A DNA stretch of 38,227 nucleotides from a virus. Lineage: Duplodnaviria; Caudoviricetes. Each line of letters begins with the position of its first letter. Positions within the stretch are counted from its first letter, which is position 1. Shown here piece after piece: positions 1 through 38,227 of this stretch. The notes below the pieces were generated by a model that worked only from the letters and a program-made list of their open reading frames with translations, did not search any database and was not told the DNA's origin. The position numbers and the translations under genes are program-made. Location of the stretch: IMG/VR virus record IMGVR_UViG_3300005263_000001, positions 1 through 38,227 of that record; one strand, given 5' to 3'.

Positions 1-44
1 TGATCACCGCAGCATGGAACGGCGTCGAACAATCGGACCTGCAT
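1..44 (-). CDS. 5' part of a Lar-like (restriction alleviation) zinc-binding protein, probably continuing at the window end (38227..38094)
   Basis: GGAGG RBS then ATG at 44; MQVRLFDAVPCCGD runs off the left edge; the right edge carries a matching C-terminal half (VRCIHCG...ADAVTEWN). Confidence 0.55.
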   Translation of the reverse strand, partial: MQVRLFDAVPCCGD

Positions 45-62
45 GGTTCCTCCAGATGGACA

Positions 63-311
63 TTACTTGTTGGCCTGGAAAAGCAGTGTCTTTGCTGTGA
101 TACTCGCTTCTCCCCCCATCACTTCGGCATACCAGACAGATCCGTCCTGGAGCCTGACAACAAACTTAAATGACGAGCCGGGGACAGCAGTGACTTCCGC
201 CGTTTTCATTTCTTCAATGACACACTGACGGACTTTGGCATCGTTGTAGCCGTCCCCGCACCCGACAAGGGCAAGGACGCAAACGGTGGCGATAAGGAAT
301 CGAAGTTTCAT
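63..311 (-). CDS. Small predicted lipoprotein (possible superinfection exclusion)
   Basis: MKLRFLIATVCVLALVGC: basic N-terminus, hydrophobic core, lipobox LVGC; AGGAGG RBS. Confidence 0.7.
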   Translation of the reverse strand: MKLRFLIATVCVLALVGCGDGYNDAKVRQCVIEEMKTAEVTAVPGSSFKFVVRLQDGSVWYAEVMGGEASITAKTLLFQANK

Positions 312-350
312 GTGCCCTCCTGGGCGATGGGGTGTGAATGTGAACAGCCG

Positions 351-509
351 CTACTCGGCGGGTCCGATGGTGATTTCAGCGATCATGCGCGGGGAGGGTT
401 GGCACCCACACTCGGGCAACGGGGCGAACTTGCGAGGGCAGTTCTCGGCGTGGTCTTGGTCACGGATCTGTTTCAGGGCGTTGTAAAGCTGCTCGTAGGT
501 GGGTCTCAC
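351..509 (-). CDS. Hypothetical 52-aa protein (not in ORF track)
   Basis: GGAGG RBS + GTG; MRPTYEQLYNALKQIRDQDHAENC...ECGC...; fills the gap between two cassette boundary motifs. Confidence 0.65.
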   Translation of the reverse strand: MRPTYEQLYNALKQIRDQDHAENCPRKFAPLPECGCQPSPRMIAEITIGPAE

Positions 510-530
510 GATGCCTCCCGCATCTGGACA

Positions 531-779
531 TTACTTAGCTGGTGGATAAGGGACTCGCGGAAGCTGGAGGCGGTCTGTCTCGTCATCCAGCCCACAGTGG
601 CACTCGGAGTAGTAGGCGCAGCGCCAGCTATCGTGCTTGGCGAACTCTGCGATAAGTTCAGCCGCCATCTTTAACTTGCCCTGGAGGGCATCAATCTCAA
701 CCGCCTGATCCGCCACCTTCAGAGCGAGGTCCGCGCCCTTCTTGATGGCATCGCTCAGGGCCTTCTGCGCTTCGGTCAT
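531..779 (-). CDS. Hypothetical protein, coiled-coil N-terminus with H/C-rich tail
   Basis: GGAGGAACC-ATG at 779; HDSWRC...ECHC. Confidence 0.7.
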   Translation of the reverse strand: MTEAQKALSDAIKKGADLALKVADQAVEIDALQGKLKMAAELIAEFAKHDSWRCAYYSECHCGLDDETDRLQLPRVPYPPAK

Positions 780-796
780 GGTTCCTCCAGTGGACA

Positions 797-1156
797 TCAG
801 CCTTCAACCCAATGGCGCTCGGCGCGACCAACAGGCTGAAGATTGGAGATCATGGCGGTGAAGCCCCCCGACTGATAGAAGTCCACCTTCACGGCGCGGT
901 CATCGAGCCGCTCACAGTAGACATGGTGCCCATCGGGGTAAACATCGTGCGGTCCATGCCCCGTTCCACCGCCCTCGTTGGCAGTCTTGTAGACCACGTA
1001 GCGACCCTCCAGGTAGGCGAACTCGCCCCCAATGGTGATGTCGTGGTGGGTCAGGTTGAACGACCCCTTGCAGTTGGTGTAGACGAAGTGCTCGGGAATG
1101 TCGGCATAGACCCTGTGCCCGGCCTTCAGTTCAATGATGTCGCCTTCTTTGAGCAT
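797..1156 (-). CDS. Hypothetical phage protein
   Basis: MLKEGDIIELKAG... globular-looking 119-aa ORF; start chosen at the ATG after GAAGG. Confidence 0.7.
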   Translation of the reverse strand: MLKEGDIIELKAGHRVYADIPEHFVYTNCKGSFNLTHHDITIGGEFAYLEGRYVVYKTANEGGGTGHGPHDVYPDGHHVYCERLDDRAVKVDFYQSGGFTAMISNLQPVGRAERHWVEG

Positions 1157-1194
1157 TGGGATACCTTCTGGTTGTGGGGTGGATCTGGACAAGA

Positions 1195-1350
1195 TCAGTT
1201 GGATTCAAGGAGTTCGCGGATGTCATCCTCATCGAGGCCGTTTAGCCCTCCCTTGGCGACCTCGCGCACAAGGATCTGGATGATTCGTTCGCGCTCATCT
1301 TCTCTGGCCTGGGCCAGTCGGATCATTTCGGTGGGGGTTGCGGTCGCCAT
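1195..1350 (-). CDS. Hypothetical 51-aa protein (not in ORF track)
   Basis: AGGAG RBS + ATG; MATATPTEMIRLAQAREDERERIIQIL... Confidence 0.6.
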   Translation of the reverse strand: MATATPTEMIRLAQAREDERERIIQILVREVAKGGLNGLDEDDIRELLESN

Positions 1351-1373
1351 CGTCAGGCTCCTGGACAGGTGCG

Positions 1374-1547
1374 CTAGGCACCAAAGGGTTTCGTGGCTTC
1401 AAATACTTCCCGGTCCATCGCCCCGTATTCCTTGGGGAACCGGTTGAAGCAATCGAGCAGGAAGGCTTGATCTTCTTTGCTGAGGGGTCGCCCTTCCTTG
1501 GAACGGCACCTCAGTTCAAAGCAGCGGCGGCGGGTTTCAGGAGGCAT
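1374..1547 (-). CDS. Hypothetical protein (may start at 1571)
   Basis: MPPETRRRCFELRCRSKEGRPLS...; lies between two TGTCCA motifs. Confidence 0.55.
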   Translation of the reverse strand: MPPETRRRCFELRCRSKEGRPLSKEDQAFLLDCFNRFPKEYGAMDREVFEATKPFGA

Positions 1548-1570
1548 AGCGGGTGTCTCGATCATGGACA

Positions 1571-1915
1571 TTACGGTTTCGGGAAGTTCACAAAGACAGG
1601 GATGGATTGTTCTGTCAGCGGTATCCGTGCAAGGTCGGCGCAACCCTCGGGATCAAGGGCAAGCTGGGCGATGGCGTGGACATTCTGGGTAAGCCCACCG
1701 TTGCAGGCGATGGTTAGGTCGCGGATCTGCTCAAGGGCTTCCTGGTAGGAATCACGCTCGGGTTCAAACTGTCGATACCAGCGATCAAATACAAGCCGGA
1801 ACCCGCACCCGACCATGTAGCGGCTTATTGCTTTGGCTGTTTCTCCAGGAACGGCGTTCTTCTGCTCGGTAGTCATGCGGTTGAACAATTCGGCAATCAG
1901 GTCGGCTGGGTTCAC
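1571..1915 (-). CDS. Hypothetical protein
   Basis: AGGAG RBS + GTG at 1915; the longer track ORF overlaps the tRNA-like element, so it is trimmed. Confidence 0.65.
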   Translation of the reverse strand: MNPADLIAELFNRMTTEQKNAVPGETAKAISRYMVGCGFRLVFDRWYRQFEPERDSYQEALEQIRDLTIACNGGLTQNVHAIAQLALDPEGCADLARIPLTEQSIPVFVNFPKP

Positions 1916-1934
1916 TTCATGCTCCTGGACAAGA

Positions 1935-2033
1935 GGGCGAGGGCTGGCTTTCCACCAGCGTCTCCGGGGCATGACCCCGGCGCTCTTTTTACTGCGGATT
2001 GTCCGGTCTCCGTCAGCACTAAGCTACCTCGCG
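1935..2033 (-). tRNA. Degenerate tRNA-fMet(CAT)-like element with enlarged D-arm
   Basis: Acceptor GCGAGG/CCTCGC with unpaired C1; D-stem GCTT/GAGC; anticodon arm CCGGG-GTCATGC-CCCGG; variable region AGAC; T-arm GCTGG-TGGAAAG-CCAGC; no encoded CCA. Confidence 0.7.
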
Positions 2034-2046
2034 TGATATTGGACAG

Positions 2047-2217
2047 TTACGGTTTCGGGATGAGATGGCAGACGCAGCGAGGACGAGGCATCGCGCAGGC
2101 TGGGCAGATGCCACAATTTGAATGGCCGACTGTCCCCGGGACCGAACAGTTCACGCGGTCTAGGTCATCATCCTCGGGCTTGAAGCCGAACCGGGATTCA
2201 AATTCTTGTTCAGTCAC
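2047..2217 (-). CDS. Cys-rich 56-aa hypothetical protein
   Basis: GGAGG RBS + GTG; DDLDRVNC...GHSNCGICPAC...RCVCH. Confidence 0.7.
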   Translation of the reverse strand: MTEQEFESRFGFKPEDDDLDRVNCSVPGTVGHSNCGICPACAMPRPRCVCHLIPKP

Positions 2218-2278
2218 GATGCCTCCGGTAGTGGACAGTAGTGCGTTGATGGTTCCGATAGTCGTAGATGCGCGGACA

Positions 2279-2509
2279 CTAGGTGGGGTTTTGGGTCTCG
2301 TCCACCCAAGCTCCGTAGCGGGTCCGGTCCATCGGCTTGATGGTCTTGCCCCTCTCAACCCAGTAGCCATGAACCAGCCTGTTATGCCGCTTCAGAGCCG
2401 CCTGCTGAGCCCTGTGTATGGCCTCTTCGCGTGATACGGGCTTGGTGGTTTTCCAGATGTAGGCGGCGATGGCGATGCCGAGGAGGATGAGGGTGATGGT
2501 CATCGTCAC
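2279..2509 (-). CDS. Small membrane-anchored hypothetical protein
   Basis: N-terminal hydrophobic helix ITLILLGIAIAAYIW followed by a basic region. Confidence 0.65.
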   Translation of the reverse strand: MTMTITLILLGIAIAAYIWKTTKPVSREEAIHRAQQAALKRHNRLVHGYWVERGKTIKPMDRTRYGAWVDETQNPT

Positions 2510-2512
2510 TCC

Positions 2513-2656
2513 TTAGTCGGCCGTGTAGTAGTCGTGACGATGGAACCCGATGCAAAACGGTCCAAGGTGGATAAACAGGGCTCGGTCTGCCTTCTCCCAG
2601 GTCCAAGCGATACCCAGGAGCCAGCGGGTCAGGTCGAAGTGTGGGTGTATGGTCAT
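2513..2656 (-). CDS. Hypothetical 47-aa protein
   Basis: MTIHPHFDLTRWLLGIAW...; ATGA overlap with the upstream small ORF. Confidence 0.5.
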   Translation of the reverse strand: MTIHPHFDLTRWLLGIAWTWEKADRALFIHLGPFCIGFHRHDYYTAD

Positions 2657-2738
2657 CGGCCCTCCCGGTGCTGGGCTTCATTGCGCAAGATCCACCCAAC
2701 CTGGACCCCGATCAGGAACGCTGCGATCAAGTCGGCGC

Positions 2739-3050
2739 TCACTTCCCCTCCTGGTACCATTCGAGGGACTCATTAATGAAGGCGATTTGGTATGGGTTGA
2801 CGCTGGTGTTGTCTCGCAGGAACTCCAGCGCCCCAGCCAAGGCTTCAGCCTTCTCTTTTAGCCTCTCGGCATCGGCTCGGGCGGCGTCACGCTCGGCGCG
2901 GTAACGCTTCCACCTGGACCCCGGCGAGGCAAGTTCCTCGCGGAGTGCCTGGACCTCGGCCCGAAGTCTGACAACCTCCGGGTGAGGCTGGACCCGCTCG
3001 ACAATGTGGTCACCAATCTCATGGGGTTCTGGCATGGGCGGCGTGGTCAT
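2739..3050 (-). CDS. Coiled-coil hypothetical protein
   Basis: EVVRLRAEV...AERDAARADAERLKEK; ATG overlaps the stop of the upstream gene. Confidence 0.65.
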   Translation of the reverse strand: MTTPPMPEPHEIGDHIVERVQPHPEVVRLRAEVQALREELASPGSRWKRYRAERDAARADAERLKEKAEALAGALEFLRDNTSVNPYQIAFINESLEWYQEGK

Positions 3051-3646
3051 GGGCGCTCCTGGGCGTGGGATGCGAGTCGGATCAGTGCTTCTCGGAACTC
3101 GGGCGGCGTTCTCTGCCTCTGCTTGCTGCTCATGCCTTCGATGATTCCCCGCTTGCGGGTCTTCTCGTAGCCGCGCCGAGACAGACTGCGAGGGCATAGC
3201 CTCTGTTCTGCTGGCCCCCAAATGAGGTCGTTAGGCTTTGGCCCGACATAGAGCAACCAGGTGGTCTTCCTGGCCGGGTGTCCGTAGTGGGCCTGATCCA
3301 CTTGACAGACCCACTCGCCTTCCTTGGCGCGGGTCCATCCAGTGGGGAAGGGCCGCGTCAGACCGAAGAACTCCCACGCCAGGGAATCCTTGGGATGCTC
3401 CAGCACCCCACCCCACAAGCGAACAGAATGTAGGGCAGTGGCGAAGCACCCACCATCCGCGCCGGGTGTCTCGACCTGGTTGGTCGGGCAACCCTTGGCA
3501 TACCTACCCCACCTCTCGCAAGGCGGGTGAGCGATGACGGGGTGCGGCCCTGGATAGGTTCTGGCGTCCCGCTCAATGTCCCAAGGATCAACCCCAGGAA
3601 CATCGAAGTAGGCTCCACCCTTCTCCACGAAGAGGGTGGCAATCAT
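3047..3646 (-). CDS. Divergent, short DNA cytosine-5 methyltransferase-like protein
   Basis: IAHPPC (motif IV PC), VLEHP (motif VI-like), QAHYGH..KTTWL (motif VIII-like); no clear FxGxG. Confidence 0.65.
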   Translation of the reverse strand: MIATLFVEKGGAYFDVPGVDPWDIERDARTYPGPHPVIAHPPCERWGRYAKGCPTNQVETPGADGGCFATALHSVRLWGGVLEHPKDSLAWEFFGLTRPFPTGWTRAKEGEWVCQVDQAHYGHPARKTTWLLYVGPKPNDLIWGPAEQRLCPRSLSRRGYEKTRKRGIIEGMSSKQRQRTPPEFREALIRLASHAQERP

Positions 3647-3807
3647 CGCTTCGCCTCCCTCACAGTGCGGTCCATCCTCTGGAGTTCCCTGCGCCACTCA
3701 CGCTCGGCCTCATTGACTGCTGCGGCGTGGACGATCATCCCGATGATGGGGAGGGTGAACATGACGAGGCAGACGAGGCTGACGGTGATGCTGAACAGGC
3801 GTCTCAT
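3643..3807 (-). CDS. Small membrane protein
   Basis: MRRLFSITVSLVCLVMFTLPIIGMIV...; ATGA-coupled at both ends. Confidence 0.55.
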   Translation of the reverse strand: MRRLFSITVSLVCLVMFTLPIIGMIVHAAAVNEAEREWRRELQRMDRTVREAKR

Positions 3808-4238
3808 GCGGTCCTCCCGAGCTTCGATCCGCGTTCCTCACGCTTCCGCTTGATCTCGGCCAGAACCTCCAGCGCGGCGTCCTTCACGGCAGCGCGGCGG
3901 GTGGCTTTGCAGGCCAGGCCAAGGTCACGCTCACGGTAGGCCCGATCTCGCGCCCTGCGTCCGTCATACAGCGCGGCCATTTCCTCCACACTGTTGGCAC
4001 CTACGCGGCGGGTGAGTTCCTTCCATTCGGGATGGCCCTGACGCTTGTGGAGCCGTTCACGCTCTCGGATGGCTTTCCACCGCTCGGCCTTTTCTTCCAT
4101 GGTCAGTTCATGGAGCTTCTTCCGGGGGGGCTTGAGTTCAAAGGCTTCACCATCCTCGGCCATCTCGTCATGCGCCCCGCAGTAATCGGAGTCCGCCATT
4201 CGCTGGCCTTTGCAATCTTTGGCTTTGCAGATGCTCAT
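3804..4238 (-). CDS. Hypothetical protein with N-terminal C-x4-C...C-x2-H motif
   Basis: MSICKAKDC...DYCGAH; basic helical remainder. Confidence 0.65.
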   Translation of the reverse strand: MSICKAKDCKGQRMADSDYCGAHDEMAEDGEAFELKPPRKKLHELTMEEKAERWKAIRERERLHKRQGHPEWKELTRRVGANSVEEMAALYDGRRARDRAYRERDLGLACKATRRAAVKDAALEVLAEIKRKREERGSKLGRTA

Positions 4239-4441
4239 GCAGCCCTCCGCTTACGGGCACCCTCGCCAAGCTGGGACTCGCGCTCCTGGAGGATGGATTC
4301 CTGCTCCTGGAGAACGGCCAAGATACGGCGATGCTTGCGGCTGAAGGTGGCTAGGACACGCTCTAGGCGCATCTCACGCTGAAGGTGCTTGATGGCGTAG
4401 CGGTTCGCCATAAGGGCGATGGTGGTTCCGTGCTGGCTCAT
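4235..4441 (-). CDS. Hypothetical basic protein
   Basis: ATGA-coupled to recT and to the next gene. Confidence 0.55.
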   Translation of the reverse strand: MSQHGTTIALMANRYAIKHLQREMRLERVLATFSRKHRRILAVLQEQESILQERESQLGEGARKRRAA

Positions 4442-5427
4442 GCGGCTCCTTTCTTCGCGGCCTTCTTGTCGAGTTCGGACGCAGCCGCAGCCATGCGGTT
4501 CAGAACCTTTTCAGGTGCGTCCTCGCCGGAATCCTTTTGCGCCTTGTAATAAGCGATCTTGTCGTTGCTCTCGGTCTCGCTCAGGCCAGCCTTGATGCAG
4601 GCTTCCAGAAGCTCATCGCAGAAAGTGTGAAAGTTGGCGGTGTCTTCCTCGCTCCACTTCCAGAATCCATCTACCTGGGTTGATCCAAGTTCGGGCGGGT
4701 TGGCATCGCCGGGGCGGAGAACCTCGCCTTCAAAGTATTCCCCAGCCTCAGCCTTGGCCTGATTCTCAAGCGCATGGGCCAGAGCCTGCGACTTGGGAAG
4801 ATACTTGGCGAGGCGGCGCACGGCGGTCTTACGGGCCATTTCGGAATAGTCCGTAGTCCAAGGGCTGAAGTCTTTCTTGTCCTTGGAGCGGTCACGGATC
4901 TCGTTGACCTCGTGGACGCTCATCACTTCAAACTGGCTGGCACCATCGGGGAAGTGGGCCACGGCGTAAACCGCCACGATCTCCCCACGGTCCTTGTCGA
5001 AGCTGGGGCGGTGGGTAATCCGGGGATCAATCCCGTATTCCACAGCGAAATCATCCTTGGCGTAGACCACACGGGCGTCGATGTTGCGGATCTTCCCGGT
5101 ATCCGTAGCAAGCCGGATCAGGCCAGCGTATCCGACCAGGCAGGTTGCTTCCTTGCACTTGGCCTTGGAGTTCCAGCGGGGCACAAGGTAGACCTCATTG
5201 CGGCCATCAAAGGGTTCCAGCCCCATTGACGCAGCCTGTGCCAGTGACCGCAGGATGGACAGAGGGGAGCATTCGGCCAGCTTCTCGTCGCGGCTGGCGG
5301 CGGCACAGACAAGGCGGGTCATGCGCTCAGGGTTTAGCGTGGCAGACGCCACGGCTCGGACGCTGGCGATGTTCTTTTCTAGGAAGCCCTTCAGATCGGG
5401 CTTATTGGTTCGGACCTCATTCGTCAT
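4438..5427 (-). CDS. recT: RecT-family single-strand annealing recombinase
   Basis: LAECSPLSI, GLEP...YLVP, GYAGLIRLA, VVYAKDDF, PW..DY.EMARKT.VRRL.KYLP. Confidence 0.93.
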   Translation of the reverse strand: MTNEVRTNKPDLKGFLEKNIASVRAVASATLNPERMTRLVCAAASRDEKLAECSPLSILRSLAQAASMGLEPFDGRNEVYLVPRWNSKAKCKEATCLVGYAGLIRLATDTGKIRNIDARVVYAKDDFAVEYGIDPRITHRPSFDKDRGEIVAVYAVAHFPDGASQFEVMSVHEVNEIRDRSKDKKDFSPWTTDYSEMARKTAVRRLAKYLPKSQALAHALENQAKAEAGEYFEGEVLRPGDANPPELGSTQVDGFWKWSEEDTANFHTFCDELLEACIKAGLSETESNDKIAYYKAQKDSGEDAPEKVLNRMAAAASELDKKAAKKGAA

Positions 5428-5515
5428 CGTCGTCTCCATCGGGTTCATCACAGGGCCAGAGTTCGTCAGGGTCATCGCCGACCCACAGATCGGGGAAGGT
5501 GTCTTCGGGTGTCAT
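5417..5515 (-). CDS. 32-aa highly acidic peptide
   Basis: MTPEDTFPDLWVGDDPDELWPCDEPDGDDDDE; ATG overlaps the upstream stop. Confidence 0.4.
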   Translation of the reverse strand: MTPEDTFPDLWVGDDPDELWPCDEPDGDDDDE

Positions 5516-5754
5516 GCGCCCCTCGCTAGGTCTCGGAGATGGTCGGCACGGGTCTGCGCCTCATCTTCCAACGCCATCTCCAGGTAATAGGCCATGTCCT
5601 CAGTTCGGAGCATCCCGCTGTCGCCGTGGCACACGGGGCACTCGTCGGAGTAGCTGTCCACGAACTCCCCGCAATCGCGGCAGAAGTTGGGATAGTCCAT
5701 CGTGTCGATGGCTTCTTGGATCTCAGAGGAGTGCCGCTTGGTCAGGTTGCTCAC
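5512..5754 (-). CDS. Zinc-ribbon hypothetical protein
   Basis: CRDC...CPVC; GTGA overlap with upstream gene. Confidence 0.65.
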   Translation of the reverse strand: MSNLTKRHSSEIQEAIDTMDYPNFCRDCGEFVDSYSDECPVCHGDSGMLRTEDMAYYLEMALEDEAQTRADHLRDLARGA

Positions 5755-6122
5755 GACGCGACACCTTTCGGAGCGAACACCGGGCACACATGGCTGGCCC
5801 TCTGCTCCAGCTCGTCAAAGGCTTCCTCTTCCGCTTCGGTCAGGGTTCCGATCTGCCGCGCTGCGATGGTGTCAGCCAGCATCTTGTCGAAGCCGTTCTT
5901 GATGTAGTCATCGAAGCAGGAGGGCTCAATCGGGATCGCCTGCTGAGCGTCAAACTCGGCCTCTTCTGCGTCCCACTCTGCGGCCTTGATGCGGTCCAGG
6001 CTGCGCTCCATTGCGGAGATGAGGCCCAGCATCGCTTCTCGGCCCATGCGGTCATCAAGGTCAATGTTGGCGATGTGGCCCTGGATTCCCTTGGCTACAT
6101 CGAGTTCGGTCATGGGGTTCAT
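5751..6122 (-). CDS. Acidic hypothetical protein, first gene of the leftward early operon
   Basis: AGGAGG RBS + ATG at 6122. Confidence 0.7.
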   Translation of the reverse strand: MNPMTELDVAKGIQGHIANIDLDDRMGREAMLGLISAMERSLDRIKAAEWDAEEAEFDAQQAIPIEPSCFDDYIKNGFDKMLADTIAARQIGTLTEAEEEAFDELEQRASHVCPVFAPKGVAS

Positions 6123-6134
6123 CTGTGCCTCCTG

Positions 6135-6475
6135 ATAGGCCGATGGCTGGGCTGTTTGCCAGCTAGGTTTATGGGTGTGGTAATGATTGAGGCCGGATGG
6201 CGGGAGGCTTTCCCCACTGTTTAGACGGGGCGCAGGCCGCGTCATCCTCATTTGCCTTGCGGAACCCTCATCTGCAGTAGGGGCTGGAGAACATCCACTT
6301 GGCATCCGGTGATTTCGTCTGGAGCCATCCGCCGTAGCGGATCGCCTCAAACGATTGTTTGTAGCTCAGCAGCTTGCCTTACGCTGACCTGAGGGGTTCC
6401 GCGACTGATTCAACTTTGCGCGGCTGTCAAAGATTGGCCCGTTGCCTCGGCTTGGGGGTGAATCTGTTTGCTACA
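6135..6475 (-). ncRNA. Structured 5' leader of the pL transcript
   Basis: boxA-like ATCTTTGACA (~6425-6434); long-range helix 6259-6270/6390-6402; ATCCGC-TACG-GCGGAT hairpin 6327-6342. Confidence 0.45.
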
Positions 6476-6480
6476 TACCT

Positions 6481-6525
6481 AGTATGGGACCTGCTCCCAT
6501 AGATGCAAGCCCCAAATTTCAAAAA
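6481..6525 (-). promoter_or_regulatory. pL-like promoter overlapped by a repressor operator
   Basis: TTGCAT-N16-CATACT on the minus strand with an upstream T tract; palindrome TATGGG-N7-CCCATA at 6483-6501. Confidence 0.75.
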
Positions 6526-6529
6526 ATCA

Positions 6530-6558
6530 CAAAAAAATTGCCCCTCCAAAGAGGGGCT
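6530..6558 (-). terminator. Intrinsic terminator of the cI transcript
   Basis: GCCCCTC-TTTG-GAGGGGC followed by AATTTTTTT on the minus strand. Confidence 0.75.
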
Positions 6559-6577
6559 AGGTGGGGGGCGGGTAGGT

Positions 6578-6862
6578 CTAGAAGGTATCGGGCCTCATGG
6601 ATTCCAGTTTGCGGAGTATGGACCGGCCAACGGCTTCATTGCGCTCCTGGTGGATCAAGAGGTATTCGAGCTGATAGACCAAGCGGAACAGCAGGACCAG
6701 GGCAATCCCGGCCATCCACCAGACCAGACGCTCCGGGGCGAAGTAGTTGATGGCAGCTAGGCCGATGCCACCCACCCAATACAGCTTCCCCTCTGTGCTG
6801 GAGGACTTCCGCATCTTCTGGTCAAGCTCTGCCAGGTTCTCCCGTAGGTCTTCCAGGATCAT
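6578..6862 (-). CDS. Two-TM membrane protein co-transcribed with the repressor (possible exclusion function)
   Basis: LYWVGGIGLAAINYF and LVWWMAGIALVLLF helices. Confidence 0.65.
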   Translation of the reverse strand: MILEDLRENLAELDQKMRKSSSTEGKLYWVGGIGLAAINYFAPERLVWWMAGIALVLLFRLVYQLEYLLIHQERNEAVGRSILRKLESMRPDTF

Positions 6863-6910
6863 GCGATTCCTTTCAGCAGGGACCGCACCTGGGACAGCGC
6901 CCAGGCCGCG

Positions 6911-7399
6911 TCACTTTTTCGGGCGAGGAGTACGACGAGGGGGTCTAGGCTCACCGCTGTCAGCCGGGACCGTCCTAGGGCTATCTGACCCGCCCTGGAC
7001 AGACGCTCTAGCTCGGATAGCGCGGAGCCTTTCGAGCGCCCTGAGGTGGTCTTCGTATAGGTAACGCCGATCTTCGTCATTCAGGTCCTCAGCCGCCATG
7101 TCCTTCAGGATTAACCCGGCAAAGAACCTAGCCTGATCGGAAAGATACGACACATCCTGTCCGTTTTGCAGCCCCCCTGGGTCATCTATGAACTGCGTCA
7201 CGGAACAGCCGAATATGGATGCGGCCTTCTGTAGAACCTCTAAAGACGGGCGCACATCCTTCCGATAGAGGTAGTCCTTCAGCGTGGATTCATGGATTCC
7301 CAGCAGTTCGGCAGTATCGGATAGCTTGACCTTTTGGCGCAGCCGATACGCCTTCACCTCGGCTCTGAAAGAGGATCGCTGGGGCCAGATTTCGTCCAT
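6911..7399 (-). CDS. CI-like XRE-family repressor
   Basis: HTH KLSDTAELLGIHESTLKDYL...PSLEVLQKAASIFG; divergent from the cro-like gene. Confidence 0.85.
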   Translation of the reverse strand: MDEIWPQRSSFRAEVKAYRLRQKVKLSDTAELLGIHESTLKDYLYRKDVRPSLEVLQKAASIFGCSVTQFIDDPGGLQNGQDVSYLSDQARFFAGLILKDMAAEDLNDEDRRYLYEDHLRALERLRAIRARASVQGGSDSPRTVPADSGEPRPPRRTPRPKK

Positions 7400-7445
7400 G
7401 GGTAAATCTTCGGCAGAATAGTCAAATATTCCATATGGTTTCCCC

Positions 7446-7480
7446 TTGCGTCTTATGGGATAGGTGCCCATACTTGTGGC
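7446..7480 (+). promoter_or_regulatory. pR-like promoter with operator
   Basis: TTGCGT-N17-CATACT; operator TATGGG-N7-CCCATA at 7454-7472; the ATG follows the -10 box after only 6 nt (probably leaderless). Confidence 0.75.
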
Positions 7481-7705
7481 ATGGCAGACTTCCGCCCCCT
7501 CATCCCGAACATTTCGAGACTCGCTGAATCCCTTGGGTGCGACTACTCGCACCTTCATTCTGTGTTGAAGGGTGGGACACGACCTGGCCCTCAGTTCGCT
7601 ATCCGGATTGAAGAAGCCACCAATGGCGCTATTCGTCGCGGTGATCTTCGTCCTGATCTCTGGCCTTCCAACCATTGCAACCCCCCATCCGGGGAGGCGG
7701 CGTGA
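7481..7705 (+). CDS. Cro/YdaS-like HTH regulator
   Basis: ISRLAESLG...AIRIEEATNGAIRRGDLRPDLW. Confidence 0.88.
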   Translation: MADFRPLIPNISRLAESLGCDYSHLHSVLKGGTRPGPQFAIRIEEATNGAIRRGDLRPDLWPSNHCNPPSGEAA

Positions 7706-7763
7706 TGCCGTCTGGACCTTTCAATGTAGGGGTAATGCAACTATACGCAACCCCTAAATTTCA

Positions 7764-7787
7764 AAAGCCCCGCGTGAACGGGGCTCT
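7764..7787. terminator. Hairpin after cro (tR1-like or bidirectional)
   Basis: AGCCCCG-CGTGAA-CGGGGCT preceded by an A run. Confidence 0.5.
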
Positions 7788-7815
7788 GTAACTCACCCGC
7801 TATTCAGGAGCAGGC

Positions 7816-8139
7816 ATGACAAGTATCAGAAACAAATACCGAGCCGTCAAGACCAACGGCTGCGATTCCAAGGCAGAGGCCAAGAGGAAAGCCGAGCTTG
7901 AGCTTCTGGCTAGGGCCGGGAAGATCACCGACCTTGAGTTTCAGCGTGAGTTCGTCCTGATCTCCAAGTCTGAGCATGGCCACGCCATCAAGTACCGCGC
8001 TGACGCCTGCTACCGGATCGACGGTCAGTTTGTGGTGGAAGACACCAAGAGCCCGATCACGGCCAAGAACCCCGTGTATCGACTGAAAAAGCGCCTTATG
8101 GCCGAAGTCTACGGGATCACGATCAGCGAGGTTGCCTAA
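7816..8139 (+). CDS. DUF1064-family PD-(D/E)xK nuclease-like protein
   Basis: NKYRA...DSKAEA.R...L.FQ.EF...Y.AD..Y...VVEDTK. Confidence 0.88.
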   Translation: MTSIRNKYRAVKTNGCDSKAEAKRKAELELLARAGKITDLEFQREFVLISKSEHGHAIKYRADACYRIDGQFVVEDTKSPITAKNPVYRLKKRLMAEVYGITISEVA

Positions 8140-8984
8140 TGGGTGGCTTCACCAAGTTGTTCTCCAGCATCGTGACATCCAGCCTGTGGTGCCAGGACCA
8201 TGCCGTTCTCCGGGTTTGGGTTGCCATGCTTGCCACCGCAGACGCCACCGGGAAGGTCGAGGGCGCTGTCCCTGGGTTCGCCAGCCTGTGCCGGGTGTCC
8301 ATCCCTGAGATGGAAAGGGTCTTGGGAATCTTGATGGCCCCCGATGAATACTCACGGACCAAGGACCACGATGGGAAGCGCCTTGAGGTATGTGAGGGGG
8401 GATGGCGAATCCTAAACTACATGAAATACAGAGCCATCCGTGAGGCTGATGAGCGCAGGGAATACCAGAGGGAGTGGGATCGGACCCACCGCGCCAAGAC
8501 TCATCCGACAAATCCGACAACTTCCGACAAATCCGACACGATCCGACCGAACCCGACCCAAGCAGAAGCAGAAGCAGAAGCAGAAAAGATAAAAGAAGGG
8601 TCGCCTTCGGCTCCCGTGGTGGATTTGGTTGCCAAGAGGAAAAGGAAGACCAAGGACGAGAAGATCCAGGGGTTCTCTCCCGACACGAAGGCCGTAGTCA
8701 ATTCCCTTTTGGACATCTGGCCCCAGCGCGGGACCAACGGGGACGATACCTCCCCAACTGACATCGCCATCTTCGCCCAGCGGGTCTCTGAGATTCTGGA
8801 CAGCGGGAATGACCGTGACCTGTTGATCGAGGCGGGGAAGCTCTACGCCACCACTCCGCGCCCCAAGTTCTCAGCCCCTCAATACTTCTTCGGGAAGACG
8901 GCCTACGGGGGGAAGGGCGATGCGCCCTGGGTGGGCTATGTGAAGTTGATCCTCACCAAGAGACAGTCACAGGTGGCCTCATGA
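8139..8984 (+). CDS. Replication initiator protein
   Basis: N-terminal FTKLFSSI..SSLW...GWRILNY.KY winged-helix type; internal iteron region; position after cro. Confidence 0.75.
   Translation: MGGFTKLFSSIVTSSLWCQDHAVLRVWVAMLATADATGKVEGAVPGFASLCRVSIPEMERVLGILMAPDEYSRTKDHDGKRLEVCEGGWRILNYMKYRAIREADERREYQREWDRTHRAKTHPTNPTTSDKSDTIRPNPTQAEAEAEAEKIKEGSPSAPVVDLVAKRKRKTKDEKIQGFSPDTKAVVNSLLDIWPQRGTNGDDTSPTDIAIFAQRVSEILDSGNDRDLLIEAGKLYATTPRPKFSAPQYFFGKTAYGGKGDAPWVGYVKLILTKRQSQVAS
8504..8585 (+). repeat. Probable origin iterons
   Basis: TCCGAC(A) at 8504, 8513, 8523, 8532, 8542 (9-10 bp period), then (GCAGAA)x4. Confidence 0.65.
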
Positions 8985-9298
8985 GCAACCTTTGGGATGA
9001 CCCCTACGCCTCTGTTGAACGGGCATTCAAACACGGACCATGGGCCGGGATGCCACCCCGTAATGAGTGGAACACCTCGCCGATGCACCGCAACCACGCA
9101 ACCTGCATTGAGTGCGGATACAAGTGGGACCAGACGGACTTCACCTATCGGAGTCACCCCAGCAACCCACCGGAGACCCACAACATCTGCTGGAACTGCT
9201 GGATGATTGACAACAATCCAGAGAAGGTGGGGAAGTTCTGGCGGGCCATCGACGGGGTTAAACCTGAACCCAAGACCGCGAAATTGGATCACCTATGA
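8981..9298 (+). CDS. Zn-finger hypothetical protein
   Basis: CIEC...CWNC. Confidence 0.65.
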   Translation: MSNLWDDPYASVERAFKHGPWAGMPPRNEWNTSPMHRNHATCIECGYKWDQTDFTYRSHPSNPPETHNICWNCWMIDNNPEKVGKFWRAIDGVKPEPKTAKLDHL

Positions 9299-9456
9299 TG
9301 CCCGCCAGCTACCACCGGGAGCGCCGGTTGATGCTCATTGGGTTGGGACTCTGTTCCAAGTGTGGCCGTGTCGAACCTCGGGAGGGTGCGAAGGAATGCG
9401 CTGAGTGCCTTCAGAAGCGCCGGGAAGCCATGCAGAAGGCACGGGAGGCCCGATGA
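9295..9456 (+). CDS. Small Zn-finger protein
   Basis: GLCSKCG...ECAEC; ATGA overlaps at both ends. Confidence 0.6.
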   Translation: MMPASYHRERRLMLIGLGLCSKCGRVEPREGAKECAECLQKRREAMQKAREAR

Positions 9457-9773
9457 AGCCACTCCGCATCCAAAAACTCCGTGACGCGGCCCTGGATGCC
9501 CCCCACTGCATGAACCAGTCATGCCGTGCCGTGAACTGGGATGGTCAGCAACTTGTCCTGTGCCACCCCAACGGCCTCCGGTTTGAGAAGGGCACCGGCC
9601 AGAAGGGACATGACCTCGGAGCGTACCTCTGCAACCGCCCCGGAGGATGCCATGACCTCCTGGACGGTAGGGCTGGCGCCCTCACGCGGCTTGAACGAGA
9701 CGAAATGTTCCTCGATGCGGCGTACTGGTCCACGGTTTGGCTGATTCAGTCGGGAAGGCTGGTGGCGAAATGA
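9453..9773 (+). CDS. DUF1364/YbcO-like putative nuclease
   Basis: KLRDAA...C...C...VLCH...KGTGQK..D..AYLC...CHDLLDGR. Confidence 0.8.
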   Translation: MKPLRIQKLRDAALDAPHCMNQSCRAVNWDGQQLVLCHPNGLRFEKGTGQKGHDLGAYLCNRPGGCHDLLDGRAGALTRLERDEMFLDAAYWSTVWLIQSGRLVAK

Positions 9774-10150
9774 GGCCCCTCACCCTATGGGACGAGGCCA
9801 CCGCATCCCAACTGTGGGGAGCGTTGAAGGGCTGGAAGGCTGCGGCGAATGTCGGGAAGCCGTTCACCGTGACCGTGCGGATACATGAGGATGCCCGGAG
9901 TCTTGAGGCCAACCGTTACTATTGGGCGCGGTTAGCTGAAATCGCAGAGCAGGCAGAGCCGCGATTCTCTGCCGAGGCATGGCACGAATTTCTGAAGCGG
10001 AAGTTCATCGGGTGCATCGACCTCCCAATGGGTCAGGTGGTCGGTATGTCCACAACGAAACTCAACTCAACCGAGTTCGCCCTGTATGTGACCCAGGTGG
10101 AAGCCTTCGCGGTCATGGAGTTGGGCGTCCAGTTTACGGAGGCAGCGTGA
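9770..10150 (+). CDS. ninB: NinB-family recombination protein
   Basis: RSLEANRYYWA.L.EIA.Q...E.WHE.LK...STTKL...EF..Y...VEAF. Confidence 0.85.
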   Translation: MRPLTLWDEATASQLWGALKGWKAAANVGKPFTVTVRIHEDARSLEANRYYWARLAEIAEQAEPRFSAEAWHEFLKRKFIGCIDLPMGQVVGMSTTKLNSTEFALYVTQVEAFAVMELGVQFTEAA

Positions 10151-10338
10151 GATCCATTACCTGTGATGTGTGCGGCTCCACCATCCCTGCCGGGAAGGGG
10201 ATCGCCGCAGTGTTGACAGCCAAGAACGGCGAAGAGATTTGGATCCATTTCAGCTCAAGCTGGGACCGCGCCGGGATTGGTATACCGGATGTTTGCAATG
10301 ATTGCGTCCGGAAGGCGTTTGGTGGCAGAAATGACTGA
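10147..10338 (+). CDS. Small Zn-binding protein
   Basis: CDVCG...DVCNDC; GTGA overlap. Confidence 0.6.
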   Translation: MRSITCDVCGSTIPAGKGIAAVLTAKNGEEIWIHFSSSWDRAGIGIPDVCNDCVRKAFGGRND

Positions 10339-10558
10339 ACGACTCCCCAACGGCTCAGACGGATGGGTCGCACCTGAAGAACCCGCATACCCGGACGATG
10401 CCCAAGTCCTATTCCTGTGGCATGAGCGGGTATGTGATGGCCGGATCAAGGTCTGGTTTGACCCCCACGGCGTTCTCCACTTCCACGCGATGGGCCATCC
10501 CGGCTGCACTTTCGACCCTCCCAAGATCGGCTTCGACCACCAGGGGATGCCTGTATGA
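10331..10558 (+). CDS. Hypothetical protein
   Basis: Overlap-coupled ORF in the rightward operon. Confidence 0.5.
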   Translation: MTERLPNGSDGWVAPEEPAYPDDAQVLFLWHERVCDGRIKVWFDPHGVLHFHAMGHPGCTFDPPKIGFDHQGMPV

Positions 10559-11517
10559 CGCCCAGCCAAAAACGATGGTCCGAGAAGCGAAGCCTTGAAC
10601 GGGCCGCGAAACGGGAGGCAAAGGCGCTTGGGATGACCATCACCCCGCCTACCCTCCCCAGCGACGAACCCACCGCCGAAGAACTCATCCAGACCCTCAA
10701 GACCAACTTCGCCCGGAAGGAAGCCCATGAACTCGCAAGGAAGCTCATCAGGGTTCAAATACCCATCACCGGACCCATCGGACTCATTCACTTTGGGGAC
10801 CCTCATGTTGACGATGACGGGACCGACTGGAGCGCCCTGGAACGTGATATCCGACTGGTCCAGACAACCCCTGGGCTGTATGCAGCCAACATCGGAGACA
10901 CTACTAACAATTGGGTCGGGAGGCTGGGCCACCTATACGGTCAGCAGAGCGTGACCGCGAAGCAAGCCTGGATCTTGGCTGAGTGGTTCATCAAGCAGCT
11001 AAGTGGTAAGTGGCTCTATATGTTGGGCGGAAACCACGACTGTTGGTCAGGTGATGGAGACCCCCTGCGCTGGGTAGCTGCCCATTGCAAGACCATGTAT
11101 GAAGCAACTGAAGCCCGAATCGGCCTAGCCTTCCCCAATGGCCGGGAAGTGGTGGTCAACGCTCGGCACGACTTCGCCGGCGGATCAATGTGGAACCCGA
11201 CCCACGGCCCCATGAAGGCGGCACAGATGGGCGTCAGGGATGACATCGTGATCTGCGGCCACAAGCACAAGAGCGGCTACAGCCCCCTGAAAGACCCCGA
11301 GACTGGGAAGGTCATGCACTGCCTCCAGGTGGCGTCCTACAAGCGGTATGACCGCTACGCCAGGGAGAAGGGCTTCAGGGACCAGAGCCTCAGCCCCTGC
11401 GTCGTGACCGTGATCGACCCGGATGCCAAGAACCCGGTGGACCTCATTCAGTGCTTCTGGAATGCCCAGTCAGGGGCCGATTACCTGACCTACCTTCGGA
11501 ACCGGAGGGCGGCATGA
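10555..11517 (+). CDS. Calcineurin-like metallophosphoesterase
   Basis: GDPH, IGD, GGNHD, RH and GHKH motifs in the expected order. Confidence 0.9.
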   Translation: MTPSQKRWSEKRSLERAAKREAKALGMTITPPTLPSDEPTAEELIQTLKTNFARKEAHELARKLIRVQIPITGPIGLIHFGDPHVDDDGTDWSALERDIRLVQTTPGLYAANIGDTTNNWVGRLGHLYGQQSVTAKQAWILAEWFIKQLSGKWLYMLGGNHDCWSGDGDPLRWVAAHCKTMYEATEARIGLAFPNGREVVVNARHDFAGGSMWNPTHGPMKAAQMGVRDDIVICGHKHKSGYSPLKDPETGKVMHCLQVASYKRYDRYAREKGFRDQSLSPCVVTVIDPDAKNPVDLIQCFWNAQSGADYLTYLRNRRAA

Positions 11518-11687
11518 GGTGGAAACGCCAGCAAGAGGCTTTCGGAACAAGGGAAAGGCGGGGGTTCCTGCTTATCCCTCAATTGTGTGTGACGGAAGAC
11601 AACCTGGAAGAGTGGCGGTGGCTGGAAAGCGCCACATGGCTCGAAAGGCACTACTCGGGTTCTTGGTACCCCGTGAGGTGGCTATGA
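11514..11687 (+). CDS. Hypothetical Trp-rich protein
   Basis: FLLIP...EWRWLE; ATGA overlaps. Confidence 0.55.
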   Translation: MRWKRQQEAFGTRERRGFLLIPQLCVTEDNLEEWRWLESATWLERHYSGSWYPVRWL

Positions 11688-11974
11688 CCTGGCACATCGA
11701 AACCGAATACAGGGGGGAGGATGATGTTCTCTTCCGCCTCCTGGAAGCCGATGCAGCTGGGGAACTGACCATCCGCGGCATCTTCATGGACCTGACCTGG
11801 GCCAAACGGTTCAAATCTGCTATCGAATGGCAGGAATCCCTCGGTCAAGGCATGGTCAAGCTGGCACAGGACGGAATCACGATTGATCCTAGGACCGGGC
11901 AGACCAAGCCAGTGGTCAAGCGCAGGGCTCCGGTGAAGGCCAAACCCGCAGCGAAGAAGAGGGGGACCAAATGA
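11684..11974 (+). CDS. Hypothetical protein with basic C-terminus
   Basis: GAGG RBS; MTWHIETEY...KAKPAAKKRGTK. Confidence 0.6.
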   Translation: MTWHIETEYRGEDDVLFRLLEADAAGELTIRGIFMDLTWAKRFKSAIEWQESLGQGMVKLAQDGITIDPRTGQTKPVVKRRAPVKAKPAAKKRGTK

Positions 11975-12065
11975 GAACCCGACGAACGGCCCTCGGACTC
12001 TGGCTCGGGTTGATAAGTGCTGTGGTCTATGCGTGTTGGTGCTGGGATCGGATTTGGGGGAATAG

Positions 12066-12395
12066 ATGAGCAAAATCGGCACAGTGTCCACAAGTGGACA
12101 GCCTAAGCGCCCACAACCCAAGGGAGGCAGTAGGAAGGGCATCCCCAATAAGGCAACGGCCAACGCAAGGGAAGCCATCGCTCGATTCGTGGACGGGAAC
12201 GCTGAACGGCTCCAGGGCTGGCTTGACCAGATCGCTGAGACCGATGGCCCCAAGGCGGCTTGGCAATGCTTCATGGACACGCTGGAGTTCCATGTGCCCA
12301 AGCTGGCCAGGACCGAGATGACCGGCAAGGATGGAGGCCCGATCCAGTCTGAGCAGAGGGTGCTGATCATTGAGGGGGTTATGCCGCATGAGTGA
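12066..12395 (+). CDS. terS: Terminase small subunit (putative)
   Basis: GGSRKGIPNKAT...PKLARTEMTGKDGGPIQ; just upstream of terL. Confidence 0.75.
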   Translation: MSKIGTVSTSGQPKRPQPKGGSRKGIPNKATANAREAIARFVDGNAERLQGWLDQIAETDGPKAAWQCFMDTLEFHVPKLARTEMTGKDGGPIQSEQRVLIIEGVMPHE

Positions 12396-12603
12396 GCCGG
12401 GTTGGCAGGAAGAAGATCGAATCCAACAAGCCCTTGATGTTGTTCTAGACAATTGCTTTGATCTCATCATTAAAGAATTGATGACCACGAAACCAAAGGC
12501 ACGAGAGCGGTTTATCGACAAGTGCCGGGAGGCGTTCTGTGTGGACTGTGGGTATGAATACCGCGCCAACAGTCTCGGTTGTTCCTGTAGCCGGGATGAC
12601 TGA
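12388..12603 (+). CDS. Hypothetical Cys-containing protein inserted between the terminase genes
   Basis: FCVDCG...CSCSRDD; visibly more AT-rich codons. Confidence 0.55.
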   Translation: MSEPGWQEEDRIQQALDVVLDNCFDLIIKELMTTKPKARERFIDKCREAFCVDCGYEYRANSLGCSCSRDD

Positions 12604-13859
12604 TGACTGAGACCCGCATCCAGATCCCCAAGAAGCTGATAGGGCCGCTGTTCCAACCCCACCGATATAAAGTGTTTAAGGGTGGCCGAGGCTCTGCGAA
12701 GTCATGGAGCGTGGCCCAGGCGCTGCTGGCGCTCGGCTACCAGAAGAAGCTCCGCATCCTGTGCGCCCGTGAGATCCAGAAGTCGATCCAGGATTCGTCC
12801 TACAAACTCCTTTCGGATCAGGTTGAACGGCTCGATCTTGGTGGGTTTTACAATGTGCTGAAGACCGAGATTCGCGGAACCAACGGAACAGAGTTCCTTT
12901 TTCGGGGCCTCGGGAACCTCACAGCCGAGTCGATCAAGAGTTTTGAAGGTGTCGACATCGTGTGGGTTGAAGAAGCGCACACGGTAAGCGCACGATCTTG
13001 GGAGTTATTGATCCCGACCATCCGAAAGGAAGGCTCGGAGATCTGGATCACCTACAACCCTGACGAGGAAACGGACCCCGTTGATGTGAACTTCGTCCAG
13101 CGCACCCCGCCTGACTGCATCGTGACCGAGGTCAACTGGGACGATAACCCGTGGTTCCCCAGTGTGTTGAAGACTGAGAAGGATTACCTCTACTCCGTGG
13201 ACCCTGACGCGGCGAACCATGTTTGGGGTGGTCAGTATCGCAAGGTCAGCGATGCCCAGATCCTGCGGGGGCGCTGGAAGGTGCAGGAGTTCGTGCCTGG
13301 TCCTGGCTGGGATGGCCCATACCACGGCATCGACTTCGGCTTTGCACAGGACGAAGGCACCCACATTCGCATGTGGATCTGGCAGGGCGACCTCTACATC
13401 GAATACGAGGCCGCTGGGCTAGAGGTGGACAACGATGACCTCTGTGACCTGTGGGACACCATCCCCAACGCTCGGGAATATCTGGCCCGTGCCGACTGTG
13501 CCCGACCTGAAACGATCAGCCATGTGAGGCGGCATGGGTACAACCGAGTCATCGCCTGCGAGAAGTGGACCGGCTGTGAACGGGATGGCATCGACCACCT
13601 TCGGACCTACAAGAACATCATCATCCACCCCCGCTGCAAGCTGGCGATCAAGGAGGCGAAGCTCTGGAGTTGGAAGAAGGACCGGATTACGGGTGACATC
13701 CTGCCTGAGACCACGGGCAAGTTTGACAACACCTGGGCGGCGGCTCGATACGGGCTGGAGCCAATCATCAAGTATGGGCTTGAGAACAGGCTTCCTGATG
13801 TGCCGGAGCCAACCGAGGAATACTTTGGCCGCGCAAGCGGGATGGGATGGCTGGGATGA
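12603..13859 (+). CDS. terL: Terminase large subunit, PBSX family
   Basis: GGRGSAKS Walker A, CAREIQKSI, VWVEEA Walker B, GIDFGF nuclease motif. Confidence 0.95.
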   Translation: MTETRIQIPKKLIGPLFQPHRYKVFKGGRGSAKSWSVAQALLALGYQKKLRILCAREIQKSIQDSSYKLLSDQVERLDLGGFYNVLKTEIRGTNGTEFLFRGLGNLTAESIKSFEGVDIVWVEEAHTVSARSWELLIPTIRKEGSEIWITYNPDEETDPVDVNFVQRTPPDCIVTEVNWDDNPWFPSVLKTEKDYLYSVDPDAANHVWGGQYRKVSDAQILRGRWKVQEFVPGPGWDGPYHGIDFGFAQDEGTHIRMWIWQGDLYIEYEAAGLEVDNDDLCDLWDTIPNAREYLARADCARPETISHVRRHGYNRVIACEKWTGCERDGIDHLRTYKNIIIHPRCKLAIKEAKLWSWKKDRITGDILPETTGKFDNTWAAARYGLEPIIKYGLENRLPDVPEPTEEYFGRASGMGWLG

Positions 13860-14013
13860 AGGTCATCCGTGATGAGCGAACAGGCACGATGCCAGGCGGA
13901 GTTCCCCGTCCTTCCCGTTATCTGCGTGGCTGGATTGGTGAGCGCTATGTTCTGGCCCCAATTCCAGGAACCGAAGACCACAGGCTATTGACCGAGGCCA
14001 CGGAGGTGATGCG

Positions 14014-14268
14014 ATGACAAGAAAGCTCAAGCAATTCGTTGTTCGCCAGGAGTTCCCCGGTTCCCCCGTGATGGTCGCTGGTGGCCGTGCGTTTATGGGC
14101 CTGAAGCCTGGGGACATTGTAACCATTGAAGGTGTTTACGAACCCACACGATGGGAGCGCTTCAAAGAGTGGACGCCTAGACCGTGGCGTTCATGGTGGG
14201 CGCTGCGTGTTCGGTTCTACTTCTCCAACCTGTGGAACGCCATCTGTGGGAGGCGCTGGGATGACTGA
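14014..14268 (+). CDS. Hypothetical protein
   Basis: GGAGGTG RBS. Confidence 0.55.
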   Translation: MTRKLKQFVVRQEFPGSPVMVAGGRAFMGLKPGDIVTIEGVYEPTRWERFKEWTPRPWRSWWALRVRFYFSNLWNAICGRRWDD

Positions 14269-14497
14269 CAACGACCCCGTGATGGAAATCATCAAGCGGC
14301 TTGACCCCAACTTCCCCATCGAGCAGCTCATTGAGCTAGCAGGCGGAAGGCGTTGGCGCATCCCGTATGAGGTGCCCATCGACTACGGCCAGATCAGGCA
14401 GCAGATCCTAGCCGATCCATGCCGTGAGGTGCGAACCGTGACAAGGCGGTATAAGGTGAGCAGGGAGTTTGTGTATCGGGTTTGGAGGGCGGCTTAG
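14261..14497 (+). CDS. Mor/C-like late transcription activator
   Basis: AGGRRWRIP motif followed by C-terminal HTH (VTRRYKVSREFVYRVW); precedes the late genes. Confidence 0.65.
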   Translation: MTDNDPVMEIIKRLDPNFPIEQLIELAGGRRWRIPYEVPIDYGQIRQQILADPCREVRTVTRRYKVSREFVYRVWRAA

Positions 14498-14594
14498 ATA
14501 GTCAACAACGGTGCCCTGACTAGACACACGGAATGACGAACCCTTAGGAAGCGGGAGCCGCTTTCGGCTTCAGGCCAGCACCGCTCAGCGGTCA

Positions 14595-15011
14595 GTGCTC
14601 CCGCCCCTTTGGGGTGTCGTCCTGTCTGATCCCGTCCTTATCTACCATCAAGGCTCAGGTCTCATCCGCAAGGTGGATGGGACTTTCGTTGCGTTGGGAT
14701 GGGCTGGGAATGGGCTAGGGAAGAACAATCCCTCATGGCAGCACCAGAAGAACGAAGGACCGCTGCCGCGTGGGATCTACGAGGTCGGCCCATGGGAAGA
14801 GGAACACGCTGGGCTTGGGCCGATTGTGGCAAGCCTGAAGCAGATCCAGGGTGAGACATACGGGCGGTCAGGGTTCTACTTCCACGGCCCCGCGATGGAT
14901 TCGGCCAAGTTCGGGCAGGAGTCTCGCGGCTGCATCGTGGTCCCGAGGGCTGGGCGGCTGAAGGTCAAGGACCTGGCTCCCGAGGGATCGCTGATTGAGG
15001 TGGTGGTATGA
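14595..15011 (+). CDS. Tlde1/DUF2778 L,D-transpeptidase-fold peptidoglycan enzyme (likely endolysin); exact start uncertain
   Basis: G.AG.G...NNP...GPLPRG.Y...GRSGFYFHG...SRGCIV (His...SxGC catalytic motif). Confidence 0.85.
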   Translation: MLPPLWGVVLSDPVLIYHQGSGLIRKVDGTFVALGWAGNGLGKNNPSWQHQKNEGPLPRGIYEVGPWEEEHAGLGPIVASLKQIQGETYGRSGFYFHGPAMDSAKFGQESRGCIVVPRAGRLKVKDLAPEGSLIEVVV

Positions 15012-15268
15012 ACTACCTCGCCCGGTTCCTCAATGCCGCTGACTCGTCTGCCAGCCTGCGCCATGCGGCCTATGCGCTGGTGGTCGTTGGCGGGTGCTTC
15101 TGGCTCTCCTGGGACCTCGTTAGGGGCCCAATCAATGCCGAGTGGTGCGCGGCCTTTGCCCTGCTGTTGGGTGCCGTGACCACGGGCAAGATCGTCGGCG
15201 CTGCGGTGCCACCTGCCCCCGTCAGTGGTTGTGTCGGAAACGGATCACCTGACGGGGGCGCTAAGTGA
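15008..15268 (+). CDS. Holin-like two-TM protein
   Basis: Two hydrophobic helices; adjacent to the lysin. Confidence 0.6.
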   Translation: MNYLARFLNAADSSASLRHAAYALVVVGGCFWLSWDLVRGPINAEWCAAFALLLGAVTTGKIVGAAVPPAPVSGCVGNGSPDGGAK

Positions 15269-15363
15269 TCAAGTGGGCCTTCTGCTTCCTGGTTCTAGCC
15301 TCAATCGGCATCATCGGCGCTCTGCTGTATGAGGCGTTCAAGATCTTCCGGGGCATGGAATGA
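15265..15363 (+). CDS. 32-aa single-TM peptide
   Basis: MIKWAFCFLVLASIGIIGALLYEAFKIFRGME; overlaps both neighbours. Confidence 0.5.
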   Translation: MIKWAFCFLVLASIGIIGALLYEAFKIFRGME

Positions 15364-15971
15364 GGGCCGCTGTCGGCTTCATCGGTCTCGGCCTCGTGAT
15401 GCTGGCTCTGGCATCGCTTGCCGGGGCTTCGTCTTGCTACAAGAAGAGGGTTGAAGCAGCCCAGCACCAAGCCGCAATCGAACAAGGAAAGGCAGACGCT
15501 CATGCGGAGCAGGCCAAGGCGCAGGATGCCGCTATCTCGGACCTCAAGGCCAAGCTGGATGCGTCCAAGGCGGATTTGGGTCGGCTCTCTGATGAGCGTG
15601 GCGCGTTACTGCGAAAGCTGGCCGCTGCGAAACAGAACGGTGGAAATCCGGGTGTGTCCGTTGACGCTTCCGATGCGGCTCCCGTTGCTCCTGTATCAAC
15701 TGACCTATCTGCCCAGGTAATCGCCAAGGATGCAGAGGTCATAGCGGCGCAAGACAGCCGGATAAAGGGCCTGGAAGAGTCCAACCGGCTCCTTTCGGCC
15801 TCTAGGGATGAGTGGAAAGCGGCCTTCGAGGCTGAACGCAAGCGATCGGCAGGGCTGGAGATTGCCCTGGACGCTCAGAAGCATGTGGCAAGTTCGGGTA
15901 AGTGGACTGGCAGGCTCCAAGGGCTGGCCATTGGTTTGGGCGCTGGTTTTGTAGCAGGACGCCTCCGATGA
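15360..15971 (+). CDS. Spanin-like coiled-coil membrane protein
   Basis: N-terminal hydrophobic signal ending in ASSC, two coiled coils, C-terminal GLAIGLGAGFVAG. Confidence 0.55.
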   Translation: MRAAVGFIGLGLVMLALASLAGASSCYKKRVEAAQHQAAIEQGKADAHAEQAKAQDAAISDLKAKLDASKADLGRLSDERGALLRKLAAAKQNGGNPGVSVDASDAAPVAPVSTDLSAQVIAKDAEVIAAQDSRIKGLEESNRLLSASRDEWKAAFEAERKRSAGLEIALDAQKHVASSGKWTGRLQGLAIGLGAGFVAGRLR

Positions 15972-16312
15972 GCAGCGGAAATTCAGAGTTCACCCCACAG
16001 AGAAATCAAGGTCGGAGGGCTTCGGACATGGTTCAGGAGCCATCTGCTGATGACATGACCTGGACAAAGGCGAAGAACGCCCTATTGGTGGGGATCGCAA
16101 GCCTGCTGGCAACCGTTCTAGGCTCCGTGGCGCTGTCGATTGCGGCCGATGTGAGCAAGACACGCAGCGATCTGGCTGAGATCAAGGTCAACCTTGCCAC
16201 CTTTCAGGCAAATGCAACGGCGGTAGAGGCTCGGGTCGGGAAGGTTGAGGCGTGGAAGGAAAAGCATGACGAGGATGACCGCGCCCGGTTCCGAATTGCT
16301 GGGGTGCGCTAA
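15968..16312 (+). CDS. Single-TM coiled-coil protein (lysis-region accessory)
   Basis: GRRASD motif, TM LLVGIASLLATVLGSVALSIA, then coiled coil. Confidence 0.65.
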   Translation: MSSGNSEFTPQRNQGRRASDMVQEPSADDMTWTKAKNALLVGIASLLATVLGSVALSIAADVSKTRSDLAEIKVNLATFQANATAVEARVGKVEAWKEKHDEDDRARFRIAGVR

Positions 16313-18471
16313 TGGCCCTCTTCGGTCGTAAAAAGTCCCTGTCGAGCTACACAGAACCCAAATACGCGGATCTGCTCCAGGAGGCGCGGGAACGGTTCAA
16401 ATACGCCGCCGAGGCTGACGAACTCCAGCGCAACCTTGAATTGGACGATCTGCGCTTCTGTGATCCTGACGGACAGTGGCCAGATGACATTCGCTCCCAG
16501 CGTGACGCAGAGGGTCGCCCTTGCCTGACGGTGGATCGGCTTGGGCCCTTCGTCCACCAGATCGTGAACGAGCAACGGCAGAACCGCCCTCAGCCTTCGG
16601 TGAATCCCGTTGGGGATGGTGCCGACAAGGAAACGGCTGAAATCTTCCAGGGCATGATTCGCCACATCGCCTACATGAGCAACGGCGATACGGCGATTGA
16701 TACGGCCTTTGAGAGCCAGGTGCGCTGTGGGCGTGGGTATTTCCGCGTCCTGACCGAATACACGGACCCCGAGAGCTTTGACCAGGATGTGGTCATCAAG
16801 CGGATTCCCAACCCGCACATGGTCTACATGGACCCTGCCGCGACTGAGCCGGATGGGGCTGACGCTGAGTATGCGTTCATCACCTCGTATATCCCGGCCA
16901 ATGTCTACCGCAAGGAATACCCCAAGTCCAAGCTGGCAACGCTGGATGATGGGGACTGGACCAGCATCGGGGACACGGCTCCCGAGTGGGCGCAGCGTGA
17001 CGGCTCTGCGGTCATGGTGGTCGAGTATTTCCGCCGTTTGCGGAAGTCGGTCACGGTCTACCGGCTTGAGGATGGTTCGACCACCACGGAACTTCCCGAG
17101 GGTGTTGAGGCTGTGGACAAGCGCACCTCGCTCCAGTCTGAGGTCCAGTGGTTCAAGCTGAATGCCATTGAGGTGCTGGATCAGACCGTCTGGCCCGGTA
17201 AGCACATCCCCATCATCCCGGTCTATGGGACCGAGTTGAATGTTGACGGTGTTCGCACCTGGGCTGGCCTGATCCGGTCTGCCAAGGACGCACAGAGGGC
17301 GTTCAACTACTGGAAGAGTGCCCAGGCCGAGACTATTGCGCTTGCTCCCAAAGCTCCCTGGGTTGGCCCCAAGGGGTTCATGGGCAATATGAAGCAGATT
17401 TGGCAGAGCGCGAACAAGCGGCCTCTGTCGGTCTTGGAGTATGAGGGCTACGACTCCCAGCAGCGGCCCCTTGCCCCGCCCCAGCGGAACATGGTCGAGC
17501 CGCCCATTCAGGCCATCACGATGGCTATGCAGGGCGCTATCGACGATCTCAAGGGCACCACGGGCATGTATGACGCCAACCTCGGAGACCGTGAAAGCGG
17601 CCAGTCCGGCGTGGCGATCCGTCAGCTTCAGCGGCAGGGTCAGGCTGGTTCGTTCCACTACGCTGACAACCTTGCGCGGTCCATCCGGCACCTTGGGCGA
17701 ATCTTGGTTGACCTCGTGCCGAAGATCTACGACACGGAGCGCACGGTTCGCATCATCAAGCCCGATGAATCCTCCGATACGGTCAAGATCAATGGCCCCA
17801 GCGGTGTGAAGGACAAGAAAACCGGCTTGGAGAAGGTCTACAAGCTCGATGTGGGCACCTACGATGTGACCGTCAGTGTCGGCCCTGGGTATCAGACCAA
17901 GCGGCAGGAAAACCTGGCCTTCCTTGAGTCCTTGATGCAGGGTCCGATGGGCCAGCTACTCACGGGCGCGGCCCCTGACCTCGTTATGTCCATGACGGAC
18001 TTCTCGATCTCCCCGCAGTTGGTGGAGCGTTTGAAGAAGACTCTCGCTCCAGAGCTTCAGGACAAGCAAGACGGGCAGGAAGGCCCCGGCATCCCGCCCC
18101 AGGTCCAGCAGCAGCTTCAGCAGTCGGGCCAGATGATCGAGCAACTGTCTCAGAAGGTCCATGAACTCATGGATCAGTTGGAGTCCAAGAAGGCGGAAAT
18201 CGACGCCAAGAATCAGGCGGAGCTTGAAAAGGCGAAACTCGATGCCGCGACCAAGCTCCAGATCGCTCAGATGGACAATGAGAGCAAGATCCTCATCGCT
18301 GAAGCGCAGATCATGGGCGGCGGTGCCGTTCCTGAACTCAAGCAGCAGTTGGCGGAACTCAAGCAGCAGCAGGAAGAGATCGCAGAACTCACGCTGGCCC
18401 TTCACGGCGCTGTGATGCCTGCCGAGGCGCAGGAACTCCAGCCCGATTCAGAACCCGTGGGGGCCGAATAA
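16312..18471 (+). CDS. P22-like portal protein
   Basis: DDLRF...QWP...R....RPCLT; DAQRAFNYW; SGVAI..LQ.QG; Gln-rich C-terminal helical barrel. Confidence 0.93.
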   Translation: MALFGRKKSLSSYTEPKYADLLQEARERFKYAAEADELQRNLELDDLRFCDPDGQWPDDIRSQRDAEGRPCLTVDRLGPFVHQIVNEQRQNRPQPSVNPVGDGADKETAEIFQGMIRHIAYMSNGDTAIDTAFESQVRCGRGYFRVLTEYTDPESFDQDVVIKRIPNPHMVYMDPAATEPDGADAEYAFITSYIPANVYRKEYPKSKLATLDDGDWTSIGDTAPEWAQRDGSAVMVVEYFRRLRKSVTVYRLEDGSTTTELPEGVEAVDKRTSLQSEVQWFKLNAIEVLDQTVWPGKHIPIIPVYGTELNVDGVRTWAGLIRSAKDAQRAFNYWKSAQAETIALAPKAPWVGPKGFMGNMKQIWQSANKRPLSVLEYEGYDSQQRPLAPPQRNMVEPPIQAITMAMQGAIDDLKGTTGMYDANLGDRESGQSGVAIRQLQRQGQAGSFHYADNLARSIRHLGRILVDLVPKIYDTERTVRIIKPDESSDTVKINGPSGVKDKKTGLEKVYKLDVGTYDVTVSVGPGYQTKRQENLAFLESLMQGPMGQLLTGAAPDLVMSMTDFSISPQLVERLKKTLAPELQDKQDGQEGPGIPPQVQQQLQQSGQMIEQLSQKVHELMDQLESKKAEIDAKNQAELEKAKLDAATKLQIAQMDNESKILIAEAQIMGGGAVPELKQQLAELKQQQEEIAELTLALHGAVMPAEAQELQPDSEPVGAE

Positions 18472-19439
18472 TGGGCGTCCTGATGAATCTTGCCCGGGGT
18501 GACGGTTCTACGACCGTCTTCAACCTGCCCAACAATGCCTACACGGGCGAAGTGGTCTTGGTCGGGGATGGCGTTACGACCCAGGTCGTCATTGAGACGC
18601 AGACGCCCTATACGACCTTCATCTACAAGGTCACGAATGGGACGCCTACCGCCCTCGTTCTGACCACGGACTACACCCTGACCGCTGTCACGGCTTCGGC
18701 GCAGATCCTGACGCTCAACGTGGCTCCAGCCTTCGGGGTGCTGATCTACGGATCATCCGAGCCGATCCTTTACAAAGCCGACTGGCAGGGGACGGGCCTT
18801 CTTTACAAGACACAGCGCACCAACCTCCTGACCTATGGCGATGCCATGACGGGTGCTGGGTGGTCCTTCGCCACTGGCGGAACGGGTGTGGGAGGCGGAG
18901 TTGCCACGGGCTCACAGATCGGACCTGATGGGAACACCTCGGCTGTGCGACTCCAGATGACGATTGCGGCTGGGACCACGGCTGGGGACTTCGTGCAGTA
19001 TTGGCACTCTGCGCTGGTTCTGGACGGTGTCTCGACCTACACAGACTCGTTCTGGATCAAGTCGAATACGGCATCCAGCTACACGATCCAGTGGACCGAC
19101 CCCGCAAATAATACCAAGTTGCTAATCGTCACCCCTACATGGACGAGGGTCCAAGGGGCTGCGGTTGGTAACGCCTCGTCCCGCATCCGTTGGTTCCTAC
19201 AGGGCAATGCCGCCGTTGATAAGACGGTAGACATCCTGGTTGCCAAGGTGCAGACGGAACTTGGATCTGCCGCCACGCCGTTCATCCCGACCCCAGGCGC
19301 GGCTTCTGTGTCGGTTACTGACTACGCCCTGAGTGGCAACGGGACCGTCATCACGATGGCCTCTGCCCCGCTTGGCAATACCGCCCCCGCTGGAGCAGAC
19401 CAACTCCTTTGGGATGGATGGACCTATGACCGCAATTAA
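18471..19439 (+). CDS. Virion-associated beta-sandwich (carbohydrate-binding-like) protein
   Basis: RTNLL...W...Y.FWIKS...TPTWTR...Q.ELGSAATPFIPT pattern typical of phage fibre/spike CBM-like domains. Confidence 0.6.
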   Translation: MGVLMNLARGDGSTTVFNLPNNAYTGEVVLVGDGVTTQVVIETQTPYTTFIYKVTNGTPTALVLTTDYTLTAVTASAQILTLNVAPAFGVLIYGSSEPILYKADWQGTGLLYKTQRTNLLTYGDAMTGAGWSFATGGTGVGGGVATGSQIGPDGNTSAVRLQMTIAAGTTAGDFVQYWHSALVLDGVSTYTDSFWIKSNTASSYTIQWTDPANNTKLLIVTPTWTRVQGAAVGNASSRIRWFLQGNAAVDKTVDILVAKVQTELGSAATPFIPTPGAASVSVTDYALSGNGTVITMASAPLGNTAPAGADQLLWDGWTYDRN

Positions 19440-19499
19440 CCGCGATGGCATCCCGCTGTCGCCCCTTTCGCTGCTGGCTGACGCTGGCAAGGAGCAGTA

Positions 19500-20261
19500 A
19501 TGAGTGAACTAGAAACCGACCTCGTGTTTGATGGCGTCCCGGAACTGGCTCCTGAGCCGGAACCTGAACCCGTTCCTGAGGTCGAACCCACCCCCGAACC
19601 TGAGCCCACGCCCGAACCTGAAGCCGATCCCGAGCCCGAAGCTGAGCCGGAGAAGCCGAAGAACAAGCCTGGATCTCAGAAGTGGCGGGAACGGGCAGAA
19701 CGGGCCAAGGAAGAGGCAGAACACTGGAAAGCCGTTGCGCTGGCTGGTAAACCCGCCGAAGCCCCGAAGCCTATTCAGACCGAAGGAGCGCCCACCCAGG
19801 ATCAGTTCGAGACCCATGCCGAATGGGTTGAGGCTCTGACCGACTGGAAGGTTGAACGCAAGCTTGCCGAAGCAGAGGCCAAGCAGAACAGCCGGAAGGT
19901 CGAGCAGTCCTGGGAGCAGAAGAAGCAGGAAGCGAGGAAGGATCTACCCGACTTCGACGATGTGATCGCCGACATGGACGAAGCCCCGGCACCTGTGGTG
20001 CTGGCGGTCATGAACGAGTCTGCCCACACCGCGAAGATCGCGTATCACCTTGCCCAGCATCCCGAAGACCTGCGGCGCATCAACCGACTCTCGCCCCCTG
20101 CGGCTGCTCTCGAAGTGGCCCGTATCGAGGCGAAGTTTGACGCGAAGAAAGAACCCCCACCGGCCCCCAAGCCGGTATCCAAGGCACCCAAACCCCCCAG
20201 TCCTGTTGCTTCTCCCTCCGCGGCGAAGCCCAGCGATGACGGGAGGCTTGAGACCTACTGA
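19500..20261 (+). CDS. Capsid scaffolding protein
   Basis: PE repeats, P...F....[15 protein letters not shown]; lies between portal and coat. Confidence 0.82.
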
Positions 20262-20308
20262 CCCATCACTCCTTTGGCGGATAAATACCGCCCCCTCGGA
20301 GAAAACCA

Positions 20309-21514
20309 ATGGCAGCGAATGCTTACAACAATGTAGCCAGTATTTCCAAGATGGCTATGGATTGCCTGGAGAACAACCTCACCTTCTCCAAGTTCGTGAA
20401 CCGGCAGTATGACGACCAGTTCCGCGACAACGGCGCGAAGAACGGCGATACCGCCAACATCCGCATCCCTGGCACCTACAGCGTCCGTTCTGGCGCCGTG
20501 GCTCAGCCTCAGGGCTACAACGACACCTACAAGAGCGTCACGCTGAACCAGTATGGCGTTGACCTCGCCTTCACCACCAAGGAACTGCGCCTCAACGTCG
20601 AAGACGGCGAAGCCTTCAAGCAGAACGTGCTGAACCCGATGATCGCCCCCCTGGCGAACTACATCGACCTGCTCGGCCTCCAGCAGTATTCCTCGATCTA
20701 CCAGGCCACCGGCACCCCCGGCACCGCCCCTACCGATCTCGGCACCTTCCTGGACGCCGGCGCGATCCTCGATGAAGCCTCTGTCCCCCGTGACGGCGAG
20801 TGGTCGGCCATCATGAGCCCCCGCACTCAGTCCAGCATCGTGGGTGGCCTCAAGACCCTGTTCAACCCCCAGTCCGACATCGCCGAGCAGTACAAGAACG
20901 GCACGATGGGCCGTCTGGCTGGTGGCTTCAAGTTCAGCATGGACCAGAACGTCCAGACCCAGACCTTCGGCACCGTGGCTCAGACCACTGCCCAGGTCAC
21001 GACCACCCTCCCGGCTGAAGGCGCTACCTCGCTGACCGCCAACAGCGGCTCCGGCAACGTGGCCGTGGGTGACGTGTTCACCATCGCTGGCGTCTATAAG
21101 GTCAACCCCGTGTCCAAGGCTTCCACGGGCCAGCTCCAGCAGTTCGTTGTGACCTCTGCCGGTGCATACACCACCCTGAACTTCTCCCCCCCGATGTATA
21201 CCGCCGCCTCTGGCCCCCTCCAGAACATCACGGCGCTGCCGATCAGCACCGCGGCCATCACCTTCCTGTCTGCTCCTTCCAAGGTCAGCCCGGCCAACAT
21301 GGTCTTCCACAAGGACGCTTTCGGTCTGGTCTGCGTTGACCTTCCCAAGCCCGAGGGTGTGAACGTGACCCGCGTCCGCAGCAAGAAGCTGAACGTGGCG
21401 ATCCGTATGCTCCAGTGGTACAACGGCACCCAGGACACGGAACTCTACCGCTTGGATGTGCTGTTCGGCTGGACGGTCCTGCGTCCGACCTTCGCCGTCC
21501 GAGTCCAGGGCTAA
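20309..21514 (+). CDS. P22-type major capsid protein
   Basis: VNRQYDDQF...GDT..IR.P; GFKFSMDQNV; GDVFTIAGV..VNP; FHKDAF; RLDVLFG; strong codon bias. Confidence 0.95.
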   Translation: MAANAYNNVASISKMAMDCLENNLTFSKFVNRQYDDQFRDNGAKNGDTANIRIPGTYSVRSGAVAQPQGYNDTYKSVTLNQYGVDLAFTTKELRLNVEDGEAFKQNVLNPMIAPLANYIDLLGLQQYSSIYQATGTPGTAPTDLGTFLDAGAILDEASVPRDGEWSAIMSPRTQSSIVGGLKTLFNPQSDIAEQYKNGTMGRLAGGFKFSMDQNVQTQTFGTVAQTTAQVTTTLPAEGATSLTANSGSGNVAVGDVFTIAGVYKVNPVSKASTGQLQQFVVTSAGAYTTLNFSPPMYTAASGPLQNITALPISTAAITFLSAPSKVSPANMVFHKDAFGLVCVDLPKPEGVNVTRVRSKKLNVAIRMLQWYNGTQDTELYRLDVLFGWTVLRPTFAVRVQG

Positions 21515-21522
21515 GACCTCAT

Positions 21523-21548
21523 AGGGGGTGGGCTTCGGCCTGCCCCCT
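21523..21548 (+). terminator. TTCG hairpin after the coat gene (weak U tail)
   Basis: AGGGGGTGGGC-TTCG-GCCTGCCCCCT. Confidence 0.55.
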
Positions 21549-21577
21549 CCTTCCCATTCCACTAGGAGAGATTCCAC

Positions 21578-21991
21578 ATGCCTTCCACCCCTTACGCTTC
21601 CAGCGGAGTAAATCGCTTCCCTGGCGCATACATGCTGACCGTTCCGGTCTTCGCTGCCTCGGCCATCACCAATGCCGACGAACTGACCGACTTCGTTCCC
21701 GGCCACGCCTTCAAGGTGCTGTCCGTTGACTTCGTGACCGTGACCCCCATCACGACCGCCGCGAAGACTGCCACCGTGACCCCCTACATCGACGGCACCG
21801 CCGTTCCTGGTGTGGTCCTGACCGTGGCTGGCACCAAGGCCAAGGGCGTTGTCACTTCGTCCACCGCTGCTACCACGCCCCTGCTGGGCACCGCCACCTC
21901 CAAGCTGAAGCTGACCGCTTCGGCTGTGACGGCCTTCGTTGAAGGCGCTGGCTACTTCGTCGTTCACATCCAGAACATGGACGCCTGCTAG
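21578..21991 (+). CDS. Capsid decoration/cement protein (putative)
   Basis: Follows coat, same high-expression codon bias, Thr/Ala/Val-rich beta protein. Confidence 0.6.
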   Translation: MPSTPYASSGVNRFPGAYMLTVPVFAASAITNADELTDFVPGHAFKVLSVDFVTVTPITTAAKTATVTPYIDGTAVPGVVLTVAGTKAKGVVTSSTAATTPLLGTATSKLKLTASAVTAFVEGAGYFVVHIQNMDAC

Positions 21992-21999
21992 TCCAAACC

Positions 22000-22030
22000 G
22001 GGGAGGGGTTTCGGCCCCTCCCCACCTTTT
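22000..22030 (+). terminator. Intrinsic terminator
   Basis: GGGGAGGGGT-TTCG-GCCCCTCCCC then ACCTTTT. Confidence 0.7.
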
Positions 22031-22040
22031 CGGGGTTCCA

Positions 22041-22772
22041 ATGGCTACAGTTCGTGAGATTTGCACCGATGCGCTCATCGAATTGGGCGTTCTGGACCCT
22101 TCCGAGACGCTGGATGCGAACCAGGCTGCGTTTGCGCTTCGGACACTGAATCGAATGCTCCAGGTGTGGAACACGGAAGACCTCATGGTCTACACCGTGA
22201 ACCGGACCACCTTCAACTTGGTTGCGGGGCAGCAGGTTTACACGCTCGGCACGGGTGGCAATTTCAACATGAGCCGCCCCGCACGAATCGACATGATTTC
22301 CATTCTGGTGAACAACGGCACCTACCCGTTGGAAATCCCGCTTCAGATCCTCACGGATGAGGAATGGCGGGATACCTCGATCAAGACCACGCCTAGCATC
22401 TGGCCCACCAAGGTCTGGATTACCGGGAACATGCCGCTCAACTCTTTGTATTTCTGGCCCGTCCCGCAGGATTCCACGGTCGATTGCATCATCTACTCAT
22501 GGGGCAAGATGGACGGCTTCACCTCCATCAATGACACCGTGAGCTTCCCGAATGGCTACGAAGAGGCTCTGGTCACGAACCTAGCCATGTTCCTGAGTTC
22601 GTCCTATGGCATCCAGCCCCAGGGGACTTTGGGCCTTCGCGCAGCCATGAGTAAGAGCGCCATTCAGAGCCTCAATGTGGGGCCGCTTTACGCCACGGTG
22701 GACGGCGGTCTGCTCAGTGGACGCGGTAACAGTCTCGCCATCCAAACCCAGGGCCTCCAGGTTGATCGTTAG
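22041..22772 (+). CDS. Head-tail adaptor, P22 gp4-like
   Basis: I...AL..LGVL...ET......AL..LN.ML..W; P.GYEEAL..NLA. Confidence 0.8.
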   Translation: MATVREICTDALIELGVLDPSETLDANQAAFALRTLNRMLQVWNTEDLMVYTVNRTTFNLVAGQQVYTLGTGGNFNMSRPARIDMISILVNNGTYPLEIPLQILTDEEWRDTSIKTTPSIWPTKVWITGNMPLNSLYFWPVPQDSTVDCIIYSWGKMDGFTSINDTVSFPNGYEEALVTNLAMFLSSSYGIQPQGTLGLRAAMSKSAIQSLNVGPLYATVDGGLLSGRGNSLAIQTQGLQVDR

Positions 22773-22780
22773 GAGATGAC

Positions 22781-22942
22781 ATGAAGAAGGAAATCGGCAT
22801 CCCGAAGAATGCCCCGAAGGCCGCGAAGGTGGCTGACGAGAAGATGGACAAGGCCAAGGGCATCAAGGAAGGCTCCAAGGCTGACCTCAAGGCTGATAAG
22901 GCCATCGTCAAGAAGTTCAAGGGCGGGAAAGAGACCTACTGA
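22781..22942 (+). CDS. 53-aa Lys-rich protein (16 Lys; not in ORF track)
   Basis: AGGAG RBS; MKKEIGIPKNAPKAAKVADEKMDKAKGIKEGSKAD...; TGATG-coupled to the next gene. Confidence 0.7.
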   Translation: MKKEIGIPKNAPKAAKVADEKMDKAKGIKEGSKADLKADKAIVKKFKGGKETY

Positions 22943-24378
22943 TGAGGCTTCCGGGGTTCATTGGCCCGAGTTACACGCTGAGCACGATCCCTTTGGATGC
23001 TCAGCAGACAGTGAACCTCTATCCCGAGCCCGATGAACTCCAGACGGGCAAGGATGGCTCTATCGGGGCCCTCGTATCCCGTCCAGGGCTCACCAAGCGG
23101 CTGACGCTGCCCCAGGCGCCCATTCGTGGCATGTGGCGTGTCTCCAGCAATGGTCGCACCTTCGCCGTGGCTGGGTTCGGGTTGTATGAGATCTTCGATG
23201 ACTGGTCCTACACGCTCCGGGGATCGCTCAAGACGAACACCGGCAACGTCTCGATGTCGGACAACGGCGTCCAGTTGATCGTGGTGGATGGCACCTATGG
23301 GCACATTCTGACCTTCATTAATGACATTTTTGAGCCCACCACCTCGGATGCGTTCTATTCGTCCAACAAGGTGGTTTTCATTGATGGGTATTTCGTGCTG
23401 GTTCGGCCTGACTCGGACCAGGTGTATCAGTCGGCATCCTACGATGGCCTGACCTACGGGGCGCTGGACTTCACGACCGTTGAGGCATCCCCCGATAAGA
23501 CGATCACGCTGCTCCCCTACCGGAATCAGCTTGCGATCTTCGGGGAACGGACTACGGCCTTCTACTACGACTCCGGGAATACCGCCTTTGCCTTTGATCG
23601 TGTCCAGGGCGCCCTGATTGAGCATGGCTGTGCGGCTCCGCTGTCCGTTGCCAAGGATGGGGACACCCTGCTCTGGCTTGGTCAAGACGAATACGGCTCC
23701 GGCGTGGTCTACAAGGCCGTTGGATATCAGGCAGGCCGAGCCTCGAACTACGGCGTGGAACTCGCCATTCAGGGCTACGGGACGATCTTTGACGCCTCCG
23801 CCTTCTGCTTCCAGATGAGGGGCCACACCTTCTATGCGCTGTCCTTCACCGATGCGGACACCACTTGGGTCCTCGATGTGCAAATGGGCCAGTGGGTTGA
23901 GTGGAGGTCCACCAAGGATGACGGATCACAAGGCCGATGGAGGGCCAATGCCCATGTCTTCGCCTTCGGAGAGCATCTGGTCGGGGACTTTGAGGATGGA
24001 CGGATTTACAGCATCGACTATTCCAACTTTACCGACGATGACCAACCCATCCTGCGGCGGCGGCGTTCCCCCCATGTGTCCGCCAACCTCAAGCGCCTCG
24101 TGCATTCCAAGTTCCAGCTTGACGCCCGGTATGGTGTTGGCACGAATGCCGGCCAGGGCCAGCAACCTTCCGTGATGCTCCGGTATTCGGACGATGGCGG
24201 TTACACCTGGAGCGCCGAGAAGTGGACCAGCCTGGGCCGGATCGGTCAGGGCTTGGCTCGTGGTATCTGGCGGCGTTTGGGCTTCAGCCGTAACAGAGTC
24301 TACGAGGTGTCCATCACAGACCCAGTGGATGTGGCACTAATTGGTGCGGACCTTGACGCCATTCCGGGGGCTTCGTGA
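22942..24378 (+). CDS. Tail hub / DNA stabilisation protein, P22 gp10-like
   Basis: VNLYPE, VSMSDNG, FIDGYFV, GH.FY.L.F, SDDGGYTWS, WRRLG. Confidence 0.9.
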   Translation: MRLPGFIGPSYTLSTIPLDAQQTVNLYPEPDELQTGKDGSIGALVSRPGLTKRLTLPQAPIRGMWRVSSNGRTFAVAGFGLYEIFDDWSYTLRGSLKTNTGNVSMSDNGVQLIVVDGTYGHILTFINDIFEPTTSDAFYSSNKVVFIDGYFVLVRPDSDQVYQSASYDGLTYGALDFTTVEASPDKTITLLPYRNQLAIFGERTTAFYYDSGNTAFAFDRVQGALIEHGCAAPLSVAKDGDTLLWLGQDEYGSGVVYKAVGYQAGRASNYGVELAIQGYGTIFDASAFCFQMRGHTFYALSFTDADTTWVLDVQMGQWVEWRSTKDDGSQGRWRANAHVFAFGEHLVGDFEDGRIYSIDYSNFTDDDQPILRRRRSPHVSANLKRLVHSKFQLDARYGVGTNAGQGQQPSVMLRYSDDGGYTWSAEKWTSLGRIGQGLARGIWRRLGFSRNRVYEVSITDPVDVALIGADLDAIPGAS

Positions 24379-25877
24379 CGCTTGCTCCTGCTCCGATCCG
24401 CGAGGACATCCAGCCCATGCCCCCGGCGTGGTCGATCTGGTTCCAGAACGCGGTGCAGGCGATCAACAGCGGCGGTGGAAGTGCTTGGGGCTCCATCACG
24501 GGCACTCTCGCAGATCAGACGGACCTCCAGGCGGCTCTGAACGCAAAGCAGGCGGCGTATACAATCCTGACCACCTTCGGGAGCCTCCCCGATGCGGCTG
24601 GCTATCTCTACAACGATGGCTCCGGGGTTCTGAGCTACACGACCCCCGCGGGTTCGGGCACCGTGACAACGGTCTCTGTGGCCTCTGCGAATGGTTTTGC
24701 GGGGACGGTAGCCAATGCCACCACCACCCCCGCCATCACGCTCACCACGACCATCACGGGGCTTCTGAAGGGCAACGGCACGGCCATCAGCGCGGCCGCT
24801 GCCGGGACGGACTACCAGGCCCCATACGCCAATCTGACCTCTATTGGTGGCCTCGCTAACGCTTCGGGAGCCCTGACCAATAATGGGGCAGGCGTTTTCA
24901 GCTATGCGTCCTACCAGCCCTTGACCACAAACCTGACCTCCATCGGAGGTCTGGCAAATGCCCTCGGATGGCTAAAGAACGATGGTGCTGGGGGATTCAG
25001 CTACTCGACCCCCACGGCTTCCCAGGTCGGGGCCATGCCTGCTGTTGCCAATCTGACCCTCACGGCCCCGGCATCGGCCACCACCCTCACACTTGCCAGC
25101 GGCTCGACCTTCACCACGGCTGGGGCATTTGCTTTCCAGTTCACGATTCCTGGGGCCTTTACCTACACTTTCCCCGGAGCGACCAGCACCCTGGCCCGTA
25201 GCGATGCGGCGCAGACCTTCACGGGTGTTCAGACTTTCTCGGCTACTTCGGTCTTTACCCTTGGTCACACCCTGACCGCGAGTGCTGCTGTGGCTACCGC
25301 TGGGTATATGGGCTATGACTCCACCCAGCTTTCCCACGGCTTCTTTGCCCGTGGCGTGAAGCAGATGAACACTACGACCCTGTTCACGCAGACCGCGACA
25401 GGGACGAACGGCGCTAACACGGCCATCACGAACATTCTCGGCACGGGCACGGGCACCGCGGTCCTCCCGGCTACCTGGACGCTCACGGGCAAGACAGTCC
25501 GAATCCGCGTGTGGGGAACGGTCACAACTGCCGCTGCCCCTGGGACAACCGTCATCACGCTTCGGTGGAACGCAGGAACGCCCGTGAGCATCGTTGCCAG
25601 TCCCAGCCTGACGCTCACGGCGTCCATGACCTCCCAGCCGTTCATGATCGACCTGACCGCTACCTGCCGGTCGGCTACCTCCGTGATGGCCGGTGGAACC
25701 TTCACGGTGTCCAACTCGACCACAGGTATCAGCGCTCTGGTGGTCCCGATTGGCACGACCACGGCGGCGACTGTGGTCCAGGCAACCTCCTACACGCTGG
25801 AAGTCTGTGCCACCAACGGCACGGCCAGCGGAACGGTTTACACCACGCAGGGCGCAAGTATCGAGGTGCTGAATTGA
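24375..25877 (+). CDS. Tail needle/fibre in the gp26 position
   Basis: N-terminal W..WF motif, WGSITGTLADQTDLQ, three ~31-aa repeats, Thr-rich C-terminal domain. Confidence 0.7.
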   Translation: MTLAPAPIREDIQPMPPAWSIWFQNAVQAINSGGGSAWGSITGTLADQTDLQAALNAKQAAYTILTTFGSLPDAAGYLYNDGSGVLSYTTPAGSGTVTTVSVASANGFAGTVANATTTPAITLTTTITGLLKGNGTAISAAAAGTDYQAPYANLTSIGGLANASGALTNNGAGVFSYASYQPLTTNLTSIGGLANALGWLKNDGAGGFSYSTPTASQVGAMPAVANLTLTAPASATTLTLASGSTFTTAGAFAFQFTIPGAFTYTFPGATSTLARSDAAQTFTGVQTFSATSVFTLGHTLTASAAVATAGYMGYDSTQLSHGFFARGVKQMNTTTLFTQTATGTNGANTAITNILGTGTGTAVLPATWTLTGKTVRIRVWGTVTTAAAPGTTVITLRWNAGTPVSIVASPSLTLTASMTSQPFMIDLTATCRSATSVMAGGTFTVSNSTTGISALVVPIGTTTAATVVQATSYTLEVCATNGTASGTVYTTQGASIEVLN

Positions 25878-26692
25878 CCACCTTCCAGGTTGAATACCGC
25901 GACGATTTGGGGCTAGCGCTGCCTCAGATGGAAAAGCAGATGCTCAATCTGCCGCAGGAAGTCGCCCCGGTTATTCACCGCTTCGCACCTGGCCTGTATA
26001 TCCGCGAGGTCATGCTTCCCGGTGGGACATTCGCCATCGGTCATGAGCAGACCACGGAACACCTGAACATCATGCTCAAGGGCAAGGTCCACATGGCAGA
26101 TGGGGCCACGCTCACGGCTCCAATGATCTTCGTGGGCAAACCTGGCCGTAAGTGCGGCTTCATCGAGGAAGACACGGTTTGGCTGAATGTCTACGCCACC
26201 GAGGAAACCGATGTGGAGAAGCTGGAGGCCACCTACCTGAAAAAGTCGGAAGTGTTCAAGGAACACAAGACCGAGCAGATGGGGACCGAGGAAGCCCGTG
26301 AGGACTTCGCCCGGATGCTGGATGACCTCGGAGTGACCGCTGAACTCGTGGGCCAGCAGAGCCAGAACGAATCCGACCAGATCCCCATGCCGCATGGCTC
26401 CTACAAGTTCCAGGTGGCACCTTCTCAGATCCACGGGCGCGGGGTGTTCTCCTGCGGTGGGTATGAGGCCGGTGAACTCATCGGGGAAGCCAATGTGAAG
26501 GGCTGTAGAACCCCCCTGGGGCGCTACACGAACCACTCTGGCACCCCTAACGCTCAGATGGTCCGTCATGCCTCGGGGATCAACCTCGTGGCGCTGCGGC
26601 CCATCGAGGCACAGAAGGGCGGGCAGTTGGGCGAAGAAATCACGGTCGATTACCGACAGGCGCGAATGGAGGCACTTCAATGTCTAGCGTAG
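25874..26692 (+). CDS. Cupin-like + SET-domain fusion (putative protein-lysine methyltransferase)
   Basis: TTG start after GAGGTG; N-terminal HRFAPGLYIRE...H.H; C-terminal S.IHGRGVF, RYTNHS..PNA, GEEITVDY. Confidence 0.85.
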   Translation: MTTFQVEYRDDLGLALPQMEKQMLNLPQEVAPVIHRFAPGLYIREVMLPGGTFAIGHEQTTEHLNIMLKGKVHMADGATLTAPMIFVGKPGRKCGFIEEDTVWLNVYATEETDVEKLEATYLKKSEVFKEHKTEQMGTEEAREDFARMLDDLGVTAELVGQQSQNESDQIPMPHGSYKFQVAPSQIHGRGVFSCGGYEAGELIGEANVKGCRTPLGRYTNHSGTPNAQMVRHASGINLVALRPIEAQKGGQLGEEITVDYRQARMEALQCLA

Positions 26693-27516
26693 CTACTATC
26701 TCGGCGGTTGCGGCTATCGGCGGGTCGATGATCCAGGCCAACGCATCCAGGAATGCGGCTGACCGTGCCCAGGGTGCGGCTCGGGACGCCAATTCCCTTC
26801 AGTGGAATATGTTCCAGCAGAACCGGAACGACCAGGCCCCCTGGCGGACCACGGGCGGGGCTGCGCTGGGCCAGTTGGGAAACCTCATGGGGCTCAACTC
26901 TCAGGCCACCTTCAACGAGGATGCCTACCTCAAGGCGCATCCAGAGGCCCAGGCCCGTATGTTCAACACCGGCATGAGCGCCTATGAAGACGCCATGAAG
27001 CAGTATGGCGGGGCGGGTTCTGCCGATCTGGAGCAGTTCTTCACCCGTGGGCAGGACTTCGGCTCGATGTCGAAGGACTTCAGCATGGCCGATTATCAGC
27101 AGGACCCTGGCTATCAGTTCCGGCTTGAGCAGGGCGCCAAGGCTCTGGAACGGGCTGGAGCGGCCAAGGGTGCCCAGTTGTCCGGCGCTCAGATGAAGGG
27201 CCTGACCGACTACAACTCCGGCATGGCCTCCCAGGAATACGGCAACGCCTACAACCGTTTCATGCAGAACCGGACTACCCGCTTCGGTGAACTGTCGAAC
27301 CTTGCCGGTTTGGGCCAGTCCAGCGTGGGCCAGACAGGGCAACTTGGGCAGAACGCGGCTACCAACATGGGCAATAACCTCACGGGTGCCGCGAACATGA
27401 GCGGAGCGGCTGGGCTTGCCGGTGCCAATGCCATGACGGGTGCGCTCAACTCTGCGGCGAATAACTGGAATTCCTACGTCCAGAACCAGCAGCAGCAGGC
27501 TAACCGGATCGGCTAA
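26680..27516 (+). CDS. DNA ejection/pilot protein, gp7-like
   Basis: Ala/Gly/Gln-rich; DPGYQFRL.QG..A....AA.G..LSG; ASQEYGNAYNR. Confidence 0.85.
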   Translation: MSSVATISAVAAIGGSMIQANASRNAADRAQGAARDANSLQWNMFQQNRNDQAPWRTTGGAALGQLGNLMGLNSQATFNEDAYLKAHPEAQARMFNTGMSAYEDAMKQYGGAGSADLEQFFTRGQDFGSMSKDFSMADYQQDPGYQFRLEQGAKALERAGAAKGAQLSGAQMKGLTDYNSGMASQEYGNAYNRFMQNRTTRFGELSNLAGLGQSSVGQTGQLGQNAATNMGNNLTGAANMSGAAGLAGANAMTGALNSAANNWNSYVQNQQQQANRIG

Positions 27517-27525
27517 GGGGGAAAC

Positions 27526-29031
27526 ATGGCGCTCGATCCTTCAATCTTCAGCATGGCGAACCGGCCCACGGTTGCGCTTGAAAACCCGATGGACATTGCC
27601 ATGAAGCAAATGGCGATGCAGCAGGCCCGTCAGCAGATGGAATCCGGCAATCTCGACCTCCAGGGCAAGCGTCAGTCGTTGGCCGATGCAGCCGCGATGC
27701 GTCAGGATGTGGCGGCAGCGAATGGCGACCCCGAAGCCCTCAAGGCGGCTCTGCTCAAGCGTGGGAAGGTCAAGGAAGTCCACGAGATGACCACCGCTGG
27801 CCTCCAGGCGCAGAAGGCGGCTCACGATGAGCAGAAGGCCAAGCTTGAGGCCCTGTCGTCCCACAATCAGCGCATGGCGGCTCTGTTTGGTTCCGTGACC
27901 GATCAGAACTCCTACCAGTTGGCCGTTCAGCAGGCCCAGGAAGAGGCCAAAACCACCGGGATGCCCGTTGCTCCCATGCCTCCGCAGTATGATCCGGCCT
28001 TCGTCCAGAACGCTCTCAAGCGGTCTATGACGGTCCAGCAGCAGTTGGACGCGGCTAAAGCTCAGTTGGAGGCCACCAAGTTCTCAGGGTTCCACGCTGG
28101 AGCGGATCAAACCGCCTATCAGGTCAACGGCGCGGGACAGGCTCGGCAGATCACGGGGCCGGATGGGAAGCCGCTGCGGGTCCCCCCCCCTCAGACCGCC
28201 ATTGCCATGCAGCAGATGAACAGCACCTATGACGGGTCTACGCCCCTGAACCCTGGGCTTGAAGCCATCGCAAAGGGCATCGCAAAGGGCGACCAGGACA
28301 TGCTCGTCAGCGCTCGGTCAATGCCCAAGTTCGCCGACATCAACGCCCGTGCTGCTTTCATCAGGGATCAGGCAGGCCAGGGCGATCTGTTGGGCAAGTC
28401 TCAGGTTCAGGCCCGTGCCTCCAGCCTCAAGGACTTTGAGACGGGTGGCAAGTCGGGTCAGACGATCAACGCCCTGAACACGATGACGGAACACCTCAAC
28501 ACGGCGGCTCGGCTGTCCCAGGCGCTCCAGAATGGCGATATCCAGTTGGTCAACAAGATCCGGCAGGAACTTCAGAAGCAGACCGGAAGCCCTGCGCCTA
28601 CGGACTTCGCCACACTCAAGCAGTTCCTAGCGGGTGAAGTCGCCAAGGTCGCATCCGGCAACCACATCACGGAAGCCGAGATCAAGTCCGCATCGGAGAG
28701 GCTGAACGCAGCGCAGAGCCCCGCACAGTTGGCCGGTGTCCTTTCGACCATGCAGGAGGTGGCAGGCGGCAAACTGGTCGCCTTGAACCAGGACTACAAG
28801 CGCATCACGGGCAAGACGCTGGAGGATGACAAGAGGCTCACTCCCGCCACGGCTAAGGCGTTCAAGACCGCCCAGCAGCATATTGAGGGGGCTTCTGCCA
28901 CTGAGGCATCCAAACCCTACGCGGGTCGGTATCTGTCCAAGGACGCGGTTGCCAAGATCGCCACGCAGAAGGGCATGACCTACGCCCAGGCTGAGAAGCA
29001 GTTCACCGATGGCGGCGGGGTGGTTAAGTGA
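27526..29031 (+). CDS. DNA ejection protein, gp20-like
   Basis: MALDPSI N-terminus; Gln/Ala-rich helical; synteny. Confidence 0.7.
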   Translation: MALDPSIFSMANRPTVALENPMDIAMKQMAMQQARQQMESGNLDLQGKRQSLADAAAMRQDVAAANGDPEALKAALLKRGKVKEVHEMTTAGLQAQKAAHDEQKAKLEALSSHNQRMAALFGSVTDQNSYQLAVQQAQEEAKTTGMPVAPMPPQYDPAFVQNALKRSMTVQQQLDAAKAQLEATKFSGFHAGADQTAYQVNGAGQARQITGPDGKPLRVPPPQTAIAMQQMNSTYDGSTPLNPGLEAIAKGIAKGDQDMLVSARSMPKFADINARAAFIRDQAGQGDLLGKSQVQARASSLKDFETGGKSGQTINALNTMTEHLNTAARLSQALQNGDIQLVNKIRQELQKQTGSPAPTDFATLKQFLAGEVAKVASGNHITEAEIKSASERLNAAQSPAQLAGVLSTMQEVAGGKLVALNQDYKRITGKTLEDDKRLTPATAKAFKTAQQHIEGASATEASKPYAGRYLSKDAVAKIATQKGMTYAQAEKQFTDGGGVVK

Positions 29032-31544
29032 GCGATCCCTTCCTGGAGGCATCCAAGCCGGTAGCAGATGATCCGTTCCTTGCGGCTTCCAAGCCTGTTG
29101 ATGGTGACTGGCAATCCCGTGTAAAGCCCATCGACCTCGGCAACGGTAAGCAGTCCGTCCAGCGTGAGGATGGCGGGGTTTACTTCGGCCCCGATCAGGG
29201 CAATAAGGGCAAGCCGGGATGGTTCGACGCCAAGGGCATGAGGCTCGGAGACGCACCGGGCAAGCCTACGGGGTTCATGGACTCGCTGACCAACGACCTA
29301 CAGGCCAAGGCCCAGCAGGACCGTCAGAAATCCTTTGTCGGCGGCTTGGTGCCCAACCAGGTCGGCGGCATGACTGGCGGCTTGGTCAAGGGCGGAATGG
29401 CTGCGGCCCAGCTTGGCGCTCACGCTCTTGGCTCTAGCGCGATGGATCGCCCTGTTGAGCAGTATGGGCAGTTCCAGCGTGAGAACTTCGGAGAACAGCC
29501 CGTCATGGAGGCTGTGGGCCAGGTCGCCCCGTTTGTTGGCACGGGTGGCAGTTCTGCGGCTCCACAGGTTCTGTCCACGGCTCAGAAGGTTCGCGCTGCG
29601 CTTGCGGCCATCGGCAAGGCTTGGGCCACGGGTGCTGTTGCTGCCCCTGCCCTGACCCCGGAAGAGGGCGTTAAGGATGCCCAGGACTTCTGGCAGCGGA
29701 AGCTGGCAGAGGCCAAGTTGGGCGGCAAGGCTGGCCTTGTCCTTGGTGGCATCGGGCAGGGCGTGGGCGCTGTCGCAACTCGGCTCAAGTCCGCTTTGAC
29801 CCCCGAGGCCCAGGCCATCCAGGATCTCGGAGATCGGTTCGGGGTTCGGACGCTTGCCCCGGATCTGACCGCAACTCCCGGCATGAACAAAGCCGCTGTG
29901 CTGGCTGAGTCCGTTCCCGGTTCGGGAATGGTGAATCAGCGGCTAGCTCAGCAGGCCGAGGCCAAGGCTGCGGCTCAGAAACTCCTAGATCAGCATGGGA
30001 TCGAGGGTGATGCTTCCACCAAGATCCAGGAGGGTCTCCAGAAGCGCCTAGCGAGTGCCAAGTCTGCGGCCAAGGCCGCGTATGACCATGTTGCCCAACT
30101 CGCAGAGGGCAAGGGCGAAGTCCCGTTGGATGAAACCCTCAAGGCCATTCAGGATTTCAAGGCCAAGGAAGCCGCTGCCGTGGTCCCTGACCAGGGCTTG
30201 ATCGGGCTGCTCGACAAGATGGAATCACGGATCAAGTCTGGACAGAGCAGCAATGCGGTTACGGTTGCCCGGAAACGAGGTGCGTCTACGGATTACTTCA
30301 TCAACTCCGCAGAAGGAAAGCCAATTGGCGGTGGGGGTGTCGTTGAAACTCCAGAATCCATCCAGGCAAGGGCTTTTAGAATTACTGAAGATACCAATCG
30401 TGGGTCGGGGGATGGGGTAAGGGCCTATAAGTTTTGGGCGGATAAAGCGATTAAGGAGGGAAAACCGTTCCTGAGTGATGAGGTTGTCACGCCGGATGCG
30501 GCAAATATCTACAAAGCGCTTGAGAAGCGTGGGTACACAGTAGAAAAGAACCCCGCTGCGTATTTTGAGGATGGGAGCTGGATGGCTCCTGGCAAGTGGG
30601 TATTTAGGATCATAGGTGGTCCAAAGGCTGGCGTTGACCTGTCCTACCAGGGCGTCAGGGGACTCCGGTCTGATCTCGGCTCAATGATCTCGGACTACTA
30701 CAAGGGCACCAATGCGGCCACCGGCTCCAAGGGCGTCAATGTCCTCCAGGGCATCAAGGGAGCTATTGAGGGCGATCTAAACGCCTTCACGACCAAGAAC
30801 GGCCCCGAGATTGCCGCCGCCGCAAAGAAGGCCGATGCCATCTACAAGGGCGAGGTGGTCCCATTCAAGGACCGTGCGCTGGCCTCTGCGGTGAAGTCCT
30901 CGGAGCCCGACCAGATCTACCGCACCTTCATCCAGCAGGGTAAGGGGGACAGGGCACAGAAGTTCTACAACGCTCTGGACCCCGAAGGCCAAGCCGCTGT
31001 CCGGTCACAGATGGTCCGGGACGCTTTCGAGAAGGCCACAGAGAAAGACGGTGTGTTCAGCCCTGCCAAGTTCGCCCAATCGCTTGAGAAGGTCAAAGAC
31101 GCGTCCGGCGTGTTCTTCAAGGGCCAGGACAAGTTTGAACTGGACGGATTTACCAACCTCATGCGCCACATTCAGAGGGCCGGTCAGGTTGCCGAGAATC
31201 CCCCCACGGGCCAGCGGCTTATCCTCGCGGCGTTGGCAGGTGAAAGCGCGGGAACCCTTGGGAGGATGGCGGGGCATGGCCCTGAGGCTGGCGTGGCCGG
31301 TCTAGCTACCGCAGCCACCGCCATGACTTCGGCTCGGCTGCTGACCAAACTCTTTAGCTCCAAGGTCGGCAAATCCTTACTCCTTGCCGCCTCAGACGCT
31401 CCAGTCGGTAGCTCGGCTATGGAACGGCTCATTGAGAAGGATCTACCCAAGCTCATGGGCTCGGCTCCCAATGTCACCCCGCTTCGCACTCTCCCCGCAG
31501 CCGCATCAACCGGAACCCCTGACCAGATCGCCAAGTCCGAATAG
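29028..31544 (+). CDS. Large DNA ejection protein, gp16-like, with an inserted domain
   Basis: DPFL repeats, Gly/Ala-rich helices, FSPAKF; synteny. Confidence 0.75.
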   Translation: MSDPFLEASKPVADDPFLAASKPVDGDWQSRVKPIDLGNGKQSVQREDGGVYFGPDQGNKGKPGWFDAKGMRLGDAPGKPTGFMDSLTNDLQAKAQQDRQKSFVGGLVPNQVGGMTGGLVKGGMAAAQLGAHALGSSAMDRPVEQYGQFQRENFGEQPVMEAVGQVAPFVGTGGSSAAPQVLSTAQKVRAALAAIGKAWATGAVAAPALTPEEGVKDAQDFWQRKLAEAKLGGKAGLVLGGIGQGVGAVATRLKSALTPEAQAIQDLGDRFGVRTLAPDLTATPGMNKAAVLAESVPGSGMVNQRLAQQAEAKAAAQKLLDQHGIEGDASTKIQEGLQKRLASAKSAAKAAYDHVAQLAEGKGEVPLDETLKAIQDFKAKEAAAVVPDQGLIGLLDKMESRIKSGQSSNAVTVARKRGASTDYFINSAEGKPIGGGGVVETPESIQARAFRITEDTNRGSGDGVRAYKFWADKAIKEGKPFLSDEVVTPDAANIYKALEKRGYTVEKNPAAYFEDGSWMAPGKWVFRIIGGPKAGVDLSYQGVRGLRSDLGSMISDYYKGTNAATGSKGVNVLQGIKGAIEGDLNAFTTKNGPEIAAAAKKADAIYKGEVVPFKDRALASAVKSSEPDQIYRTFIQQGKGDRAQKFYNALDPEGQAAVRSQMVRDAFEKATEKDGVFSPAKFAQSLEKVKDASGVFFKGQDKFELDGFTNLMRHIQRAGQVAENPPTGQRLILAALAGESAGTLGRMAGHGPEAGVAGLATAATAMTSARLLTKLFSSKVGKSLLLAASDAPVGSSAMERLIEKDLPKLMGSAPNVTPLRTLPAAASTGTPDQIAKSE

Positions 31545-31587
31545 ACAACCCCTCCCTTGACCGTCAATCGGTCCCCTCGGAGAACAC

Positions 31588-33441
31588 ATGACCGCCTTAC
31601 TGGCTCCATTTCCCAAATTCAAGGCTACGGACGGTGCGGGGGCTACCCTTCCCGGTGCCCTACTCTACACCTACGCAGCGGGGACCACGACTCCCCTTGC
31701 AACCTGCACCGATTCAACGGGCGCGGTGTTCAACACGAATCCCGTGGTCTGCAATGCTTCGGGTGAGGCCAATGTCTGGCTTACCGCTGGGACGGCGTAT
31801 AAGTTCGTCCTGACGGATTCCGTGGGCGTGGTCCAGTGGACGGTGGACCAGATCACAGGCGGTCTACAGGGGCAAGCTGGCGACCCCGGCAGCACCTGGC
31901 GGAACGGTGCGGGTGTCCCCTCGGATTCCATTGGAAGCAATGGGGACTATTACCTCGACACGAACACGGGCGACATTTACGCCAAGTCCACGGGCGCCTA
32001 TGGGCTCGTGATGAACATCAAGGGGCCTCCGGGTTCCTCGGTCAATGTCATCAAGAACGGCTCGTTCTACGAGGGCCTGAACCCCTGGAACAGTCTGGCC
32101 TCTGCGCCTTCGGCTGGCGTGACTCCCACGGCTCCCAGCATCGGAACGGGACACACGGCGGCATCCAGCGCGGCTCAACTCCTGTGCCCCTCCACTGACT
32201 TTGCGGTAGCCAAAATCTACCGTGGCTCTGTGTCTCAGGGCTTTTCGATCCCGGTTCCCCAGGGGACGAACACCCTTACCTTCTGGACCACCTGCTACCT
32301 GGAAACCGTTTCGGCCTTCGTTTCCAACGATGGCTATGTCAAGGCGTATTTGTTCAGCCAGACCGCGGGGACGGAAACCCTGCTCCAGACCTACACCCTG
32401 ACCGCAACCTCGGCAACGCCTGTCTGGACCCAGCAGAGCATTGATCTGACCGCCTCCCTACCTGCTCAGGGTGACTACGGCATCCGATTTGAGATTCAGT
32501 CGGCCTGCAACAACACGGGCGGGACCGGAACCAACAAGGGCACGATCACGGCGATTGACGATATCACCCTGCTCGTGACCTCTGCTGGCGTGACTGGCCC
32601 CACGGGTGCCACAGGACCTCAGGGGCCAGCAGGCCCTGCGGGAACGGCCACCTACCTCCAGAAGACCACCTATACCTCCAACGCGACCTACACCACTGGC
32701 CCAAATACCGTCTGGCTCGATGTGACCTGCACGGGCGGGGGTGGCGGCGGCGCTGGCTATCGGACCCTGGACGACATGGCCGGGGGCGGTGGTGGCGCAG
32801 GCGGGACCATCAAGAAGCGTATCGCCGTGACCGCTTCCACTGGCTACGCCATCGTCATTGGCGCAGCGGGAACGGGTGGCGCGGTCAACGCTTCGGGCAC
32901 CGCTGGGGCCGATACGACCTTCGGCGCAACGCTTGTGGTGGGCAAGGCGGGGGCTGCTGGTTCCGTGACCGGAACGGGTGGGATCGGTGGCGATGCTGGG
33001 GTATATCTCGGCGGTGCCGCTGGAACTGCGGGTGCTGCCCTTGATGTCGCTGCTACGGCGGGGACTTCCACGACCTCCCATGTGAACATCGACATCCTTG
33101 CTGCCATTCCTGGCGGCGGGGGCGGCGGTGGAGCGTTCCCGAATACGACCGCCTACGCTGGCAAGGCTGGCGGTGCGACTGACGCCTATGCGGGTGGCGT
33201 GGCCTTCGCTGGGACGGGCGTTGCCGGAGAAGCCTACGCAGGCGGCGGCGGTTCGTCTGCCTGGGGTCAGGGTGGCAGGGGCGCCAACAATGCGGCGGCG
33301 GCTCCGAATAAGAGCGATTCGACTTCCCCCTCTGCCACTTCCTACGGTGCGGGTGGAGGCGGTGGCTGTGCCTTCTACGGGACGGGTGCCGGGAAGAACG
33401 GTGCCTCTGGTGTGTGTGTGGTCGAAGAGATCAGGGGTTAA
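31588..33441 (+). CDS. Tail fibre: head-binding N-terminus, CBM-like middle, collagen linker, Gly-rich C-terminus
   Basis: LYTYAAGTTTPLAT..D......NTNPVV; GPTGATGPQGPAGPAG; GGGGGGAG blocks. Confidence 0.85.
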   Translation: MTALLAPFPKFKATDGAGATLPGALLYTYAAGTTTPLATCTDSTGAVFNTNPVVCNASGEANVWLTAGTAYKFVLTDSVGVVQWTVDQITGGLQGQAGDPGSTWRNGAGVPSDSIGSNGDYYLDTNTGDIYAKSTGAYGLVMNIKGPPGSSVNVIKNGSFYEGLNPWNSLASAPSAGVTPTAPSIGTGHTAASSAAQLLCPSTDFAVAKIYRGSVSQGFSIPVPQGTNTLTFWTTCYLETVSAFVSNDGYVKAYLFSQTAGTETLLQTYTLTATSATPVWTQQSIDLTASLPAQGDYGIRFEIQSACNNTGGTGTNKGTITAIDDITLLVTSAGVTGPTGATGPQGPAGPAGTATYLQKTTYTSNATYTTGPNTVWLDVTCTGGGGGGAGYRTLDDMAGGGGGAGGTIKKRIAVTASTGYAIVIGAAGTGGAVNASGTAGADTTFGATLVVGKAGAAGSVTGTGGIGGDAGVYLGGAAGTAGAALDVAATAGTSTTSHVNIDILAAIPGGGGGGGAFPNTTAYAGKAGGATDAYAGGVAFAGTGVAGEAYAGGGGSSAWGQGGRGANNAAAAPNKSDSTSPSATSYGAGGGGGCAFYGTGAGKNGASGVCVVEEIRG

Positions 33442-33443
33442 CC

Positions 33444-35549
33444 GTGCCACTCGACCCCACCCCTAGCAGAAACCCGATCACTGCCTATCCGCAGAACTTC
33501 CCCTCCGGGGAAATCTCCCAGGTTTGGGGGGATTGGTTCTCCAACATTCAAACGACAGTCCCCACGCTGGACGATCTATCGGCGTCCACAGGGGCGGATC
33601 TCGTTGGGACCATCCTCCCCGTCTCGACCGCGGAAACGCGGCCTCTTTCAATCAAGATGGCCGAAACCGTTACCGTGACGGACTTCGGGGCCACTGGCAA
33701 CGGGTCCACGGATGACACACAGGCCCTAAAGAACGCCTTTACCTATGCCCCAGCCGGGGCCACCATCCGGTTCCCCAAGGGCACCTATAAGGTTTCGGGT
33801 TCTGCGTCCATCACAAGGACGGTCAGCGGGGACATCGTTTTTGATCCTGGGGCCATCATTGACGCCACGGACTCAACGGCCTCCGTCATCTTCCTCATCA
33901 CGGGCAGCATTGGGACCGGCGTAGCAAGCACCAACACGATCACGGCAGGGGACACCAGCGCAACGATCAATTCAAGCGTGGCCGCTTCGCTCAGCAAGGG
34001 CGACATCCTGTTCCTGTCCTCCAACCCGACCTACGGCGGGGACGGATCGCTCTGGAACACTGATGCGGCCAATTACTACAAGGGGGAAATGATCGAGGTC
34101 CGGTCTGTTGCTGGATCAGTTGTGACCTTTGAAACCGCAGCGCTGGGAACCTACGGCGTGGGCGTGGTCGGCACCGTCAAAATGACGCCGGTCACAACCA
34201 ATGTCCGAGGCTTCAACCTCAAGGCAAACAAGACCGCAGCGGCCCAGGGCGGGTTGCGGATTCAGTATGGCAAGAACTGCACAGTCAGGGATGGTTTAAT
34301 CACCGGCTGCTCCCACGCCAACCATGCGATGTATTACGTCCTGCACGGAACTTATGATTCCGTTGCGGCCACGGACAACTACAACGCGGCCACGGGCCTG
34401 TGCTACGGCGTCCTTCTGGCAAGTTGCCAGTTTGTAGAGGTTCGTGGCAGCTACCTGATCGGCGGCAGACACGGCATTTCCATGGGCGGGAATGAGCCCG
34501 TCCGCTATGTGACGGTTGCCGGTAATTTCATCGACTCCGACACGGCTAGCGGCCAGCCTTCCGCCGACACCCACGCCAACTGTGACTACATCACCTTCAT
34601 TGGGAACAAGATCAAGAACGGCATGGGCATGTCGGCCAAGACGGTTTCCATCACTGGGAACCAGATCCAGGCCAGGGGCGCCCGTGCTGGCGTCCAGATG
34701 TTCATTGGGGAACACACGGCGGCCCGGTATCTGGTCAACGGGAACTCAATCACCTCCACCTCCACCTCCCAGCCGCCCGTCTACTTACTGGGCAGCGGGA
34801 CGATGGACCTCCTTACCATCCAGGGGAACCAGATCCGGCAGGAGTCCACGACCACGGCCTGCATCTTCTCCAACAACACGGGCAAGACGGCGGTGGTTAC
34901 CACACTGAACTTCAGCAACAACGATGTGTATGTTGCCTCTGGTGGAACGGGTCACGGTGTTTCCTTCATCGGCACTGGAACGGGCATTTCCTTTGGTGCC
35001 GTGGACATCAGCAACAACCGCATATCGGCGCAGGACCGGGCCATCTACTTCAATGGTGCACTCGCCACGGCCACCACCATCAACATCATGGGAAACACCC
35101 TGATTGGTATGGTGTTGAACGCACAGGGCGTTGACTGCCTGAACTCAGGCGCCACCACGATCCGCTGCAACCGGAACCGCTTCACCAACTCGGCCTCGAC
35201 CAACTTCAAGACCATGAGCCTGACCGCCACAACCTATGTGGAGATCCTCGGCAACCTGATCGAGAACTGCACCAGCGGCCCATTCATTGCCACGGCCACG
35301 GACATTCTGGTGAGTGACAACAAACTGATCAATGTGACCGGATCAGCTACCCTCACGGGGCGCTATTACAACCAGATCATCAATGACTTAGGGAATGTCA
35401 GGACTTGGGGGTCTGCTGCTCCCACGACCGGCACATGGAAGAAAGGTGATATTTGGGAGAACACCAACGCAACGGTGGGACAGGCTAAGGGAGCCCTCTG
35501 CTCCACCGCTGGCACTCCCGGCACCTGGACCTCGACGGGCAACCTGTAG
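33444..35549 (+). CDS. Tailspike with right-handed beta-helix (putative depolymerase)
   Basis: VTVTDFGATGNGSTDDTQAL..A...FPKGTY; repeated I.GN.I rungs; AAPTTGTW.KGD...GTPGTW end. Confidence 0.9.
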   Translation: MPLDPTPSRNPITAYPQNFPSGEISQVWGDWFSNIQTTVPTLDDLSASTGADLVGTILPVSTAETRPLSIKMAETVTVTDFGATGNGSTDDTQALKNAFTYAPAGATIRFPKGTYKVSGSASITRTVSGDIVFDPGAIIDATDSTASVIFLITGSIGTGVASTNTITAGDTSATINSSVAASLSKGDILFLSSNPTYGGDGSLWNTDAANYYKGEMIEVRSVAGSVVTFETAALGTYGVGVVGTVKMTPVTTNVRGFNLKANKTAAAQGGLRIQYGKNCTVRDGLITGCSHANHAMYYVLHGTYDSVAATDNYNAATGLCYGVLLASCQFVEVRGSYLIGGRHGISMGGNEPVRYVTVAGNFIDSDTASGQPSADTHANCDYITFIGNKIKNGMGMSAKTVSITGNQIQARGARAGVQMFIGEHTAARYLVNGNSITSTSTSQPPVYLLGSGTMDLLTIQGNQIRQESTTTACIFSNNTGKTAVVTTLNFSNNDVYVASGGTGHGVSFIGTGTGISFGAVDISNNRISAQDRAIYFNGALATATTINIMGNTLIGMVLNAQGVDCLNSGATTIRCNRNRFTNSASTNFKTMSLTATTYVEILGNLIENCTSGPFIATATDILVSDNKLINVTGSATLTGRYYNQIINDLGNVRTWGSAAPTTGTWKKGDIWENTNATVGQAKGALCSTAGTPGTWTSTGNL

Positions 35550-35550
35550 C

Positions 35551-35790
35551 CTTGTGCAGCCCTTGTGCAAGCACCCGTGAAAACTGGCGGCAAATCAGCA
35601 GAAAATAAGCGGTAAATCAGGGCCAGATCGGGAACACGAAAACCCCCAAGGCGATGATCCGAGGGGGTTTAGTGTTTCATGCCTGCGGAGGGCCGCGCCT
35701 AGACCTTGTAGCCGAGCATGGCGTGTGAGTTCCAGTGTTTACGCGGGTTCATGGGGTTTCGCCTTTCGCTTGTGCAACGGGTGTGGAACT
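35551..35790. mobile_element. Putative attP
   Basis: Non-coding, next to the int 3' end; direct repeats CTTGTGCA at 35551, 35562, 35769 flank a central region with AGTGTTT repeats (35671, 35734). Confidence 0.65.
35639..35670. terminator. Bidirectional terminator-like hairpin
   Basis: AAAACCCCC...GGGGGTTT between convergent late and int transcripts. Confidence 0.55.
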
Positions 35791-35890
35791 TAGTGGATGG
35801 TAGCGCAAGCCGTAGCTACTCCGATTCGACTAGCCCCCTCCTTGCGGTGCCGTCCGCTTAGGATCGGCGCAGGGCATCCACCTGAATGCA

Positions 35891-36871
35891 TCAGGCCCAC
35901 AGTTCCTCCTGTCTCTTGGCCTGTTCTTCCTGGCTGGGTTCTGAGTATTTCATCGTGGTGGATATGTTCGCATGGCCCAGCATGGCCTGGACATCCTTGG
36001 GGTTCGCCTTGGCCCTCAGGTGCAGGGTTGCGAAGGTGGCCCTCAAGCGGTGCGGCCCCATCCCGCCACGGCAGACGGTCCTGTAGAGCCAGCCTTCGGG
36101 GTGTGGCTTGCCGCCCTTGCCGGGGAAGATGAGGCCCAGCCGTGGGAGTTCTGCGCCTGCATATGCGTTGAGTTCATGCATCAGCGCAGATGGGATTGGG
36201 ATACGGCGGACCCGCTTGGACTTGGTTCGGCCCCCAACGATGAAGGTGTCACCCTCGATCCACTCCCACCGGGCCTGCCGAAGCTCCCCGATGCGGAGGC
36301 CCAGCAGCATCATCATGGCGAGGGCCGGCCGGATCTGAGGGTATCGCTTCTTATCGGCCACCTGATTCAGGAAGGCCCTCCAGTCAGTGACCACAGGGCG
36401 GCGCTTCTCCTGGACGGGCAGGAACTTCAGGGTGCATGGCATCTCGCGGATCAGCTTGTCTGCCAGGGCCCAGCGCATCCAGAGCTTCAGGTAGCTGATG
36501 ACCAGGTTCGCCGTGGTCGGGGCATGGGTCTGCGTGAAGCCGGATGCCCACTCCTGCACCATCGAGGTTGTGATGCGGTCCAGGGGCACCTTGAGCAGTT
36601 TCTGGAGGTGCCTGGTGGCCTTGGCTGCGTTGTCCCGGTGCGCCTCGGAGGCTAGGGCACCCTTGGCCTTCGTCCACATCTTGATGACCTCGCCAAGGGT
36701 TGGAGCCTGCCCCTTCCCGATGCCCATGAGGATGGCCTGCCTACGGGCTTCCTCAAGCACCAACTTGGCCGTGGGGAGGTCGGTTGCCCCGGTTGAGCCG
36801 CTGTAGTCCCGTCCTCCCGCTGAGAAGCGGTAGTGCCAGACGAGGCCACGCTTGGTCAACCATCTAGGCAT
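35891..36871 (-). CDS. int: Tyrosine recombinase / integrase
   Basis: GLRIGE (R), TKS (K), PHRLR (HxxR), LGHANISTTMKY (H, Y); N-terminal arm-binding-like WHYRF. Confidence 0.93.
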   Translation of the reverse strand: MPRWLTKRGLVWHYRFSAGGRDYSGSTGATDLPTAKLVLEEARRQAILMGIGKGQAPTLGEVIKMWTKAKGALASEAHRDNAAKATRHLQKLLKVPLDRITTSMVQEWASGFTQTHAPTTANLVISYLKLWMRWALADKLIREMPCTLKFLPVQEKRRPVVTDWRAFLNQVADKKRYPQIRPALAMMMLLGLRIGELRQARWEWIEGDTFIVGGRTKSKRVRRIPIPSALMHELNAYAGAELPRLGLIFPGKGGKPHPEGWLYRTVCRGGMGPHRLRATFATLHLRAKANPKDVQAMLGHANISTTMKYSEPSQEEQAKRQEELWA

Positions 36872-37059
36872 CAGAGACTCGCTAGTTTCTTGTTGAAGTC
36901 GGCAAGTGCGCCCTGGATCTCGTAGGGCATTTCCCACATATGGTCGTTTGCTTCAACCGCTTCCACAAGTTTCAGGATCTCGGGCCATAGGGCCTTCATC
37001 TCCGCTTCGCCACAGTCTTGCCCCATAGCGATCAGGGCCTTCAGTTCATCCAGCGTCAC
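36871..37059 (-). CDS. Hypothetical protein between xis and int
   Basis: Overlap-coupled at both ends. Confidence 0.6.
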   Translation of the reverse strand: MTLDELKALIAMGQDCGEAEMKALWPEILKLVEAVEANDHMWEMPYEIQGALADFNKKLASL

Positions 37060-37295
37060 CCCGCCCTCCTGCTCTGCCTGATGATTCTATCCCGCACCGC
37101 AAGGGACAGGGGGTTGGACTCGCGGGTCATCATGATCCAGTCCCACACCTTATCCTGGTCGAATCGCGGCTTGGTAATCCACGGCAGGCGGACCACGGGC
37201 ATCCCGGCTTGGATGCAATGGTGAATGGTTGACGGGCTGATCCGAAGGCCCTGGGAACGGAGCCAGCGGCACAGACTCTGCTGGGTGTGGATCAT
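37056..37295 (-). CDS. Excisionase-like winged-HTH protein
   Basis: ISPSTIHHCIQAGMP......PRFD...V.DW; upstream of int. Confidence 0.7.
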   Translation of the reverse strand: MIHTQQSLCRWLRSQGLRISPSTIHHCIQAGMPVVRLPWITKPRFDQDKVWDWIMMTRESNPLSLAVRDRIIRQSRRAG

Positions 37296-37330
37296 GGGGG
37301 CCTCGGGATGGTGGGGTGTTCTGGACATGC

Positions 37331-37492
37331 TCAGTCCGTCCAACCTCTGTAACGGTTCTCTGGTTGGGCGTCCTGGTTCTTGGCTGCGCGGCGAAGGGCT
37401 TTCCGCCGCATTCGTTTGAGATAACGCCGCCACTTCCGGGAAGGCATGGTCTGACGCCCTTCCACCTTCATCTGATCCAAGTGTGCTGCCAC
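37331..37492 (-). CDS. 53-aa Arg-rich protein (not in ORF track)
   Basis: AAGGAG RBS + GTG; SRKWRRYLKRMRRKALRRAAK. Confidence 0.65.
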   Translation of the reverse strand: MAAHLDQMKVEGRQTMPSRKWRRYLKRMRRKALRRAAKNQDAQPENRYRGWTD

Positions 37493-37530
37493 GGTGTCTC
37501 CTTAGGGTCCAGGTCGATCCTGGACATTAG

Positions 37531-37767
37531 TTAGCGCGGGTGTATCCAGTTTGCTGCTGGCTCCATAGTCTGGCCCAGAACCACGGCGAGGTTGGTGTCC
37601 CCAGGTCCTTCCAGGTCGCAGGGCTCACAACGGGCGTAAATCAGCCCAGATCCAAGCGTGCATTTATGGAGGTCTCGTGGGCGTCCGCATTTCGGGCATC
37701 CACCACGGCGTTCAAGCAGTTCCTTCTCGAAATCGCCAGTGAGGATGTGCTTCTGATTTGGGTTCAT
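37531..37767 (-). CDS. Zn-ribbon hypothetical protein (may start at 37800)
   Basis: CPKCG...RCEPC. Confidence 0.6.
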   Translation of the reverse strand: MNPNQKHILTGDFEKELLERRGGCPKCGRPRDLHKCTLGSGLIYARCEPCDLEGPGDTNLAVVLGQTMEPAANWIHPR

Positions 37768-37799
37768 GGAAGCGCCTTGGATGGTAGGGATCATGGACA

Positions 37800-38075
37800 T
37801 CAGCTTTCAATGGTTGGGGAATGGGGTAGGTCGCCGCACTCTTGACAGTGTTCTTCGGGCTCCATCCCGTGAGGGCATCGCTCGTCTGGATCGGGTGCAT
37901 CCATCGGGGTTGGGACTCGTTTCTCAACTAGCCCCTTGCCGCAGAACGGGCAGTAGTTCATCCGGTTCTCACTGGGGCCGCCTTCCTCGAAAACCCAGGC
38001 TTCGCCGCAGTCGGACTCCCATGTGGAGTAGTCCCAGTTTTCCTCGTATTTCCAGGTGCAGAGTTCAACGGTCAT
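37800..38075 (-). CDS. Cys-rich hypothetical protein
   Basis: C.W......WESDCG...YCPFCGK; CPHG...CQEC. Confidence 0.7.
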   Translation of the reverse strand: MTVELCTWKYEENWDYSTWESDCGEAWVFEEGGPSENRMNYCPFCGKGLVEKRVPTPMDAPDPDERCPHGMEPEEHCQECGDLPHSPTIES

Positions 38076-38093
38076 GGGGTGTGCCTCTGGACA

Positions 38094-38227
38094 TCAGCCT
38101 TTCGGCTTGGTTTCTTTGGCGATTTGGTTCCATTCGGTTACGGCATCTGCGCGGCACCAGTGGGATTCGGTGTGTTTTCCACAGTGGATGCAGCGAACAC
38201 TTCGCATCTCGTTCTTGTCCCAGGTAT
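38094..38227 (-). CDS. 3' part of Lar-like protein (partial)
   Basis: TWDKNEMRSVRCIHCGKHTESHWCRADAVTEWNQIAKETKPKG*. Confidence 0.6.
   Translation of the reverse strand, partial: TWDKNEMRSVRCIHCGKHTESHWCRADAVTEWNQIAKETKPKG

Follow-up and report, generated by a model that had tools for sequence, protein, structure and literature searches.

A short stretch near one end of a tailed-phage genome looks like an initiator tRNA with an additional hairpin, and it raises the question of what such an RNA is (a tRNA, the remnant of one, or a tRNA-like molecule put to a different use) and how it came to lie by itself between two copies of the word TGTCCA. We addressed this question computationally in the window, i.e. 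the whole 38.2-kb virus record (38,227 nt; 60% G+C). Matches to PHROGs among the 51 proteins scanned are those of a temperate tailed phage and include integrase, RecT, repressor-like, resolvase, terminase, portal, capsid, and DNA-ejection proteins.

A cloverleaf with a fifth arm fills a 114-bp unit

The unit comprises 114 bp between the TGTCCA sites at 2045 and 1931 and consists of a 6-nt leader, a 99-nt body, and a 3-nt trailer (Table 1). In the minimum-energy fold as well as in the centroid fold, the minus strand from 2033 to 1935 forms a cloverleaf whose D-loop bears an extra arm. All 20 pairs of the four stems hold, and these stems are an acceptor stem of 6 bp (pairs 2-7) with C1xC72 left unpaired, a D-stem of 4 bp, an anticodon stem of 5 bp in which G29-G30-G31 pair with C39-C40-C41, and a T-stem of 5 bp; the variable loop has 4 nt. 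The extra arm is built of 5 bp, a bulged A, 4 bp, and a 10-nt loop, and all nine of its pairs have a probability of 0.96-1.0. The fold has a minimum free energy of -47.7 kcal/mol (z -4.06; 0 of 200 shuffles as stable), compared with z -1.24 for the opposite strand, and it persists when 200 nt of flank are included on each side (stem probabilities 0.8-1.0). A descriptor of the cloverleaf (20 pairs, tRNA geometry) matched once in the 38-kb window and matched in 1 of 150 shuffled windows. In the anticodon loop, G32:C38 is predicted to pair (probability 1.0), as is U33:G37 (0.87). We conclude that the tRNA-like fold at 2033-1935 is confirmed; the first-pass annotation had described it correctly as a cloverleaf between two TGTCCA sites with a 35-nt D-loop containing an extra stem, a T-loop TGGAAAG, a G at position 32, and no encoded CCA.

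By comparison with the tRNA-Met of phage PHB09, the D-loop can be read as an ordinary AGTG-GTA loop into which 24 nt (1993-2016) have entered between G18 and G19 and which has gained four further A. When the insert was compared with the genome, the 15 longest exact matches listed were all the insert itself, and the comparison is uninformative below 10 nt. Archaeal tRNA introns are marked by a bulge-helix-bulge motif, in which two 3-nt bulges surround a 4-bp helix. The arm shows no such motif, its 5-bp helix being accompanied by a 2x4 internal loop and a 1-nt bulge. As the genes are moreover of bacteriophage type, we rejected an archaeal-type intron.

Table 1 Features of the unit and of its surroundings in the window
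Feature	Positions	Strand	Remark
Upstream TGTCCA junction word	2040-2045	-	Match of the X1 contig stops exactly at 2045
Leader between junction and C1, 6 nt	2034-2039	-	Also in the X1 copy
tRNA-like body, positions 1-73 plus 26 net extra nt, 99 nt	1935-2033	-	
Acceptor 5' strand, C1 unpaired; G2:C71, C3:G70, G4:C69	2027-2033	-	
D-loop, 35 nt	1986-2020	-	
Extra (fifth) arm, 9 bp, one bulge, 10-nt loop at 1999-2008	1990-2018	-	
Anticodon arm, three G:C pairs, CAT at 1971-1973, G32, G37, C38	1964-1980	-	
T-arm, loop TGGAAAG without T55 and C56	1943-1959	-	Loop 3 nt shorter in the X1 copy
Acceptor 3' strand with C72, C73, and 3-nt trailer; no CCA	1932-1942	-	
Downstream TGTCCA junction word, then GGAG and next gene	1926-1931	-	Word kept in X1
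Upstream neighbour, 56-aa gene, phrog_24363, unknown function	2047-2217	-	
Downstream neighbour, 114-aa gene	1571-1915	-	Database gene call starts at 1915; internal TGTCCA at 1682
Array part at contig start	57-2237	-	10 TGTCCA sites, 9 likely junctions
Array part at contig end	37322-38093	-	4 junctions, beside integrase gene
Integrase gene	35891-36937		Adjoins array part at contig end

The RNA is only partly initiator-like and has lost the tRNA elbow

Standard tRNA finders, which had been proposed as a check on the fold, miss the unit. ARAGORN reported no genes over the window, and Rfam gave no tRNA match at E<=1 over the window or at E<=10 over 1900-2070; a genome search with RF00005 likewise returned no candidate, the unit lying under the Rfam thresholds. 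At lowered thresholds ARAGORN produced dozens of noise calls, which we did not use.

With bacterial initiator tRNA-fMet the RNA shares the CAU anticodon, the three pairs G29:C41, G30:C40, and G31:C39, an unpaired C1, and G2:C71, C3:G70, and G4:C69. It differs from this tRNA by C72 in place of A72 (the 1:72 mismatch is C1xC72, not C1xA72), C73 in place of A73, an elongator-type C11:G24 in place of R11:Y24, G32, the absence of elbow and CCA, and the fifth arm. An excerpt of PMC9976931 names R11:Y24 and A73 as initiator determinants, and further determinants used in this comparison come from part of PMC11497404. The unit is only partly fMet-like: the fMet identity elements claimed for it stand as far as the anticodon arm and the unpaired C1 are concerned and do not extend to R11:Y24 and A73.

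Among the letters general to tRNAs, the unit has kept U8, A14, G15, U33, T54, and A58; U33 and G37 fit a canonical anticodon loop, and position 32 holds a G where none of 12 relatives (see below) has a purine. The elbow is altered in both halves, with G18-G19 split by the insertion and T55 and C56 now G, and no CCA is encoded after position 73. According to an excerpt of PMC4810234, the G19:C56 elbow is a feature that the ribosome recognizes and that RNase P and RNase Z recognize as well. Because G18-G19 is split, T55-C56 is gone, and CCA is absent, we consider it unlikely that the unit works in translation or as a good RNase P/Z processing signal; the latter idea, raised in the first-pass annotation, is weakened because both enzymes read an elbow of which both halves are changed.

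The unit descends from a family of phage tRNA(CAT)

A BLAST search with the unit led to the tRNA-Met of Pseudomonas phage PfAn1 (PV364321) and thence to related CAT tRNAs in phage records. We picked 12 CAT-anticodon tRNAs of phage records from the top matches, excluding the unit itself, and the model made from them scores the unit at 29.9 bits with an E-value of about 1.6e-5, which is rough and favourable to the unit because the 12 sequences were chosen via similarity chains starting from it; the next match in the window has 11.3 bits. On sequence grounds we place the origin of the unit in a family of phage tRNA(CAT) whose anticodon stem is of the initiator type, which upholds the earlier suggestion of a tRNA-derived RNA. 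Specifically, acceptor pairs 2-7 are identical to those of Pseudomonas phage PaMx74 (JQ067093), the anticodon stem to that of Bordetella phage PHB09 (MN103401) and of the contig L138 described below, and the T-stem to that of the PfAn1 tRNA-Met, while the D-stem is of the PfAn1/PHB09 type. The PfAn1/PHB09/PaMx74 group resembles the unit in its CAT anticodon and in a 1:72 pair that is weak or absent in several members; unlike the unit, these tRNAs keep G18G19, TTC, a pyrimidine at position 32, and mostly A73 and CCA, and their D-loops have 7-9 nt. No TGTCCA words flank the tRNA regions of PHB09 and PaMx74.

Two of these tRNAs are unannotated and were found by ARAGORN: a tRNA-Met at 1182-1256 in a segment of MN103401 (PHB09; T1xT72, T73, and an elongator-type D-stem) and one at 777-852 in a segment of JQ067093 (PaMx74). 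Position 33, which is otherwise near universally U in tRNAs, is C in 2 of the 12 CAT tRNAs, those of PfAn1 (1181-1256) and Donnerlittchen (151-227).

A relaxed family pattern run on viral contigs gave seven matches, of which one is an armed relative (L138), one an ordinary tRNA (L137), and five are due to chance. L138 (IMGVR_UViG_3300010346_001313) encodes a five-armed phage tRNA(CAT) at 1055-1147 (-) that is missed by ARAGORN and lies in the head-gene region of a phage fragment, between a portal-like and a prohead-protease-like frame. Like the unit, it has C1xC72, the same anticodon stem, a TCATGC loop with G37, a D-loop hairpin, and no encoded CCA; unlike the unit, it keeps the D-loop GG, C56, and A73, i.e. 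a near-normal elbow, and has no TGTCCA flanks. Its arm consists of tandem CTGC repeats. Because the arms of L138 and of the unit are unrelated in sequence, D-loop arms probably arose more than once.

The unit is likely a mobile non-coding cassette of a TGTCCA array

The leftward early genes of the phage finish in a row of tiny units, which leaves the window at the contig start and resumes at the contig end beside the integrase gene. TGTCCA occurs in this row at 14 sites on the minus strand and at none on the plus strand, with 1.1 expected from the rest of the genome. The site at 1682 is probably not a junction because the coding sequence in which it lies is conserved in relatives of the gene, leaving 13 likely junctions; a stop triplet lies <=7 nt upstream of 11 of these 13. 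No known counter-defence function was found for the array genes among PHROGs and Pfam matches, BLAST of the array against phages gave no full-length match, and RecT had no close relative in the genome or viral contigs searched.

A second copy of the unit is present in a public DNA run from a freshwater metagenome (X1), in which a 151-nt contig matches 1935-2045 with one substitution and a 3-nt gap; this copy is a single contig of read length and depth 2.7, and each of its differences may be an error. X1 otherwise holds little of the region (four short pieces over 1-3200). Beyond the upstream TGTCCA the contig continues with 27 foreign nt that end in a stop codon; at the downstream side the trailer and TGTCCA are kept and the sequence then differs over only the 4 nt available. 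Within the unit, the X1 copy has a T-loop shortened by 3 nt to 4 nt, U40 for C40, which turns G30:C40 into a wobble pair, and an extra CCA triplet directly after C72. Because the X1 neighbours differ beyond both TGTCCA words, the unit likely moved as a whole, with breakpoints at TGTCCA, and the 114-bp TGTCCA-bounded unit is likely a mobile non-coding cassette. The notion that a cassette of this array need not code for protein is thus supported by the same unit standing next to different neighbours. A non-coding unit, in turn, favours exchange at the DNA word itself over a mechanism that needs a reading frame.

Several further features of the array were noted. A one-mismatch variant of TGTCCA at 341-346 (-) also behaves as a junction, and an X1 contig shares the leader at 309-341, switches sequence at the 341-346 word, and has a different gene after the ATG at 311. 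The same 13 nt end two different genes just before TGTCCA (2046-2058 and 1571-1583, -), and the peptide IPKP also ends two database relatives of the 1571-1915 gene; because of these common gene ends, gene ends may be exchanged together with the junction. A small gene with Cys-x-x-Cys-like motifs appears split over the contig ends (1-50 and 38094-38227, -) with mismatched frames, and its 3' piece had no Pfam match. Because the longest contig on record for a protein neighbouring this split gene has 38,300 nt, some bases are probably missing at the contig-end join. The array gene at 800-1156 (-), phrog_7702, has relatives in 122 phage records, mostly of Salmonella and Escherichia phages, with the best one (61%) in Shewanella phage 1/44.

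Scans of large collections gave no further copy. These scans used exact patterns, which miss divergent copies, and the collections may leave out the records nearest to the window. In viral contigs (IMG/VR), the exact 27-mer of the D-arm and the combination of an fMet-type anticodon arm with a TGGAAA loop each gave no match, none of 26 matches to a pattern of the 5' end and loop and none of 35 TGTCCA-flanked CAT arms was real, and none of 25 TGTCCA-flanked normal T-arms lay in an array, one being an ordinary tRNA-Leu in a tRNA cluster. All four matches to a long D-loop pattern in viral contigs were rejected as artefacts of tandem ordinary tRNAs. Also set aside was a tRNA-like half in a non-coding stretch of a viral contig (L119, 1545-1600), in which the T-arm is normal and the D/anticodon part is reduced; its TGTCCA flanks look like chance. 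None of 43 matches in metagenome contigs (JGI) was real, genome contigs (GTDB) held no copies, and BLAST of the unit against phages and plasmids gave no full-length match. Among the IMG/VR, JGI, and GTDB contigs scanned with these exact patterns, we found no second family member without an elbow. In the literature we found nothing on TGTCCA cassettes, D-loop-armed phage tRNAs, or tRNA decoys of this kind, although supplementary tRNA tables could hold some.

Changes private to the unit lie almost all outside the stems

Compared with 13 relatives (the 12 of the model and L138), the unit differs in 6-14 of 40 stem letters, with 2-6 pairs changed on both sides, and its only private stem state is a U13:G22 wobble. 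Its private changes lie almost all in loops and ends: G32, G55, G56, G60, and C73 each occur in none of the 12 relatives. Covariation, a check suggested in the first-pass annotation, was examined in an alignment of eight members: both partners are changed in 11 of 21 pairs, a number reached by 0 of 500 shuffles. Most of this covariation is seen between ordinary tRNAs, and it may be older than the loss of tRNA function. In a rough simulation of neutral decay, 5-6 substitutions spared every pair in 2.5-11% of trials, and for 3-5 indels the probability that all fall outside helices was 4-15%. The pattern of private changes speaks moderately, and no more than moderately, for selection on structure, since it was the perfect cloverleaf that drew attention to the unit and the test is biased accordingly.

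What the RNA might do

Because no promoter-like site lies near the unit, its RNA is probably made as part of the leftward early transcript, which implies that it would be transcribed along with the phage early genes. The reading that accounts best for the data, which we hold tentatively and at less than even confidence, is that the RNA is a tRNA mimic preserved in structure and perhaps serving as a decoy. Such an RNA would be a poor substrate for RNase P, RNase Z, and the ribosome, all of which read the elbow, while its stable body, which the fifth arm and the run of A may stiffen in place of the lost contact between D-loop and T-loop, would display a CAU loop on a stem with three G:C pairs. 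This is the part of initiator tRNA addressed by MetRS and by VapC-type nucleases, and the RNA could thereby sequester or block a host enzyme of this sort in the course of infection. Excerpts of the sources consulted describe the CAU anticodon as the main MetRS determinant (PMC9976931), several VapCs as cutting tRNA-fMet between anticodon stem and loop (PMC8522696), and phage tRNAs as carrying anticodon-loop changes linked to such nucleases (PMC10264068). Several findings speak against a decoy. U40 of the X1 copy weakens G30:C40, an initiator mark that a decoy should keep; the predicted G32:C38 and U33:G37 pairs would leave a smaller anticodon loop; two copies that are otherwise 99% identical disagree in T-loop length and CCA, as under drift; and neither a second elbow-less family member nor a known counter-defence gene in the array was found.

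The X1 differences fit a decaying pseudogene, the strongest competitor of the decoy reading although we regard it as somewhat unlikely: a five-armed phage tRNA(CAT) like that of L138 would have been captured between two TGTCCA words and would be losing T-loop, discriminator, and CCA as neutral cargo. Two close copies differ exactly at the T-loop and CCA, one of them with U40, and in a parsimony reading the T-loop came about when TTC was lost, TGG was duplicated, and one letter was substituted; the rarity of the unit in the collection scans and the coexistence of an arm with D-loop GG and C56 in L138 agree with it. It has to explain, however, why 20 of 20 pairs and 9 of 9 arm pairs hold while about ten changes sit in loops and ends, and why the unit is intact in two different gene neighbourhoods. 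Alternatively, the RNA could be a working non-canonical tRNA-Met that is processed, receives CCA from the host, is charged by MetRS via its CAU, translates, and resists host nucleases via G32/G37. The initiator marks and general tRNA letters that it has kept, a relative (L138) that looks functional, and the existence of some natural tRNAs without an elbow, in mitochondria (PMC7609411, in part), argue for this, and we nevertheless find it very unlikely, given the split G18-G19, the lost T55/C56, C73, the missing CCA, the purine at position 32, and the 4-nt T-loop of X1, in addition to the reading of the elbow by bacterial ribosomes and RNase P described in the excerpt of PMC4810234.

Roles that owe nothing to tRNA recognition were weighed as well. 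The fold, which survives inclusion of its flanks, might protect or space messages as a structural element of the early transcript or might terminate antisense transcription on the plus strand, where the anticodon hairpin and a T-run supplied by the four extra A score as terminator-like (1964-1980). We consider this improbable: a structural element would need neither the CAU anticodon nor an acceptor stem, the genome has 11 such terminator-like sites against 6.4 +/- 2.7 in shuffles, which makes the match weak, and the T-run begins 5 nt past the core stem. Pairing of the two unusual loops with TGTCCA words in transcript or DNA, which would regulate or guide cassette expression or exchange, has a very slim chance of being correct. 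The arm loop and the T-loop each agree with the reverse complement of TGTCCA at 5 of 6 letters, a double match that only 4 of the 4096 hexamers achieve and that arose in 0.12% of 200,000 trials with shuffled loops; on the other hand, the matches were found after the fact, duplex energies are ordinary (2-13% of background windows pair equally well), the T-loop match arises from the family T-stem end plus the duplication, in X1 half of it lies within the stem, and L138 has no such loop match. A bolder form of the idea, to which we attach just as little probability, is a two-loop adaptor in which the D-loop arm and the rewritten T-loop come together at the elbow and join two junctions or mask the ribosome-binding sites that follow. 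Were this true, the unit would be an RNA component of an unexplained TGTCCA gene-shuffling system, carried as a cassette of its own. Finally, a gene for a small protein could overlie the old tRNA, or the next gene could extend across it at the N-terminal end, since a GAGG precedes a frame of 35 codons (GTG 2019 to 1912) that overlaps the next start, both X1 length differences are of 3 nt, and the X1 substitution is silent in the frame from ATG 1972. This is hardly credible: the GAGG sits within the acceptor stem, both frames cross the downstream junction, where X1 differs and before which other units mostly stop, the database gene call gives the neighbour 114 aa, and the 3-nt events fit the TGG repeat and the CCA triplet.

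Implications and comparison with known systems

We regard the unit as valuable mainly as non-coding cargo of the TGTCCA system. It indicates that TGTCCA arrays of phages can carry a non-coding RNA as a unit, offers a minimal substrate of 114 bp for finding the exchange enzyme, and adds a tRNA look-alike that is invisible to standard tools. Should the favoured decoy reading hold, with the unit binding or blocking MetRS or a nuclease of initiator tRNA, it would represent counter-defence by means of an RNA decoy, a mode that differs from the replacement of cut host tRNAs by phage tRNAs.

Two known systems invite comparison. Integron gene cassettes are single promoterless units in one orientation that are swapped at a short word and can have non-coding cargo. 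The TGTCCA array is alike in its promoterless units of one orientation; it differs from integrons in that neither an attC hairpin nor any repeat longer than the hexamer was found and in that the only integrase in the genome is of phage type. The unit itself can be compared with the nuclease-evading phage tRNAs of van den Berg et al. 2023 (PMC10264068), which, as far as an excerpt of that paper describes them, are likewise phage-borne and changed in the anticodon loop. Such tRNAs are proposed or reported, in the available parts of PMC10264068, PMC11555353, and PMC10802454, to stand in during translation for host tRNAs that have been cut, whereas the unit has lost the features needed for that.
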